From assembly GCA_963729715.1 (NCBI GenBank), contig CAVSPA010000007.1:192001-256000 (forward strand): 64,000 nt of DNA. The letters run 5' to 3'. The notes beneath the pieces were generated by a model. The model did not search any database and had not been told where the DNA came from. It saw only the letters and a list, made by a program, of their open reading frames with translations. The stretch is from an uncultured delta proteobacterium (lineage in GTDB: Bacteria > Desulfobacterota > Syntrophia > Syntrophales > UBA2185). The position numbers were made by a program, and so were the translations under genes. This document shows positions 1-64,000 of the stretch, piece after piece; position 1 is the stretch's first letter, and the number at the start of each line of letters is the position of its first letter.

Positions 1-110
1 GATACCCAGCCTACGGCCATGAAATTGGCACGTCCATCGACGACCGCGCCGACGAGGACCATCGGCATGGGATAGAGGAACGCGTTCTTGTCCAGCTTAA
101 TCTTTTCCAT
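1..110 (-). CDS. Flavin reductase/flavoredoxin family protein (5' part; runs off window)
   Basis: Manual translation MEKIKLDKNAFLYPMPMVLVGAVVDGRANFMAVGWVS; GGAGG RBS upstream. Confidence 0.8.
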   Translation of the reverse strand, partial: MEKIKLDKNAFLYPMPMVLVGAVVDGRANFMAVGWV

Positions 111-131
111 GACTCCACCTCCGGTTTGGTT

Positions 132-1202
132 CTATTTCAGCGCAATCGCTTTCTCAGGGCACATCTCCTGGCAGCAGAAACAACTGATACATGTATCTGC
201 ATCCACGACCGGCAGGTTGTCGTCGCCCATGGACAGGGCGGATACGGCACACTGATCGATGCAGGTGCCACAGCCCGTGCACAGGTCGGGGTCCGCCTGC
301 GGTCGCATCAGCGTCCTGTTCTTGATCAGCGTCTGTATCGCCTCATTCTGGAGCATCACATGGCCGCCGAACGGAGGAAGTTTGAAATCGCGTATCGGGT
401 TCAGCTCCCCGATGATTTCAATTGTCTTCCGGTCATAATTCCCCAGACCGGCCTCCTTCGCCTTCTCTAGGAATCGCAGACGCCCCGGTTCGCATCCCAT
501 CATCACCGCCACAACGGAGTCCACTGCCACTGCATTGTCGGAGGCGATGATCACGCCTATGTCCCTCAGGTCAGCGGATGCCGGGCCGTTCCCCTCCATG
601 CCGACCACCGCGTCCATTATGAAGAGGTCAGGTATGCGGAGACGGAATACATCCACCAGCATTTCCTGGAAGCGTTCGGCGTTACCCGCCGCCTTGTGGA
701 GCTGTGCCTTCTGGGCGCCGGGGAGGATGCCGTAGCTGTTTTTGATCGCCCCCGTAATGACAGTGAGACCGTGGGTCTTGAATTTCGGCAGGCTGATGAT
801 GACATCGGCATCGAGGACGGCTGTGGAGACGTTGACTGCAGGCATAAACGCAGGATTGAAATCAACCTTCTGCGAATCTCCTCCAATGTTCCGGTAGTAG
901 CCTTTTGCCGCCTCCATAAGACCCGTCTTCCGGAAGCTTGTCTCGTTTGCGCCATAGTCGAAGAGGCCGGGATTGTCGCCCACGACGATTGCGGCGGGCT
1001 TCATGGATTCCACCTTGTCCACGACCGCGCGCAGCACCGCAGGATTCGTGACGATGCCTTCCCTTGCCTCCGACGCCCGCAGCACATTGGGCTTTAGCAA
1101 GACCTTTTTCCCCTGAACCGGGAGCGGGAAGAGCTCAAACGCCCGATCTACGGCCTTCCGGACGTTCTCATATGTCGCGGGATGGATCATGACCCTTTGC
1201 AT
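132..1202 (-). CDS. DUF362 domain protein with C-terminal 2x[4Fe-4S] domain
   Basis: VLLKPN...TNP, PKFKTH, GAIKN and GMEGNGP motifs; two CxxCxxCxxxC motifs at the C-terminus. Confidence 0.88.
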   Translation of the reverse strand: MQRVMIHPATYENVRKAVDRAFELFPLPVQGKKVLLKPNVLRASEAREGIVTNPAVLRAVVDKVESMKPAAIVVGDNPGLFDYGANETSFRKTGLMEAAKGYYRNIGGDSQKVDFNPAFMPAVNVSTAVLDADVIISLPKFKTHGLTVITGAIKNSYGILPGAQKAQLHKAAGNAERFQEMLVDVFRLRIPDLFIMDAVVGMEGNGPASADLRDIGVIIASDNAVAVDSVVAVMMGCEPGRLRFLEKAKEAGLGNYDRKTIEIIGELNPIRDFKLPPFGGHVMLQNEAIQTLIKNRTLMRPQADPDLCTGCGTCIDQCAVSALSMGDDNLPVVDADTCISCFCCQEMCPEKAIALK

Positions 1203-1253
1203 CGTTGCTGTCTCCTCTCTTTATTGTTGTGGATTCGTAAACCGATAGATTGC

Positions 1254-2168
1254 TCATGCAGCCTTGTGCTTGATGAATTGTCCTCGCCGATATTCTTCGA
1301 AGGCGGTCTGCAATTCCTTCTGTGTGTTCATGACGATGGGATCGTACCACGCGATAGGTTCCCTCAATGGTTTCCCGGAAATCAAAAGAAAGCGGACAGG
1401 CTCATCCTCCGTGGAGACTGCTATCCGTTCCCCGTCTTCGAAGAGCACAACACTCTCATTATATATGAATGCATCCCTCCGAAAGTCGAAATAGTTTTCT
1501 CCTTCCATCTCATAGGTGAACGGCTTCTTTTCCCTGCAGAAATAGGCCTTCCCTTCGATAACATAGGCTAAGACCTTGTGTCCGGGTTTGGTCGGGTGAA
1601 CGAACTCTGCCCCGGGAGGGACGGTGCAGTCGAGGTACTCCGGATCGACTATGATGTCCCGGACGGGACCCCTTGTCCCCTTGACCTCTCCGCAGATGAT
1701 CTTGATTTTGACCCGTCCTCCGGCAGTGACTTCTGGTATCTGATTGTCCTTCACGTCGCGGTACCGCGGCTCCATCATCTTTTGCAAGGCCGGAAGATTG
1801 GCCCATAACTGGAAGCCCCACATCACGCCCTTCTCATCCCCCTTGGGCATCTCCTGATGGATGATGCCGCTTCCCGCCGTCATCCACTGAACGTCCCCCG
1901 AGGCGATGACGCCTTTGTTTCCCATGCTGTCTCCGTGTTCCACGTCTCCCCGGAGGGCGTAGGTGATGGTCTCTATCCCCCGATGCGGGTGCCATGGAAA
2001 GCCCTTGATGTAGTATCTGGGATCGTCCGAGCGAAAATCATCGAGAAGAAGAAAGGGATCGAGCTGAGGCGCCTCGCTGAAGCCGAATGCCCGCCTCAGG
2101 TGGACGCCGGCTCCCTCGATGGTCGGTTTGCTTTTGACGACCTTGCGGATATTTCTTTCTCTTGCCAT
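1254..2168 (-). CDS. Pirin family protein
   Basis: DPFLLLD, GFPWHPHRGIETITY, QWMTAGSGIIHQEMP and QLWANLP motifs. Confidence 0.95.
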   Translation of the reverse strand: MARERNIRKVVKSKPTIEGAGVHLRRAFGFSEAPQLDPFLLLDDFRSDDPRYYIKGFPWHPHRGIETITYALRGDVEHGDSMGNKGVIASGDVQWMTAGSGIIHQEMPKGDEKGVMWGFQLWANLPALQKMMEPRYRDVKDNQIPEVTAGGRVKIKIICGEVKGTRGPVRDIIVDPEYLDCTVPPGAEFVHPTKPGHKVLAYVIEGKAYFCREKKPFTYEMEGENYFDFRRDAFIYNESVVLFEDGERIAVSTEDEPVRFLLISGKPLREPIAWYDPIVMNTQKELQTAFEEYRRGQFIKHKAA

Positions 2169-2182
2169 CTCAATCCTTCCGT

Positions 2183-2488
2183 CTACACTCCCTGCAGCAC
2201 CTTGATAGAGAGGTCCTCAACTATGTCCTTGACCTTCTCTCTATAGGCCAGCATGTGGGGGGTTTTCAAATGCGCCCTCAAGGCTTCCACGCTTTCCCAC
2301 TTCTCAAGGATCGTGACTACGTTCTTATCAAGCTTCTGCACAGGCAAACCCGAATCGATATCTATTGTAGGAAAGTACTCGATGCATCCCTTCTCTTTTC
2401 TGACCTCCGGGACATTGGACTTGACTATCTCAAGAAACTGAGTAAGCATGTCTGCCTTGATCCTTACCGATGCTATTACACTGATCAT
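2183..2488 (-). CDS. Antibiotic biosynthesis monooxygenase (YgiN-like quinol monooxygenase)
   Basis: EKGCIEY, EKWES and HLKTPHM motifs. Confidence 0.88.
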   Translation of the reverse strand: MISVIASVRIKADMLTQFLEIVKSNVPEVRKEKGCIEYFPTIDIDSGLPVQKLDKNVVTILEKWESVEALRAHLKTPHMLAYREKVKDIVEDLSIKVLQGV

Positions 2489-2545
2489 GTCATCTCCCCT
2501 TTCTGCGATGCGCTACGCTACAGAAACTATTTTTTCTTTCCCTCA

Positions 2546-2866
2546 TCAATATGAAACTTGTGCAGCAACCGGGGTCAGAACTATCCCCATCACGCCTATA
2601 AACATTAGTCCGCTGAACAATGCATATGCTGAAGCGAATATCTTCGCTCCTGTCGTGGGGAGCTGATTGACCGGCCCCATGCCCCCGAGGATCATGGACG
2701 CCTCGAGCAGAGAATCGACCCAACTGAATCCGGCTATCCAGTGGTATCCTGATACTCCGAGAAATAAAGCAGCTGCCACCAGGAGACCCGCCATAGCGAC
2801 GGATTTGGCCATCCTTCTTACAAAAACCGATACAGGCGCGAGCTTTTCGTGCTTCCGCTCAAACAT
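2546..2866 (-). CDS. Small membrane protein (ion-channel-like hairpin); C-terminus probably frameshifted
   Basis: GYHWIAGFSWVDSLLEASMILGGMGPV and FASAYALFSG; start moved to ATG 2866. Confidence 0.7.
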   Translation of the reverse strand: MFERKHEKLAPVSVFVRRMAKSVAMAGLLVAAALFLGVSGYHWIAGFSWVDSLLEASMILGGMGPVNQLPTTGAKIFASAYALFSGLMFIGVMGIVLTPVAAQVSY

Positions 2867-3091
2867 TAGTAACCTCGTGACGGTGAACATTCGGGATGTG
2901 GAAACACATAACAATTATGACATGCATGATATTTATGATGACTTTTTTAAATTATGCTGTGAAAGAAAAAAGATGTCAAGAATTTTTGGGGTGAAATGCT
3001 TTCGCTTGATAAAGAACCACAAATAAACTATATGAGCATAAATGACGCGATCATTAAACGGGCAATGTCATTGATCAAAGAGGTGTGAGAA

Positions 3092-4666
3092 ATGAAAATC
3101 AGCAAGACCAGCGAAATGCGGTTCATGGATAGATACGCTGTGGAAAAACTCGATATTCCCGAAGAGATTCTCATGGAAAACGCCGGGCAGGCCGCGACAT
3201 ACATCTTGGCACAGGAGATCGGCATAACGGATAAGAGGTTTGTCGTGTTCTGCGGCATCGGCAACAATGGCGGTGACGGCCTTGTCGTAGCGCGGAAGAT
3301 TCACAGCAATGGCGGACTGGTCAAGGTATTTCTTGCCGGAGATATGAAGAAGTTTAAAGGGGCAGCGAAGGCCAATTGGAATATAATTTCGAAACTCCCC
3401 ATCGAAGCACGAAGGATCGAGTCTGTGGAAGAAATTAGAAGCGACGTCCTCCACTGTCATGGGGTTGTGGACGCTCTCTTCGGTACGGGTCTAGATCGGG
3501 ATGCGGCGGGGCTCCATAAAGAAGTGATTCAGTTGATCAACTCAAGCGGCAAGAAGGTTCTCAGCCTGGATATCCCTTCCGGCGTTCATGGAGATACGGG
3601 AGAGGTCATGGGCGCGGCGGTCAAGGCAGATTATACGGTTGCATTTGGTCTCCCCAAGATCGGGAACATGTTCTATCCCGGATACGACCTGGGCGGAAAA
3701 CTCTACGTTACCCACATTTCTTTTCCGCCTTCCCTCTATAACGGCGAAGCCCTCAAAGTCCAGATCAACGATTATGTGAAGCTCCCACCCCGCGAGAGGG
3801 ATGTCTACAAAGGACGGATGGGGGAGGTTCTCTTTATTGCCGGTGCTGCATCGTATTTCGGCGCTCCCTATTTTTCGGCATTGTCGTTTCTCAAGGCAGG
3901 CGGAGGGTATGCCCGTCTCGCGGCGCCTGTATCGATGACGCCGTTTATCGCAACGAAGGGAAGTGAAATAGTCTTCGTTCCCCAGAAGGAGACGCGGGCA
4001 GGGAGCATCGCGCTGGAGAATCGAGACAGTCTGATCGAACTCGCGGAAGAGATGGATATGGTGGTGATCGGACCCGGCCTTTCCCTCGACGATGAAACAC
4101 AGCAACTCGTCAGGGAGCTCGTGCGGATCATCAAGAAACCCATTCTCATCGACGGGGACGGAATCACGGCGATAGCGGATCAATTGGAGATGATCCGGGA
4201 AAGAAAGGGAGATACCATTCTCACCCCGCATCTTGGGGAGATGGCCCGCATTGCCAAAAAGAGCGTCGGCGAAATCAACAAACAGAAGATAGACATATTG
4301 CAGCTCACGGCCATGTCGCTGCATGCGATCATAGTCCTGAAAGGAGCCCACACATTGATCGGCTATCCGGACGAAAGGGTTTTTGTCAATCTCAGCGGCA
4401 ACCCGGGAATGGCTACGGCGGGCTCAGGCGATGTCCTGACAGGGACCATCGCAGCCATGTTCGGACTCGGTCTGTCGTTGGAGGATGCGGTGAAGAAGGG
4501 CGTCTTTATCCATGGATTCTCCGGAGACCTCGCGGCTGCGGACAAAGGCGAGGACGGCATCACGGCCCAGGACATTCTTGATTATCTGCCGCTTGCCATG
4601 AGGTATGATAGGGAAGGCCCTCTCGATGATTTCAGAGATATATACGAAGGGCCTCAGGTGGTGTGA
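3092..4666 (+). CDS. nnr: Bifunctional NAD(P)H-hydrate epimerase/dehydratase
   Basis: LMENAG, GNNGGDG, DALFGTG, LDIPSG, TPHLGE and ATAGSGDVLTG motifs. Confidence 0.95.
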   Translation: MKISKTSEMRFMDRYAVEKLDIPEEILMENAGQAATYILAQEIGITDKRFVVFCGIGNNGGDGLVVARKIHSNGGLVKVFLAGDMKKFKGAAKANWNIISKLPIEARRIESVEEIRSDVLHCHGVVDALFGTGLDRDAAGLHKEVIQLINSSGKKVLSLDIPSGVHGDTGEVMGAAVKADYTVAFGLPKIGNMFYPGYDLGGKLYVTHISFPPSLYNGEALKVQINDYVKLPPRERDVYKGRMGEVLFIAGAASYFGAPYFSALSFLKAGGGYARLAAPVSMTPFIATKGSEIVFVPQKETRAGSIALENRDSLIELAEEMDMVVIGPGLSLDDETQQLVRELVRIIKKPILIDGDGITAIADQLEMIRERKGDTILTPHLGEMARIAKKSVGEINKQKIDILQLTAMSLHAIIVLKGAHTLIGYPDERVFVNLSGNPGMATAGSGDVLTGTIAAMFGLGLSLEDAVKKGVFIHGFSGDLAAADKGEDGITAQDILDYLPLAMRYDREGPLDDFRDIYEGPQVV

Positions 4667-4680
4667 GACGGAGGACATGT

Positions 4681-5658
4681 CTATATATTTCTTTCAATGA
4701 TATAGTCTGATATGGCAAGCAGCGCTGCTTTTGGCTTAGAGTCTTCGAAGGATTCAAGATAGCCTTTCGCCTCGCCGATATATGTCCTTGCCTTGTTGAG
4801 GGAATAATTGATGCCGTCGTGACGGTGCATCAGAGAGACGATATCCAAGATAACCTTTTCATCCTGTTCTTTTTCCTCAACTGCCCTCTTGATCAATTTC
4901 TTTTCTTCCGATGAACATTTCTTCAGGGCATGGATAAGAGGGAGGGTTATTTTCCCCTCTTCGAGGTCTTTTCCGATTGCCTTTCCAAATACATCTTCTT
5001 CCGCCACATAGTCGAGGGTATCGTCCGTAATCTGAAATGCGGAGCCGAGGCGCATGCCGAACCGTGTGAGGGCCTCGACCTGATCATCTGATGCCTTTCC
5101 AAGAATACCTCCTACAGCGCATGCGGCGGATATGAGGGTTGCCGTCTTTTTCTCGATGACAGTCAGGTATTCCTTTTCAGTTATATTGATGTCGCCGCAC
5201 TTGACAAGTTGAAGAACTTCCCCTTCCGACATGGTGTTTGTCGTCGTGGAAAGGAGCTTGATGATGGCTAAGTTGCCGTGCTCCGTCATTAGCTTGAACG
5301 ATTTGGAATAGAGGAAATCCCCCACGAGCACGCTGGCTGCATTCCCCCATATATTGTTTGCGGAAATTTTGCCCCTCCTGGTCGTCGCTTCATCAATTAC
5401 GTCATCATGGAGCAGTGTAGCCGTATGGATGAATTCAATCACTGCGGACAGGGCGTACTTTTTCTCGCCTTTGTAACCGCAAAGAGAGGAGGTGGACAGA
5501 AGCAAAAGGGGCCTGAATCTCTTTCCCCCGCTGCCTATGAGATGATGGATGATTTGGGGTATGAGATGCACTCCGGAACGGAGATGCGCTTCCATCTGTT
5601 CTTCAACGTGCTTTAAGTCATCCCCATAAGTGCGAAAAACATCCTGTATCTGCATCAA
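4681..5658 (-). CDS. ispB: Long-chain polyprenyl diphosphate synthase
   Basis: GGKRFRP, LLHDDVID, RRG, FQITDD and DLEEGKITLP motifs. Confidence 0.9.
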   Translation of the reverse strand: MMQIQDVFRTYGDDLKHVEEQMEAHLRSGVHLIPQIIHHLIGSGGKRFRPLLLLSTSSLCGYKGEKKYALSAVIEFIHTATLLHDDVIDEATTRRGKISANNIWGNAASVLVGDFLYSKSFKLMTEHGNLAIIKLLSTTTNTMSEGEVLQLVKCGDINITEKEYLTVIEKKTATLISAACAVGGILGKASDDQVEALTRFGMRLGSAFQITDDTLDYVAEEDVFGKAIGKDLEEGKITLPLIHALKKCSSEEKKLIKRAVEEKEQDEKVILDIVSLMHRHDGINYSLNKARTYIGEAKGYLESFEDSKPKAALLAISDYIIERNI

Positions 5659-5673
5659 CCGGTCCTTGTATGA

Positions 5674-6327
5674 TTATAATCCCAGATCTTCGTTTATCAG
5701 GATGACTTTCACCCTGCCTTTCGGGAAGGATTTTTCCGTGATTGCCCAACTGTTGCAAAGCCGTCCGCTGCTCTTGCATTCCTCGCAATACGATGTTTTC
5801 GCGCAAGGTGTTTTCATGCCCAGCCTGAGGACATTTGCCGGCGCCACATAATTCTTGATGCGCATCATCGCATCTTCCAGATCCGCGACAATTTTATTTC
5901 TCCCGACCAGGATAATCACATTTTTCGGCCCGAATGTGATAGCAGCAACGCGATTGCCGAGCATGTCAAGGTTCACCAGCATTCCCGATTCAGTCACGGC
6001 ATTCGTGCCGGTAATCAGGAGGTCAACAAGGAGGGCCTGCCGGCGTCGCTCCCAGCCGTCCTCGCGCGATATGGTCTTATCAAATGTATCAATCACCTTT
6101 ATTTTCTTGTTGTCCTTAAGTTCGTCATAAAGACCTGTGGCAACGAATGTCATGGAGCCGCCCCAGGAGATGCTCTTGGGGGCAAGCGCGGGAATAATCT
6201 CTTTAAGCACAATATTCTTTGCTTCGGCGCCATTTTGTGTCACGAATGCGTCGAAGCTATTTGCCTCCAGGGATTGTTTGATATTCGCAAGTCTGATCTG
6301 CCAGAACTTATCGACAGTACTGTCCAT
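5674..6327 (-). CDS. Lactate utilization (LUD domain) protein
   Basis: GGSMT, TGTNA, LVNLDxxGNRVAA, GRNKIV and PCxxxxxCxxC motifs; AGGAGG RBS before ATG 6327. Confidence 0.88.
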   Translation of the reverse strand: MDSTVDKFWQIRLANIKQSLEANSFDAFVTQNGAEAKNIVLKEIIPALAPKSISWGGSMTFVATGLYDELKDNKKIKVIDTFDKTISREDGWERRRQALLVDLLITGTNAVTESGMLVNLDMLGNRVAAITFGPKNVIILVGRNKIVADLEDAMMRIKNYVAPANVLRLGMKTPCAKTSYCEECKSSGRLCNSWAITEKSFPKGRVKVILINEDLGL

Positions 6328-6524
6328 GTCATACCTCCTGCTTTGCTTGGATGTTCCGATTTTTGGCATTATGGAGAAACGGGTGTTTTTTGTCAAGCCT
6401 GTATATTCTTACGGCTTCATGTAAAGGCGCTCCGCCTCTACAGGGACGGACCTGCAGGATTGCGCTCGATCATTCGGCGTGCTAAGGAATATAATAATCA
6501 CTATCTTATTTACGCGCATTGTTT

Positions 6525-7292
6525 ATGGACGATAATTCCTTCAAGCGGCTACTTAGCAGGTTCGGTCTCTCCTCGCGCGGTTACGCTAAGGTGAGAAAGG
6601 GCGTCAAGAAACGCATTCAGCGTCACATGCACGAGCTTGGCCTCCCCGGAGTGGATGACTATCTTCAGGCCATGACCGACCCTGAGATTTTGCGGGATGT
6701 CGAAAGGCTGATGAGCGTTTCTATAAGCCGTTTCTTCCGCGATCGAAACCTGTGGCGCACACTTGCAGAGGAAATTCTCCCGGATGTCACAGCCGGGCGC
6801 ATGGAAAGAATTGATGTCTGGTCGGCCGGTTGTGCGCTGGGACAGGAAGCTTGCAGCCTCGCCATAGAGTGGGAGATGCTGAAGATGAAGCGCTCCGCTC
6901 TGCCTGACCTTAGAATCCGGGCTACAGACATCAGTCCCGATTGCCTGAGTAAGGCCGGGTCAGGGTTATATCGCGGAAGCAGTCTGAAAGGATTGCCAGA
7001 CGGGATTAAATCGCTCTATTTCCACGCATGCGAAGACCGGGAGAACTACTGTGCTGCGGCTTGTTTGAAAAAGTATATTGTGTGGGAGGTGCATGATCTG
7101 ATGAGAGAGCGGCCTCCGGAAGAGGTGTTTCAGATCATATTCTTAAGAAATAGTCTTTTCACATATTACTGCGAAGAAAGCATCTCATCCGTCTTTCAGA
7201 ATGTTTTGGATAGCCTTGATGACGGCGGATTTTTCATTATTGGAAGCCATGAGAGACTGCCTTTTCACAGTAATGCTTCAGGTTACCCTTAA
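6525..7292 (+). CDS. Orphan CheR-family SAM-dependent methyltransferase; last codons derive from intron-like DNA
   Basis: SISRFFRD, WSAGCxxGQE, ATDIS, HDL, IFLRN and IGSHE motifs. Confidence 0.85.
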   Translation: MDDNSFKRLLSRFGLSSRGYAKVRKGVKKRIQRHMHELGLPGVDDYLQAMTDPEILRDVERLMSVSISRFFRDRNLWRTLAEEILPDVTAGRMERIDVWSAGCALGQEACSLAIEWEMLKMKRSALPDLRIRATDISPDCLSKAGSGLYRGSSLKGLPDGIKSLYFHACEDRENYCAAACLKKYIVWEVHDLMRERPPEEVFQIIFLRNSLFTYYCEESISSVFQNVLDSLDDGGFFIIGSHERLPFHSNASGYP

Positions 7293-7376
7293 CACCTCCC
7301 TCAAGCTACGTGGGCGAACTACCGAACTCCCACCGTCGGACTTTAACCGACTAGTCATACGTTTTACACGGCATAC
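7272..7376 (-). mobile_element. Probable group II intron 5'-end remnant (domain I fragment)
   Basis: Begins GTATGCCG (GUGYG-like); GTCGG-TTAAAGT-CCGAC hairpin, GTAGC motif and GG-GTAA-CC GNRA loop; no RT or domain V/VI nearby. Confidence 0.55.
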
Positions 7377-7487
7377 CCTACACTCTCATCATTTAAAGGC
7401 TCCGCGTACATCATTCAAAAGACAGTATGATCGATCTTGTAAATCCGTGGGAGTTGGTTGAAAGAGAATCACGGACGGCGTTTATAT

Positions 7488-7718
7488 TCAGTCTTCGGGG
7501 CAGATCCACAGAATCTGACTCTTGCTCACGAAAATTACCTTTCCGCCGAAGCCTCCGGGGATTGTGGCATTGAACACCACGACAAAGGGGTCTTCACCGA
7601 AATTGAGCAGGTCGGAAAGCCTGTCATGGTCCTTGATATTGATATGGCCTTTCACGTGGGACCCGTCCGTCAGGCGGATATTTGCTTTTTTTATTTTTGG
7701 ATCTTCAGATTCAGACAT
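7488..7718 (-). CDS. Small conserved hypothetical protein (DUF6812-like)
   Basis: IRLTDGSxVKGxINI...RLSDLLN...FV..SQILWI pattern. Confidence 0.7.
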   Translation of the reverse strand: MSESEDPKIKKANIRLTDGSHVKGHINIKDHDRLSDLLNFGEDPFVVVFNATIPGGFGGKVIFVSKSQILWICPED

Positions 7719-7761
7719 ATAAATTTATCAATACTGTATTTTGAATATACATTTTCCCACA

Positions 7762-8115
7762 TCAACTGAAGGCAGGACGCCGCAGTTCGGCATCGACACG
7801 TTCTGCATTGCCTAAGTTGTACTGTATCAACTTTTTTAGGTGCACGAAGCTTTCATCATCCATGGAGATGAATTTGATAGCAGCCTCCTTTTCTCCAACT
7901 CTAATAATCTTGGCATCAACTGATATCCGTGAATCCTCGCTTAGGGTAATAATCACTTTACAAGGCTCATCCATTTGAAAGAGGGGACCGGACGTACAGA
8001 GAATCCCCGCGAGGCTGATGTTGACGGATTCCAGCTTTATTACTTCGCCCTTCATTAACACCTCAACATCAATCTGTACGGGAACACGCGTTCGTCTTCT
8101 CCTCTCTTTAATCAT
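7762..8115 (-). CDS. PilZ domain (c-di-GMP-binding) protein
   Basis: ERRRRTR (RxxxR) and NISLAG (N/DxSxxG) motifs; AAGGAG RBS. Confidence 0.9.
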   Translation of the reverse strand: MIKERRRRTRVPVQIDVEVLMKGEVIKLESVNISLAGILCTSGPLFQMDEPCKVIITLSEDSRISVDAKIIRVGEKEAAIKFISMDDESFVHLKKLIQYNLGNAERVDAELRRPAFS

Positions 8116-8188
8116 AAACACTCCTTCGGTCATCAATTATGTCCACCGCTTAGCGGCTCTCAAATCCGGCCGTTTCAGGTGTGAATGT

Positions 8189-8704
8189 TTATTGCTGGAA
8201 CTGAATATCCAGCTTACTGGCCGTTACCTGCTTGGCGCTTGCGTAAGGCATGGAATCTTTTTTTTCTAATGTCAGGGTTTCCCCCGGACCTATCTTCCTC
8301 CCCTGTTCCCGGCTGGATGCGAGCAAAAAAGCGTCGTCGTCCTGAAGTTTGTACTCAAGAGAAAAAACAATTTCACGCGCCGTCCTGTTTCTCAAAGTCA
8401 CCAACCAGGCCCATTCCACCAGGTCGTGTTCCATTAAATCCTGATAGACGCGGACCATCTTATAGCCGTCGTTTATGACCTCGAGGGGGAAGTTAGGATT
8501 TTTCATTTCAGCACGGGGGAGAGACGGCACGAATTGCCCCTTCCCTGGAAGATTATAGAGAAGATAACGCGCTTCAATACTGTCCCACATATCCGCATAG
8601 ATAGGGCGGACTGTGAGGGTTGATAAGGCTATGAAGGACAGGACGAAAATTGCAAGGATAAAAAGACTCTCTTTTCGCAGCTGCTTTATTTTCATTTTCG
8701 GCAC
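8189..8704 (-). CDS. Hypothetical exported protein
   Basis: N-terminal hydrophobic segment; abuts the upstream gene. Confidence 0.65.
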   Translation of the reverse strand: MPKMKIKQLRKESLFILAIFVLSFIALSTLTVRPIYADMWDSIEARYLLYNLPGKGQFVPSLPRAEMKNPNFPLEVINDGYKMVRVYQDLMEHDLVEWAWLVTLRNRTAREIVFSLEYKLQDDDAFLLASSREQGRKIGPGETLTLEKKDSMPYASAKQVTASKLDIQFQQ

Positions 8705-9574
8705 CTAAATGACCTTTTTCATTGCGGCAATGGCTGTTTCGATTTGATCGTCCGTCGGCTCCTTAGTGGTGATCTTCTGCAACAGCAATCCCGGCCAGCT
8801 CAAGACTTGCACCCATTTCAAGTTTCTCTTTCTTCCGGTAAAGCGGATAATCTCATATGAGATTCCGGCAATAACAGGAAGGAGCAGAAGTTTATAGAAG
8901 ACTCTGTGCACAAAATCCGGCCTGCCGAGCAGCGAAAATACCAGGATTGCCGTGATCATGACGACGAGGACAAAACTCGTCCCGCAGCGCGGATGGCGGG
9001 TAGAGAATTTCCTGATATTTTCCACGGTCAATTCCTGACCGTTTTCCCAAGCGAATACTGTCTTATGCTCCGCCCCATGATACATGAATACCCGCCTCAT
9101 GTCTTCCATTAAAAGGGTGGTACAGAGGAAGCACAGGAAAATCCCGAGACGGATAATGCCCTCTACAATGTTCAAGAGAATTGTGCTTGCTATGAAAGCT
9201 TTCAATACGGAAAAGCAGTAAGCAGGGACGACGACGAAAAATAATATGGCCGTGCCCAGACCGATTACGACGGAAATCGTCATCTCCCATCCTTTCGGCT
9301 TCACATCATTTTCCGTCAATGCCAGCTCGGCAGAATACATAAGGCATTTCATACCGATCACCATCATTTCCAGAAGGGTTACGGATCCGCGTATAAACGG
9401 CAGCCCCAGCCACTTATATCTTTTGGTGAGCGGAACATAATACTGTTCCCGGATGGCTATTTCGCGGTCAGGCTTTCTTACGGCGGCGGCGATCTTGTTC
9501 CCATGCCGCATCATCACGCCTTCTATAATAGCCTGGCCGCCGGCGATATCTTCCGGATGAGGTTTTTCATTCAT
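8705..9574 (-). CDS. DUF1385 membrane protein
   Basis: GGQAIIEGVMM, YHGAEHK, HPRCGTSF and TTKEP motifs. Confidence 0.93.
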   Translation of the reverse strand: MNEKPHPEDIAGGQAIIEGVMMRHGNKIAAAVRKPDREIAIREQYYVPLTKRYKWLGLPFIRGSVTLLEMMVIGMKCLMYSAELALTENDVKPKGWEMTISVVIGLGTAILFFVVVPAYCFSVLKAFIASTILLNIVEGIIRLGIFLCFLCTTLLMEDMRRVFMYHGAEHKTVFAWENGQELTVENIRKFSTRHPRCGTSFVLVVMITAILVFSLLGRPDFVHRVFYKLLLLPVIAGISYEIIRFTGRKRNLKWVQVLSWPGLLLQKITTKEPTDDQIETAIAAMKKVI

Positions 9575-9628
9575 TGCTGATAAGATAAGGATGTCTCTGT
9601 TTCATTCCGCTATGAGGAACCCACCCGA

Positions 9629-11539
9629 TTACCGGATGCTTGCCCCCGTGACGGGCTCTCTATCGAAACACAAAAGCGTCAGGCCGCCTTCCGCATCGGC
9701 GGCAAGCAGCATTGCCTGGGATTCTATGCCCATCATCTTTGTCGGTTTCAGGTTTGCCACGACGACGATTCTTTTCCCCATGAGGTCTTCCGGCTTGTAA
9801 TCCTTTGCTATACCCGCCACAAGAGTCCTGTTTTCGCCCATATCGATCGTGAGCTTCAGGAGCTTGCTGGACTTAGGAATGGCTTCCGCCCCGATAACCT
9901 TGGCAACACGCAGATCCACCTTCTCGAAATCCGCATAATCTATCAGCGGCTTTACGGGTTGCATCTCTTTCTCTGTCACTTCCGTTTTCTCCCTTTCTTT
10001 TTCATATTTGACCCGCGGGAAGAGCGCCTCTGATCTCTTGAGGCTGTTTCCGTGCGTAAGCCCTCCCCAGCTGCGGATACTGTCAAAATCCAGCGCGGCT
10101 GCTTTCGTGATACCCAATTGATCCGTAATCTTCTCGGCCGAGCCGGGCATGAAAGGATAGACCAGGATGGCAATGATCCGAAGCGATTCGAGGAGATTGT
10201 AGATAACAGTCGCAAGCCGGTTCTTATTTGCCGCATCTTGACCGAGTCTCCATGGCTCCTGCTCAACGATATATTTATTCGTCACGTTGATAAAATCCCA
10301 GATGGCAATGAGGGCCCTGTGGAGCGCAAGCTCCTCGAAACAGCTCTCCACCTCGGCCACGGCCTTGCCCGCTGCGGCCACAAGGAGCTTGTCTTCTTCT
10401 GTTTGAGCGTGCGCTTCAGGCGCTTTTCCGGCGCAGTATTTCATCGCCATCGTCATAGTCCTGCTCACCAGATTGCCAAGGTCATTGGCCAGATCCGAAT
10501 TGATCCTCTGGACGAAGCTCTCTTCGCTGAAACTGGAATCAAGACCAAAAACCATCTCCCGAAGAAGAAAATAACGGAAGGGGTCGAGGCCGTATGTATC
10601 TTTCAAATCGAGGGGCTTAATCACATTGCCTAGGCTTTTCGACATCTTGCTCTGGTCAACGATCCAGTAGCCGTGGACGTTGAGATGCCGGTAAGGCTCA
10701 ATCCCTGCGGCTTTCAGCATGGTGGGCCAGTAAATGCCGTGCGGCTTGAGGATATCCTTCGCGATAAGATGCTGGGCATTAGGCCAGAATATTTTGAAAT
10801 TATCGCCGTCCGGATAACCCGCTCCCGTGATATAATTAATGAGGGCGTCAAACCAGACATACGTCACGTAGTCTTCGTCAAAGGGCAGTGTTATTCCCCA
10901 GTCCAACCTGCTCTTCGGTCTCGATATGCATAGATCTTCGAGCGGGTCCCGGAGGAAGGCTAAGACCTCATTTTTGTAACGCTCCGGCCTGATGAAATCG
11001 GGGTGATCTTTGATATACTCTATCAGCCAGTCCTTGTACTTGCTCATCCGGAAAAAATAATTACTCTCTTCCCGATACTCCGGGGCCGTTTTATGATCGG
11101 GACAGAGCCCGTTCACCAGCTCTTTCTCCGTATAAAATCGTTCACAGCCTACGCAGTAGTATCCCTCGTATTTTCCGAAGTAGATGTCCCCGGCGTCATA
11201 CACCTTCTTGAGGATCAGCCTGACCGTGTCTACGTGGTTTGTATCGGTGGTCCTGATGAAATAGTCATTGGTCACGGCAAGCTGCGGCCACAGGCTCTGG
11301 AACTGGGCACTGATCCTGTCTGCATATTCCTTGGGGGTCGTGTTCGATCCTCTGGCGGCTTCGACGATCTTGTCGCCATGCTCATCCGTACCGGTCAGAA
11401 AAAACACCTTGTATCCGCAAAGGCGATGATACCTGGCTAGGACATCGGCGACAATAGTCGTGTAGGCATGGCCTATGTGCGGCGATGCATTGACATAATA
11501 TATCGGCGTTGTAATGTAATAAGCTTTCTCCACAAACAA
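9629..11539 (-). CDS. metG: Methionine--tRNA ligase
   Basis: HIGH and KMSKS motifs, YVWFDAL, C-terminal tRNA-binding domain. Confidence 0.98.
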   Translation of the reverse strand: MFVEKAYYITTPIYYVNASPHIGHAYTTIVADVLARYHRLCGYKVFFLTGTDEHGDKIVEAARGSNTTPKEYADRISAQFQSLWPQLAVTNDYFIRTTDTNHVDTVRLILKKVYDAGDIYFGKYEGYYCVGCERFYTEKELVNGLCPDHKTAPEYREESNYFFRMSKYKDWLIEYIKDHPDFIRPERYKNEVLAFLRDPLEDLCISRPKSRLDWGITLPFDEDYVTYVWFDALINYITGAGYPDGDNFKIFWPNAQHLIAKDILKPHGIYWPTMLKAAGIEPYRHLNVHGYWIVDQSKMSKSLGNVIKPLDLKDTYGLDPFRYFLLREMVFGLDSSFSEESFVQRINSDLANDLGNLVSRTMTMAMKYCAGKAPEAHAQTEEDKLLVAAAGKAVAEVESCFEELALHRALIAIWDFINVTNKYIVEQEPWRLGQDAANKNRLATVIYNLLESLRIIAILVYPFMPGSAEKITDQLGITKAAALDFDSIRSWGGLTHGNSLKRSEALFPRVKYEKEREKTEVTEKEMQPVKPLIDYADFEKVDLRVAKVIGAEAIPKSSKLLKLTIDMGENRTLVAGIAKDYKPEDLMGKRIVVVANLKPTKMMGIESQAMLLAADAEGGLTLLCFDREPVTGASIR

Positions 11540-11592
11540 TCCCTCTCCCTAAAAAGCCAGTGTCGTCAACAGAGAGCCGCAAAATCCGAGAG

Positions 11593-12396
11593 CTACAAGT
11601 CTTTTATATTGACTGTAATCTCTTTCCCGCTTTCCAATTGTACCACCACTTCACCCTTCAGGATATTTTGCCTTATGATCTTGCCGCGCCCTTCAGGGGC
11701 ATTTATGACCTTGCCGCACTTTGGTACGTGTTTCTTCATATCCTGATACCCCTCAAATTCGAAGGCCAGACAACACATCAATCTCCCGCAGAGACCGGAA
11801 ATCTTTTCCGGATTCAGAGACACACTCTGTTCCTTCGCCATCTTGACGGATACCCGGTCCAGATTGGGGATCGAATTCGCGCAACATACCTCTCTGCCGC
11901 AGATCCCCAGACCCTTTATCATACGGGCTTCGTGACGGGCGCCGATCTGCCTTAATTCAATCCTTATCTTGAACTGCTGAACCAGATCCTTTACGAGTTC
12001 CCGGAAATCCACCCGGCTTTCCGCTGTGAAATAAAATACCATCTGGCTCTTATCGAAAAGACATTCCACGTCAATCAGCTTCATGGGGAGATCCCGTGCC
12101 TTGATTCTCTCTAGGCAGAATTGGCGGGACTCCTGTTCGAGGGTTTCATTCTCTTTCTTGATCCTGAAATCCTCCTCTGTGACCTTGCGGATGACACTCT
12201 TGAGACCAACGGGCAGTTTATTGACCGGCACGGGCGTCACTGGAGTTATAACCATACCCCAGGACATGCCGTTTTCAGTATTGACAATGACCTGATCATT
12301 TTTCGCAAGCTGGAGATCACCAGTTTCAAAGTTATATATTTTCCCATCTTTGCGAAACTTTATACCGACAATATTTTTCAGATTTACCTGCTCCAT
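11593..12396 (-). CDS. PSP1/YaaT (RicT) family protein
   Basis: RVDFRELVKDL, RIELRQIGxR, CGREVCC and SGLCGRLMCCL motifs. Confidence 0.93.
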   Translation of the reverse strand: MEQVNLKNIVGIKFRKDGKIYNFETGDLQLAKNDQVIVNTENGMSWGMVITPVTPVPVNKLPVGLKSVIRKVTEEDFRIKKENETLEQESRQFCLERIKARDLPMKLIDVECLFDKSQMVFYFTAESRVDFRELVKDLVQQFKIRIELRQIGARHEARMIKGLGICGREVCCANSIPNLDRVSVKMAKEQSVSLNPEKISGLCGRLMCCLAFEFEGYQDMKKHVPKCGKVINAPEGRGKIIRQNILKGEVVVQLESGKEITVNIKDL

Positions 12397-12481
12397 CTCC
12401 CATTAATCGAACTGGCGTTAATCAGTCATTACCTCTTTACCTGCACGGGAAATGCCACCTTCTCCAACGACGGAAAACCAA

Positions 12482-13480
12482 TTATTCATGATACCTGCCC
12501 AGTCTAAACATCATGACCTCTAAAGTCAATTGTTTATTGGCATTCTGATTCAGTGCGTGGAATGCCCGATCCACAGCCCTTATGCAACCTACAATATCGC
12601 GGCCTGATTCACTCTCGGCAACAGACTTTATGATATCAATATAATCCTGATTGATGAGACTCTCTCGATCTCCGGTTTCCTTATACACCAATGCATCCCT
12701 GTAACCGGTCATTAAGATGCCGAGCCTTTCTATAATATCATTTTTTTCCTGGCCAAAATCATTGAGAGCCGACAACAATTTGAGGGGATCTTTCGTTTTG
12801 ATCCTTGCAATTATATCAAGGACCGTCGCCCTCGTCGTCAGATACGATTCATCATTCATTGCATGGGCCCTCCCGACGCTCCCGCCCGACGATAAGGCGA
12901 TCAGTTGAGCCGATTTATGGTCCAATGATAATTCTTTCTCTAAAAACGAAGCAACGGTTTCCCGGCTAAGTGGATTAAACCGCAGGTGCTGGCACCTAGA
13001 GAGAACGGTGGCAGGAAGCTGATGTGGGCGTGCAGTGAGCAATACCAATATATTTGATGCCGATGGCTCTTCCAATGTTTTCAGTATGGCATTAGCGGAA
13101 GCGATATTCATCTTATCGGCATCTACGATGATGAAAATTCGCTTTCCTCCTTCAAAGGGGCTGAACTTCATCTGCTCCTGGAGTTCTCTTACTTCCTGTA
13201 TTTTTATTGATTGTCCCTGAGCTTCTATCGTAATCACATCGGGGTGATTTTCGTGGTCTATTTTCAGGCAGGAAGGACATGTATCGCATGCATCGAGGCT
13301 CTCTCTCCCGGAAGCGCAGTTCAGCGCCTTGGCAAATACCTCCGCCACGGTCCTTTTGCCGACTCCTTCCGCTCCGTAAAAAAGATACGCATGGGGAATA
13401 CGACCACGTGACATGGCAGTTTGAAGGACTCTTATCTGTTTTTCATGGCCATAAACGTCTTTGAAAGACATGCAAACCAC
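12482..13480 (-). CDS. holB: DNA polymerase III subunit delta'
   Basis: HAYLFYG, zinc motif CDTCPSC, HPD, LKTLEEP and SRC; lies after tmk. Confidence 0.93.
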   Translation of the reverse strand: MVCMSFKDVYGHEKQIRVLQTAMSRGRIPHAYLFYGAEGVGKRTVAEVFAKALNCASGRESLDACDTCPSCLKIDHENHPDVITIEAQGQSIKIQEVRELQEQMKFSPFEGGKRIFIIVDADKMNIASANAILKTLEEPSASNILVLLTARPHQLPATVLSRCQHLRFNPLSRETVASFLEKELSLDHKSAQLIALSSGGSVGRAHAMNDESYLTTRATVLDIIARIKTKDPLKLLSALNDFGQEKNDIIERLGILMTGYRDALVYKETGDRESLINQDYIDIIKSVAESESGRDIVGCIRAVDRAFHALNQNANKQLTLEVMMFRLGRYHE

Positions 13481-13580
13481 CTTCTCTTAAACCTGATCGA
13501 TACAGAAATTCTCATATCAAAAATCCCCGAGGTTTGGCTATGAGAATTTTGACGCTGTCTTAAGAATGGAGATCTTGTGC

Positions 13581-14237
13581 TTAGAGTTTCTTGTTTATGA
13601 ATTGGAACAGATGGACGCAGACTTCGCGATGGACGGATTCAATATCTTTTGACGCGTCGACGATTCGGAACCGTTCAGGTTCGTCTCCCGCAAGGGACAG
13701 ATATCCCTCCCTTACTCTCCTGTGAAACTCCAACGCCTCTCTTTCAAATCGATCTTCCGCCGGCATCCCCTTATTGCTGGATATCCTTTCCACGGCCCTT
13801 CTTAGACCCGTCTCCACCGGCAGATCAAAAAGAAGAGTGAAGTGCGGTTTCAGACCAGCCGAGGAAAAGTCATTGATGCGCCTGATAAAGTCTATATCTA
13901 AGCCCCTGCCGAAACCCTGGTAGGCAATCGTTGCATCAGAAAACCGGTCACACAAGACCACTCTTCCTTCCTTCAGGGCGGGCCCGATCACCTGTTTGAC
14001 ATGTTGCGCCCTCGCCGCCAAGAAGAGAAGAAGTTCGGTCTCGGCGGACATGTTTGCCGTATCACGGGGAACATTATGGAGTAGCATCTCCCTGATTTTT
14101 CTCCCGATGGGTGTACCTCCCGGCTCTTCCGTAATGACAAAAAGTGTACGGCGTTCGCTGAGAAAGCTAGCGGCGAGTTTAATCTGGGTTGATTTTCCAC
14201 AGCCTTCGATGCCTTCAAAGGTAATAAATCGTTCCAT
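13581..14237 (-). CDS. tmk: Thymidylate kinase
   Basis: FITFEGIEGCGKST, EPGGT, DRFSDA and AYQG motifs. Confidence 0.97.
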   Translation of the reverse strand: MERFITFEGIEGCGKSTQIKLAASFLSERRTLFVITEEPGGTPIGRKIREMLLHNVPRDTANMSAETELLLFLAARAQHVKQVIGPALKEGRVVLCDRFSDATIAYQGFGRGLDIDFIRRINDFSSAGLKPHFTLLFDLPVETGLRRAVERISSNKGMPAEDRFEREALEFHRRVREGYLSLAGDEPERFRIVDASKDIESVHREVCVHLFQFINKKL

Positions 14238-14277
14238 AGTGATACTCTCAACAGGAAAATTTTCAATGCAGAGATTA

Positions 14278-14360
14278 TGTCAATCCGAAGAAAAAAGCGA
14301 CGGGAGATGCTGCCCGCTGCCTGGGGGTTGCAGGATTTCTCCTTTCGGTCGAAATGACAA
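14278..14360. repeat. Degenerate REP-like inverted doublet
   Basis: TGTCAATCCGAAG... at left; the right unit reads TTGTCATTTCGACCGAAAGGAGAAATCC on the minus strand. Confidence 0.45.
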
Positions 14361-14400
14361 GCGGAAGTCGTTCAAGGGAAGGGCATCAGCAAAAACAGGC

Positions 14401-14447
14401 AAGGGGAAGACACCCGTACTTGACCAAGGCGGATGGTTTCCCCTTTT
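14401..14447. terminator. Hairpin/putative intrinsic terminator downstream of the ferredoxin gene
   Basis: AAGGGGAA...TTCCCCTT inverted repeat. Confidence 0.45.
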
Positions 14448-14470
14448 GAACTCCGATGCTGGGTTTGGCT

Positions 14471-14668
<198 letters not shown>

Positions 14669-14710
14669 TTACTATGTGGGACTCTTATACCAAGACCCTT
14701 ACTGAAATAT

Positions 14711-14935
14711 CTACGTCACGGAAACGACTTCTTTCACTCCCGGAACTTCCTTCTGCAAGTATTTCTGTATCCCCATCTTCAGGGTCATTTGCGACATGGG
14801 ACAGCCGCGGCAGGCTCCCAGAAGTTTCACCTTGACAATGCCCTCATCATCCACGTCAACAAGCTCAACATCGCCGCCGTCCGCCTGCAGGTTGGGCCGG
14901 ATACGCTCTATGGCGCTGCGTACTTCTTCTTTCAT
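14711..14935 (-). CDS. NifU/Nfu-type Fe-S carrier protein
   Basis: [14 protein letters not shown] and GACRGCPMS motifs; GGAGG RBS. Confidence 0.93.
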
Positions 14936-15025
14936 TACATAACCTCCATTTACTAACAGCCGCAAGGGCAAGCTGTAGACGATAGAAAAAGCTTGTTTCT
15001 GGTCGCTTTATTAGGTGCCCTCGGA

Positions 15026-15631
15026 TTAATGGGGCATCTCTTTTACCATCCTTTTGACGAGGCTCTTTGCCACATCAGGAAGGGCAGGTTTCATAAGTAT
15101 GTAGGTCTCCACCTCATGATGCCCGGCAGTCCACATTATCTTGCCGGAAACTGCATCGATCATTTTGACGCCCATGACTATTTTGGCTACCTTGTCGTCG
15201 TTTTCTATCGTGTAATTCCAGTAGTCGACATTGGCCAACATGAAGGCGTCGACCTTCATCATTTCACCGAGCTTTCTGCTGAGATCAGCATCGGAATAAC
15301 TGACAGCTTTCAGTTTGGACATATAATCGAGGAACACCTTCCGCAGCTCCTCGCTCGATTGCATCTGCCTGTTTATTGCATCTGCAGCGACGACATCAGT
15401 AAACCACTTTGTATCAATGAGCACAGCAGCAATGATCTGATCAATTACGCCCCTTGCCTCTTCGTATGTTCCTACATCGACAGGAAACACACCGATTCGC
15501 TTGGGATGAAAATTCTTTGCTTCCGGGGCGACCTCGGAATAGCGGATTCCGCCGCAGCCGGCAAGCGCAAGCAGCAGAAGCATCGTTACAGGCAAAAGAA
15601 ATATCTTTCTCGTCACAATACCCGCCCCCAC
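15026..15631 (-). CDS. Putative lipoprotein
   Basis: Lipobox LAGC; GNA1162/DUF799-like layout. Confidence 0.75.
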   Translation of the reverse strand: MGAGIVTRKIFLLPVTMLLLLALAGCGGIRYSEVAPEAKNFHPKRIGVFPVDVGTYEEARGVIDQIIAAVLIDTKWFTDVVAADAINRQMQSSEELRKVFLDYMSKLKAVSYSDADLSRKLGEMMKVDAFMLANVDYWNYTIENDDKVAKIVMGVKMIDAVSGKIMWTAGHHEVETYILMKPALPDVAKSLVKRMVKEMPH

Positions 15632-15635
15632 GTTA

Positions 15636-17384
15636 TTATTCAGCCAAATACACAGTCAGGCAAAGCCAGACCAGGGAACTTATGCCGGCTATGATATAGC
15701 TAGTTTCGAGAATACCCTCCTGAACAACGCCGGAAAATGCCGCCCTTCTAACATAAAGCCTGAAATAAATCCACATAAAAAATATGCAGACCAGGAGGGT
15801 AAAACTCAGCGAGGAAGTCCACCCTAAGGCATGGGATACGCTGAGCAAAATGACCAGCAAAACGAGTATCCCCTGCAACAGAATCTGGGTGGATTTCTTG
15901 CCTATCAGAACAGGTATCGTCTCGCGGCCGATGAGCCTATCGCTCTGTATATCCAAGATATCGGATATGGCGGAGCGAACGAAGACAATGCCGAAGGTAA
16001 AGAGAAAAGCCACAAACATACCGGCGGTGACGGAAAGACTGATTTCGAATTGCGGCAGCACTGCCGCAACAGCAGCCCAAGCCATGGCCATGAAAATGTT
16101 CTTGGAACCCGGCAGGTCTTTAAGGCTCTTGAAGCGCAGGTTCCCCGGCAGTATTTTCGTATTATAGAGCACGCCAAAAATGGAAATCAAAAAAAGCAAT
16201 ATGAAGGCGTTCAAGCCTGCAATGAAGGAAATTGTCAGGGCCAGGACCAGAGACACGACTGCCGCCGATACATAAGCATTTTCATGTTTGAGATAAGATT
16301 CTTCCCTGAATGATCCGATGATGGTGCTCGTTTTTCTGTTGATGAGCCGGTTGAGTGTATGCATGGCATATACATAAAGGGACGTTGTCAGAATATTCAA
16401 TACATTCACAGGGAGTCTCTGCAAGAGCATGCTTGCAAAAGACAGACATCCGGCTCCCATAGCAGAATAAATTTCCGTCTTGACTGCGAACACCCAGAAG
16501 CTGTAGAGCCTCTGTACCTGCTTCTGTCTCTCATCCTGATGGCTCGTAACAGCTTCAAAAACCCGGTTGATGATCCAGTTGGGCGTCGATGCACCTGCGG
16601 AAATACCGATCTTCTCGTACCGGCTTGAAGGAATGTCGTCTAATTCATCGGCAGTCTCGATGTGAAACGTCGGCTTGCACTCAAGCTGTGAAATCCTGAC
16701 CAGCCTTTTTGTATTTGCACTGTTCCTGCCGCCAACGATAAATACGGCATCCATTTCTGCGGCCAGGGCCTTAACTTCCGACTGCCTCTTTTCCGTGGAA
16801 TCACAAATAGTATTGAAAATGACGGCCTCGGGAAACCTTGTCTTGATCTTTTCCACGATGTCAATAAACGCGTCCGTACTCTGCGTGGTCTGAGCGACTA
16901 CACATACCTTGTCGAGGGGCCGAAGATTATCGACCTCCGCCGCGCTGCCGATAACGAAGCCATTGCCGTCGGCATATCCAAGAAGACCATTAACCTCCGG
17001 GTGCTCCCTGTCGCCGATGATGAGAACTGCGTAGTCCGATGATGCGTGCTTTTTGATAATAGCCTGGACATGCGCCACTTTAGGACAGGTGGCGTCAACG
17101 ATCTTGATTCCTTTCTCCCTGATCTTATTTCTCTCCTCCGGGGATATGCCGTGGGCCCTGATTATGATCGTGGCGCCTTTGCCGGACACGTGAATATTGT
17201 CGATGTCCATTACCGGGATAATTCCCCTCGTCCTTAAGAGCTCGACAGTCTGAGGATTGTGGATTAGGGGGCCATACGTATAGACATCCTCTTTCCCTTT
17301 GCGCTGGGCAATGTCAAGGACGAGATCGACGGCCCTTCTCACACCCATGCAAAATCCCGCTGTCTTGGCAAGTTTAACGCCCAT
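15636..17384 (-). CDS. ispH: 4-hydroxy-3-methylbut-2-enyl diphosphate reductase fused to a UbiA-like multi-TM domain
   Basis: AGFCMGV, IIRAHG, DATCP, AQTT, TIC and SAGASTP motifs; C-terminal TM domain with DIQSDRLIGRETIP. Confidence 0.93.
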   Translation of the reverse strand: MGVKLAKTAGFCMGVRRAVDLVLDIAQRKGKEDVYTYGPLIHNPQTVELLRTRGIIPVMDIDNIHVSGKGATIIIRAHGISPEERNKIREKGIKIVDATCPKVAHVQAIIKKHASSDYAVLIIGDREHPEVNGLLGYADGNGFVIGSAAEVDNLRPLDKVCVVAQTTQSTDAFIDIVEKIKTRFPEAVIFNTICDSTEKRQSEVKALAAEMDAVFIVGGRNSANTKRLVRISQLECKPTFHIETADELDDIPSSRYEKIGISAGASTPNWIINRVFEAVTSHQDERQKQVQRLYSFWVFAVKTEIYSAMGAGCLSFASMLLQRLPVNVLNILTTSLYVYAMHTLNRLINRKTSTIIGSFREESYLKHENAYVSAAVVSLVLALTISFIAGLNAFILLFLISIFGVLYNTKILPGNLRFKSLKDLPGSKNIFMAMAWAAVAAVLPQFEISLSVTAGMFVAFLFTFGIVFVRSAISDILDIQSDRLIGRETIPVLIGKKSTQILLQGILVLLVILLSVSHALGWTSSLSFTLLVCIFFMWIYFRLYVRRAAFSGVVQEGILETSYIIAGISSLVWLCLTVYLAE

Positions 17385-17483
17385 ATGTTTTGCAAGACCT
17401 TCACTTCAGTAATGCTACGGACGAAAAGAGATATAGAACTCTTCTCAAAGAAATTTTCAGATGTCTCTTATCAATAAAATCTC

Positions 17484-18230
17484 TTACGTTTTCAGATAAA
17501 TGAAAAACTCCCTGTTACCTTTGGGCCCTGTCAAGGGGGATTCACAGACGCCCATAACCGAGAGCTCCAAGTCTGCGCAGAATTTCTTTATTCCCTCAAT
17601 TACCCTTTCGTGCACCTCAGGATTTCTTATGACGCCGTGTTTTTCAACCTCATCGCGCCCTGCCTCAAACTGAGGCTTAATAAGGGCAAGCATGATTGCG
17701 TCCTTCTTCGCTACCAGCCTCTGTACGGCAGGGATGACGAGCCTGAGCGAAATAAATGACGCATCTATCGTGGCCAAATCAATGCCATCCTTAATTTCCG
17801 AACCTTCAAAATATCTTATGTTTGTCCTTTCGAGGTTTACTACCCGCGCATCCGTCCTCAGCTTCCACGCCAATTGGCCATAACCGACATCGATGGCATA
17901 GACCTTTCGCGCCCCTTCCTGAAGAAGGCAGTCGGTGAAGCCGCCGGTGGAAGCACCTACATCAAGGGCAACGAGGTCTCTCACGATGATATCGAACGCC
18001 GTAAGGGCGCCCTTCAATTTCAATCCTCCCCTGCTGACGTAGGGGTTATCTTCCCCTTCTATCCTGATTTCTGCATCCGGCAAAACGAGGGCGCCCGCCT
18101 TATCCGTCTTGGTCTCTCCCACGAACACGGCGCCTGACATAATCAGCGCCCTGGCTCTCTCGCGGGTCTGGCAGATACCTCTATCCACCAGCAGCAGGTC
18201 TAATCTGATTTTTTTGATTTTGTTGCTCAT
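17484..18230 (-). CDS. tlyA: TlyA family rRNA methyltransferase
   Basis: S4 domain, YVSRGGLKL, DVGASTGGFTD, KPQFE and GNREF motifs. Confidence 0.95.
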   Translation of the reverse strand: MSNKIKKIRLDLLLVDRGICQTRERARALIMSGAVFVGETKTDKAGALVLPDAEIRIEGEDNPYVSRGGLKLKGALTAFDIIVRDLVALDVGASTGGFTDCLLQEGARKVYAIDVGYGQLAWKLRTDARVVNLERTNIRYFEGSEIKDGIDLATIDASFISLRLVIPAVQRLVAKKDAIMLALIKPQFEAGRDEVEKHGVIRNPEVHERVIEGIKKFCADLELSVMGVCESPLTGPKGNREFFIYLKT

Positions 18231-18242
18231 GCTGAGAAAAGC

Positions 18243-20141
18243 TTACTGCTCCATCAAGGACTTGGCCGCTGCAATGATGCCCTCTTCGTCAATGCCGTAC
18301 ATCCTTCTTAATTCCTTCTGCGTGGCATGTTCGACAAATTTATCCTTGATGCCAAGTCTCTTCACGATGACATCATGAATACCCTTTTCTTCAAAGAGTT
18401 CCAGCACGGCGCTTCCGAACCCGCCCATGCGGACATTCTCTTCGACGGTGATTATCCTCTTTACGGACTTAGCGGTTTCGCAAAGCAGCCCTTCATCAAG
18501 GGGTTTTACGAAACGGGCATTGATGACCCTCGTATTGATTCCTTCTGTCTTCAGTTTCGCTGCGGCAGCAACGGCAGGATAAACGGTAGAGCCAATGGCC
18601 ACGATCGCCAGATTTGCATTTTTGGCGTCATGGATAATTTCGCCTCTTCCAACTGCAAGAGACACGGGAATATCATCGATGGGCACACCAACTCCCCTGC
18701 CGCGGGGATATCTTATGGAAACAGGCCCCCCGCTTTCAACTGCTGTCTTAAGCATATGCTGGAGTTCATTTTCGTCCTTGGGCGCCATCACGATTATATT
18801 CGGAATGGAGCGGAGATAGGAAAAATCAAAGAGTCCGTGGTGGGTCGGTCCATCGGCGCCCACGAAGCCTCCCCGATCGATGGCGAGCACCACCGGTAGT
18901 TTCTGCAGACAGACGTCGTGGAGAATTTGATCATAGGCCCTTTGCAGGAATGTCGAATATATAGCCACCACTGGAATCAGGGCCTCCGTGGCGAGTCCGG
19001 CGGCAAAGGTCACACCGTGCTGTTCAGCCATACCGACATCATAGAAGCGCCCGGGATATTCCCTGGCAAACTCATCGAGCCCCGTACCTTCACTCATGGC
19101 GGCTGTCACGGCGACAATCCGGGGATTGTCGTGGGCCAGTTTTATAATCGTTCTGCCAAACATTTTTGTGTAAGACAGAGGCACAACACCTTCATCAACA
19201 GGCTCGCCTGTATCGATCTTGAATGGGGCAATCCCGTGGAACTTTGCCGGGTCATCTTCGGCGAATTTATAACCCTGTCCTTTTCTTGTGATGACGTGCA
19301 CAAGGACGGGACCTTCTAAAGCTCTCACGTTTTTCAGGTTCTTGATGAGATGATCGAGGCGGTGCCCTTCGAGCGGCCCTACATACGTGAATCCGAGTTC
19401 CTCAAACAGGACGCCGGGAAGGACAAGACCTTTCAGAGATTCCTCCACCTGTTTAGAAAACTTCACCATCTGTTCTCCGATGGAGGGGATAGACTTGAGA
19501 AAGTTTTTGAACTCCGTCTTGAATCTTGTGACAGTTTGGCCAGTCATGATGCGGTTGAGATATGATGACATGGCCCCCACATTGGGTGAAATGCAAAGCT
19601 CATTGTCATTTAATATGATGATGAGATTCTTGCTGCGGTCTCCCGCCCAATTCAGGGCCTCAAAGGCCATCCCTGCTGATATGGAACCATCGCCGATCAC
19701 GGCAAGGATTTTAAAGTCTCCCCCGTTGAGGCACCTTGCTTCGGCCATCCCTATGGCAGCGGATATGGACGTGCTGCTGTGCCCCGTGTTGAAGACATCG
19801 TACAGACTCTCCTCCCTCCTGGGGAAACCGCTTATTCCGCCCTTAGTCCTCAAAGTATGGAACAGGTTCTTGCGACCCGTGATAATCTTATGGGCATAGG
19901 CCTGATGTCCCACATCCCAGACGACTTTATCCCTCGGTGTATTAAATACGTAGTGAATGGCAAGCGTCAATTCAACCGTCCCCAGAGATGAAGCAAGATG
20001 GCCGCCGTTTCTGGAGACGACGTCGATGATCATTTTTCTAATCTCTCCGGCAAGTCTGTTCAACCGGGCAAGATCGAGCCTCCTTATATCCTCAGGAAAA
20101 TTGACTGTAGAAAGGATGCTGCCTTTGTCTTCTCCACTCAT
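18243..20141 (-). CDS. dxs: 1-deoxy-D-xylulose-5-phosphate synthase
   Basis: GGHLASSLG, WDVGHQAY, GHSSTSIS, DGPTHHG and IRYPRG motifs. Confidence 0.98.
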   Translation of the reverse strand: MSGEDKGSILSTVNFPEDIRRLDLARLNRLAGEIRKMIIDVVSRNGGHLASSLGTVELTLAIHYVFNTPRDKVVWDVGHQAYAHKIITGRKNLFHTLRTKGGISGFPRREESLYDVFNTGHSSTSISAAIGMAEARCLNGGDFKILAVIGDGSISAGMAFEALNWAGDRSKNLIIILNDNELCISPNVGAMSSYLNRIMTGQTVTRFKTEFKNFLKSIPSIGEQMVKFSKQVEESLKGLVLPGVLFEELGFTYVGPLEGHRLDHLIKNLKNVRALEGPVLVHVITRKGQGYKFAEDDPAKFHGIAPFKIDTGEPVDEGVVPLSYTKMFGRTIIKLAHDNPRIVAVTAAMSEGTGLDEFAREYPGRFYDVGMAEQHGVTFAAGLATEALIPVVAIYSTFLQRAYDQILHDVCLQKLPVVLAIDRGGFVGADGPTHHGLFDFSYLRSIPNIIVMAPKDENELQHMLKTAVESGGPVSIRYPRGRGVGVPIDDIPVSLAVGRGEIIHDAKNANLAIVAIGSTVYPAVAAAAKLKTEGINTRVINARFVKPLDEGLLCETAKSVKRIITVEENVRMGGFGSAVLELFEEKGIHDVIVKRLGIKDKFVEHATQKELRRMYGIDEEGIIAAAKSLMEQ

Positions 20142-20151
20142 TGTTTTTCCT

Positions 20152-21060
20152 TTAAGCTTTTCTCTCTATGATATATGTGGCAATCATCCTTAACGGTTCC
20201 GCCCTGTGATCAAAGTTTGTAATCGCCGAAAGCGCATCTGCAACAAGCTCTCCCGCCTTTTTCCGGGATGCGTCCATACCCACGAGGGCCGGGTAAGTTA
20301 CCTTGCCCCGCTTGGTGTCACTCCCCGTTTCTTTTCCCATTAATTTCTGGTCTCCTTCGACGTTGAGAATATCGTCGGCTATCTGAAAGGCGAGGCCTAT
20401 GTTCCTGCCGTATGCTGTTAGGGCATTGAGCTCAACTTCACCGGCATTCGCCAGTACGGCCCCTGCTTTTACGGCGGCGGCAATCATTGCTCCCGTTTTA
20501 CGCGTGTGGATAAAATTCAGGACTTCGGTGTCAACCGCTTCTCCTTCCGACTGGACGTCAACGACCTGACCTCCTACCATGCCGAAGCATCCTGCCGCCC
20601 CGGCAACGTCGTTGATCAAGGAAACCAATTTTTCCGGCGCGATCTTTTCCATGAGGCCTCTATCCGACATCAGATGAAAAGCCTCAGTCAAAAGGGCGTC
20701 GCCGGCAAGAATGGCAATATTTTCACCGAAAACCTTGTGGCTTGTAAGTCTTCCTCTCCTGTAGTCATCGTCGTCCATGGCGGGAAGGTCGTCATGAATA
20801 AGAGAATATGTATGGATAAGCTCTAAGGCGCAGGCCGCGGGAAGAATCGATCCTATATCGCCGCCCACTGCCTCCGCCGAGGCGAGGCATAAGATGGGTC
20901 TGATTCTCTTCCCGCCTGCAAAGAGGCTGTACCTCAGGGCTTTGAAGATTACAGGCGGATAGTTGTCCTCTCCGGGTATGTACCTCTCAAGGGCCTCATC
21001 TATTATCTTCTTCCTGGTATCCAAATACGTTCCAAGCGGCACATTAAGATTCGGACTCAT
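20152..21060 (-). CDS. ispA: Farnesyl/geranylgeranyl diphosphate synthase
   Basis: HDDLPAMDDDDYRRG and FQIADD motifs; xseB-ispA-dxs order. Confidence 0.93.
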   Translation of the reverse strand: MSPNLNVPLGTYLDTRKKIIDEALERYIPGEDNYPPVIFKALRYSLFAGGKRIRPILCLASAEAVGGDIGSILPAACALELIHTYSLIHDDLPAMDDDDYRRGRLTSHKVFGENIAILAGDALLTEAFHLMSDRGLMEKIAPEKLVSLINDVAGAAGCFGMVGGQVVDVQSEGEAVDTEVLNFIHTRKTGAMIAAAVKAGAVLANAGEVELNALTAYGRNIGLAFQIADDILNVEGDQKLMGKETGSDTKRGKVTYPALVGMDASRKKAGELVADALSAITNFDHRAEPLRMIATYIIERKA

Positions 21061-21283
21061 TCTCTTCCACCTTGAATGGTTTGATAACAAGTTCCTCTTC
21101 TTGCTTGAGCAATATTTCCACCCGTCGTTCCGCCTCGTCGAGCTTCCGGGAACATAGACGGACGAGTTTTATCCCTTCTTCAAAAGCCTTGAGGGATTCT
21201 TCGAGGGTCATGTCCCCTGCCTCCATTTTTTTTACTATGTCTTCCAATCGCCCCAGAGCTTCTTCGAATTTTTCCTTTGCCAT
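21044..21283 (-). CDS. xseB: Exodeoxyribonuclease VII small subunit
   Basis: FEEALGRLEDIV...LEESLKAFEEG. Confidence 0.95.
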   Translation of the reverse strand: MAKEKFEEALGRLEDIVKKMEAGDMTLEESLKAFEEGIKLVRLCSRKLDEAERRVEILLKQEEELVIKPFKVEENESES

Positions 21284-21287
21284 GTTC

Positions 21288-22640
21288 CTACTCCTCTTTG
21301 ACATCCGTCACTTTCGCCTGAAAGCTTCCCGATGAAACCTTGACGTCCACACTGCTCCCCACAGCAACCGATGCCGCCTCCTTCACAATAAGACCTTCAG
21401 GAAGCTTTCTCACAATGCCGTAACCTCTTCCCAAGACACCGAGGGGGCTTAGAGTGTCCAGCACGGCGAGATTTGTTCCCATCTGCACCTTGAGGCGCTC
21501 CATCATATCATGCCACCCGGCTATCACATTCTTTCTGAAATTTTCAAGAATAAACCGATGATCCCGGATCTTCAAAAGGGGATTTGCATGGTCCAGGCGA
21601 AGCTCAAGATTGAGCAGTTTAGGCCTCTCCCCGGCCCGCTTGTGGTCAAGGCCCTTCTTGAGCCTCTCCAACCGGTCGTCGACGAGCATGCGCAGATCAT
21701 CAATCCTTCTCTTAGGATCCTTCAGCCGCTCTTGCAGGACGCGCGCTTGTTCTCCCATACTGGCTATCAGACGACGCTCGCAATTGATCAGTCTTGCATG
21801 CAGGGCCTCTATCGAGCTCATGAGTTCCCTTCTCACGGGAACAACGAGTTCCGCCGCCGCCGAAGGAGTCGGGGCCCTGAGGTCCGCCACAAAGTCGGCG
21901 ATAGTAAAATCAACCTCATGTCCGACAGCGGAGATTACGGGAATCCGGGAGCGATAAATCTCCCTAGCCACTGCCTCATCGTTGAAGGGCGCCAGGTCCT
22001 CGAGCGATCCGCCTCCCCTTGCTATGATAATGACATCGATGTTCCCCACAGCCTGCATAGCGGTGATGGCCCTTGTGATTTCCGGAGGAGCCTCCACGCC
22101 CTGCACCCTTACGGGAGCAACAAGGATATCCACGGAAGGAAACCGCCGTTTCGTGATATGCAAAATATCCCTGATGACCGCACCCGTCGGAGAGGTGATT
22201 ACCCCGATCCTCTGAGGGAGAAACGGAATGGGTTTCTTGTGAGCAGGATCAAAAAGACCCTCCGTCAGCAGGCGGGCTTTGAGCTGTTCAAATGCTTTCT
22301 GGAGGGCGCCGATGCCCTTTGGTTCCACCACATCCACGATCAGTTGGTATTCGCCCCGCGGCTGATAGACACTCAACCTTCCGCAGCAGATGACACACAT
22401 CCCTTCTTCAAGATCGAACTTTGCCGATCTGGCCCATGGAGACTGCCTTTGCATGGGCAAGGCCCGGAAGATGACGGCCCTGATCTGACTCTTTTCATCC
22501 TTGAGGGTGAAGTATATGTGGCCCGATGCAGGCCGTCGCAGATTGGATACCTCGCCTTCCACCCAAAGCCTATCGAAGCTCGCCTCGAGGAGTTGCTTGA
22601 TATTTTCATTTAGTTTTGTGACGCTCAATATTTCCTTCAT
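21288..22640 (-). CDS. xseA: Exodeoxyribonuclease VII large subunit
   Basis: GEVSN, SGHIYFTLKD, RGGGSLEDL, GHEVD and APTPS motifs; start moved to MKEILSV. Confidence 0.96.
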   Translation of the reverse strand: MKEILSVTKLNENIKQLLEASFDRLWVEGEVSNLRRPASGHIYFTLKDEKSQIRAVIFRALPMQRQSPWARSAKFDLEEGMCVICCGRLSVYQPRGEYQLIVDVVEPKGIGALQKAFEQLKARLLTEGLFDPAHKKPIPFLPQRIGVITSPTGAVIRDILHITKRRFPSVDILVAPVRVQGVEAPPEITRAITAMQAVGNIDVIIIARGGGSLEDLAPFNDEAVAREIYRSRIPVISAVGHEVDFTIADFVADLRAPTPSAAAELVVPVRRELMSSIEALHARLINCERRLIASMGEQARVLQERLKDPKRRIDDLRMLVDDRLERLKKGLDHKRAGERPKLLNLELRLDHANPLLKIRDHRFILENFRKNVIAGWHDMMERLKVQMGTNLAVLDTLSPLGVLGRGYGIVRKLPEGLIVKEAASVAVGSSVDVKVSSGSFQAKVTDVKEE

Positions 22641-22791
22641 ATTAGCTGCAAGTACCAGATATTGCAATCGCTGACAAGCCCGATTTTTTCTTGTCCTGGA
22701 AGATATCTTGATGAAACACATCAGCAAGACTGTAGCCGCATGTTTGCGGAGTTGCTCGTATCCCTGCCCGATTTGCATCGCCAAACTGTCA

Positions 22792-22820
22792 TTGACACAT
22801 AAGGGAGCTTTTCATATACT
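22792..22820 (+). promoter_or_regulatory. Sigma70-type promoter
   Basis: TTGACA-17 nt-TATACT. Confidence 0.55.
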
Positions 22821-22989
22821 TATTCGAATGCAATATCGTCCTCAAAGATTTCCCGTGTTGCCAGAAACGACAAAGAAGAGATTTGTGGCACAGTCTCAAA
22901 ATCGGAAAAGGTATTTTTGCACACTTTGCTTTGCGTTTGCGGAGGGATGAATGAACAAGAAAAACAAGAAGCGGCCTGCGTTGAAAAAA

Positions 22990-23497
22990 TGCGCTCATCG
23001 ACGATATATTGACATTATCGCGCGTGGTCAAAAAACATTTGTCTACGTCGCAGCTGGAGATGAACGCCGTCGTGAGAGAAATGTGGAAAGAGATTGAAAC
23101 GATCAACCCGGAAAGGAACATCAAGCTGACTGTCCGGGATTGCCCTGTTGCATACGGCGACAGGATGCTCATTAAACAGGTCTATGCCAACCTGCTTGCA
23201 AACGCCGTCAAATTCACGAAGTACCGTGACCCGGCGCTTATTGAAACGGGCGGCTATATCGAAGGAAACGAGAATGTGTATTACGTCAAGGACAACGGCG
23301 TGGGCTTTGAGATGGGGTACTACGACAAGCTCTTCGGCATCTTCCAGCGCCTTCACAAGCCCGACGAGCTCGAGAGCATGGGAGTGGGACTTGTGACAGT
23401 CGAGCGCATCGTACAGCGGCACGGAGGCCGCGCCTAGACGGAAGGTAAGGTGAACGAAGGAGCGACCTTTTATTTTGCGCTCCCGCAGAGAAGATAA
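22990..23497 (+). pseudogene. Histidine kinase remnant (HATPase domain)
   Basis: LIDDILTLSR, NLLANAVKF and DNGVGF motifs; internal TAG 23435-23437 in RHGGRA*TEGKVNEGATFYF; sensor and H-box missing. Confidence 0.85.
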
Positions 23498-23527
23498 GAA
23501 TCCGTCATTTCAGCTAAGACAGAAAAA

Positions 23528-24982
23528 ATGACGAAACTTAAAAATATCGCTGTTGACAAGAAAAAAGAGAGGCGCGATTCCGAACAGCGCTTTCGCCATA
23601 TCTTTGAACACTCGCCCGCCATGGTGTATCTCACGGATGTCGACGGCGTCGTACTGGATATGAACACTGCCGGCGCCAGGATGCTCGGCTATGACTCCCC
23701 GGAAGACCTCCTCGGCATCAAATCATCCCTCCATGTTTATGCCGACCCTCACGATCGCGAACGATTCCGGGAAATCATCGAGCAGACCGGCTCTGTCCAG
23801 GATTTTGAGACCCGGTTTCGCAGAAGGGATGGCACGATCATAGACGTGAGAATTACCGCCACCATACGCAAGAACAAAAAAGGCGGTGTTGCGGGATATG
23901 AGGGATTCGTCACCGATATCACGGACCGGAAGCAGACCGAGCGGGCGCTCCAGGACTCCGAAGAAAAATATCGCATCGTAGTGGAAAATTCCCTTTCCGC
24001 AATCTTCATCCACCAGGGCGGGTTCTTCCGCTTCGTCAACCACCGATTCGCGGAGATGCTGGGGTATGACAATCCGGAAGATGTTGTTGGAAGACCTTTC
24101 TGGGATGTCGTCCATCCGATTGATCGGGCGATGGTTAAGGAAAGGGGCCTCAGGCGCGAGAAGGCGGAATTCTCACCTGCACGATATTTTTTTCGCGGCA
24201 TAAAAAAGGACGGCACGATGATATGGGTCGATTTGAGGGCGACGCACGCTACGTACATGGGAAGAGCCGCCGTCGTGGGAAATCTCATTGACATCACCCA
24301 GAATGTGAAAGCTGAAGAGGAAATCCGAAATCTCTCCAGACGCCTGATCGAGGTGAGTGAGGATGAGAAGAAAAGGTTGGCGGCGGACCTTCACGATGAA
24401 TTCGGTCAGTCTCTCACCTCCCTGCATTTCGACCTCGAATATCTTGAACGTTCCATCCCGGAAAAATTTGAGGAGCAGAAGAAGGGCTGCGAGAGGGTCA
24501 TCCAGAAAGTGGAGCGTCTTGCGGACAGCGTACGAAAGACCACGTCCTATCTCCGTCCCGATCTCCTCGATCACCTGGGTCTCGTACCGGCCTTGGAGTG
24601 GTCGATTCATGACTTCACTGCGAGGCGTGCGGAAATGGAGGTCGATTTTCAGACCCTCGGCCTGAAGAAAAGGCTGAACCCAAAGATCGAACTCGCGCTG
24701 TACCGGCTTTTTCAGGAATGCATGACGAATATCTCCAAGCACGCGAAGGCCACGCTGGTCGAGATCATGCTGACTTACAGCCATCCCCGCGTCATTTTTA
24801 TCGTTAGGGATAATGGGGTGGGTCATGATCCGTCGAAACGCGGAGCTGCCGCAGGAAAGGCACCAGGAGGCATCGGTCTCCTCAGCATGAGAGAGCGAGT
24901 CGCTTCCCTCGGAGGCTCGATCGATATAGCTTCCTCACCGGGAAAGGGTACCACGATACGGGCCGAAATCCCTGTGGGATAG
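23528..24982 (+). CDS. Cytoplasmic PAS-PAS sensor histidine kinase (HisKA_3, NreB/UhpB-like)
   Basis: Two PAS domains; ADLHDEFGQ, QECMTNISKHA, DNGVG and GIGLLSMRER motifs. Confidence 0.93.
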   Translation: MTKLKNIAVDKKKERRDSEQRFRHIFEHSPAMVYLTDVDGVVLDMNTAGARMLGYDSPEDLLGIKSSLHVYADPHDRERFREIIEQTGSVQDFETRFRRRDGTIIDVRITATIRKNKKGGVAGYEGFVTDITDRKQTERALQDSEEKYRIVVENSLSAIFIHQGGFFRFVNHRFAEMLGYDNPEDVVGRPFWDVVHPIDRAMVKERGLRREKAEFSPARYFFRGIKKDGTMIWVDLRATHATYMGRAAVVGNLIDITQNVKAEEEIRNLSRRLIEVSEDEKKRLAADLHDEFGQSLTSLHFDLEYLERSIPEKFEEQKKGCERVIQKVERLADSVRKTTSYLRPDLLDHLGLVPALEWSIHDFTARRAEMEVDFQTLGLKKRLNPKIELALYRLFQECMTNISKHAKATLVEIMLTYSHPRVIFIVRDNGVGHDPSKRGAAAGKAPGGIGLLSMRERVASLGGSIDIASSPGKGTTIRAEIPVG

Positions 24983-24991
24983 AGGATAAAA

Positions 24992-25660
24992 ATGAAAAAG
25001 ATCAGAATCATGATTGCTGATGACCATGCTATTGTGCGTGACGGGCTCAGGCAGCTTCTGAACATTCAGGCAGATATGGAGGTGACAGGTGAGGCGGAGG
25101 ACGGTCGGGATGCGTTGAAGAAAGTGAAGACGCTGCGTCCTGACGTCATCCTTCTCGATATCGCCATGCCGCGCCTCAACGGCCTTGAAGTGATAAGCCT
25201 GATCCGCGAAGCATCGACTGAAACGCAGGTAGTGGTTCTCTCCATGCATGCGAAGGAAACCTACGTCCAGCAGGTGTTGGCGTCAGGAGCCCTTGGCTAC
25301 GTCCTCAAGGCGTCGCCGAGCACGGATATCCTCGAAGCGATCCGGATGGCTCACCGGGGGGAGTACTTCCTCAGTTCCCGCCTGAAGGCGGAGGTCATAG
25401 GCCAGTACTTGAAGACGCGGCCGGCGGCCGTGGCTGTCCGCGGCTATGAGCTCCTCACGGAAAGAGAACAACAGGTCTTCCGTCTGGTCGCCCAGGGCCA
25501 CTCCACGGTCCAGATCGCCGATATCCTTTGCGTGAGCGCCAAGACTGTGGAAAAGCACCGTGCCGGCCTGATGAACAAGCTGGGCGTGCATGACCGTATG
25601 GAACTCCTCAAATACGCAATCAAGATCGGCGTCGTCGATCCGGATCTCTGGGAGGACTGA
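24992..25660 (+). CDS. NarL/LuxR-family response regulator
   Basis: ADDHAIVR, LLDIAMP, LTEREQQV and KTVEKHR motifs. Confidence 0.95.
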   Translation: MKKIRIMIADDHAIVRDGLRQLLNIQADMEVTGEAEDGRDALKKVKTLRPDVILLDIAMPRLNGLEVISLIREASTETQVVVLSMHAKETYVQQVLASGALGYVLKASPSTDILEAIRMAHRGEYFLSSRLKAEVIGQYLKTRPAAVAVRGYELLTEREQQVFRLVAQGHSTVQIADILCVSAKTVEKHRAGLMNKLGVHDRMELLKYAIKIGVVDPDLWED

Positions 25661-25707
25661 TTGCAACGACAGAAACTTTGTATTTCAATGTCATGGTGCA
25701 AAGAACG

Positions 25708-25914
25708 ATGAAAGAAAAACTGAAATTGTTTTGGGGGTTGTTGTTCATCTTGGCGCTGTTTGGTCCGTACATCATGGGCGTCTGGGACGACTACGGGTAT
25801 GGAGGGGTTGTTGTAGCCGCTGTCGCTTTGGTGCTGATCCTCATATCGAGCCGTGAAGTCCGGCCAACCTTCTGGTGGCGGGGCTTGAGAAAAAAGAAAG
25901 ACAGGAATTTGTGA
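25708..25914 (+). CDS. Small two-TM hypothetical protein
   Basis: Two hydrophobic segments and a basic tail. Confidence 0.5.
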   Translation: MKEKLKLFWGLLFILALFGPYIMGVWDDYGYGGVVVAAVALVLILISSREVRPTFWWRGLRKKKDRNL

Positions 25915-25989
25915 ATAGAATTAAAAGCAAAAAAAGTAAATAAAAAGGATTCTTAGCATGCGAAAGATCGGGAGGGCCAGGGGATCATT

Positions 25990-26678
25990 ATGAAAAAATA
26001 TCGCTTGTTCTTCTAATCATTTTTTTGGCTTCCTGTGCCACCACGCCGGATATCCATCTGAATATTCCGGGAACTAATATGGAGATCAATCAGCAGGCGG
26101 AACTGGCAGAGAGACTGGCGGTTTCTCCGAGGAATCACCTCATCCTCGTCGGTTAATTGAGACACGCCTCTGCCTTGTGGGACATCGCAACGGGCCAGAA
26201 ACTGAGATCCCTTAAGTCGTCGTCTGAAATACGTGCTTCCGCGGCCGGCGTAGGGGTAAGATTTTTGCCCGATGGAACGAAGGCTATTACATACGACACC
26301 CGCATCACCGTATGGGACATCGAAACAGGCAAGTAGATGAAGGCTTTTCCGATTGCGGCCGGGGACATGGCCATTTCTCCGGACGCAAAATATGCCCTGA
26401 TGATTGGTCCCGTAAGCAACACGGATCTCAGTATTCTTGACCTCGAGACAGGGAAGGTCAAGAAGCTAAAAGGCCATGCCGATTCAGGATGGCGAGGGGC
26501 CCTCTATACGGTGGATATATCCCCCGATGGGAAATACGGTCTTACCGCAAGCTTCGACTCAACGGTAAGACTCTGGGACATTAAGACCGGAGAAGAAGTG
26601 CGGCGGTTTATCGGCCACACTCAGACGCCTCTGATTATTCATTTCGGCAAGGACAATCCCATCTATAAATTGCCGTGA
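25990..26678 (+). pseudogene. WD40-repeat lipoprotein pseudogene
   Basis: Frameshifted signal peptide (LASC lipobox), in-frame TAA 26154 and TAG 26334, WD repeats (LWDIATG, VWDIETG, LWDIKTG). Confidence 0.85.
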
Positions 26679-26748
26679 AACATCCGGCATCGTCGATGCT
26701 GAATTAAGGTCCGCACCACACATCATTATTGACACCCCGCCTTCACCA

Positions 26749-26803
26749 TGTCATTCCCGCCCTCGAAAAAAACTTTCGAGGGCAGGCTGCGGTGAGAATC
26801 CAG
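26749..26803. repeat. REP-like palindromic element
   Basis: TGTCATTCCCGC...GAATCCAG frame with an internal CCCTCGAAA/TTTCGAGGG hairpin. Confidence 0.5.
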
Positions 26804-26837
26804 CCCAACTCCAAACTCGTAATTTCGTCTTGAGAAG

Positions 26838-26874
26838 TAGGGTCGTCCCCCCCCATAATGGGGTTCTTCCCCCA
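26838..26874. promoter_or_regulatory. Tandem GC-rich palindromes, candidate NarL/NreC-type regulator boxes
   Basis: TAGGGT-N4-CCCCCC and TGGGGT-N4-CCCCCA, starting 21 bp apart. Confidence 0.4.
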
Positions 26875-27061
26875 TTGTCTCCGTCCCCACAGTAATCTAT
26901 GTCCATGCACGGGCAGAAAAAATTTTTGCCCGCGGACAAAAGCGAGAAGGGACTTTGTCGAATCAAAATACCCTGTACTCGAATCCGCCGCCGTCGGCGC
27001 TGCCGGCGATAAGGCCTTCATTTTTTCTTACAGTTATCTCTTAATGAAAGGAGGATGCTAA

Positions 27062-28375
27062 ATGGACTTAAGCGTTATTGGAATTATTTTGTCGTTAGCG
27101 TTTATTGTCGTCCTGGCGCTCAGGGGCTGGCACATCATCATCATCGCCCCTCTTGCCGTCGTCATCGTATCGATTTTCTCCGACATGAACATCATGCAAA
27201 CGATGACGGGACCTTATATGAAAGGGTTCGTCAATTATGCAGGAAGATTCTATCTCATATTCCTGGCCGGTTCCGTTTTCGGCAAATTCATGGAGGACGG
27301 TCAGGCGGCCCGTTCCATCGCCAACGGCATTTTGAGGGTGATCGGAAAGGAGAGTCCCCTGCGTGTGATGTTGTCTATTTCAGTCGTGGCGCTGTGTCTT
27401 ACTTATGGCGGCGTGAGCTTGTTCGTTGTCATCTTCGCTGTCATTCCGATCGCGCGACCTCTTTTCAAGGAGGCGGATCTTCCCTGGCATCTCTTCATGG
27501 CGGCCTTCATATTCGGGGCGGCGTCTCTGTCGATGACCATGCTCCCGGGCACCCCCCAGATCCAGAATATCATGCCCACAAAATACATGGCATCTTCACC
27601 CACTTCTGCTCCACTGGTCGGCTTGTGCGGAGCGTTTATTGTCGCTACTTTTAACATTTTCTATTTCCGCTACATATTGAAGAAGGCAAAGGCAAAGGGC
27701 GAGGTTTACGAGGAACCCGCAGTCGGCCTTCTCGGAGCAGGAGCTTCCGCTTCCGGGCCAATGCCCAATGTATGGTTAAGCCTGGTACCGCTGGTTGTCG
27801 TTCTCGTGCTGCTCAACGTGAATATGCCCTATATCAAGAAAGATGTCGTTCTTGCCTTGACGGGCGGCGTTGTTGCCTGCATCATCCTGTTCTGGAACTA
27901 TTATACCAAGATCCTGGATACCTTGAATAAAGGCGCCCTGAACACGGTTATTCCCATCGTCAACACCTGCGCCGACGTCGGCTACGGCATGGCCGTGGCG
28001 GCAACTGCAGGATTCAAAGTCGTCTCTGCCTGGCTGCTGACGCTTCCCATGAACCCCATCATCTCTCTTTCCGTAGCCACGAACATCATGGCGGCAATCA
28101 CCGGGTCCGCATCCGGAGGCCTCGGAATCATCCTAGAGACTATGGCTCCCAAGTACCTTGCCCTCGGCCTGAGCCCCGATTTGATTCACAGGGTTGCAGC
28201 GATGTCCTCCGGTGCGTGGGACGCCATGCCCCATAACGGTGTGGTCATTACCGTGCTTGCCGTCTGCGGTCTTGTTCATGCCAACGCGTACAAGCATATC
28301 TTCTGGGGACATGTCGTCGCAACAACCATAGCCCTCTTCTTCGCAATCCCGCTGGGTATCATGATTTACGGTTAA
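27062..28375 (+). CDS. GntP family permease
   Basis: Multi-TM; LTYGGVSLFV, PGTPQIQN, ITGSASGG and MPHNG motifs. Confidence 0.92.
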   Translation: MDLSVIGIILSLAFIVVLALRGWHIIIIAPLAVVIVSIFSDMNIMQTMTGPYMKGFVNYAGRFYLIFLAGSVFGKFMEDGQAARSIANGILRVIGKESPLRVMLSISVVALCLTYGGVSLFVVIFAVIPIARPLFKEADLPWHLFMAAFIFGAASLSMTMLPGTPQIQNIMPTKYMASSPTSAPLVGLCGAFIVATFNIFYFRYILKKAKAKGEVYEEPAVGLLGAGASASGPMPNVWLSLVPLVVVLVLLNVNMPYIKKDVVLALTGGVVACIILFWNYYTKILDTLNKGALNTVIPIVNTCADVGYGMAVAATAGFKVVSAWLLTLPMNPIISLSVATNIMAAITGSASGGLGIILETMAPKYLALGLSPDLIHRVAAMSSGAWDAMPHNGVVITVLAVCGLVHANAYKHIFWGHVVATTIALFFAIPLGIMIYG

Positions 28376-28399
28376 TAAAAACGCGGAGAGGAGGAATAC

Positions 28400-29365
28400 A
28401 TGAAGAAGCCGGAGATTAAAAAAGTGGCCGTCCTCGGGGGAGGGATGATCGGATCGAGCTGGGCGACCAACTTCCTCTGGAAAGGTTTTCCCGTCCACAT
28501 CTATGACGTCAGCGATGAGGCCTTGAAAACCGCCCGGGGCCGCATCCTTGGCAACATGAAATATCTCGTCGGGAAAGGCATCCTGACGGTGGATAAGATG
28601 AACGTCGCCCTCAGTCTTGCGAAATACACGACGAACATCGAAGAAGCCGTAAAGGGTGTTCAGTTCATCCAGGAGTCCGTACTCGAGCATTATGATGTCA
28701 AACAGGCCCTGCTCGCGGAGGTGGACAGGCATGCGGCGCCAGAGGCCGTCTTTGCGAGCAGCACCTCCGGTCTCCTCATAACGGAGATTGCGAAGGACTC
28801 AAAACACCCCGAGAGATGTATCGGCGCCCACCCTTACAATCCCCCTCACCTTATCCCGCTTGTCGAGATCAATAAGGGACAGAAGACCGCGGAGGAAACT
28901 GTAGAGAGAACCTACGCATTCTATAAATCCATCGGCAAGGAACCCATAGTCCTCCGGAAGGAGGCCCTCGGGTTCATCGCCAACAGGCTGGCCATGGGCC
29001 TCTACCGGGAAGCCGTCGATCTCGTAGTGAGGGGTGTCTGCTCTGTGGAGGATGTCGATAAGGCTGTATGCTTCGGACCGGGACTGCGCTACGCCCTCAT
29101 GGGCCCAAATCTCATCTACCATTTGGGAGGCGGCCCGCACGGAATTCAGGGTCTCCTCAAACACGTCGGGCCTTCGATTGAGCTGTGGTGGGGCGACATG
29201 GCGGTCTGGAAAAAGTGGCCGCCGGGCTGGGCTGAAACGGCCCAGGAAGGCGTCAACAAGGAAATGATGAACCGTGCGCCGGAACAAGGCCGTAATAATG
29301 AAGAGATCACCAGGTGGCGCGATGACGGCCTCATTGAAGTTCTGAAATTTATGAAGAAACTCTGA
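28400..29365 (+). CDS. 3-hydroxyacyl-CoA dehydrogenase family (carnitine/L-gulonate 3-dehydrogenase-like)
   Basis: GGGMIG, SSTSG, HPYNPPHLIPLVE and GPGLRYALMGP motifs. Confidence 0.9.
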   Translation: MKKPEIKKVAVLGGGMIGSSWATNFLWKGFPVHIYDVSDEALKTARGRILGNMKYLVGKGILTVDKMNVALSLAKYTTNIEEAVKGVQFIQESVLEHYDVKQALLAEVDRHAAPEAVFASSTSGLLITEIAKDSKHPERCIGAHPYNPPHLIPLVEINKGQKTAEETVERTYAFYKSIGKEPIVLRKEALGFIANRLAMGLYREAVDLVVRGVCSVEDVDKAVCFGPGLRYALMGPNLIYHLGGGPHGIQGLLKHVGPSIELWWGDMAVWKKWPPGWAETAQEGVNKEMMNRAPEQGRNNEEITRWRDDGLIEVLKFMKKL

Positions 29366-29408
29366 TGGAAATACCTATTCCTCCGAAGAGGGAGAGGAGG
29401 GAAATACG

Positions 29409-30698
29409 ATGGACTGGAAACAAATATATAAAAGCAAACTTGTATCTATCGAAGAGGCAGCCGCCAAGATTGGATCAGGAGACAGAATCTGGATGTCTCC
29501 ATGTTCGGGAGCGCCCATACAGATAGCGGAAGCCCTTGCTGATCGTGTAAAAGAACTCAAGGATGTCCATGTCGTAACAGGCCTAGCATTACATCCCTTC
29601 AAAATCCTCAAATCATCTGAGTATATCGGTCGTATCAATTTCCACACTATTTTTATGGGACCATATGAAAGGGCCTTCTTCAAAGTTGGTAACGTAAACG
29701 TCAACTCAGTTAATTTTTCCAAGACGTATGTCGCCATGAGGGACTATTATAAAATCAATGTCCTTCTCGCCGATGTTTCGCCTCCCGACGACGAGGGTTA
29801 TCTGTATTATGGTGCAATGGGGGTCGGTTGGAATGGAACCGCCGCCGATCTGGCGGAAAAAATTATTGTACAGGTAAATAAGCATCAACCAAGGGTCCGG
29901 GGATTCGAACACAGAGTTCATGTCAGCAAGGTAAGCCACATCTGTGAATTCGACCACGCATTGCCGCCACTTCCGCAACCGGAGCCCACTGAGATTGACA
30001 AGAAAATAGCGGAATTGCTTGCCGGACAGATTCCGGACGGGGCGGCGATTCAAATCGGAGTCGGCGGGCTTTCCAATGCGATCGGTTACTATTTGACAGG
30101 CAAAAAAGATCTGTCCATCTACACCGAGATGTTTGTTGATTCGATGCTGGATCTGATCAAAAAGGGAATTGTCTCCGGTAAAATCGTGGCAGGTTTCGGC
30201 CTCGGCAGCAATGAACTTTACAATTTCATGGGAGATGGCAGGGTGGAACTGAGACCGGTCAGAATCATCAATGACACAAATGAAATCGGGAAAATTGACA
30301 ATCTTATTTCCATCAATGTGACATTGATGATTGATTTGACGGGACAGTCCTGTTCCGAATCGCTTGGATTTGCGCAGTATAGCTGCACCGGCGGCCAATC
30401 AGATTTTACAAGAGGCGCCGCGTTGTCGAAGGGAGGAAAAGGATTTCTTTGTCTGCCTTCAACAATACAGACGAAAGACGGAAAGAAGTCTTCGACAATC
30501 ACGGCGGTGCTGCCGCCGGGCGCTGTGGTCACTACGCAGAGGTCGGACGTCATGTATGTGGTTACGGAATATGGGATTGCGAATCTTTACTGTAAGCCGA
30601 TCGCGGCCCGGGTCAATGAACTAATTGCTATTGCCCATCCTGATTTTCGTGAGGGCTTAAGAAAACAGGCAATAGAAGCGGGGTTGATCAGGGCGTAA
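29409..30698 (+). CDS. Acetyl-CoA hydrolase/transferase (4-hydroxybutyrate CoA-transferase-like)
   Basis: IQIGVGG, TEM, DLTGQ, GGQSDF, VVTEYG and IAHPDFR motifs. Confidence 0.93.
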   Translation: MDWKQIYKSKLVSIEEAAAKIGSGDRIWMSPCSGAPIQIAEALADRVKELKDVHVVTGLALHPFKILKSSEYIGRINFHTIFMGPYERAFFKVGNVNVNSVNFSKTYVAMRDYYKINVLLADVSPPDDEGYLYYGAMGVGWNGTAADLAEKIIVQVNKHQPRVRGFEHRVHVSKVSHICEFDHALPPLPQPEPTEIDKKIAELLAGQIPDGAAIQIGVGGLSNAIGYYLTGKKDLSIYTEMFVDSMLDLIKKGIVSGKIVAGFGLGSNELYNFMGDGRVELRPVRIINDTNEIGKIDNLISINVTLMIDLTGQSCSESLGFAQYSCTGGQSDFTRGAALSKGGKGFLCLPSTIQTKDGKKSSTITAVLPPGAVVTTQRSDVMYVVTEYGIANLYCKPIAARVNELIAIAHPDFREGLRKQAIEAGLIRA

Positions 30699-30754
30699 GA
30701 GTTTTGTGCTGTGTCTGTCATGGCGACCTGAAAAGATAGACACATGGAAATAGT

Positions 30755-31372
30755 AAACTACCACCGACCTTGTCGGTGGCTTTCTTGAAGGACGACAACT
30801 CCTGACAATGTCATTCGCTGTCGTCCCTCCATAACCCAAGCTGCTCTTCTCGCATCTGATCTTCTACTTGCTCTTTAACATATTTCTGAATGGTGGCGCT
30901 GTCGATTCCCACAGTGCTCACAAAATAGCCCCCGGCCCATATATGCAGCCCCCAATACTTTTTGCACAATTCAGGAAAATCCCTACGCAGATACTCTGCA
31001 CTTTTTCCTTTGAGGATCTTCATTACATGGGCCGGAGAATATTTCGGAGGAACTGAAAGATACATATGCACGTGATCTGAACATATCGCTCCTTCTATAA
31101 TTGTGACGTCAAGCCAGTTGCATAACTCCACCAACAGCTCCTTTAATCTTGGCTTGATCTCTTTCACCAGCACCTGATAGCGGTATTTCGGAACCCAAAC
31201 GAAGTGATACTCACATCGGTAAATTGCATGAGATGATTTGTTGTATTCTTCCATACCCTTGCCTCCTATGGATACGTTACAACAAATCCTATCTGCTTAT
31301 CAACATTGTTGATGCGCTAAAGGTGTGGGGCCTCCGCCCCCACGCCCCACCACTGACTATGTCAGTGGTTTT
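30755..31372 (-). mobile_element. IS200/IS605-family element (tnpA only); ends approximate
   Basis: Subterminal hairpins CCACCGAC-CTT-GTCGGTGG (30761-30779) and ACCACTGAC-TAT-GTCAGTGGT (31349-31369) flank tnpA. Confidence 0.85.
30811..31254 (-). CDS. tnpA: IS200/IS605 Y1 transposase
   Basis: YHFVWVPKYR, DHVH (HUH), KGKS, GYFVSTVG and YVKEQ motifs. Confidence 0.96.
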   Translation of the reverse strand: MEEYNKSSHAIYRCEYHFVWVPKYRYQVLVKEIKPRLKELLVELCNWLDVTIIEGAICSDHVHMYLSVPPKYSPAHVMKILKGKSAEYLRRDFPELCKKYWGLHIWAGGYFVSTVGIDSATIQKYVKEQVEDQMREEQLGLWRDDSE

Positions 31373-31407
31373 GAGAGATAAATAAAGTTAACAGCAGAGG
31401 AGGATTT

Positions 31408-32313
31408 ATGAAAAGACCGTTCGAACATGTGGCCATCGTGGGCACGGGCCTTCTGGGCACGCAGATCGCAATGCTGTCGGCATATGCAGGTTACAAGGTT
31501 AGCGTATACGATACCAGGGAAGGCGCCTTCGATGACACATATGAAAGACTATTTGCGGATTTGAAGACAAAGGTTGCGAATCCCTTCATTCCCTGGGATG
31601 ATTGGGCGAAATGCAAAAGCAGGATCACCTTCACAACGAAAATTGCCGATGCCCTCAAGGTTGCCGACCTGGTAGTCGAAGCTGTAACGGAAGATGTTGA
31701 AATAAAGCGCAAGTTATTCAAGCTCATGAATGAAAACGCGCCTGCCAAGGCGATATTTGCCACAAACAGCTCATCTCTTCCTGTATCGCGGATGGAAGAG
31801 AGCAGCGGCAGGCCGGAGCGGTGCATAAACACCCATTTCTATCTGCCGCTCCAGGGAATGAACATGGCGGATCTCATGGCAGGGACAAAGACTCTTCCCG
31901 ATGTCATGCAGAGGGGTGAGGAATGGATTCGTTCTCTGGGTCTTGTGCCATTGAGGGTGAAGAAGGAGATTCTCGGTTTCTGCTTTAACAGCGTCTGGCG
32001 GGCAATTAAAAGGCAGACCCTGTATATGTGGGGGAATGGTTTTGTTGATTTCCGGGATATCGACCGCGCCTGGCAAATATTTTCGAAAATGAAGGTGGGG
32101 CCTTTCGGCCTCATGGATTCAGTTGGTCTGGATACGGTCTATAATATAGAGATGGTTTATTATAACGATTCGAAAGATCCAAAAGACAGGCCGCCTGATG
32201 CCCTTGTGGAGAAAATCAAAAAAGGCGAACTGGGTGTTAAGAGCGGAAAAGGATTTTATACGTATCCGAACCCGGAATTTCTCCAGCCGGATTTTCTGAA
32301 TCCGAAAAAATAA
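31408..32313 (+). CDS. 3-hydroxyacyl-CoA dehydrogenase family protein
   Basis: GTGLLG, EAVTE, TNSSS, GPFGLMD and GVKSGKGFY motifs. Confidence 0.92.
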   Translation: MKRPFEHVAIVGTGLLGTQIAMLSAYAGYKVSVYDTREGAFDDTYERLFADLKTKVANPFIPWDDWAKCKSRITFTTKIADALKVADLVVEAVTEDVEIKRKLFKLMNENAPAKAIFATNSSSLPVSRMEESSGRPERCINTHFYLPLQGMNMADLMAGTKTLPDVMQRGEEWIRSLGLVPLRVKKEILGFCFNSVWRAIKRQTLYMWGNGFVDFRDIDRAWQIFSKMKVGPFGLMDSVGLDTVYNIEMVYYNDSKDPKDRPPDALVEKIKKGELGVKSGKGFYTYPNPEFLQPDFLNPKK

Positions 32314-32335
32314 GACCGCTACAAGGAGAACGCAT

Positions 32336-33259
32336 ATGAAAGAGAAAGCCATCATAACGGCGGCCATAACAGGGAGCATTCACACCCCGACGATGTCTGA
32401 TCATCTTCCCATCACGCCTCAGCAGATCGTGGACGAGGCAGTGGGGGCATATGAGGCAGGCGCGGCCGTCTGCCATATACACGCCCGGAATCCTGAAACG
32501 GGAGTGCCTGTGCCGGACGTGACTCTCATAAAGGAGATCATCACGAAAATCAAGAGCCGATGCAACATAGTCGTCTGCATTACAACGGGCGGGGGGCTGG
32601 GTATGACGACGGAACAGCGCGTCGCACCGGTGACCCTTTACAAGCCGGAACTTGCATCATTCAACGCCGGCTCCATCAACTTCGCTCTTTTCCCGGTTAT
32701 CCCGAGATTCAAGGAGTGGAAGTTTGAATGGGAGAAGCAGTATCTCGGCATGACGGAGGATTTCATCTTTGCCAATACCTTCAAGTCCATGAAAGAATAC
32801 TGCGCGAAGTTTAATGAGGCGGGGACGAAGCCCGAATTTGAGATCTATGATTCCGGCATGGTAAACAATGTGGCCTTTATGATTCAGGCGGGGTATATTA
32901 AAAAGCCCGTTTATATACAGTTCGTCATGGGCGTCCTGGGCGGCATCACGCCGAGCCCGGAAAATCTCATGTTCCTTGTCGACTATGCGAACAAGATGAT
33001 CGGGGATTTCGAGTTTTCCGTATGCGTTGCAGGACGTGCCCAGTTCCCCATCTGCACGCAGTCCCTACTCATAGGCGGGAATGTCCGTGTAGGTCTTGAG
33101 GACAACGTATATCTCGAAAAAGGCCGGATGGCGAAGAGTAATGCGGAGCAGGTTGCTAAGATCGCGCGCATAGCCCGTGAGCTTGGAATAGAACCAGCCA
33201 CACCCGATGAAGCAAGAAAGATCCTGCGTCTCAAAGGAATCGACAAGGTAAATTTCTGA
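32336..33259 (+). CDS. Beta-keto acid cleavage enzyme (BKACE/DUF849, Kce family)
   Basis: AAITG, HIHAR, TTGG, PEFEIYD and RVGLEDN motifs. Confidence 0.95.
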   Translation: MKEKAIITAAITGSIHTPTMSDHLPITPQQIVDEAVGAYEAGAAVCHIHARNPETGVPVPDVTLIKEIITKIKSRCNIVVCITTGGGLGMTTEQRVAPVTLYKPELASFNAGSINFALFPVIPRFKEWKFEWEKQYLGMTEDFIFANTFKSMKEYCAKFNEAGTKPEFEIYDSGMVNNVAFMIQAGYIKKPVYIQFVMGVLGGITPSPENLMFLVDYANKMIGDFEFSVCVAGRAQFPICTQSLLIGGNVRVGLEDNVYLEKGRMAKSNAEQVAKIARIARELGIEPATPDEARKILRLKGIDKVNF

Positions 33260-33269
33260 ATAACAACGT

Positions 33270-33302
33270 GCCCCCATCTTCAGGGTGGGGGCCTCCATTT
33301 TC
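33270..33302 (+). terminator. Putative intrinsic terminator of the catabolic operon
   Basis: GCCCCCATC-TTCAG-GGTGGGGGC hairpin. Confidence 0.5.
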
Positions 33303-33395
33303 CAACTCACCACTCATCCGTTACGAAAAGAATCTCTCATGCGATCCCGCTGGAATCGGGCGGCGGCGCAGGCTGCAACTTGTCGTCGAATTGCC

Positions 33396-33425
33396 TTGAC
33401 ATAGAAAGCCCTCATTTCTTATACT
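33396..33425 (+). promoter_or_regulatory. Sigma70-type promoter
   Basis: TTGACA-18 nt-TATACT. Confidence 0.55.
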
Positions 33426-33515
33426 CGATCCGACAAAGGGACATTATTCTTGGCCCCAGTCGGAAGGCCTGAGCCAACTAGTTAAAGCCGGGATCAAAAA
33501 CTTACCGAGGATATT

Positions 33516-34529
33516 ATGGAGAAGAAGGAATATCTGAAGACGCCGGTTGCACACATTGACATTAAATCATTCAGTACAGTTGATATCATCGATGCCATGA
33601 GAGGGATGTCCTTTTCGGCAAGAGACCTGGCCCAGGCCGCAGACATCTATGACAGGATGCTGAAAGATCAAGACTGCAGCATCATTCTCACCATAGCGGG
33701 AAGCACGAGCGCCGCGGGCTGCATGCAGGTGTATGCGGATCTCGTGAAGAACAACATGGTGGATGTGATCGTCGCCACGGGCGCCACGATTGTCGATATG
33801 GATTTTTTTGAGGCCCTCGGATTCAGGCACTACCAGGGCAGCCCCCACGTTGATGACCGGACCCTCAGAAAACTGTACATCGACAGGATATATGACACCT
33901 ATATCAACGAGGAGGATCTCCAGGTCTGCGACAAAACGATTACAGAAATAGCCGACGCACTGCCCCCCGGTTCATACTCGTCGCGGGAATTCATACGTGA
34001 GATGGGAAATTTTCTTACAAGAAAGGCCGCCAAACAGGATTCTCTGGTACAGGTCGCCTATGCAAATGACGTCCCCATCTTTTGCCCCGCCTTTTCCGAC
34101 AGCAGTGCCGGCTTCGGCCTTGCGCTGCACCAGCAGCGGCGTCCGAAAAAGCATCTTTCCATCGATGCGGTGAAGGATTTTCGTGAGCTCACCATGATAA
34201 AGGTGAAGGCCCAAACAACGGGACTCCTCATTATCGGCGGTGGCGTCCCAAAAAACTTTGCCCAGGACACGGTGATATGCGCCGAGATTCTGGGATTTGA
34301 TGCCCCCATGCACAAATATGCCGTGCAGATAACCGTGGCGGACGTGAGAGATGGAGCCTGTTCCAGCTCGACCTTGAAAGAAGCGACATCCTGGGGAAAA
34401 GTGGACATGGCCTGTGAGCAGATGGTCTTTGCCGAAGCGACCACCGCCTTGCCGCTCCTTGCAAGCTACGCCTACCACAAGGGGAACTGGAAGACGAGAA
34501 AGAAGCGGCAGTTTGCGAAGATGTTCTGA
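33516..34529 (+). CDS. Deoxyhypusine synthase-like protein (bacterial; probable homospermidine-type polyamine synthesis)
   Basis: IDRIYDT, FCPAFSDSSAG, GGGVPKNF and SSSTLKEATSWGK motifs. Confidence 0.92.
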   Translation: MEKKEYLKTPVAHIDIKSFSTVDIIDAMRGMSFSARDLAQAADIYDRMLKDQDCSIILTIAGSTSAAGCMQVYADLVKNNMVDVIVATGATIVDMDFFEALGFRHYQGSPHVDDRTLRKLYIDRIYDTYINEEDLQVCDKTITEIADALPPGSYSSREFIREMGNFLTRKAAKQDSLVQVAYANDVPIFCPAFSDSSAGFGLALHQQRRPKKHLSIDAVKDFRELTMIKVKAQTTGLLIIGGGVPKNFAQDTVICAEILGFDAPMHKYAVQITVADVRDGACSSSTLKEATSWGKVDMACEQMVFAEATTALPLLASYAYHKGNWKTRKKRQFAKMF

Positions 34530-34537
34530 AAAAAGAA

Positions 34538-34576
34538 ACAGGCCGCTTTTCGTCCGGTCCAATGAAAGCAGCCTGT
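34538..34576. terminator. Hairpin between the DHS-like gene and the displaced tRNA 3' end (likely bidirectional terminator)
   Basis: ACAGGCCGCTTT...AAAGCAGCCTGT with flanking A/T tracts. Confidence 0.55.
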
Positions 34577-34587
34577 CTTATTATGCC

Positions 34588-34611
34588 TGGTGGGGATGAG
34601 GGGGATCGAAC
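34588..34611 (-). repeat. att site (distal copy of the tRNA-Ala 3' end)
   Basis: TGGTGGGGATGAGGGGGATCGAAC matches 40369-40392 at 23/24. Confidence 0.9.
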
Positions 34612-34663
34612 AGATTTAATAACTGCTTATTATAACTCATTATTGATCTTATCAATTCTTGGA

Positions 34664-34686
34664 CATACCCCCAAAAATACCCCCGT
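34664..34686. repeat. Integrase arm-type binding repeats
   Basis: ATACCCCCAAAAATACCCCC, mirrored by GGGGGTA/TACCCC repeats at 40207-40266. Confidence 0.6.
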
Positions 34687-34754
34687 TTACTGGGTTCTTC
34701 TGATATCGACATTAGATTTTTTCATAAAATAAATCAAGATCAGAAATAAAAAAG

Positions 34755-36116
34755 TTTGGGGTATGCACTTGACTCAAGTGACCACAATATATTGTAGTGG
34801 CAAATAAGCGGTCCCCTCTTTAATCATTGCCCATTAATGATGCGCGATGCCTGGTCAGGCAAAGTTATCATCCTGCTTGTCCTGTCCTTCACCTGATAAA
34901 TCACAATCTTATTCATGTTCGCAAAATCTAATACAACGGCAAGCAGATCACCGTTGGGAGAGACAGCTTGAGACCATATCAGTGTTGCGTGGAGATGTGT
35001 GATGCGCCGATGGTTTCCATCCGATGAATATTGGAAGAATTGCCCCCAATCGGCCGATCCGTCTGGCTTATAACCTTGTGCCTCAAAAATAAGGACTGAA
35101 CCGTCGGCACTCAATGTTGGTCCGCAGGAATATTCAGACCCCGCAACATAGTCTTTAAACTTTTTTTCGTAGTCAGGCATGATAATATACGGTCTAAGCT
35201 CTTTTTCGTTTCCATGCATTACGTAGATTTGGTTCCCTTTGTACTTTGATTTAAGGTCTTTATACATCATTTCGGTAGCTGCAGGGAGAACACCTGTAAA
35301 AGTTCCTGTATAAGAGAAGGGGGTATCACCCCAAAAAATGAATGTCTTGTCATCCGGAAAATAATATGGCTTTGACATCTGGTAAAATTTGAATTGAGTC
35401 AGACGAGTTTCCAAACCGGTTTCCACATCCACCTCATAGACGTCATAATCCGCAACTGGCGTGAGTCCGCTTGTTCTCTTCTTGTCTGCACGGGCGAAGA
35501 TAATCTTCCTGCCGGAGTGGGAAAAAGAGGGATACACCTTAAATCCTGTTGTATTTGTGATTTTCCTTACGTTCTTTCCGTCTGGATCCATGACGGCTAT
35601 CTGCCAATAACCGGGCTCCTGTTCATGTCCAGTGTGTGGTATTATTTGGAAAACGATACGTTTCCCATCGAAAGAATATTGTGCATGGCTCCATTCTTCT
35701 CCAATTGGTGATCGATAGGCGCTTAGCTCAGCAGTCTCCAGATCATACACATGAATCATCCATGGCCTGCCACCATGGCCGCGGTCAAAGAGAATCTTTT
35801 TGCCGTCAGGCGAAAAACTTATTCCTCTTATAAAATCCTGCTTTCCCTTATCCATAGTCGCACATCCTATATGTGTTGGTAAAAATAAAAAAGTAACGAG
35901 AACGAAACATAAAAAGCACGGCCTTTTATCAATTGATTTTTTCCTTTTGACTTTTCTCATGCCGCCATCCTTTGGAATATGCCTTCTTCTCACAAATACG
36001 CTGCACCGGTTTCCTCAGTGGAAAATTGTCTTAAACTCATCAAGTGATTTGGGCTTCTGTTTCATATGCGACAATACTACATCTTGTAGTCACTGGAGTA
36101 AAGTGCATACCCCAAT
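34755..36116 (-). mobile_element. Non-autonomous IS1595-like cassette carrying a passenger gene
   Basis: 46-bp terminal IRs (38/46 identical), 8-bp TAAAAAAG duplication, decayed transposase-like N-terminus at 36065. Confidence 0.7.
34824..35960 (-). CDS. TolB-like (PD40) beta-propeller putative lipoprotein
   Basis: Repeated SPDGK/SFDGK/SHSGR/SADGS/SPNGD blades; hydrophobic signal ending IGC. Confidence 0.8.
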   Translation of the reverse strand: MRKVKRKKSIDKRPCFLCFVLVTFLFLPTHIGCATMDKGKQDFIRGISFSPDGKKILFDRGHGGRPWMIHVYDLETAELSAYRSPIGEEWSHAQYSFDGKRIVFQIIPHTGHEQEPGYWQIAVMDPDGKNVRKITNTTGFKVYPSFSHSGRKIIFARADKKRTSGLTPVADYDVYEVDVETGLETRLTQFKFYQMSKPYYFPDDKTFIFWGDTPFSYTGTFTGVLPAATEMMYKDLKSKYKGNQIYVMHGNEKELRPYIIMPDYEKKFKDYVAGSEYSCGPTLSADGSVLIFEAQGYKPDGSADWGQFFQYSSDGNHRRITHLHATLIWSQAVSPNGDLLAVVLDFANMNKIVIYQVKDRTSRMITLPDQASRIINGQ

Positions 36117-36270
36117 TAAAAAAGTATTAGTCCAGGGGAAGGGTCTTCCCCTGGGTAGTCGTGTAAGAGCAAGAAATGTTTTAGCGTGATCCAGTTTCAT
36201 CCTTGACAATATAACGTTTGTATAATACATGAATGTTCAATATTATAAAAGTACAAAAGTGAGGACTGCG

Positions 36271-36537
36271 ATGAGAAGGCTGAAACAATACGGGATACAA
36301 CTGGAAGAGCAAGTTATCGTGCGGATCGATAGACTGGCGAAGAAACTAAATCAGCCAAGAAGTCTGGTAATGAGAAATTTAGTATTAGGCGGACTGAAAG
36401 ACATGGAATTTCTTCATAAGACCGGGATTATTGACGCAGTGGTTTTTTCTGATAAGATAATGAACAAGGTTAAGAGCGCATTATTAAAGGGGAAACTTGT
36501 ATTAGATGAAAATGACGAACTGAAAATAGAAAAATGA
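36271..36537 (+). CDS. Ribbon-helix-helix (CopG-like) regulator
   Basis: YGIQLEEQVIVRIDRLAKKLNQPRSLVMRNLV pattern; GAGG RBS. Confidence 0.7.
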   Translation: MRRLKQYGIQLEEQVIVRIDRLAKKLNQPRSLVMRNLVLGGLKDMEFLHKTGIIDAVVFSDKIMNKVKSALLKGKLVLDENDELKIEK

Positions 36538-37280
36538 ATTAATATGCATTTTTTTCTTGACAGGTATAATGTATTGATATATAGGACTTTCAATATATCA
36601 TTTAACTTCACATTTATCATTTAACTACTCCCCGGCACAGCGGAACAACATGTTCGCCTAACGAAGAAATGAAGTTTTGCAGTTTATGATTTAACTACCT
36701 GGCGATAACGCTGCATGCCCGTAACCAGCAGTCAGATGCTTTCCCTAAAGATATGGCTGCCATGACATCCGGTGATAATTCATTTATTGCCTCAAGGGAA
36801 GTGCGTCCGGAATTTTTCATTCATGATAATTTTGGATGCTTGCAGTTGCGGGGAAGTGAAGGTCATTTTATTCCTTCATCCCGTTCGATGAATGTGCTCG
36901 ACCAGGCGTTTACGATCTCCACACGATCGCATGCTCCGGGAGCACGGCACATTAAAAATAATCTATTCACAAAACATTGTCACTGAAAGGACCCTTCCAG
37001 GGGAAAGCATTCTTGTTCCCTCTGAGGGGCAATTATCTTTCTCCTGGCCGATTGAACATTAACGAAGAAAGGAGAAAGAAAAATGGCTACACATTCTGCT
37101 TGGAAGAAAATCAGCGGAAAAGAACGAGAGAAGGTTTCAAGCCAGTTGAAGAAGCCTTCGAGGACATGAAAAAGCAAGATTGCATGATCATCGATGCAAT
37201 GGACATTAAAGATCTCACCAGTGTCATTCAATTTTAACATCTCAGAAACCTGAACAAACAAAAAAGTTAAACAGTACATC

Positions 37281-37507
37281 GTGAGGAGGATCATCCTCAC
37301 AGCGAGGCGGGATAGTGTGGAATCCCGATGAGCGCCTTTTATCATTTTAACTCGGATATCGTTTAACTTCGACGTGGCTGAACGAGAGTCACGAAACGGC
37401 GAAATCCGTTTCTTTGCTAACGCACGAAGGGCGGTACAAAGAGACGGATTTAAGGGTTGCTATTCACGTTGAGAAAACGACGGGGTCGTGGTCTCAGGAC
37501 GGCAATC
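37281..37507 (+). ncRNA. Candidate structured non-coding element upstream of the recombinase-alpA operon
   Basis: Five hairpins in ~230 nt; several stem mismatches are G-U compatible on the + strand. Confidence 0.5.
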
Positions 37508-37638
37508 AAACAACAAACCTCACATACATTTAACAATTTTTTCTTTCTCAGATTACAGGGTCTATAAGGCAGCAGCCATTCCTTTTGTTACGTATAGGAA
37601 AGGTTGTCAGTGGGACAACTATGCCTTGAGAGGTGCAC

Positions 37639-38670
37639 ATGAGAAATTTTGGGGTTGGAAAAAATCTGGATAATTTAATTGTTCGCAAGATCGCCGAGCA
37701 TGTATGTTCCGCGCGGGGTAACGGCACGGCATCGGAGAATAAGATTGTCTCCGCCTTAAAGGATTTCGCCGGCTTCCTCCGTTCCGAATACCAGATCAGA
37801 GACCTGCAAAAGGTGACCCAGGAACACTATAACGCATACGCCGATAATCTGAAGATGGAACTGGAGAACGGAGAAAAGGAATCGTCAACGACGTCAAGTT
37901 ATATCGCTTTGATCAACTCCATCTTCGAGGTTTACGGCAGTAGCAACCATATATCTGCAAAGGAATATGGAATCGCACGCGGACATCATTATGGCAATGT
38001 CGATAAATCCGCATCCGACGAGGTATATAAGGCTGTACTGAACGAACTCAGAGAGCGGTTCTCGGAAACAGACGATATAAAATACCGAGCACTCGCGCAT
38101 TCCATCACATTGCAAAGAGACGGCGGATTGCGGTTTCGGGAAAGCACGCAGATCAAGATCCACAATAATGACTTTACAGATAACACAGTATCTCTACAAC
38201 GTGGTGACGGCGTGAAGAACGGCCAGCCGCGCGAATTCCAGGTCCGGGATATCTCCGCATTTCTAAAAGCTCAAGAGTTTGTGCGTGCACATGCCCATTG
38301 GTTCGAAAGAGGTTCATTGATACCCTCGGACATGAACTACAATGAATATCGGGATTTTGCCTATAACACATTGCGCAGCATAAACGAGAGCATCGGATCT
38401 ACGCAGGGGTTTCATGCGTTCAGGCACTCGTTCGCCCATGAAAGCTATACTTCGAAATGGGAAGAAATGACAGGGCGTGAAGTAAAGTGTCCCGTTGAGG
38501 TTGGAAAGTTCGGCAATGAGTGGCGGGAATATGCGGCATCGGAAACTGGCCTCTCGAAAGAGGAAGTCAGAAAGCTGGACAAGGAAATACGTCTCGCCGT
38601 TGGCGAGGAACTTGGGCATCACCGAATCGACATCACGAATGCCTATCTCGGAGGCCATCATGGCAGGTAA
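37639..38670 (+). CDS. Second tyrosine recombinase (Integrase_1-type integrase-domain protein)
   Basis: GLRFRE, KNG, HAFRH, ELGH and AYLG give a complete R-K-H-R-H-Y set; MRNFG start with GAGAGGTG RBS. Confidence 0.88.
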   Translation: MRNFGVGKNLDNLIVRKIAEHVCSARGNGTASENKIVSALKDFAGFLRSEYQIRDLQKVTQEHYNAYADNLKMELENGEKESSTTSSYIALINSIFEVYGSSNHISAKEYGIARGHHYGNVDKSASDEVYKAVLNELRERFSETDDIKYRALAHSITLQRDGGLRFRESTQIKIHNNDFTDNTVSLQRGDGVKNGQPREFQVRDISAFLKAQEFVRAHAHWFERGSLIPSDMNYNEYRDFAYNTLRSINESIGSTQGFHAFRHSFAHESYTSKWEEMTGREVKCPVEVGKFGNEWREYAASETGLSKEEVRKLDKEIRLAVGEELGHHRIDITNAYLGGHHGR

Positions 38671-38703
38671 TGAGATGTTGATATTTGACTCGATGGAGGA
38701 AGC

Positions 38704-38931
38704 ATGCAAAAAAAAACAAATCAGCAGTTAAGCGACTTACCGCAAATAGGCTTACTAAGGCTCTCGCAAGTGCTTCTATTCATTCCCGTCTCTCCTTCAA
38801 CATGGTGGGCAGGATGTCGAGATGGCCGGTTTCCTAAACCTATTCGGTTATCAAAGCGCGTAACAGCGTGGAAGGCTGGAGATATTCGTGCATTGATCGA
38901 AGGACATACTGATTTTTCAGAAAAAGGATGA
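38704..38931 (+). CDS. alpA: AlpA family regulator/excisionase-like protein
   Basis: LRLSQVL, STWWAG, GRFPKPIRL and TAW motifs. Confidence 0.92.
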   Translation: MQKKTNQQLSDLPQIGLLRLSQVLLFIPVSPSTWWAGCRDGRFPKPIRLSKRVTAWKAGDIRALIEGHTDFSEKG

Positions 38932-38969
38932 TGACCCCGGACCTCTTTCATAAAACCAACCCAACTATC

Positions 38970-40187
38970 TTATCCCTTCACCGCCTTGAACGGTACCACC
39001 ACGGCCCCGGCCTTCAACCCGTCCAGATAATCAGCCCACGTCTGCATCATCTTCCGGCGTTTGGCAAGGTGGGCAGTCCGATTGTAGGCCCGTCCGTTCG
39101 GATCTCTCACAGCATGTGCCAGCTGATGTTCTATGTAGTCCGGCCTCACCTGCAGGACTTCATCAAGAATCGTTCGTGCCATTGCTCGGAATCCGTGCCC
39201 GGTCATGGTGTCCTTGTAGTATCCCATGCGGCGCAGAGCAGCAAGTATTGCGTTATTGGACATTGGCCTTGAAAATGATCGCGCTGAAGGGAATACATAG
39301 CGACCGGCACCTGTGAGGGGTTGCAGCTCTCGGAGAATTTCAACAGCCTGATGTGACAGGGGTACAAGGTGGGGCTCTTTCATTTTCATCTTGTGCGCCG
39401 GAATATTCCAAGCGGCTTCATCAAGGTCAATTTCCGCCCACTCTGCATGTCTCAGTTCCCCGGGACGGACAAAAAGCATCGGCGCAAGACGCAAAGCGCA
39501 CTTCACAACAAAATGCCCCTGGTAACCGTCTATGGCTCTCAGAAGGGGCGCCACTTCTTTGGGATCGGTTATCGCTGCATGGTGTCTTTCATTTGGTTGT
39601 GGCAATGCTCCTCTTAGATCGGCTACCGGGTCACGCTCTGCCCTTCCCGTAGCAACAGCATATCGGAAAATCTGACCAAGCAGGCCTCGCATCCTGTGCG
39701 CCGTTTCCAATGTCCCCCGGCTTTCGATTCGGCGTAAGACTGCCAGTAATTCAGGTGCCTTCAGTTTTTTGATCGGGCGTGTGCCAAGCCATGGGAATAA
39801 ATCTCGTTCCAAAGCACTTAAGAGTTTCTCGGCATATCCTGGCGTCCAGGTGGGAGTAAATTTTGTATGCCATTCACGGGTTATGACTTCGAACGTTTCT
39901 GTTTCCGAGGTCTCTGCCTGTTTCTGGGCCTTGCGGACGGCGCCGGGATCGATGCCGTGGGCTATCTGCCCTCGGGCTTCATCACGTCTTTGCCTGGCAT
40001 CGGCAAGGCTGATTTCAGGATAGGTCCCAAGGGCAAGCAGTTTTTCTTTTCCATCGAAACGATATTTCAGTCTAAAGTATTTCCCTCCCTGTGGAGTAAC
40101 CAAGAGGAAAAGACCGTCACCATCAAATAATTTTTTCTGCTTACCTGACGGCTTAGAAGTACGAATCTTTATGTCGCTCAGTGCCAT
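38970..40187 (-). CDS. P4/CP4-type integrase with arm-binding N-terminal domain
   Basis: DGDGL, LGTYPEISLADAR, RPGE, HGFR, QLAH and AYNR motifs. Confidence 0.97.
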   Translation of the reverse strand: MALSDIKIRTSKPSGKQKKLFDGDGLFLLVTPQGGKYFRLKYRFDGKEKLLALGTYPEISLADARQRRDEARGQIAHGIDPGAVRKAQKQAETSETETFEVITREWHTKFTPTWTPGYAEKLLSALERDLFPWLGTRPIKKLKAPELLAVLRRIESRGTLETAHRMRGLLGQIFRYAVATGRAERDPVADLRGALPQPNERHHAAITDPKEVAPLLRAIDGYQGHFVVKCALRLAPMLFVRPGELRHAEWAEIDLDEAAWNIPAHKMKMKEPHLVPLSHQAVEILRELQPLTGAGRYVFPSARSFSRPMSNNAILAALRRMGYYKDTMTGHGFRAMARTILDEVLQVRPDYIEHQLAHAVRDPNGRAYNRTAHLAKRRKMMQTWADYLDGLKAGAVVVPFKAVKG

Positions 40188-40368
40188 AAAGGATTTCCTC
40201 CATTTTTGGGGGTATTTTTTTTATCGTGGGGGTATATTTCACTAAAATGTACCCCCAAATACCCCGGATTTTGATATACCTTATAGCACGTCCTTGGACA
40301 AATGGCAATAAAAAACCCGCTATTTCTAACGGGTTTTCTACTTCCTCGCACTTCCTCGGATTATGTCT

Positions 40369-40444
40369 TGGTGGAGATGAGGGGGATCGAACCCCTGACC
40401 TCGGCATTGCGAACGCCGCGCTCTCCCAGTTGAGCTACATCCCC
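40369..40444 (-). tRNA. tRNA-Ala (anticodon CGC)
   Basis: 76-nt cloverleaf GGGGATG...CATCTCCACCA with G3:U70, CGGCG-TTCGCAA-TGCCG anticodon arm and GTTCGA T-loop. Confidence 0.97.
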
Positions 40445-40548
40445 ACTTTCTTTCACAGCCGGTCTCACGTGAGAACCGGTCTGTGTAGGCGATAATATAC
40501 GATGCCGGCGATACCTGTCAAGCAATAGTTAAGAAAGGGCTTTTCACC

Positions 40549-40577
40549 TTGACAAACATATGGCCTTTTCCTATACT
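40549..40577 (+). promoter_or_regulatory. Sigma70-type promoter for the pilT operon
   Basis: TTGACA-17 nt-TATACT. Confidence 0.6.
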
Positions 40578-40730
40578 CCGATGACGCCGGATTGAAATCC
40601 GCAAACTTTACTAAAGTAAAATTCCATTCTCCCGATACTTCTATAAGATTCCTAAACTCGATCATGAGAAGATCGAAGATGTACCTGCTCTACACGAACT
40701 TATATTTCACGACGACCAAGGAGACTGTTT

Positions 40731-41813
40731 ATGGCAAAGATTGATGCCTTCTTCCAGTTGATGCATGACCAAGGCGCATCAGACCTGCATTTAGTATCAG
40801 GCCAGCAGCCGGTCCTCAGGATAAGAGGTGAGATGGAACGGGTAAAGTTCAACGTGCTTAATAATGATGAACTCAAAGCCATACTCTATGAAATTGCGCC
40901 GGAGCACAAGGTCAAGCAATTTGAGGAAACAGGAGATGTGGATTTCGCATACGAAATTCCCAACCTTGCCAGGTACAGGGCCAATTTCTTCTCGCAGAAA
41001 TTCGGAGTGGCTGCAGTTTTTAGGGAAATCCCCAGCAGGATTATGACATGTCAGGACCTGGGACTGCCGCCGGTGCTTTCGAAACTGGCCACCCTGCCGA
41101 GAGGACTTGTCTTGGTCACGGGTCCGACAGGATGCGGAAAATCAACGACCCTCGCCGCCATCATTGACGAGGCAAACCGCATGCGAAAGGATCATATCAT
41201 CACGATTGAAGATCCCATCGAGTTTGTCCACCACAGTGAGGGCTGCATTATAAATCACAGGGAGGTCGGACTCCATACCAAAAGTTTTTCAGCGGCTCTT
41301 CGCGGAGCGCTACGCGAGGACCCCGATATAATTCTCGTCGGCGAGATGCGGGATCTGGAAACCATATCTCTTGCCGTAGAAGCGGCCAACACGGGGCATC
41401 TCGTTTTTTCCACCCTCCATACCAACAGCGCTGCCAGAACCGTTGACCGGATCATTGAGGTCTTCCCGGCAGAGGAACAGATGCAGATACGGTCCACGCT
41501 GGCGGACGGCATACGAGCGGTTATTTCCCAGGTTCTCTTCAAGCGGACTGACAGGAAGGGGCGCTGTGTCGCCCTGGAGATAATGATCGCCAATTCGGCA
41601 GTTCGCAATCTCATACGGGAATCCAAGTCCTTCCAGATTCCTTCGATGATACAGACGGGCAGAAAGTACGGCATGCAGTTACTCGACAACTCGATCTGGG
41701 AACTTTACAATAGGGGATGGATAGGCGCCGACGATGCTTATATGAAGGCCAACGATAAGACAAGATTCAGGCCTCTCTTGAAAGCGCCGCCGCTTGACTT
41801 TACGGAAGCATGA
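40731..41813 (+). CDS. pilT: Type IV pilus retraction ATPase
   Basis: GPTGCGKST, EDPIE, LREDPD, GEMRD, STLHT and AVRNLIRE motifs. Confidence 0.95.
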   Translation: MAKIDAFFQLMHDQGASDLHLVSGQQPVLRIRGEMERVKFNVLNNDELKAILYEIAPEHKVKQFEETGDVDFAYEIPNLARYRANFFSQKFGVAAVFREIPSRIMTCQDLGLPPVLSKLATLPRGLVLVTGPTGCGKSTTLAAIIDEANRMRKDHIITIEDPIEFVHHSEGCIINHREVGLHTKSFSAALRGALREDPDIILVGEMRDLETISLAVEAANTGHLVFSTLHTNSAARTVDRIIEVFPAEEQMQIRSTLADGIRAVISQVLFKRTDRKGRCVALEIMIANSAVRNLIRESKSFQIPSMIQTGRKYGMQLLDNSIWELYNRGWIGADDAYMKANDKTRFRPLLKAPPLDFTEA

Positions 41814-41874
41814 AAATCGGGTCGCGGTTACAGGTACCGTACCGTGTTAGACTTTATATCCCGAGGAAGAAACC

Positions 41875-43050
41875 ATGAGAAAACAGGAAATAGATTATAT
41901 ACTGACAAAGATGCTGGATTCCCAGAAAAACGTGTCTGACCTGAACATCACCGTAGGCAAGCCATTCCAGGTAGAAACCTCAGGAGTGTTAACCGTAGCG
42001 GAGTTTGACCCTCTTTTTGAAAAACTGACCCCTTTCCAGACGGAAGTCTTTGCCCTGAACCTCATTAATCAGGACCGCCGGCTGACGGAGCTGCTTGTTA
42101 ACGAAGGTTCATGCGATTTGTCTTACGAACTGCCGGGAAAGGCACGCTTCAGGGTAAATGTATTTTCGCAGAAGGGCAATTATTCCGTAGCCCTTCGGAA
42201 ACTGGAATCTAAAATACCCACGTGTAAGGAATTGAATCTGCCTGACGCCTTTTATCAAATGGCCCAGGAGCAGAACGGGATTATCCTCGTAACAGGCGCC
42301 ACGGGAACAGGCAAGACCACATCCCTTGCCGCCGTATTGAATGAGATGAATGAACAGAAATCAATCCATATCATCACTCTTGAAGACCCTGTCGAATACG
42401 CGCATCCTCATAAGATGGCTACCTTTAACCAGAGAGAATTGGGCACGGATTTTGACACCTTTGGGAGCGGACTTCGGGCCGCTCTCAGGCAGGCGCCCAA
42501 GGTGATTCTGGTCGGCGAGATGAGAGACAGGGAGACCGTGGAGATAGCCCTCAGCGCCGCAGAAACAGGACATCTGGTTCTGACTACTCTCCATACGGTT
42601 GACGCAGGACAGACTGTCAATCGCATCCTCGGCATGTTTGCTGCAGAAGAGGAAACCCAGGTGCGCATACGCCTTGCCGACACGGTCCGGTGGATCGTCT
42701 GCCAGCGGCTTCTGCCGCGGGAGGACGGAGGTCGCGTTGCGGCCTTCGAGGTAATGGGCACCAACATGCGCGTCAGGGACACCATTCTGCACGGCGAAGA
42801 AGATGGGAAAACCTTTCACGACATCATCCTGGCCGGCAAAGCCTTCGGCATGGTTACATTCGACGATTACATCGTTGATCTCTATAAACAGGGTTTTATC
42901 AGCGAAGAGACCGCCAAGGCCTATGCGTCCAATAAGGGAGCGGTGGGCCGCGGCATAGATGCTGTAAAGAGTGAAAGGGGACAGAAGACTACAGATATCC
43001 TAGGCAAGCTCGAGGTCGACAAACAATACGGAAAATTCAGGAAACGCTGA
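41875..43050 (+). CDS. PilT/PilU family ATPase
   Basis: GATGTGKT, EDPVE, GEMRD and GHLVLTTLHT motifs. Confidence 0.92.
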   Translation: MRKQEIDYILTKMLDSQKNVSDLNITVGKPFQVETSGVLTVAEFDPLFEKLTPFQTEVFALNLINQDRRLTELLVNEGSCDLSYELPGKARFRVNVFSQKGNYSVALRKLESKIPTCKELNLPDAFYQMAQEQNGIILVTGATGTGKTTSLAAVLNEMNEQKSIHIITLEDPVEYAHPHKMATFNQRELGTDFDTFGSGLRAALRQAPKVILVGEMRDRETVEIALSAAETGHLVLTTLHTVDAGQTVNRILGMFAAEEETQVRIRLADTVRWIVCQRLLPREDGGRVAAFEVMGTNMRVRDTILHGEEDGKTFHDIILAGKAFGMVTFDDYIVDLYKQGFISEETAKAYASNKGAVGRGIDAVKSERGQKTTDILGKLEVDKQYGKFRKR

Positions 43051-43070
43051 GAGGAGGCGAATAAAGCGCC

Positions 43071-43586
43071 ATGGAAAAAGATAAGACTTTATTCAATGAA
43101 GAAGAATCATACGAATACGATGCCTCCGACAAACCATTCGATTTCGTGGAAGTGGGAATTGGGACAGCATTGGTCTGCGAATCAGATCCCGCCGCGAGAG
43201 AAAAAATCAGCAGCGCCCTGAGGGCCATGGGTTATCAGATTACGGAACCTGCCTCTATAAAAGAGGCGATCAAAAATATGCGGTTCCACATTTATGATGT
43301 GGTTATATTAAACGAGAATTTTGACACGGAAAACCCCGATACCAATATAGTACTGAATTCCCTCGCCAATCTTAACGTAGGCACGAGAAGACAGATTTTC
43401 GTGGCCCTGCTGAGCAGCAGGTTCCGCACTATGGACAACATGACCGCCTTCAATAAGAGTGTAAATATTATCATCAACATAAAGAACATAGATGATATCG
43501 ATACCATTCTCAAGCGTAGCCTCACCGACAATACAGCCTTTTACCACGTCTTCAAAGAAGCCCTTAAAAAGAAAGGGCGGGTCTGA
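43071..43586 (+). CDS. Conserved hypothetical protein (receiver-like fold), co-transcribed with the pilT genes
   Basis: Long ORF with GAGGAGG RBS; FRTMDNMTAF motif. Confidence 0.7.
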   Translation: MEKDKTLFNEEESYEYDASDKPFDFVEVGIGTALVCESDPAAREKISSALRAMGYQITEPASIKEAIKNMRFHIYDVVILNENFDTENPDTNIVLNSLANLNVGTRRQIFVALLSSRFRTMDNMTAFNKSVNIIINIKNIDDIDTILKRSLTDNTAFYHVFKEALKKKGRV

Positions 43587-43681
43587 TTTCTTTTCTTACG
43601 ATCCCGCAAGAAATTTCACACCAGTTGAAGATGGACTGTTCTCAAGAAAGTCATGAAGGAGGGTAACTTCTCATGAATTCG

Positions 43682-44629
43682 TCATTTCAGGGATTCGGCC
43701 TGATGGTAAATTTTTTCTGCCTGATCGGAAAGGCCAAGCGCGGCATAGGAATCTGCAAGACGGACATAATAGAATGGATTGCGAGGATCGGCGGCAATCG
43801 CTTTTTTGAAAACCTCGATCGCCAAGCTGTGGTGATTCCCCCGGGCGAGAGTATTCCCAAACCTGTTGTAGTAAGCAGCCGCCGAAGTACGATGAAGATC
43901 GACGGCCTTTTCATAGACGCCGTGAGCGTCGTCAATCTTTCCGCGTTTCACAAGGACATCGCCAAGACCGCAGTGGTACATGGGATCATCAAATCGGAAT
44001 TCGAGACACTTTCTGAAGGCCTTCTCTGCCCGCTCGTCATGCCCCCCACTGCAATATACATTCGCGAGCCTGTTATAGAAAGTGCCTGCCTCTGACGGGT
44101 CAATCTCGACTGCTCTTCCGTATGCTGACTCTGCGCCGTCAAAGTCCCCTGTCTGGACGAGGGCATTTCCGAGACTGCAATATGTTGCTGAAGCATCCGG
44201 TTCCATTTCCGCCATTTTTCTAAACACCCTGACAGACTCGGCGGCCTTGCCCGCCTTGAGATAGGCATCACCAAGATCATTGAGAAGAGCTGTATCATCC
44301 GGTTGAGCCGCCACCGCTCTCTCGCAGATACCAAGAAGACGCTCATAATCCCCTCTTTCCTTAAAGATCCTTACAAGCTCATCGAAGGCGAACCCGGTAA
44401 AAACTTTGCGCTCGAGTTCAACGTTGAGGAGGCATTCAAAGCAGGCGATCGCATCATCGAGTCTTCCGCTGTCATGATAGGCCCAGGCCAATGAAAGAAG
44501 AAAGGAATCTTCACCCGGATGCATTTCAACTAATTTCTGATAAAGCAGGATCGCATCATCGTACCTCTTTGCTTCCACGAATTCATCAGCAAGGTAACGG
44601 AAATAATCCGCCTTCCTTTCCTCAGTCAT
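43682..44629 (-). CDS. Tetratricopeptide repeat protein
   Basis: Repeated LG/A..Y...G..D.A...Y.KA...DP TPR pattern. Confidence 0.9.
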   Translation of the reverse strand: MTEERKADYFRYLADEFVEAKRYDDAILLYQKLVEMHPGEDSFLLSLAWAYHDSGRLDDAIACFECLLNVELERKVFTGFAFDELVRIFKERGDYERLLGICERAVAAQPDDTALLNDLGDAYLKAGKAAESVRVFRKMAEMEPDASATYCSLGNALVQTGDFDGAESAYGRAVEIDPSEAGTFYNRLANVYCSGGHDERAEKAFRKCLEFRFDDPMYHCGLGDVLVKRGKIDDAHGVYEKAVDLHRTSAAAYYNRFGNTLARGNHHSLAIEVFKKAIAADPRNPFYYVRLADSYAALGLSDQAEKIYHQAESLK

Positions 44630-44644
44630 AGGCCTCCTGCTATC

Positions 44645-44959
44645 TTAACAACTGCATGACCTTCCACATGAACTGCCGGCATCCAAGCTGGACGTCAGTC
44701 TGAAACCGGATCCTTGCGGTGTGGTCACAAAATCTACTGCAATCGGTTTAGCCAACTCAAGCACTTCTTTGTTGATTATGAAGGTCAACCCGTCTTTCTT
44801 AAACGTTTCATCGCCTTCTTTTGGCTCATCCAGAGCCATGCCCAGGGAGGGCCCCGATCACCCACCCTCATTCATCATGATCCTGATGATATGTTCTTCA
44901 CTCCTATCTTTGAGGAAGTCTTGAATCATCTCGACTGCTTTTTCCGAAACTTCAAACAT
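44645..44959 (-). CDS. HesB/IscA-like selenoprotein (in-frame UGA at codon 34)
   Basis: MFEVSEKA...EGG-U-SGPSLGMALDEP; AGGAG RBS; SECIS-like hairpin at 44822-44838. Confidence 0.85.
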
Positions 44960-45181
44960 TGTGTGCTCCTTTCACATTTGCTGCCCTGTTGGCGGCTTAT
45001 TGCGATATAACCTATACACTTAAACCATTTTGTCAAATGATATTTTATATCTTGGAGGCCTGTGATCAATAGGGGGGAAACGCAAATTTATGATTGACAC
45101 GCGGCTGATGCTTGCCTATATACTACTTTGTCATTCCGCCGGTAAAGCAGAATAAAGTATTTTCTATGGAGGTAAGCCGTG

Positions 45182-45772
45182 ATGTCTGAATCTTCTCCTT
45201 ACCACGACACATCCTGCCGTTATTTCCATAAGCCAGGAAGGACAAATACGAAGGGAGTCCTTGAAGCCGTCTCGAGGAGGGCCAGGGAGCTTTCCATAGG
45301 AAGGGTACTGATCGCCACGGTGAGCGGACGAACTGCCTTTGAAGCCTTGAAGATTCTTGACAAAGACATCAAGATCATCGCCGTTAGCCATGTCACGGGA
45401 TACGCGAAACCCGACATTCAGGAACTGGACGAAAAGGACAGACGGGAATTGGAATCTCAGGGTGTCAAAGTTCTTACCGGCCAGCACGCTTTCGGCGGAG
45501 TCGGCCGCGGTGTGAGGAACAAGCTTGACACTTATCAGGTAGATGAAATTATGGCCCACACACTTCGCGTATTTGGTCAGGGCGTAAAGGTCGCAATTGA
45601 AGTGACGTTGATGGCCGCAGATGCCGGTCTTGTAAGAACTGACGAAGATGTAATATCCTTGGGAGGAAGCGCTCAAGGTGTCGACGCTGCGCTGCTTCTC
45701 AAACCTGCTAACAGCGCCCGTTTCTTTGATCTGAAAGTGAGGGAAGTGATCTGCAAACCAGCGGTGTTTTGA
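45182..45772 (+). CDS. Pyruvate kinase alpha/beta-domain-like conserved protein
   Basis: YFxKPGxxNT, GQGVKVAIE, MAADAG and REVICKP motifs. Confidence 0.85.
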   Translation: MSESSPYHDTSCRYFHKPGRTNTKGVLEAVSRRARELSIGRVLIATVSGRTAFEALKILDKDIKIIAVSHVTGYAKPDIQELDEKDRRELESQGVKVLTGQHAFGGVGRGVRNKLDTYQVDEIMAHTLRVFGQGVKVAIEVTLMAADAGLVRTDEDVISLGGSAQGVDAALLLKPANSARFFDLKVREVICKPAVF

Positions 45773-45790
45773 TTTGAAAGGAGAGGAACG

Positions 45791-47485
45791 ATGAAGAAGC
45801 TGCTCGCTGCAATTTTCGGTATGACATTACTGTGGCCTGTCCTGTCTCTGGCCGAAAATTATACAGTCAAAGGAGATATGGGGTCGAGTATCCGCTATGA
45901 ACTTCAGGAACAGGTCACGGCCGGCGGAGGCATCCAGAAGATGGTTCTTAGCTTTGTAGTGCCCCAGAGCTTCCAATCGCCAACATCTCGTCAGGAGATC
46001 AAAGAGTTCGGCCTCGCCTTTTCCCCTGAACCGCAAGACAAGAAGAATACCACCGACGGGCGCGGCAATCAGATCGTCGTGGCAACGTGGATAAGACCTC
46101 CGGATGTCATAGATGTGCGCCTTTTCTGCAACGCTCAAAGTGAGACGAAACTCCCTGCCCTCTCAACGCAGGATCCGTTTCCTCCTGCAGGAGTGAAGCC
46201 GGAACTAATGGCTTATCTTAAACCGACGGAGCAGGTGCAGTCCAATAACCCCCGTATTCGCGAACTCGCGTCGCAACTTACAGCGAATGTCAAGACTGAG
46301 TTTGACGCGGTGCAGCGTGTCATCGCCTGGATAGTGGATCATGTTCATTACGTGACCCCTCCTGCCAGATATGACGCAGTTTATTCGTTGGAATCCGGCA
46401 AGGGTAATTGCCAGAACTTTTCCCATCTGACCGCTGCATTGCTCCGGGCTGTCGGTATACCCGTCCGGATCGTCAATGGTGTCACCTTCAACCAGCCTTT
46501 TGATATCGCATGGCAGAAGGGGACCCTGACCTTCAAAATGGGCCAGGGGCGGCATTCATGGGTTGAGGTCTGGTTTCCGGAGCTCGGCTGGGTGCCTTTT
46601 GACCCCCAAAATACCATGCTCTTCGTGTCTACCCGTTACCTGCGCATAGAGGTCGGTGTCGACAATAATGAAACAAAAAATGATGGGCTTCTCAAGTGGG
46701 CCCAAGTAAAAGATGCGGAGAGGCCCAAACTCCAAGAGAGTATCGCCGGTAATTTCAATAGCGATAAGGTTAATGTGAAGGGAGACCGGCAAACCTATGG
46801 CCCTAAAAACCTCATCCTTTCTCCACTGGTAAAGGCAGAGTTCAAGCAAATCGAAGTGCCCCCGCCCCCGCCGCCTCCTGCTGTAATAACGGATGAGGAG
46901 AAAAAAGGACTTCGGTATGATGTGCCATTTATATACGGCAATTTGGAATTCCCTGAAAACGTGGATTTTGCATTCCCGCGTGTGACAAAAGCCTCAGGGG
47001 TAAATCAATTTGAGATGTCTCGGAACTTCCTCGTGGAGACGGCAGAATATGTAACCACTAACCTCACCCAGTACGCCCAGGTTGTTGTCCTGCGAAAACC
47101 CGTTAGACTCCAGAAGGTCGGTCTGGCACTGCACAAGTTCGGTGGTGACGGCTTGCTCTGGGTTGACATCTTCCATGATGATCAGGGAAAGCCTGGTCAA
47201 CCCATTTCCACAAGCGACTTTGTCAATCTCGATCAGCTCTCTCTTAAACCCGGATATAGATGGGCGGACTTCGATTTCAGCCGGGACAATCCGGTCCTTA
47301 TGCCCGGTTCCTATTGGATCGCCCTCGGTTTTACGGGAAGTCCCATTATCAACTGGTTCTACACATATGGAAAGCCGGTAGGACCTGTCGATGGAACACG
47401 TTACAAGAGCGTGTTCCAGCAAAATTGGAGCGGCGCCCTGAACTATGAATTCAATTACCGGGTGAGTGGTCTCACGGTTAAGTAA
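45791..47485 (+). CDS. Exported transglutaminase-like domain protein
   Basis: Signal peptide; GNCQN (Cys), HSWVEV (His), FDP (Asp); poly-Pro linker. Confidence 0.85.
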   Translation: MKKLLAAIFGMTLLWPVLSLAENYTVKGDMGSSIRYELQEQVTAGGGIQKMVLSFVVPQSFQSPTSRQEIKEFGLAFSPEPQDKKNTTDGRGNQIVVATWIRPPDVIDVRLFCNAQSETKLPALSTQDPFPPAGVKPELMAYLKPTEQVQSNNPRIRELASQLTANVKTEFDAVQRVIAWIVDHVHYVTPPARYDAVYSLESGKGNCQNFSHLTAALLRAVGIPVRIVNGVTFNQPFDIAWQKGTLTFKMGQGRHSWVEVWFPELGWVPFDPQNTMLFVSTRYLRIEVGVDNNETKNDGLLKWAQVKDAERPKLQESIAGNFNSDKVNVKGDRQTYGPKNLILSPLVKAEFKQIEVPPPPPPPAVITDEEKKGLRYDVPFIYGNLEFPENVDFAFPRVTKASGVNQFEMSRNFLVETAEYVTTNLTQYAQVVVLRKPVRLQKVGLALHKFGGDGLLWVDIFHDDQGKPGQPISTSDFVNLDQLSLKPGYRWADFDFSRDNPVLMPGSYWIALGFTGSPIINWFYTYGKPVGPVDGTRYKSVFQQNWSGALNYEFNYRVSGLTVK

Positions 47486-47666
47486 GGGGTCACTTGCACT
47501 GCCGGTTTTCTGAATAAGTTACTGCGACTGCTTTATTAAAACGCAGCGATCAAGAGAGAAAGGAGGTACCAGGTTCAATTAGCAAATGGGTCAATCACGA
47601 GAACTATGAGGTTGTCAGATGGTAAAAGTGGGAGAATCCCAAGACGTAAAAAGGAGAAGGGAAAAA

Positions 47667-48122
47667 ATGAAAAAACTGATAGCGGTAATTTTAGTAGTGG
47701 GCCTCTTGGTAGGAATGACTTCTATTGCACTGGCGTCCAGAGGCACGGCAAAGGAAGCCAAGGGCATGCTGGACAAGGCTGTTGCTTATCTCAAGGCTAA
47801 CGGAAAGGACAAGGCATTTCCTGTTTTTAACGATCAGAAGGGAAAATTTGTTAAAGAGGACCTGTATATCTACGTGCTTGACCAGAACGGCGTCGTCGTG
47901 TCCCACGGCGCGAATGCCGCACTGATCGGAAAGAATCTGATTGATCTTAAGGACTCTGATGGAAAACAGTTTATCAAAGCCATACTCGATGGGGCAAAGG
48001 CAAAGGGCAAGGGAACCATGGACTATAAGTGGACCAATCCGACGAGCAAGAAGGTGGAGGCCAAGTCTATCTTTTTCGAAAAAGTGGGTGACTTGGTCGT
48101 CGCCTGCGGATTTTATAAGTAG
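47667..48122 (+). CDS. Stand-alone periplasmic Cache domain protein
   Basis: Signal peptide; DLYIYV, DSDGK, YKWTNP and CGFYK motifs. Confidence 0.88.
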   Translation: MKKLIAVILVVGLLVGMTSIALASRGTAKEAKGMLDKAVAYLKANGKDKAFPVFNDQKGKFVKEDLYIYVLDQNGVVVSHGANAALIGKNLIDLKDSDGKQFIKAILDGAKAKGKGTMDYKWTNPTSKKVEAKSIFFEKVGDLVVACGFYK

Positions 48123-48180
48123 GTGCACCGGATATGGTCAGAAGGGCTACCCAGGCCTTTCTGACCATAATGTTTAACAT

Positions 48181-49092
48181 ATGTTAAGAGCGCCGTATTT
48201 GAGCAGAATTAAGTGTAGCGGTTTTTTCCTCGTTATCATAGCGTGTGTCTTCATTACCCCTGCATGTGTCCCCAAGCCGCCTCCTCCCCTGCCTTCGCCC
48301 AAGCCCATCAAGATAGCTCTGGTCCTTGGCGCAGGGGCGTCAAGGGGATTTGCACATATCGGCGTACTGAAGATCCTCGAATCCAACAAAATCCCTATCC
48401 ACATGATAGTCGGCACGAGCGCCGGCAGCTTTGTGGGAAGCCTGTATGCGTATGGATTTGATGCCTACACACTTCAAACCATGGCTATCTCTATCCAGAG
48501 GGACGATATTGTAGATCTCACGATCCCTGACAATGGATTCGTCAAAGGTGAGAAACTCGAAAACTATGTGAACTGGGCGTTAAGGGATACCACCATGGAA
48601 AAGCTGCAGATCCCTTTCTATGCGGTCGCCACTAATATACAGACAGGTGAAGAAGTCGTTTTCGGTACGGGCAACACGGGAACTGCAGTGCGGGCAAGCT
48701 GTTCGATTCCCGGCATATTCCAACCGGTGAAACTTTCAGGCGGGACATATGTGGATGGAGGCGTCGTAAGCCCGGTGGCTATTGACGTAGCCAGAAAGTA
48801 CGGCGCTGACATCGTCATAGCCGTCGATATATCTGCCAGTCCTGCAAATTCATCCCCCAGGAGCACCATAGAAACGATACTGCAATCCATCGACATCATG
48901 CATGCCAAGATATCTCAGATACAACTGGGCAGGGCAGATGTCGTGATAAAACCCGATGTGGGTCATATAGGCGCGGCAGATTTTTCCAGGAGACATGAAG
49001 CCATCCTCGAGGGAGAGCGGGCGACACTGAATGCACTTCCCAATATTAACCGGATCATTTCCAGAATGAGACAGGAAGGCAGCATCCGGTAG
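48181..49092 (+). CDS. Patatin-like phospholipase (lipoprotein)
   Basis: GAGASRG, GTSAG and DGG motifs. Confidence 0.93.
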   Translation: MLRAPYLSRIKCSGFFLVIIACVFITPACVPKPPPPLPSPKPIKIALVLGAGASRGFAHIGVLKILESNKIPIHMIVGTSAGSFVGSLYAYGFDAYTLQTMAISIQRDDIVDLTIPDNGFVKGEKLENYVNWALRDTTMEKLQIPFYAVATNIQTGEEVVFGTGNTGTAVRASCSIPGIFQPVKLSGGTYVDGGVVSPVAIDVARKYGADIVIAVDISASPANSSPRSTIETILQSIDIMHAKISQIQLGRADVVIKPDVGHIGAADFSRRHEAILEGERATLNALPNINRIISRMRQEGSIR

Positions 49093-49226
49093 CACATGCC
49101 CTGAGGAGTTTCATCACGGTCTGAAAAGCGGAGTTTCGGGTTATACGCCTTTCATCAGGTATGCAGGGACGCCCTCTTTTCTTCCCTGACCGGAGGGGTT
49201 ACTCAAATGAACAAAGGAATTGACGA

Positions 49227-49655
49227 ATGAAAAAGGCCGGCAGAGGCGACAATGTGAAAGTCCACTATAAAGGCTCATTTGATGACGGCTCAGTCTTCGA
49301 TTCCTCTCTGGATTGTGGTCCTCTCGAATTCAAAATCGGCGGTGGGCAAGTCATTCCCGGTTTTGAAGATGCCGTTGTTGGAATGCAGGTGGGAGAAACA
49401 AAGACCTCTAAAATCACGACCGACAAGGCCTATGGATCGCACCTTGAAGAAATGATCGTTGTCTTCGAGCGCGATCAGCTTCCTAAAGACTTTCAGCCGA
49501 GTGTCGGTCAACGGCTGCAATTCCGCAGGGATGACGGACAAGTTATCGAAGTTACTGTGACCGGCATATCAGATACGAGCGTCACATTCGATGGGAACCA
49601 TCCCCTGGCGGGCAAGGATTTGATTTTCGAGATCGAGCTTCTCGGAATTGCCTGA
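49227..49655 (+). CDS. FKBP-type peptidyl-prolyl isomerase (SlyD/SlpA-like)
   Basis: VFDSS, IPGFE, AYG and DGNHPLAGKDL motifs. Confidence 0.93.
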   Translation: MKKAGRGDNVKVHYKGSFDDGSVFDSSLDCGPLEFKIGGGQVIPGFEDAVVGMQVGETKTSKITTDKAYGSHLEEMIVVFERDQLPKDFQPSVGQRLQFRRDDGQVIEVTVTGISDTSVTFDGNHPLAGKDLIFEIELLGIA

Positions 49656-49952
49656 TCAATTCGAGAAAGTTTTTCTTCCACTTATGGCAAACTCAAGAAG
49701 ACGGATGCATACTAGTTAATTTATCACAAAACTCTTATAGAAAAAACTTGACATTCGACAAAAAGTCATAATAGATTGGCGCATATTTGAGGAAAGAAGC
49801 TTTTTTACCGTTCAGAAAGTCATAAAAAGTTGGGTAATGGCATTTTGCAGTATAAGGTAGACCATCATGTTCGTGAGGGATATGGTGAATTGTTCTTTCT
49901 GTCAACGTGGAAATCCAACTTTTGAAAAATCTAAGAAAGGAGGATGAAAACA

Positions 49953-50153
49953 ATGTCAGAAGGAGTCGTTAAGTGGTTTAATGAGAAGAAGGGATTCGGA
50001 TTCATTGCCAATGATGAAGGCGGCGATGTATTTGTTCATTTCAGTGCCATTCAAGACAGCGGTTTTAGGACGTTATCTGAGGGCCAGCGCGTCAAATTTG
50101 ACGTCCAGCAGAGTCCAAAGGGTCCCTCTGCTGTTAATGTGAAGACTGTATAA
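49953..50153 (+). CDS. Cold-shock protein
   Basis: [15 protein letters not shown] and DVFVHFSAI motifs. Confidence 0.96.
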
Positions 50154-50163
50154 GCGGTTCTTT

Positions 50164-50213
50164 ACAGAAAGAGGCACCCCGGTTCAGGTATTTACAGGGG
50201 TGCCTCTTTCTGT
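50164..50213 (+). terminator. Intrinsic terminator after the cold-shock gene
   Basis: ACAGAAAGAGGCACCCC...GGGGTGCCTCTTTCTGT perfect stem. Confidence 0.75.
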
Positions 50214-50252
50214 CTTCAGGTTTTTCTGCGGTAACCGAAAAGGAGACAATAC

Positions 50253-50579
50253 ATGAATAAGAAATTATACATCGGAAATCTGTCCAGCAAGGTTACTGAG
50301 ACTGATCTGAGGTCAAACTTTGCCGGAGCGGGTAAAGTCATGTCGGTGAATATCATAAAAGACAGGTTAACCGGACTATCCAAAGGATTCGGATTTGTCG
50401 AGATGGCATCCGAAGAGGAAGCAAAAGAGGCAATTGAAAAATTCAATGGCGGCCAACTTGACGGAAACACAATCGTTGTCAGTGAAGCCAGGCCAAAAAA
50501 AGACAGGGAGAGCGGAAGAGCAAGACCGTACCAGTCGGATTCCGGCGGAGGATTCAGAGGCAGTCGCGGCAGACGGTAA
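50253..50579 (+). CDS. RRM RNA-binding protein
   Basis: LYIGNL (RNP2), KGFGFVEM (RNP1), Gly/Arg-rich tail. Confidence 0.95.
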   Translation: MNKKLYIGNLSSKVTETDLRSNFAGAGKVMSVNIIKDRLTGLSKGFGFVEMASEEEAKEAIEKFNGGQLDGNTIVVSEARPKKDRESGRARPYQSDSGGGFRGSRGRR

Positions 50580-51080
50580 TAAGACCAACACCTACCTTAG
50601 ACCATCACATACTGCATCCAGAAACACATCTTTGCATATTGCGACCTCGCAAGAAGTCATTTGCAAATTCACCACGTTTCACATTTCAAAGGATCCTATA
50701 TAAATTGATTTTTTGTGTGATTATTATCACAGCTTTTTGTTGCGCTGCACTTTAGATTATGACCCAAGAGATGTTGTGAAAAAAACGAGTTGCGAATCGA
50801 GAGGTGAAAGAGCAACCATATCTGAGAAAGGAGGAAAGTAAATGGAACCATTAATGTCAACACAATTATCGGTGCCACTTTCTCATATCCTCTTCCTTCT
50901 GTCCCTCACCACACTTGTATTGATTTTTGGTTACACCAGAACGGCCTTGCTTCTCAACTACAGCTTTCTAATTTACTGGAGCTACCTTTCGAACGTCCTA
51001 CTATTCACGGAAAACGGAAAAAGGAGAATTACAACTCAATCGCATTACGTTACTCTACATAGCATTCGGTTTTGCTATTC

Positions 51081-52498
51081 GAGATATAACCCAAAGTTGT
51101 GGACAGGATAAAAAGAAGGCGTATCCTAAATAAGTGTAGTTTAACTTAAAGCCCCCTTGGCGAGAGGGGAGAAAGAAGGATACGCCCATGGAGAATAATG
51201 AACGAGATTATCTGGAAAAGCAAGTTAAAGAAGAATCAAAAAGCGCATTGGAGTTAATTATCCGGGAAGGCGCCTGTCGGATGTTGCAGGCGGCCATAGA
51301 GAATGAGATAAGTGAGTACATTGAGAGTTTCAAGGATGCGAGAGATAATGGTGGTCGGCGCATGGTTGTGAGGAACGGGTCCTTACCGGAAAGAGAGATT
51401 GTGACTGGCATTGGGCCATTGCAAGTGAAACAGCCCCGCATTCACGACAAGAGAGAAGGCGAGGCTTTTACCAGCACTATTTTGCCGAGATATATGAGAA
51501 GAGTTCCATCAATAGACGCTTTAATACCGGCACTCTATCTTAAGGGGATCTCCACTGGGGATTTCAGTGAGGCACTAGAATCCATATTAGGAAAGAACGC
51601 AACGGGGCTTTCCGCCACAAATATTGTTCGATTAAAGACTCTCTGGGGACAAGATTATGAAAACTGGGCGGGGCGGGATCTTGCCCATAAGCGATACGTT
51701 TATTTCTGGGCAGACGGCATTTATTTCAATGTTCGTTTGGGAGATGTGGAGAACAAGCGGCAATGCATCTTGGTCATTATGGGGACATTGGAAGACGGGA
51801 AGAAGGAACTTGTTTCCCTTCTTGACGGATACCGGGAGAGCAAACAGGTTTGGCAGGAGATGCTGCGCGATCTCAAGCAAAGGGGGCTTAAAGAAGGTCC
51901 TAAGTTGGCGGTTGGTGACGGCGGCTTGGGATTCTGGGCAGCCCTTCGGGAGGAGTTTCCGGAAACAATAGAGCAGCGTTGCTGGGTTCATAAGACTGCC
52001 AATATCCTGGATAAGATGCCAAAGAGCGTTCAACCGAGAGCCAAGGTTCATATCTGCGACATGTATATGGCTCCGACCAGGGATGAAGCCTTTAGAGCCT
52101 ATGATTATTTCTTATCTCAATATCAGGCAAAATATGAAAAAGCATGCGAGTGTTTAAGAAAAGACAAAGAAAGTCTTTTTGCTTTTTATGATTTCCCGGC
52201 AGAGCACTGGCGTCATATCCGGTCTACAAATCCTATCGAATCAACCTTTGCCACTGTGAGGCTTCGCACAAAACGGACAAAAGGTTGTGGCTCAAGATTG
52301 GCAACACTTACCATGGTTTTCAAATTGGCCATGGAAGCAGAAAAGACTTGGCAGAGAATCAGGGGGCATAACCTTATCTGCAAGGTCATTGAAGGAATCA
52401 GATTTGTTGATGGTGTAATAATGAAAGAAGCTGCTTGAATTTGAAAAGGGTCAGGATACGTTGAAAAATGTCTCATCCACAACTATTGACAATATCCC
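51081..52498 (+). mobile_element. IS256-family insertion sequence (1418 bp)
   Basis: Imperfect IRs GAGATATAACCCAAAGTTGTGGA / GGGATATTGTCAATAGTTGTGGA; 9-bp TSD TTGCTATTC at 51072-51080 and 52499-52507. Confidence 0.93.
51188..52438 (+). CDS. IS256 family DDE transposase
   Basis: LYLKGISTGD, WADG, GDG, QRCWVH and STNPIES motifs. Confidence 0.96.
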   Translation: MENNERDYLEKQVKEESKSALELIIREGACRMLQAAIENEISEYIESFKDARDNGGRRMVVRNGSLPEREIVTGIGPLQVKQPRIHDKREGEAFTSTILPRYMRRVPSIDALIPALYLKGISTGDFSEALESILGKNATGLSATNIVRLKTLWGQDYENWAGRDLAHKRYVYFWADGIYFNVRLGDVENKRQCILVIMGTLEDGKKELVSLLDGYRESKQVWQEMLRDLKQRGLKEGPKLAVGDGGLGFWAALREEFPETIEQRCWVHKTANILDKMPKSVQPRAKVHICDMYMAPTRDEAFRAYDYFLSQYQAKYEKACECLRKDKESLFAFYDFPAEHWRHIRSTNPIESTFATVRLRTKRTKGCGSRLATLTMVFKLAMEAEKTWQRIRGHNLICKVIEGIRFVDGVIMKEAA

Positions 52499-52724
52499 TT
52501 GCTATTCTCCTGCTTGCTACGATGGGTCTTATGCATAATAGAGAGTGATAAGATTCCGCATCTCTCATTTGTATTTTGTTCCGGGCATGTTTTGTTATAC
52601 AGATGGCACCTGCAGAGCAGGAAATGCTGCTCTGCAGATGCCGCCCTTGCGACAGGCAATACACCCTGTCAGTACCTCCTGAAGGCCAGGTGAAGATGTG
52701 CAATTTAACGGTATTTTCCCCGGC

Positions 52725-52761
52725 CATGAAGCTCCCCGACCTGCCGGCGGGGAGCTTCATG
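52725..52761 (-). terminator. Hairpin terminator downstream of glyA
   Basis: CATGAAGCTCCCCG...CGGGGAGCTTCATG 14-bp stem. Confidence 0.6.
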
Positions 52762-52783
52762 AACATTGGCAGATTATACCCGG

Positions 52784-54151
52784 TTAAATATTAAGAGGGT
52801 ACTTCCGGCAGAGGGATTTCACTTCCGCGGCAATTTTCCGGAGCTCCGGCATTTTCTTGATCTTCTCTTCAAACTCAGCAGGCTTCAGATTACAATCAGG
52901 TGCGACAACTCTAATGACGTAATCGACCCACTCGGCAATCTTATCCATCTCTTTTTCCTTCATGCCGCGCGTGGTGATGGTCGGCGTGCCCATCCGTAGC
53001 CCTGATGGGTTCATTGGTGACCCGGTTTCATTGGGAACCGAATTGCGGTTCATGATGATTCCCGCCTGGTCAAGGGCTCTGGCAGGATTGCGACCCGATA
53101 GTTTCTTGCTTCTCATATCGATGAGCACGAGATGCTTGTCCGTTCCGCCGGAAACAACATCGTAGCCCCTCTCCATGAACCTTTGCGCGAGCCTCTGAGC
53201 ATTCTTTACCACCTGGAAGGCATATCTTTTAAACGCCGGCGTACACGCCTCTTTCAGACAAACCGCGAGGGAAGCGATTGTGTGTTCGAAAGGGCCACCC
53301 TGCAAACCCGGGAAAACGCCGAAATCTATTCTTTCTGCCAAATCGCCTCTGCATAGGATAACGGCGCCCCGTGGCCCGCGGATGGTCTTATGCGTTGTAA
53401 AAGTGATGACATCCGCTTTACCTACAGGCGATTTATTGGCGCCCGCTGCAACGAGGCCGGCCTCATGAGCGATATCCGCAAGATAATAGGCGCCCACTTC
53501 CTTCGCAACAGAATGAAGGGCGTCATAATTGATTTCGCGCGGATATGCGGTACCCCCTGAGATGATCATCTTAGGGCGGTACTCCTTGGCAATAGCCATG
53601 ATCTTCTTATAATCAAAGAGCCGAGAACCAGGCTCTACTTTGTACTGCACCACTTTAAAAATTTTTGAAACGATACTGATTTTTCTCTTGCCGCCCAGAT
53701 ATATAGCCTGCTCAACCTGCCCTTCCAATCCCTGTTCATCTTTTTCGGGAAATGACCAGCCATGCGACAAGTGCCCGCCATCCGGCAGATACATGCTCAA
53801 GATAGTGTCTCCGGGCTCGAGAAGCCCGTTATAAACGGCCAGATTCGAATTACCTCCGGCAAGCGGCTGCACGTTCACATGCCAGTCGTCAGGGAGAGAG
53901 AAGGCCCGCCTTGCCCTCTGCTGGCAAAGTTCTTCAAGATTGTCCACGAACTGGTTTCCTTCATAATACCGCTTATGAGGATATCCCTCGGCATATTTAT
54001 GTACAAATAATGATGATAAGGCCTCCCGAACTGCGGGACTGGAAAAGTTTTCCGATGGGATCATCGACAGTTTATACTGCTGCTTCTCTTCCTCCTTCTT
54101 GATCAGCTTGTAGATCTCACGATCCTGTTTCTTAAGATTCGGAAAATCCAT
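52784..54151 (-). CDS. glyA: Serine hydroxymethyltransferase
   Basis: SEN, KYAEGYP, DIAH, TTHKTIRGPRG, FPGLQGGP and SGLRMGTP motifs. Confidence 0.96.
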   Translation of the reverse strand: MDFPNLKKQDREIYKLIKKEEEKQQYKLSMIPSENFSSPAVREALSSLFVHKYAEGYPHKRYYEGNQFVDNLEELCQQRARRAFSLPDDWHVNVQPLAGGNSNLAVYNGLLEPGDTILSMYLPDGGHLSHGWSFPEKDEQGLEGQVEQAIYLGGKRKISIVSKIFKVVQYKVEPGSRLFDYKKIMAIAKEYRPKMIISGGTAYPREINYDALHSVAKEVGAYYLADIAHEAGLVAAGANKSPVGKADVITFTTHKTIRGPRGAVILCRGDLAERIDFGVFPGLQGGPFEHTIASLAVCLKEACTPAFKRYAFQVVKNAQRLAQRFMERGYDVVSGGTDKHLVLIDMRSKKLSGRNPARALDQAGIIMNRNSVPNETGSPMNPSGLRMGTPTITTRGMKEKEMDKIAEWVDYVIRVVAPDCNLKPAEFEEKIKKMPELRKIAAEVKSLCRKYPLNI

Positions 54152-54331
54152 GAAGTTGTTCCTCCTGTATTTTATGACAAAGCGCAGGCATATTACCCTA
54201 TGTCTTCATTTATCTCAAGGGGGCGTTTTGGAAATTCTTATGAATGAGGGCGAGGCAATGATTTTTAATGGCCGTCCCCTGTCTTATGTGATATTAGAGC
54301 CGCCAGTAATTTCAGGGGTTCAGGTGTAGTA

Positions 54332-56473
54332 ATGGAAGAAACGAGTGCAACAGCGGGCGTAACCGGCCAGAGAGTGGCTATGACAGTGCTGACGAGTATG
54401 GTTTTTTCCGGCGCACTCCTCCTTTTCGGGATGGAGCCCCTTGTCGGTCGATTGCTGACACCTTATTTCGGGGGTGCGGCCCATGTCTGGCTTACGTGCC
54501 TGATGTTCTATCAAGCCATGCTCCTCATCGGATATCTGTATGCACATCTCTATGCAAAAAAAATGGGGGGCTGGCATTTGCTCCTGCTTGCCCTTCCCCT
54601 GATAAATATGCCGTTGAATATCAGTGCCCAACCCGATGCCGAGGCGCCGCTCCTCAACATCCTCGGCATATTGTTTATGAATGTGGCGCTGCCCTTCATC
54701 GTCCTTTCGACAACGGCGGTCGTCGCTCAGTTATGGCTCTATCGATCTTCAGTAGGAAAGCACCTTGAGCCGTATCCGCTGTATGCCGCTTCAAATGCAG
54801 GGTCTCTTATTGCGCTTCTGGGTTACACTTTCTTAGCCGAACCTCTGGTGGGTCTGAGAATACAGAGCCTTTCCTGGACAGGAGCGTATATTGTCTATGC
54901 GCTTATTTGCGTGGCGGCCTGGTTTCAACTCCGTCCGGATAAAGAGCGAAATATTCAGACTTCGGAAGCCGGCGGAGAAATTGAACAGGACAAGGTTACG
55001 TCTTTAACCTATGCGAGGTGGCTGCTGCTCAGCAGCCTTCCTTCCGCATTTCTTCTGGCCGTTACTAACTTCATCGCTCTGGAAGTCGGTTCTTTCCCTT
55101 TGACCTGGGTCCTCCCCTTGGCCCTTTACTTGGGTAGCTTCATCGTGACCTTTTCGAACAGGGGTGGCGTCCCCCGCTTCCTGAAAATATTATGGCCGGA
55201 AATCCTGCTCATCACATTCATACTTTATCTGTGGGGACCTTCGCATTGGCTCGCCATCATCGGACATCTGTCTGTCTTCTTTATGATTTGTCTGGTTGCG
55301 CACGGCACGCTCTATGAGCGTCGACCGCGCCCCGGGCATCTCACCAATTTCTATCTCGCGATCGCCTTGGGGGGCTGGATAGGCGGGGCCTTCATCAGCC
55401 TTATCGCCCCTTATATGTTTAAAGGACTGTTTGAATATCCTGTGTTGCTCCTATTATTAGGTTGTTCCTTCTGGTGGTGTTCTAACAGGTTATTTGTCTC
55501 GTACAGGCCCGGCACGCCTATCCTTGCCGCCGGCGGCCGTATCTTGATCATGACCATTATGCTCACCGTCATCGGCATGGAGTCTTGGACATCATGGCAA
55601 GAGCCGATTAAATTTCGTCATCGGAATTTTTACGGGACGTACCGCATCAAGGACGAGCCATCCGTCGAAGGCATGCCGGGAGGGCTGAGAAAACTGCTTC
55701 ATGGCAGGACCTTGCATGGAGCCCAGCTACTCGATCCGGACATGCGGCAGACACCGATTTCTTACTTCTATCCGGGGGGAGGAATTGCCGATGTCTATCA
55801 AACAACTAATACCCCTCGAAGAATCGCTGTACTGGGGCTCGGATCGGGCGCTGTCGCCGCGTATGCAAAAGATACCGACAGCATCACCTATTATGAAATA
55901 GACCCTGACAATGAAAAGATCGCCCGGCAGTGGTTTACGTATCTTGATGACTGCAAGGTCAAAGTTCGCGTCGTTGTCGGTGACGGGCGCCTCTCAATGC
56001 AGAAGTCAGACGGCGCAGGTCACGACTATGACATTATCCACATGGATGCGTTTACAGGCGATGGCATCCCGACACACCTGCTGACACGGGAAGCCATGGA
56101 AATATATCTCAGCAGACTGGCACAAGATGGAGTCATCCTCTTTCACGTCTCTAACCGCTACTATGAACTGAGACCCGTGATCAAATCCACATCCGCGGAA
56201 CTGAACCTGTATGGCGCCATAAATGTACCGGCAACAAGGGACAAATTGAAATATTATCAGAATGCATCCTGGTGTGTCGCCCTTGCAAGGAATCCTGCTC
56301 GCCTTCAGCCATTGGTGAACCGCGGTTGGGTGAGGCTGGGAAAGGATGACGGATTGAATGGGAGTGCGTTATGGACCGACGATTATATAAATATACTCGC
56401 ACCGTTAGGAGAAAATATAAGATACAATTTAGCAAAGTATAACATGAATCTGTTTAAACTCCATGTTCAATGA
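54332..56473 (+). CDS. Fused multi-TM/spermidine synthase-like protein
   Basis: YAASNAGS, HGxxLHG, GLGSG, EIDP, GDGR, DAF and WTDD motifs. Confidence 0.88.
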   Translation: MEETSATAGVTGQRVAMTVLTSMVFSGALLLFGMEPLVGRLLTPYFGGAAHVWLTCLMFYQAMLLIGYLYAHLYAKKMGGWHLLLLALPLINMPLNISAQPDAEAPLLNILGILFMNVALPFIVLSTTAVVAQLWLYRSSVGKHLEPYPLYAASNAGSLIALLGYTFLAEPLVGLRIQSLSWTGAYIVYALICVAAWFQLRPDKERNIQTSEAGGEIEQDKVTSLTYARWLLLSSLPSAFLLAVTNFIALEVGSFPLTWVLPLALYLGSFIVTFSNRGGVPRFLKILWPEILLITFILYLWGPSHWLAIIGHLSVFFMICLVAHGTLYERRPRPGHLTNFYLAIALGGWIGGAFISLIAPYMFKGLFEYPVLLLLLGCSFWWCSNRLFVSYRPGTPILAAGGRILIMTIMLTVIGMESWTSWQEPIKFRHRNFYGTYRIKDEPSVEGMPGGLRKLLHGRTLHGAQLLDPDMRQTPISYFYPGGGIADVYQTTNTPRRIAVLGLGSGAVAAYAKDTDSITYYEIDPDNEKIARQWFTYLDDCKVKVRVVVGDGRLSMQKSDGAGHDYDIIHMDAFTGDGIPTHLLTREAMEIYLSRLAQDGVILFHVSNRYYELRPVIKSTSAELNLYGAINVPATRDKLKYYQNASWCVALARNPARLQPLVNRGWVRLGKDDGLNGSALWTDDYINILAPLGENIRYNLAKYNMNLFKLHVQ

Positions 56474-56681
56474 AATACTTAAAAGCTGGGCGCAATTCCC
56501 GCATAACTTGCAGCCGCCTTTCTGTTGGATATTCTTATGATTATGCAACAATTATAACATAATAATCCTTCCTCAAAAAAATTAAAAAGATTTCTTTTCA
56601 ACTCTGGAGCAATGTGAAAGAATACTAATGTATACTATCCCGCATTGGAGAATTCTTTCGTAACCCTCCCAGGAGTAACCG

Positions 56682-57224
56682 ATGAAATTTAAACCTTATG
56701 AACAGGGAGCTCTTGATTCGCTTTGCGGCATATACAGTATCGTAAATGCCATGCGCGTAATCAGGGGACTCAGTAACGAGGATTCGCAGGAACTTTTTAC
56801 GCAGATTATTTGCTACCTTGAAGAAAATAAGAATCTCGCTGTAACGCTCGCGCAGGGAATCAGCATAACGGTGATGGGGAGCATATTCAAGGATATCATC
56901 GGAGAAAAAGTAGACCGGGCAATACCTTTCCAAAAGCAGACGGACGTGGGAATCAGTGAATTCTGGACCGAGATGGCAAGGTTTCTTTACGAGAAACGTG
57001 CAAAAGGGGAAAAGAGGGCCATTCTTCTGAGCCTGGGCGGTCTGCATGACCACTGGACTATCGTTCGGAAGATCACGAGCAAGCGCATCTGGCTTTTCGA
57101 TTCAATCGGCCTGCGGAATCTGGACCGCAGCAAATGCACAACCCGCAAGGCATCGTCCAGCAGGCGTCATTTGATATATCCCACGCAAACATATTTTTTA
57201 AAGCAAAATCAGCATGTTCTGTAG
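56682..57224 (+). CDS. Hypothetical protein, papain-fold (Josephin-like) cysteine peptidase candidate
   Basis: QGALDSLCGIYSIVN...DHWTIVR...WLFDS; AGGAG RBS. Confidence 0.65.
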   Translation: MKFKPYEQGALDSLCGIYSIVNAMRVIRGLSNEDSQELFTQIICYLEENKNLAVTLAQGISITVMGSIFKDIIGEKVDRAIPFQKQTDVGISEFWTEMARFLYEKRAKGEKRAILLSLGGLHDHWTIVRKITSKRIWLFDSIGLRNLDRSKCTTRKASSSRRHLIYPTQTYFLKQNQHVL

Positions 57225-57539
57225 TTAATGTCCTGTCATCACCAGACATGCGGCTGATCAATTCAAGAATTTACTCTCAATTGAGATTGAACCCGAGATT
57301 TCGTTTCTCTTCCCGCTATAGAGAGTGATCCGCGCCTGTATGCGCGTGTGCGGTTAATTTTCCGGCTGGAATACCGCTTTGTGTCTATTATCACCTATCC
57401 TGAATAAAGTTAAAATAAGATCATTTTAATGTTGCTTTTTTGATGCTCAGAATTTATAAGAGTTCATTGATGCGCAGATGCTGATGTTTCCGCCTTCGGC
57501 GGATCGAGACCATATAGAATATAAAAGGGAGGAGATGCT

Positions 57540-57809
57540 ATGAACAAAGAAGATCTGATCAATGAGGTTGCAAAGTCAACGTGCAGCAAGGTGGAGGCAG
57601 TAAGCGCCGTTAATTCCGTCCTTGATGCGATCAAGAAGGCCCTTAAAAAAGGAGACAAGGTGACTCTCGTCGGCTTTGGAACTTTCTCCGTTGCGAAGAG
57701 ATCCGCAAGGACAGGAAGAAATCCCCAGACCGGCAAACCGATCAAGATTGCGGCCAAGAAAGTGCCCAAGTTTACTGCCGGTAAGGCACTGAAAGATGCC
57801 ATTAAATAA
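57540..57809 (+). CDS. hup: DNA-binding protein HU
   Basis: MNKEDLI, GFGTF and GRNPQTG motifs. Confidence 0.96.
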
Positions 57810-57862
57810 CATTCAGATATTATAAAAATACGTTCAATATTTTTTCAGACCACTTGACAGTT

Positions 57863-57895
57863 TGGGCGGGATAAACTCCCGCCCTTTCTTATTTT
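57863..57895 (+). terminator. Intrinsic terminator after hup
   Basis: GGGCGGGA-TAAAC-TCCCGCCC followed by a T-rich run. Confidence 0.7.
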
Positions 57896-58084
57896 GAGAA
57901 GCAGTTCCGGTATCTGTTTCAAACTCAGCCTTACGGGCACACGGTATAAACAGGTGCAGATTTCTCCTCTGATCATCCGGTCCCTTTTCTAGATTTTGCA
58001 ACTATATTTAAGCTCGCATTTTTGAAAGCATTTATTCTATAATACTGCAAAATAAGTTTTTTACGCAGTGCCTATGAGTCACAC

Positions 58085-58696
58085 ATGCATGCCCTTCTTC
58101 TGACTATCACAAAATATTCTTATTTTGGCATTTTTGTCGCGTTGGGGCTAGGGATCCTGGGTCTTCCCTTTCCTGATGAGACTCTGATTGCATTTGTAGG
58201 CTTTTTAGTTTATGAAGGCAAACTAAGCTATCTCTATGCCCTTGCAGTCTGTTTCGTAGGGAGTTCAGCGGGCGTAACGCTTGGTTATATCCTTGGCAGG
58301 ACATTGGGAAATCGTTTAATAAAGAAATATTCCACCAAGCTGGGTGTAAATCCGGCTCATATTCAAGATGCAAAAAAGTTTTACGTGCGATATGGAAAAT
58401 TCGCGTTGTTCGCCGGTTATTTTATTCCAGGAGTAAGACATCTCACGGCCATTTTTGCGGGGTCATCCATTATGCCGTATCCGTTGTTTGCCGCCTTCGC
58501 CTATTCCGGGGCCGCGCTCTGGACGATTGTTTTTATGAATCTTGGATTCTTTCTCGGCGAGAAATGGGATCGCGTTTCCGCATATTCAAATCGCTACATT
58601 ATACCCCTTATCCTTGTTGCGACTATATCTCTTGTCATAGCGATTTATTGGAAAGGTATTGAGGGAAACTCAAATGAGCATGAAAAACAAAAATGA
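58085..58696 (+). CDS. DedA family membrane protein
   Basis: GLPFPDET, FIPGVRH and AG motifs. Confidence 0.92.
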   Translation: MHALLLTITKYSYFGIFVALGLGILGLPFPDETLIAFVGFLVYEGKLSYLYALAVCFVGSSAGVTLGYILGRTLGNRLIKKYSTKLGVNPAHIQDAKKFYVRYGKFALFAGYFIPGVRHLTAIFAGSSIMPYPLFAAFAYSGAALWTIVFMNLGFFLGEKWDRVSAYSNRYIIPLILVATISLVIAIYWKGIEGNSNEHEKQK

Positions 58697-58735
58697 AGAT
58701 ATCAACCAAATTCAGTAATGTGAGGAGAATGGACC

Positions 58736-58930
58736 ATGGCCACGATTATGCCCGAGGGAGAAGCTATTCGCAAAGCTGTAAAATGGATTTCTGATAAACT
58801 GCTCGATGATCCGAACAAGCCCGTTCAGAAACTTATCAATGAAGCAGTCATGCGCTTTGATCTCTCTCCGAAAGATGCCGTCTTTCTGGCAGACTTCTAC
58901 CGCAAAGGCAAGACGGGTGCACCAGAATAA
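58736..58930 (+). CDS. Small conserved hypothetical protein
   Basis: GEAIRKAVKWIS...FDLSPKD; GAGGAG RBS. Confidence 0.75.
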   Translation: MATIMPEGEAIRKAVKWISDKLLDDPNKPVQKLINEAVMRFDLSPKDAVFLADFYRKGKTGAPE

Positions 58931-59080
58931 TTTATTCGACAGGCGTTTGCGGGTATTTACAGTGGTTCGTTGGCGGCTGTGATCGGCAGCCTTGGCGTCT
59001 CCGAGATTCGTCTTCTGCTCAGCATAAAAATACGGTGGTTGAGCGGGTCTCTCCTGTCCGAGGAAAGAAGGAATGACGTT

Positions 59081-59272
59081 TTACTTTCTTGGGTGAGATT
59101 CGCGCCAGAGCATGCACGCAAGCCCTGCGAAGAACACAATTGCTATCGCGCTCACCCATAAGGGAATGTAAAGGCCATTGATGATGATCTCCCCTCCGAA
59201 GAGAACGCGGAGGAGATGCGCGAAGGCGATAAACGACAAGACCGCAACAGCGATAATCGTAAATGGCTTCAT
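59081..59272 (-). CDS. Small two-TM membrane protein
   Basis: AHLLR...IPLWVS pattern. Confidence 0.7.
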   Translation of the reverse strand: MKPFTIIAVAVLSFIAFAHLLRVLFGGEIIINGLYIPLWVSAIAIVFFAGLACMLWRESHPRK

Positions 59273-59385
59273 ATCTCCCGCTCCAGCCTTAGAGAAAAGA
59301 TGCTAAAGAGATTCACCTACCTCTTTCCAGAAATGGAAACCCCGCTCCTTTACGAAACGGGGCTTCAATTTCTTCGAACCTTGCC

Positions 59386-60558
59386 TTAGACTCTCTCAAA
59401 GATAGTTGCCGGAGCCATTCCCCCGCCCGTACACAGCGAAACCAGGGCGTAGCGGGCCTTTCGCCTTATAAGCTCATTGATTGCCGTGACGGTCAGGCGG
59501 CAACCGGAATTGCCGACAGGATGGCCGAGGGCAAGGGCACCTCCGTTCACATTGAGTTTGCGCTGATCAGCTTTGAGCTCCTTCGCCCAGGCAAGTGGTA
59601 TGGGTGCAAAGGCCTCATTGATCTCGAAGATGTCGATCGCGTCCATAGAGAGGCCGGCCTTCGTGAGAACCTTGGGAGTAACATAAATGGGACCTGTCAG
59701 CATGATCTCCGGATTGGATCCGACGACGGCGTTTGCAACTAAGCGAACAAGAGGTTTCAGCTTCAACTCCTTCACCTTCTCTTCGCTCATGAGAACCACC
59801 GCAGACGCGCCGTCCGTGATGGTGCTCGATATGCCTGCCGTTATCCACTTGGTATTCGGCAGAACTTTGAGGGCATAAAGGCTCTCCTGGGTTGTATCCG
59901 GCCTGATGGGTTCGTCCGTGTCCCTCACTGTTTCGTTGCCGTCTTTATCGACACCCTTTATGGGCAGAATCTCATTCTTAAAATATCCATTTACAGTTGC
60001 CGCATGGGCCTTCTTGTGGCTTGCTATGGCAAACTCATGACACTCATCGCGCGTGATCGCCCACTTGTCAGCGATCATCTGTGCGGCTGCAATCTGATCG
60101 GGTTTGCCATACTTGCTTGTGTAGAATGCCCCGAAGGGATTACCCATGGGTTTCCCCGTATACAGGGTGCCGTTCAAATCAGAAAACATCCCGTACTTGG
60201 TCAAGAGCTCGCATCCGCTCGCGATCACCACGTCCATCGTACCGGAAACAATCATGCCGTGCGCAAGCTGCACGGCAGTGAGGCTGCTTCCACACTGGCG
60301 GTTCACAGAGACACCCGGAACCGTCAGGGGGAGTTTTGAGGCCAATACTCCCATGCGCGCCAGGGTGAAGCCCTGCTCGCCTATCTGATACACGGTGCCG
60401 GTAATTACATCATCCACAATTGCAGGATCAAGATCAATCCTGCGAACCGTTTCATTTAGCACGGCGCCCAGAAGTTCCGGGGCCGTCCAGTTCCTGAGAA
60501 ATCCATTCTGCCTGCCGATAGGAGTCCTCACGGCGCTCACGATAAAAACGTCTTTCAT
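59386..60558 (-). CDS. Acetyl-CoA C-acyltransferase (thiolase)
   Basis: NRQCGSS, EINEAF, GHPVG and CTGGG motifs. Confidence 0.95.
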
Positions 60559-60609
60559 GATTTTCCTCTCACCCTCTTGATATCAGTCCCCATCCATTAG
60601 CAGGAACGT

Positions 60610-61467
60610 CTATTTTTTTGCGTAATCATAAACTCCTTTGCCCGTTTTCCTTCCGAAGCGTCCTGCCCTGACCAGCTTCACCAGCAGGGGCGCAGGGCGG
60701 TACTTATCGCCGAGTTCCCTGTGCAGACCCTCCATGACGTGAAGCAGAGTCTCATTACCCACAAGGTCCGACAGGGCCAGGGGGCCGATAGGATGATTGC
60801 AGCCCAGCATCATGCCCTTGTCTATATCCTCTGCACTGGCTATGCCTTCATCAAGGGCGAAGAAGGCCTCGTTAAGCATGACACAAAGAATTCTGTTCAC
60901 CGCAAAGGCGGGCGCTTCCTTTACCACGATTACTTCCTTGCCGATCTTTTTCCCCCATTCCTTGGCAATCGCCAGGGTCTCATCGGATGTTTCGTAGCCT
61001 CTGATGATCTCGAGCAGGCGCATCACCGGTACGGGATTGAAGAAATGGGTCCCGATAAACCTCTCCGGCCGCTTCGTAATAGCCGCCATCTCCGTGATGG
61101 AGAGACCCGATGTGTTGCTGAAAAAAAGGCACTGTGACGGCACTGTCTGCTCCAGTTCCTTGTACACCTGTTTCTTGACATTCATCACCTCGATGACCAC
61201 CTCTACGACGACATCTGCCTTGCCTGCCGCCTCTTTGAGATCGAGGGTCGGTTTTATTCTGCCCAGAATTGCGTCCATATTCTCTTGGGTCTTTTTCCCT
61301 TTTTCCACGTCGCGGCTCAGGTTCTTTTTGATCGTATTGATCCCTGCATCGATGAACCTCTGTTCTATGTCTCTCAGGGTAACCTGAAACCCTGCCTGGG
61401 CGCATACCTGCGCAATGCCGCTTCCCATCAAACCGGCTCCTAAAACGCAAACATTCTTAATCTCCAT
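60610..61467 (-). CDS. hbd: 3-hydroxybutyryl-CoA dehydrogenase
   Basis: [24 protein letters not shown] and NHPIGPL motifs. Confidence 0.88.
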
Positions 61468-61551
61468 ATTGGGTCTCCCTTTCTTATTCTAATATTTTCT
61501 GCACCGTGAAAACATATACAAAGTGCAACATTAATGGTGAATCACCTGATA

Positions 61552-63210
61552 CTATTTGCCGGCGAATATCCCTTTATAGCTCGCACGCATTTCCCTCTTG
61601 AGAATCTTTCCTGTCGGCGTCTTGGGAAGGGCATCGAGAAAGATTACTGCCTTAGGACACTTGAACTGGGCAAGTTCCTTCCGGCAGTGTTCCATAATCT
61701 CTTCCTGCGTAATTTTCTCGCCTTTCTTGGGAACGACCACGGCTGTTACCGCCTCAACCCACTTGGGATGCGGCAAACCGATGACGGCCACTTCCTGAAC
61801 TCTTTTATCCAGGTATATAGCCTCTTCCACTTCTCGCGTCGGGACATTTTCGCCGCCTGTTTTGATCATGTCTTTCTTCCGATCGGCAACGGTTATATAT
61901 CTATCTTCATCCATGACTCCGACATCGCCCGAATGGAACCAACCCCCCTTCATGGCTTCTTCCGTCTTCTCCGGATCCTTGAAATACATAGTCAATGCAT
62001 GGGGGCCCTTGCCGCAGATCTCTCCTGGGATACCCTGTTTATCAACGGGCTTAAACGCGTCGTCTTCGAGTCTCGTCTCCATGTTCAGACCGCCCATGCC
62101 TGCCGAACCAAGCTTGCTCAATGCATCCTTCGCCTTAAGAATTGTATGGTACGGCGCAAGTTCAGTCTGGCCGTAATAGTTGTAGATTCTGGTCCCCGGC
62201 AACCGCTCCATGAGTTCCTTTAGCACCTCGACGGGCATGATAGATGCGCCGTAGTAACACTTCTTGAGACTGGAGATGTCATACTTGCTAAAATCGGGAT
62301 GCCGCAAAATTCCGATCCAGACGGTCGGCGGTGCAAAGAAGAGCGTCGCTTTGTGGTCGGCAATGTTTTTGAGGATCTGACCGATATCAGGAGCTATCAA
62401 TACGTTTGTCCCCCCGACCCAGAAAATCGGGTTCATAAACACATCCCGCTGGGCGCAGTGATATATGGGAAGGGCATTGATAGATATGTCATCCTCATCG
62501 TACTGCCCGTCAATGATAGCCCCCATATACTGGGCCATCAAAGCCTGATTGCTAATGATAACGCCTTTCGGCAGTGTCTCCGTGCCACTCGTATAGGTCA
62601 TCTGCACGGGATCCTCGATATGAAGGATCGCCTCAGGTTCCTCCGCAGGATATTTTTTGTACCACGTATCAAAATCCCGGAATAGATCATTTGCAGGAGG
62701 TTTACCGGCGCCCTGATTGGACCATATCAATGTTTTGACGGTGGGCATATCATTGAGGACATCCTTCACTAGGTCATAGAGGCTGTCCTCCACGATAAAG
62801 ACCTTGCTCTCCGAGTGGTTTATACAGTAGGAGATATCCTTCCCCCTCAAGAGATAATTGATCGCCAGATATACGGCGCCTATCTTGGAGCATCCAAGCC
62901 AGGTCAAGACGTGGTGAATCGTGTTATGAGCCAGGATGGCGACACGGTCGTACTTCTGTATACCCAGCGCCGCGAGCGCATTGGCTGTCCGGTTGCACTC
63001 TGCTTCAAGCTGGGTATAAGTGAGCGTCTTATCCTGGAAGATCAGGGCCTTCTTATCAGGATAGTGGTAGCTGCTGCGTCGGATCATATCTGCAATGACC
63101 CAACGGTTAACATTGTTGTACCGATCCATGAGAAATTCGACATTCTCTTTATTCAGGGTGTGGTACCTTGCCTTCTCATTGTCCGTCAACGGTTTCCAGT
63201 TATCTGCCAT
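61552..63210 (-). CDS. Acyl-CoA synthetase (AMP-forming)
   Basis: YTSGTETLPKG, YGQTE, GWFHSGD and PKTPTGK motifs. Confidence 0.95.
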   Translation of the reverse strand: MADNWKPLTDNEKARYHTLNKENVEFLMDRYNNVNRWVIADMIRRSSYHYPDKKALIFQDKTLTYTQLEAECNRTANALAALGIQKYDRVAILAHNTIHHVLTWLGCSKIGAVYLAINYLLRGKDISYCINHSESKVFIVEDSLYDLVKDVLNDMPTVKTLIWSNQGAGKPPANDLFRDFDTWYKKYPAEEPEAILHIEDPVQMTYTSGTETLPKGVIISNQALMAQYMGAIIDGQYDEDDISINALPIYHCAQRDVFMNPIFWVGGTNVLIAPDIGQILKNIADHKATLFFAPPTVWIGILRHPDFSKYDISSLKKCYYGASIMPVEVLKELMERLPGTRIYNYYGQTELAPYHTILKAKDALSKLGSAGMGGLNMETRLEDDAFKPVDKQGIPGEICGKGPHALTMYFKDPEKTEEAMKGGWFHSGDVGVMDEDRYITVADRKKDMIKTGGENVPTREVEEAIYLDKRVQEVAVIGLPHPKWVEAVTAVVVPKKGEKITQEEIMEHCRKELAQFKCPKAVIFLDALPKTPTGKILKREMRASYKGIFAGK

Positions 63211-63465
63211 ACTTTATTCCCTCCCTTTTTTCTTGACCCCTTTTAAAAAATCAATGGTGTGAGCCCAGGGCGCGCCCTGGAACCATTTTCGCAATCATTT
63301 GGGATATGAAACTAAAGACGTTATTTGCAATAACCGTGATTGTAAATTCGACCTGCCGTGAGACCTTCTACCATATTTTTACCTATACTTCTTTAGATTT
63401 TTTTGCAAAAAATTTTCCGGAGGCCACGATCCGAAAAGAAAAGCCCCGTCAGGAACTTTTTTATT

Positions 63466-63494
63466 TTGACACAGAATTTCATTCTTACTATACT
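63466..63494 (+). promoter_or_regulatory. Sigma70-type promoter
   Basis: TTGACA-17 nt-TATACT. Confidence 0.6.
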
Positions 63495-63550
63495 TGAGCC
63501 TGTCAAAGACCGGATCCGCAAAAAGAATTCATGTCAAACGTTGGTGATTA

Positions 63551-64000
63551 ATGAGAGAGACCCTTGGCCAGTATTTAAGAAGGAAGCGGGAATCACACCT
63601 TATTTCACTGGAGGATATTGCCCAGGCCACCGGCATAAGCGTTCCTCTGATTAAGGCCTTGGAAGAAGACAATTTCCATGTCATCCCCCGGTCGGAGATG
63701 AGCATGAAATATTTAAGAAAATATGCCACGCATTTAAAATTAAACAAGAAAGACGTCGTGCATCGTTATGAGATGCAGTACGATCCTACTAATCAAACTA
63801 AACACTTGCCTCAATTATCCCTCTTCTCCTCGGGAAATACGTCTTACAAGCAAATAAAAGCCGAGAAGAGTCTTTTTCGGAAGCCTTCTTTCCAGGTCGT
63901 TCTCTGGTCAAGCGTCATCCTGTGGGCTCTCGTTTTCTTCTCCCTTTATGTCCACATTATGACGCCAAAGAAAGACACGCGTGAGAGTGGAGAGACACAT
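63551..64000 (+). CDS. RodZ-like HTH protein (runs off window; absent from ORF track)
   Basis: MRETLGQYLRRKRE...SLEDIAQATGIS...ALEED...YLRKYA, followed by a TM segment. Confidence 0.8.
   Translation, partial: MRETLGQYLRRKRESHLISLEDIAQATGISVPLIKALEEDNFHVIPRSEMSMKYLRKYATHLKLNKKDVVHRYEMQYDPTNQTKHLPQLSLFSSGNTSYKQIKAEKSLFRKPSFQVVLWSSVILWALVFFSLYVHIMTPKKDTRESGETH

Follow-up and report, generated by a model that had tools for sequence, protein, structure and literature searches.

Organisation of the island and its relatives

The window (the whole stretch of DNA that was analysed, 64,000 nt) contains an island of 5.8 kb inserted in a tRNA-Ala gene; the 3' end of this gene (40369-40392) has a copy at the opposite boundary. 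The region shows the following genes and boundaries:

34588-34611, no strand: att repeat of 24 nt, 96% identical to the 3' end of the tRNA, the other island boundary
34824-35993, minus strand: cargo gene encoding a PD40/TolB-like beta-propeller protein, with 51-bp inverted repeats at 34756-34806 and 36065-36115
36132-36154, plus strand: perfect 10-bp hairpin at the left edge of the module common to the relatives
36229-36537, plus strand: gene encoding a ribbon-helix-helix (RHH)-like protein (weak match to Pfam RHH_1, below the cut-off), a candidate accessory factor
36557-36562, plus strand: candidate promoter TTGACA, just before the conserved block and kept in five of the six relatives covering the site
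36593-37510, plus strand: the whole conserved, hairpin-rich non-coding block of about 920 nt, which starts with the first TATCATTTAACT repeat pair (36596-36626)
37639-38670, plus strand: gene encoding a PF12835 tyrosine-recombinase-like protein; the ORF runs from GTG 37633 and ATG 37639 is the likely start
38704-38931, plus strand: gene encoding an AlpA-family protein
38970-40187, minus strand: gene encoding a P4-like three-domain tyrosine integrase
40369-40444, minus strand: tRNA-Ala(CGC), the integration site

The cargo region (34744-36125), whose 51-bp inverted repeats start with TTGGGGTATGCAC and are flanked on the outside by an imperfect direct repeat of 12-14 nt, resembles a transposase-less cassette, and no copy of it was found in the other loci examined. 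In the window this cassette takes the place of a non-coding stretch of 110 nt, ACCTGGCAA...CTGAAT...CAGCTAA, which is conserved to the left of the module in three relatives (L008:1000-1115, L062:2410-2531 and L063:2240-2357). No solved relative of the RHH protein was found. A homologue with 51% identity is encoded elsewhere in the genome, beside a MOBF relaxase and a TrwB-type coupling protein. At a contig end, the region G000:C5:745000-751606 (L165:13097-19300) contains a MOBF (TrwC) relaxase-helicase, a TrwB-type coupling protein and two RHH-like genes, and is a second mobilizable element. The VirB4-like family PF19044, the one family searched on the 19 contigs of the genome, gave no match and only this MOBF relaxase and coupling protein pair was found, so no helper was assigned to the island.

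The closest named relatives of the island belong to Syntrophales/Syntrophaceae genomes, with 80-84% protein identity, and none of the papers listed by a literature search on integrative mobilizable elements of Syntrophales names this order. In an order-wide search the protein was found in 10 of 301 genomes and the DNA in five of 301. The recombinase gene and the DNA upstream of it move together, and the integration module swaps between relatives: L004, L006 and L056 show the same integrase and AlpA at tRNA-Ala, and L003 (tRNA-Glu) and L008 (tRNA-Pro) contain the element with no match to that integrase and AlpA. Since the element is present in these last two loci, AlpA is not its partner. The pairing with AlpA made in the initial annotation is thus incidental: AlpA, which we take to be the likely excisionase, goes with the P4-like integrase, and the element is also found at other tRNAs.

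The same genome contains a second copy at a tRNA-Pro on contig C4, in which the RHH gene and the whole block are kept, ending right after stem 5, and the recombinase gene is absent. Its stem 4 contains a mismatch, and this copy (G000:C4:450025-451537, L159) may have decayed. After stem 5 it is fused to an integrase-like ORF, of which the 3' portion is present, and an insertion of 150 nt within the copy holds a CCCCGTGCTTCCGCACGGG hairpin twice. On the same contig (G000:C4:683441-683495, L164), a lone CCAGGGGAAG/CTTCCCCTGG edge hairpin adjoins a broken integrase-like sequence.

Folding and conservation of the non-coding block

The part of the block next to the recombinase gene shows the following structures:

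37272-37371, plus strand: 5' module, formed by stem 1, stem 2 and the tandem TATC(A/G)TTT(T)AACT repeats at 37340-37368
37281-37300, plus strand: stem 1, GTGAGGA/TCCTCAC, read in the sequence
37308-37328, plus strand: stem 2, CGGGAT/ATCCCG with a GTGTGG loop, read in the sequence
37373-37393, plus strand: stem 3, CGTGGCT/AGTCACG, the least conserved stem (83%)
37402-37451, plus strand: stem 4, a 15-bp inverted repeat with the core GTTTCT (37408-37413)/AGAGAC (37440-37445)
37452-37507, plus strand: 3' part, formed by a TATTCACG motif (37461-37468), stem 5 and its enclosing helix
37470-37496, plus strand: stem 5, a CGAC-GGG-GTCG hairpin enclosed by GGTTGC (37455-37460) and GCAATC (37502-37507)
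37572-37608, plus strand: a further hairpin before the ribosome-binding site, with the only compensatory pair in alignment A4

The five stems in series and the helix enclosing stem 5, as first described, are all found in the sequence at these positions, and three of the stems contain one G-T pair each. The extension of stem 2 by AGGCG/CGCCT was not kept; most relatives read GAGCACC or GACGCGG there. The plus strand of 37270-37520 (251 nt) has a folding energy of -84.5 kcal/mol (z -4.25), a value that no shuffle out of 200 reaches, so that the comparison with shuffled controls that had been proposed for this element came out in its favour. The minus strand of the same fragment is nearly as unusual (z -4.07), and for this reason the strand cannot be picked by folding energy alone. 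The fold excess lies in the 3' half (37395-37515, z -5.70), and the 5' half (37268-37400) is within the shuffle range (z -1.01; its energy is reached by 30 of 200 shuffles). With Rfam 15, tRNA is the sole match at gathering score in the whole window; in 36400-39100 the 4227 models, at E up to 10, gave nothing credible and one chance miRNA match.

Among 14 close relatives, 99.1% of the cells in 54 pairs are paired, and slid controls pair 38-52%. One-sided changes that keep the pair are found in 13 pairs, five of them in the helix enclosing stem 5, and all 13 pass through G-U on the plus strand, a count biased towards G-U because the structure was derived from the same sequences on that strand. 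No compensatory (two-sided) changes were found in the five stems among these 14 relatives. When stems are defined by Watson-Crick pairs on both strands, the element shows five G-T against six A-C (10 full-length rows) and the upstream block 19 against 11. The earlier argument that the G-T pairs favour a single-stranded fold of the plus strand thus carries less weight than was given to it: the one-sided changes agree with it, but the Watson-Crick-defined test in the element does not. The RNA consensus fold is -67.0 on the plus strand and -47.2 on the minus strand, and the plus strand is also the more stable one as DNA (-46.1 against -39.6). These data support a conserved fold leaning to the plus strand and fit RNA and single-stranded DNA alike, a limit of such data that is also stated in PMC5737381.

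The extent of about 230 nt initially given to the element is too narrow. The conserved block covers about 920 nt (36593-37510) with around 89-96% identity across 12 relatives, to which recombination among copies could contribute; across the same relatives the recombinase gene shows 79% (62% at third codon positions) and the fragment 37561-37632 shows 70%. The whole 926 nt fold at z -2.57 (20 shuffles only). Three ORFs of the block, 77, 86 and 121 aa long, are frameshifted in relatives and were for this reason not accepted as genes, and matches to the whole block in phages amount to one weak match (E 0.08). The -10 box located 17 bp from TTGACA is good in L008, L062 and L159 and poor in the window, and a promoter scan is at chance level (8 against 5.4 +/- 2.6). 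Among the RNA runs, one contains 5% of the words, and four runs gave scattered contigs of 100-260 nt with a depth of 2-6, which fall on the RHH gene, the non-coding block and AlpA, none of them across the whole element. Since these data are contigs, they are silent on strand and level.

The element is composite and contains two modules of different distribution, so the five stems do not form one unit, as had been supposed: the 5' module also occurs in the absence of the recombinase. Stems 1 and 2 with the tandem TATCATTTAACT repeats are present as two tandem copies on contig C17 of the same genome, with no recombinase. When 150 genomes of the order were searched with a model of the 5' module, built partly from these C17 copies, four gave a match, and the four belong to a single genus; three new places were found in G107 and G120; G107 shows the 5' module and no match to the recombinase. 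In C17, G107 and G120 the 5' module ends part or all of an operon encoding ArdC-like, DUF6094 methylase and SNF2 proteins and is followed by a terminator-like hairpin; the position of stem 3 is taken by an intrinsic-terminator-like hairpin in the other elements bearing the module. The C17 region (G000:C17:1-22600; L184, L171) is a co-oriented operon with two SSBs, two Gp3-like genes, an ArdC-like gene, a DUF6094 methylase and an SNF2-type helicase, and among the 27 C17 ORFs scanned there is no relaxase or secretion gene. Genes such as SSB and ArdC are described as typical of conjugative leading regions, with folded Frpo/ssi signals (PMC11541004). The 5' module shares with Frpo/ssi the proximity to SSB, ArdC-like and methyltransferase genes and a single-strand fold, but its stems do not recreate a -35/-10 pair, and it lies at the 3' end of an operon before a terminator-like hairpin instead of upstream of a gene. 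The module is a separate conserved structure to which nothing in Rfam corresponds, the C17 and C4 copies also giving nothing credible. No match to the module was found in plasmids; the tandem-repeat pattern gave three viral matches, none clearly the module, and one match in 401 genomes of the phylum, which is that of the window itself. The tandem repeat was also considered as a boxA, but the rRNA leader of the genome has no such repeat and this reading was dropped; stem 2 of the C17 copy as compensatory by a shifted register was rejected.

The PF12835 protein and the stem 4 repeat

The protein encoded downstream of the block has 343 aa and scores 25.1 bits with PF12835 (cut-off 23) and its catalytic set, R167, K195, H261, R264, H329 and Y338, is invariant in 42 aligned sequences. 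The predicted model (pLDDT 92.5) shows a two-domain fold with XerH and an integron integrase as best matches, and also matches Cre. In a plasmid collection, a Salmonella protein of 321 aa shows 32% identity over 303 columns (E 7e-38) and carries R162, H247, R250, H251 and Y319. These are the residues listed for MpsA of SGI1 (Kiss 2019, PMC6414798), and the Salmonella protein is therefore considered of MpsA type; its record also shows a 98-aa ORF after this gene and two overlapping small ORFs before it, like S021/S022. MpsA is described as an atypical relaxase (PMC6414798), PF12835 is listed in AtollGen as a transfer-related, relaxase-like signature (PMC10484663), and MOB_M relaxases are reported to be frequent on chromosomes, to have an integrase nearby in 96% of cases and to be often labelled as integrases in annotations (bioRxiv 10.64898/2026.01.13.699239). 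The island shows a separate integrase near the PF12835 protein, as reported for MOB_M relaxases. From its sequence, the PF12835 protein is likely to be a relaxase of the MpsA/MOB_M type. No homologue of MpsB was found in the island by tblastn at E up to 1, and MpsB matches 46 other loci. In viral contigs no relative of the protein was found (154 pattern matches, none confirmed).

When the published coordinates of the SGI1 oriT are mapped onto a related record (L136:5938-6062), the mapping being our inference, the resulting 125 nt form three stem-loops, in agreement with the published IR3, IR2 and IR1. By this mapping IR3 corresponds to CCCCGTCTCTGT...ACAGAGACGGGG, the longest stem-loop, and stem 4 of the window reads CCGTTTCTTTG...CAAAGAGACGG. 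Stem 4, with GT(C/T)TCT...AGAGAC, would thus be the equivalent of IR3 of the SGI1 oriT. A profile of nine oriT regions of the SGI1 clade gave no match on the element (its best match in the island, E 0.37, lies elsewhere), so that the likeness to the SGI1 oriT is confined to the short core. The TATTCACG/stem 5 part stands in the place of IR2 and IR1 of SGI1 and has no detectable sequence similarity to them. IR1 is reported as essential in SGI1 and the deletion of an IR3 arm, the left one by our mapping, as lowering transfer 40-fold (PMC6414798). The location is also comparable: in the accounts of SGI1 (PMC6414798) and pIGRK (PMC8152469), oriT is placed directly before the relaxase gene.

Conservation of structure upstream of homologues, which had been proposed as a check, was found for stem 4. 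The pattern, chosen after the data had been seen, required a repeat of 9 bp or more around AGAGAC, and it was scored in those homologue loci that have 700 nt or more of upstream sequence. When the loci are clustered at 90% identity, 22 of 59 clusters show the repeat upstream of the gene; at 70% they are 14 of 40, and at 50% eight of 25. None of 59 genes and none of 46 downstream regions contains it, and the mean over 30 shuffles is 0.13. The other 37 of the 59 clusters show no qualifying repeat, and some of them have a mismatched left arm or the right arm alone. The two deep branches of the protein tree, a quick tree that serves here just to show how widely the motif occurs, both contain the repeat. 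Among 19 loci picked by hand, Watson-Crick pairs occupy 212 of 228 stem positions, the flanking positions show up to four pair types, and the spacer between the cores ranges from 7 to 61 nt. One position of the left-arm core is tolerant (C in 14, T in two and A in three), and it is the position of the G-T pair of stem 4. The variable spacer points to recognition as a hairpin, either an extruded cruciform or a single strand, and not as a duplex site of fixed spacing. In a relative with 59% protein identity, stem 4, TATTCACG, a CGAC-nnn-GTCG hairpin and the enclosing helix are kept in a largely changed sequence (z -3.42).

Proposed role of the element and alternative readings

The element is probably the oriT region of a small integrative mobilizable island, in which the predicted MpsA/MOB_M-type relaxase would recognise stem 4 as a hairpin. 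The integrase and AlpA would excise the island from tRNA-Ala as a circle, the relaxase would bind the stem 4 core, one strand would be nicked in or just 3' of stem 4 (with the TATTCACG/stem 5 part as candidate), and this strand would exit via the secretion system of a helper element, to which the enzyme would be delivered. In the weakest step, the 5' module and the upstream hairpin array would fold on the single strand and help to prime second-strand synthesis or early expression; an extra transcript across the region, as in SGI1, may also be produced. A priming aid would be needed because a relaxase that forms a 3'-phosphotyrosine leaves no free 3'-OH. This consequence of such chemistry is described by Nowak 2021 (PMC8152469), where single-strand origins on both strands are proposed. 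The 5' module may thus act as a candidate single-strand origin. A more specific version is unlikely as a whole: an MpsA-type relaxase free of MpsB would nick an attC-like hairpin, the portable 5' module beside it, shared with unrelated elements that bear SSB and ArdC genes, would prime the second strand, solving the reversed polarity, and the position of the nic region in SGI1-type elements would be indicated by the invariant AGAGAC arm.

The initial annotation placed the element in an uncharacterised system, and this does not stand: the protein is a homologue of MpsA/MOB_M-type relaxases, stem 4 matches IR3 of the SGI1 oriT, and the locus is not a new class of system. Of the two roles then offered, a folded single-stranded DNA origin fits the evidence best; an RNA partner has one precedent, the sgm-sRNA of SGI1. 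With mobSGI1 (as described in PMC6414798 and PMC9299015) the locus shares a homologous enzyme (32% identity, same catalytic residues), a long hairpin-rich non-coding region upstream of it, the GTCTCT...AGAGAC repeat (IR3), a candidate sigma-70 promoter about 0.8-1.1 kb upstream facing the gene, and a separate integrase and excisionase. It differs in the 5.8-kb island with no MpsB, tra or rep genes found, MpsB being essential in SGI1, in the distance of the repeat from the start codon (190 nt, against about 400 in SGI1), in its sequence, where nothing similar to IR2, IR1 or the sgm core could be detected, and in the RHH gene, the extra 5' module, the tRNA target and the Syntrophales-type relatives, which are not Gammaproteobacteria. 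The locus would work like mobSGI1 and falls outside it by MpsB, IR1/IR2 and the sgm core. With the MOB_M group (TcpM, MobK and MpsA; as described in bioRxiv 10.64898/2026.01.13.699239 and PMC8152469) it shares the tyrosine-recombinase fold, an integrase neighbour on the chromosome and, with its predicted oriT, the location in the first upstream intergenic region; MobK and TcpM are also without MpsB (PMC8152469). The MOB_M survey (bioRxiv 10.64898/2026.01.13.699239), in its accessible part, covers six well-studied species and does not describe this lineage.

That the hairpins work mainly as RNA is possible but doubtful, and it is compatible with the oriT reading: a transcript of about 920 nt from the 36557 promoter would give a structured RNA aiding the assembly or delivery of the transfer complex, like sgm-sRNA. 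In SGI1, a transcript of 650-700 nt that crosses oriT towards mpsA is reported to yield sgm-sRNA, its 3' part being essential (PMC9299015), and in the island conservation begins just behind the candidate promoter, stops after stem 5 and is higher in the block than in the gene. The 13 one-sided G-U changes, the lower plus-strand consensus fold and the z-score of the 926 nt agree with such a transcript, but the five stems show no compensatory pairs among the 14 close relatives, the unbiased strand test is even in the element (five against six), the -10 box is poor in the window, and the G-T pairs also favour one strand as single-stranded DNA. Moreover, a profile of the sgm core of the SGI1 clade (nhmmer) has no match in the island, and the functional core of sgm-sRNA is reported to exclude oriT (PMC9299015), yet stem 4 is an oriT-type part. 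The int-alpA RNA motif, raised at the outset as a possible identity, is extremely unlikely, as is a chance cluster of palindromes. An integrase and AlpA are indeed nearby, but alpA is not adjacent, the element is tied to the PF12835 gene, and neither the window at gathering score nor 36400-39100 at E up to 10 shows a match to this motif, which we take to be one of the 4227 Rfam 15 models; folding and conservation are far from random.

Stem 4 as an attC-like site for recombination or resolution, with strand exchange that would, for example, resolve circle multimers or capture cargo, is quite unlikely. The complete catalytic set, the two-domain fold closest to XerH and the integron integrase, and the cargo that varies among relatives to the left of the module agree with such a site, and the variable spacer and the one tolerated core mismatch resemble features of attC. 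However, each element has a single site at a fixed upstream position, the whole genome contains one 15-bp repeat with this core at the threshold used, and the closest characterised homologue is needed for transfer, with the matching repeat being part of its oriT. That the excised circle replicates from this region, the enzyme acting as a nicking Rep and the hairpins serving as double- and single-strand origins, is very unlikely. Single-strand origins typically have hairpin arrays, no rep gene turned up in the island, and the element is multicopy in some relatives, G156 showing four matches to the recombinase; but two small plasmids with a homologue encode a separate Rep as well, the tyrosine-recombinase chemistry is described as blocking the 3'-OH for rolling-circle priming (PMC8152469), and SGI1 has a separate rep/oriV (PMC8409611).

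If the oriT reading holds, the island would be a minimal, distant version of these systems (5.8 kb, no MpsB found), and the oriT feature surviving family-wide would be a single hairpin whose AGAGAC arm is invariant and whose spacer is free. MpsA-type relaxases are common and often mis-annotated as integrases, and even in SGI1 the nic site itself is reported as not found (PMC6414798). The stem 4 hairpin gives a specific substrate for testing and a DNA signature for finding such islands. Particular to this locus are the minimal island and the portable 5' module.

Other features were observed next to homologues of the PF12835 protein. In 22 loci (L071:1329-1727 and related, by tblastn), an ORF encoding a helical protein of 130 aa is found directly upstream of the recombinase gene instead of a downstream MpsB; it shows no Pfam match and no alignment to MpsB. 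The homologue of L148 (G045:C1:428360-429400) contains one in-frame TGA. About 500 nt upstream of the recombinase gene, L075 shows CRISPR-like regular GTTTTTGCCCT(T/C)TA(T/G)AGTTGCTTTCAAAC repeats with unique spacers. The Methylococcales-type loci L043, L044, L046, L049 and L132 show another structured block before the gene, ACACCCACG...CTCACCRTTGCGAGAA...GTCC, which is a candidate clade-specific RNA.
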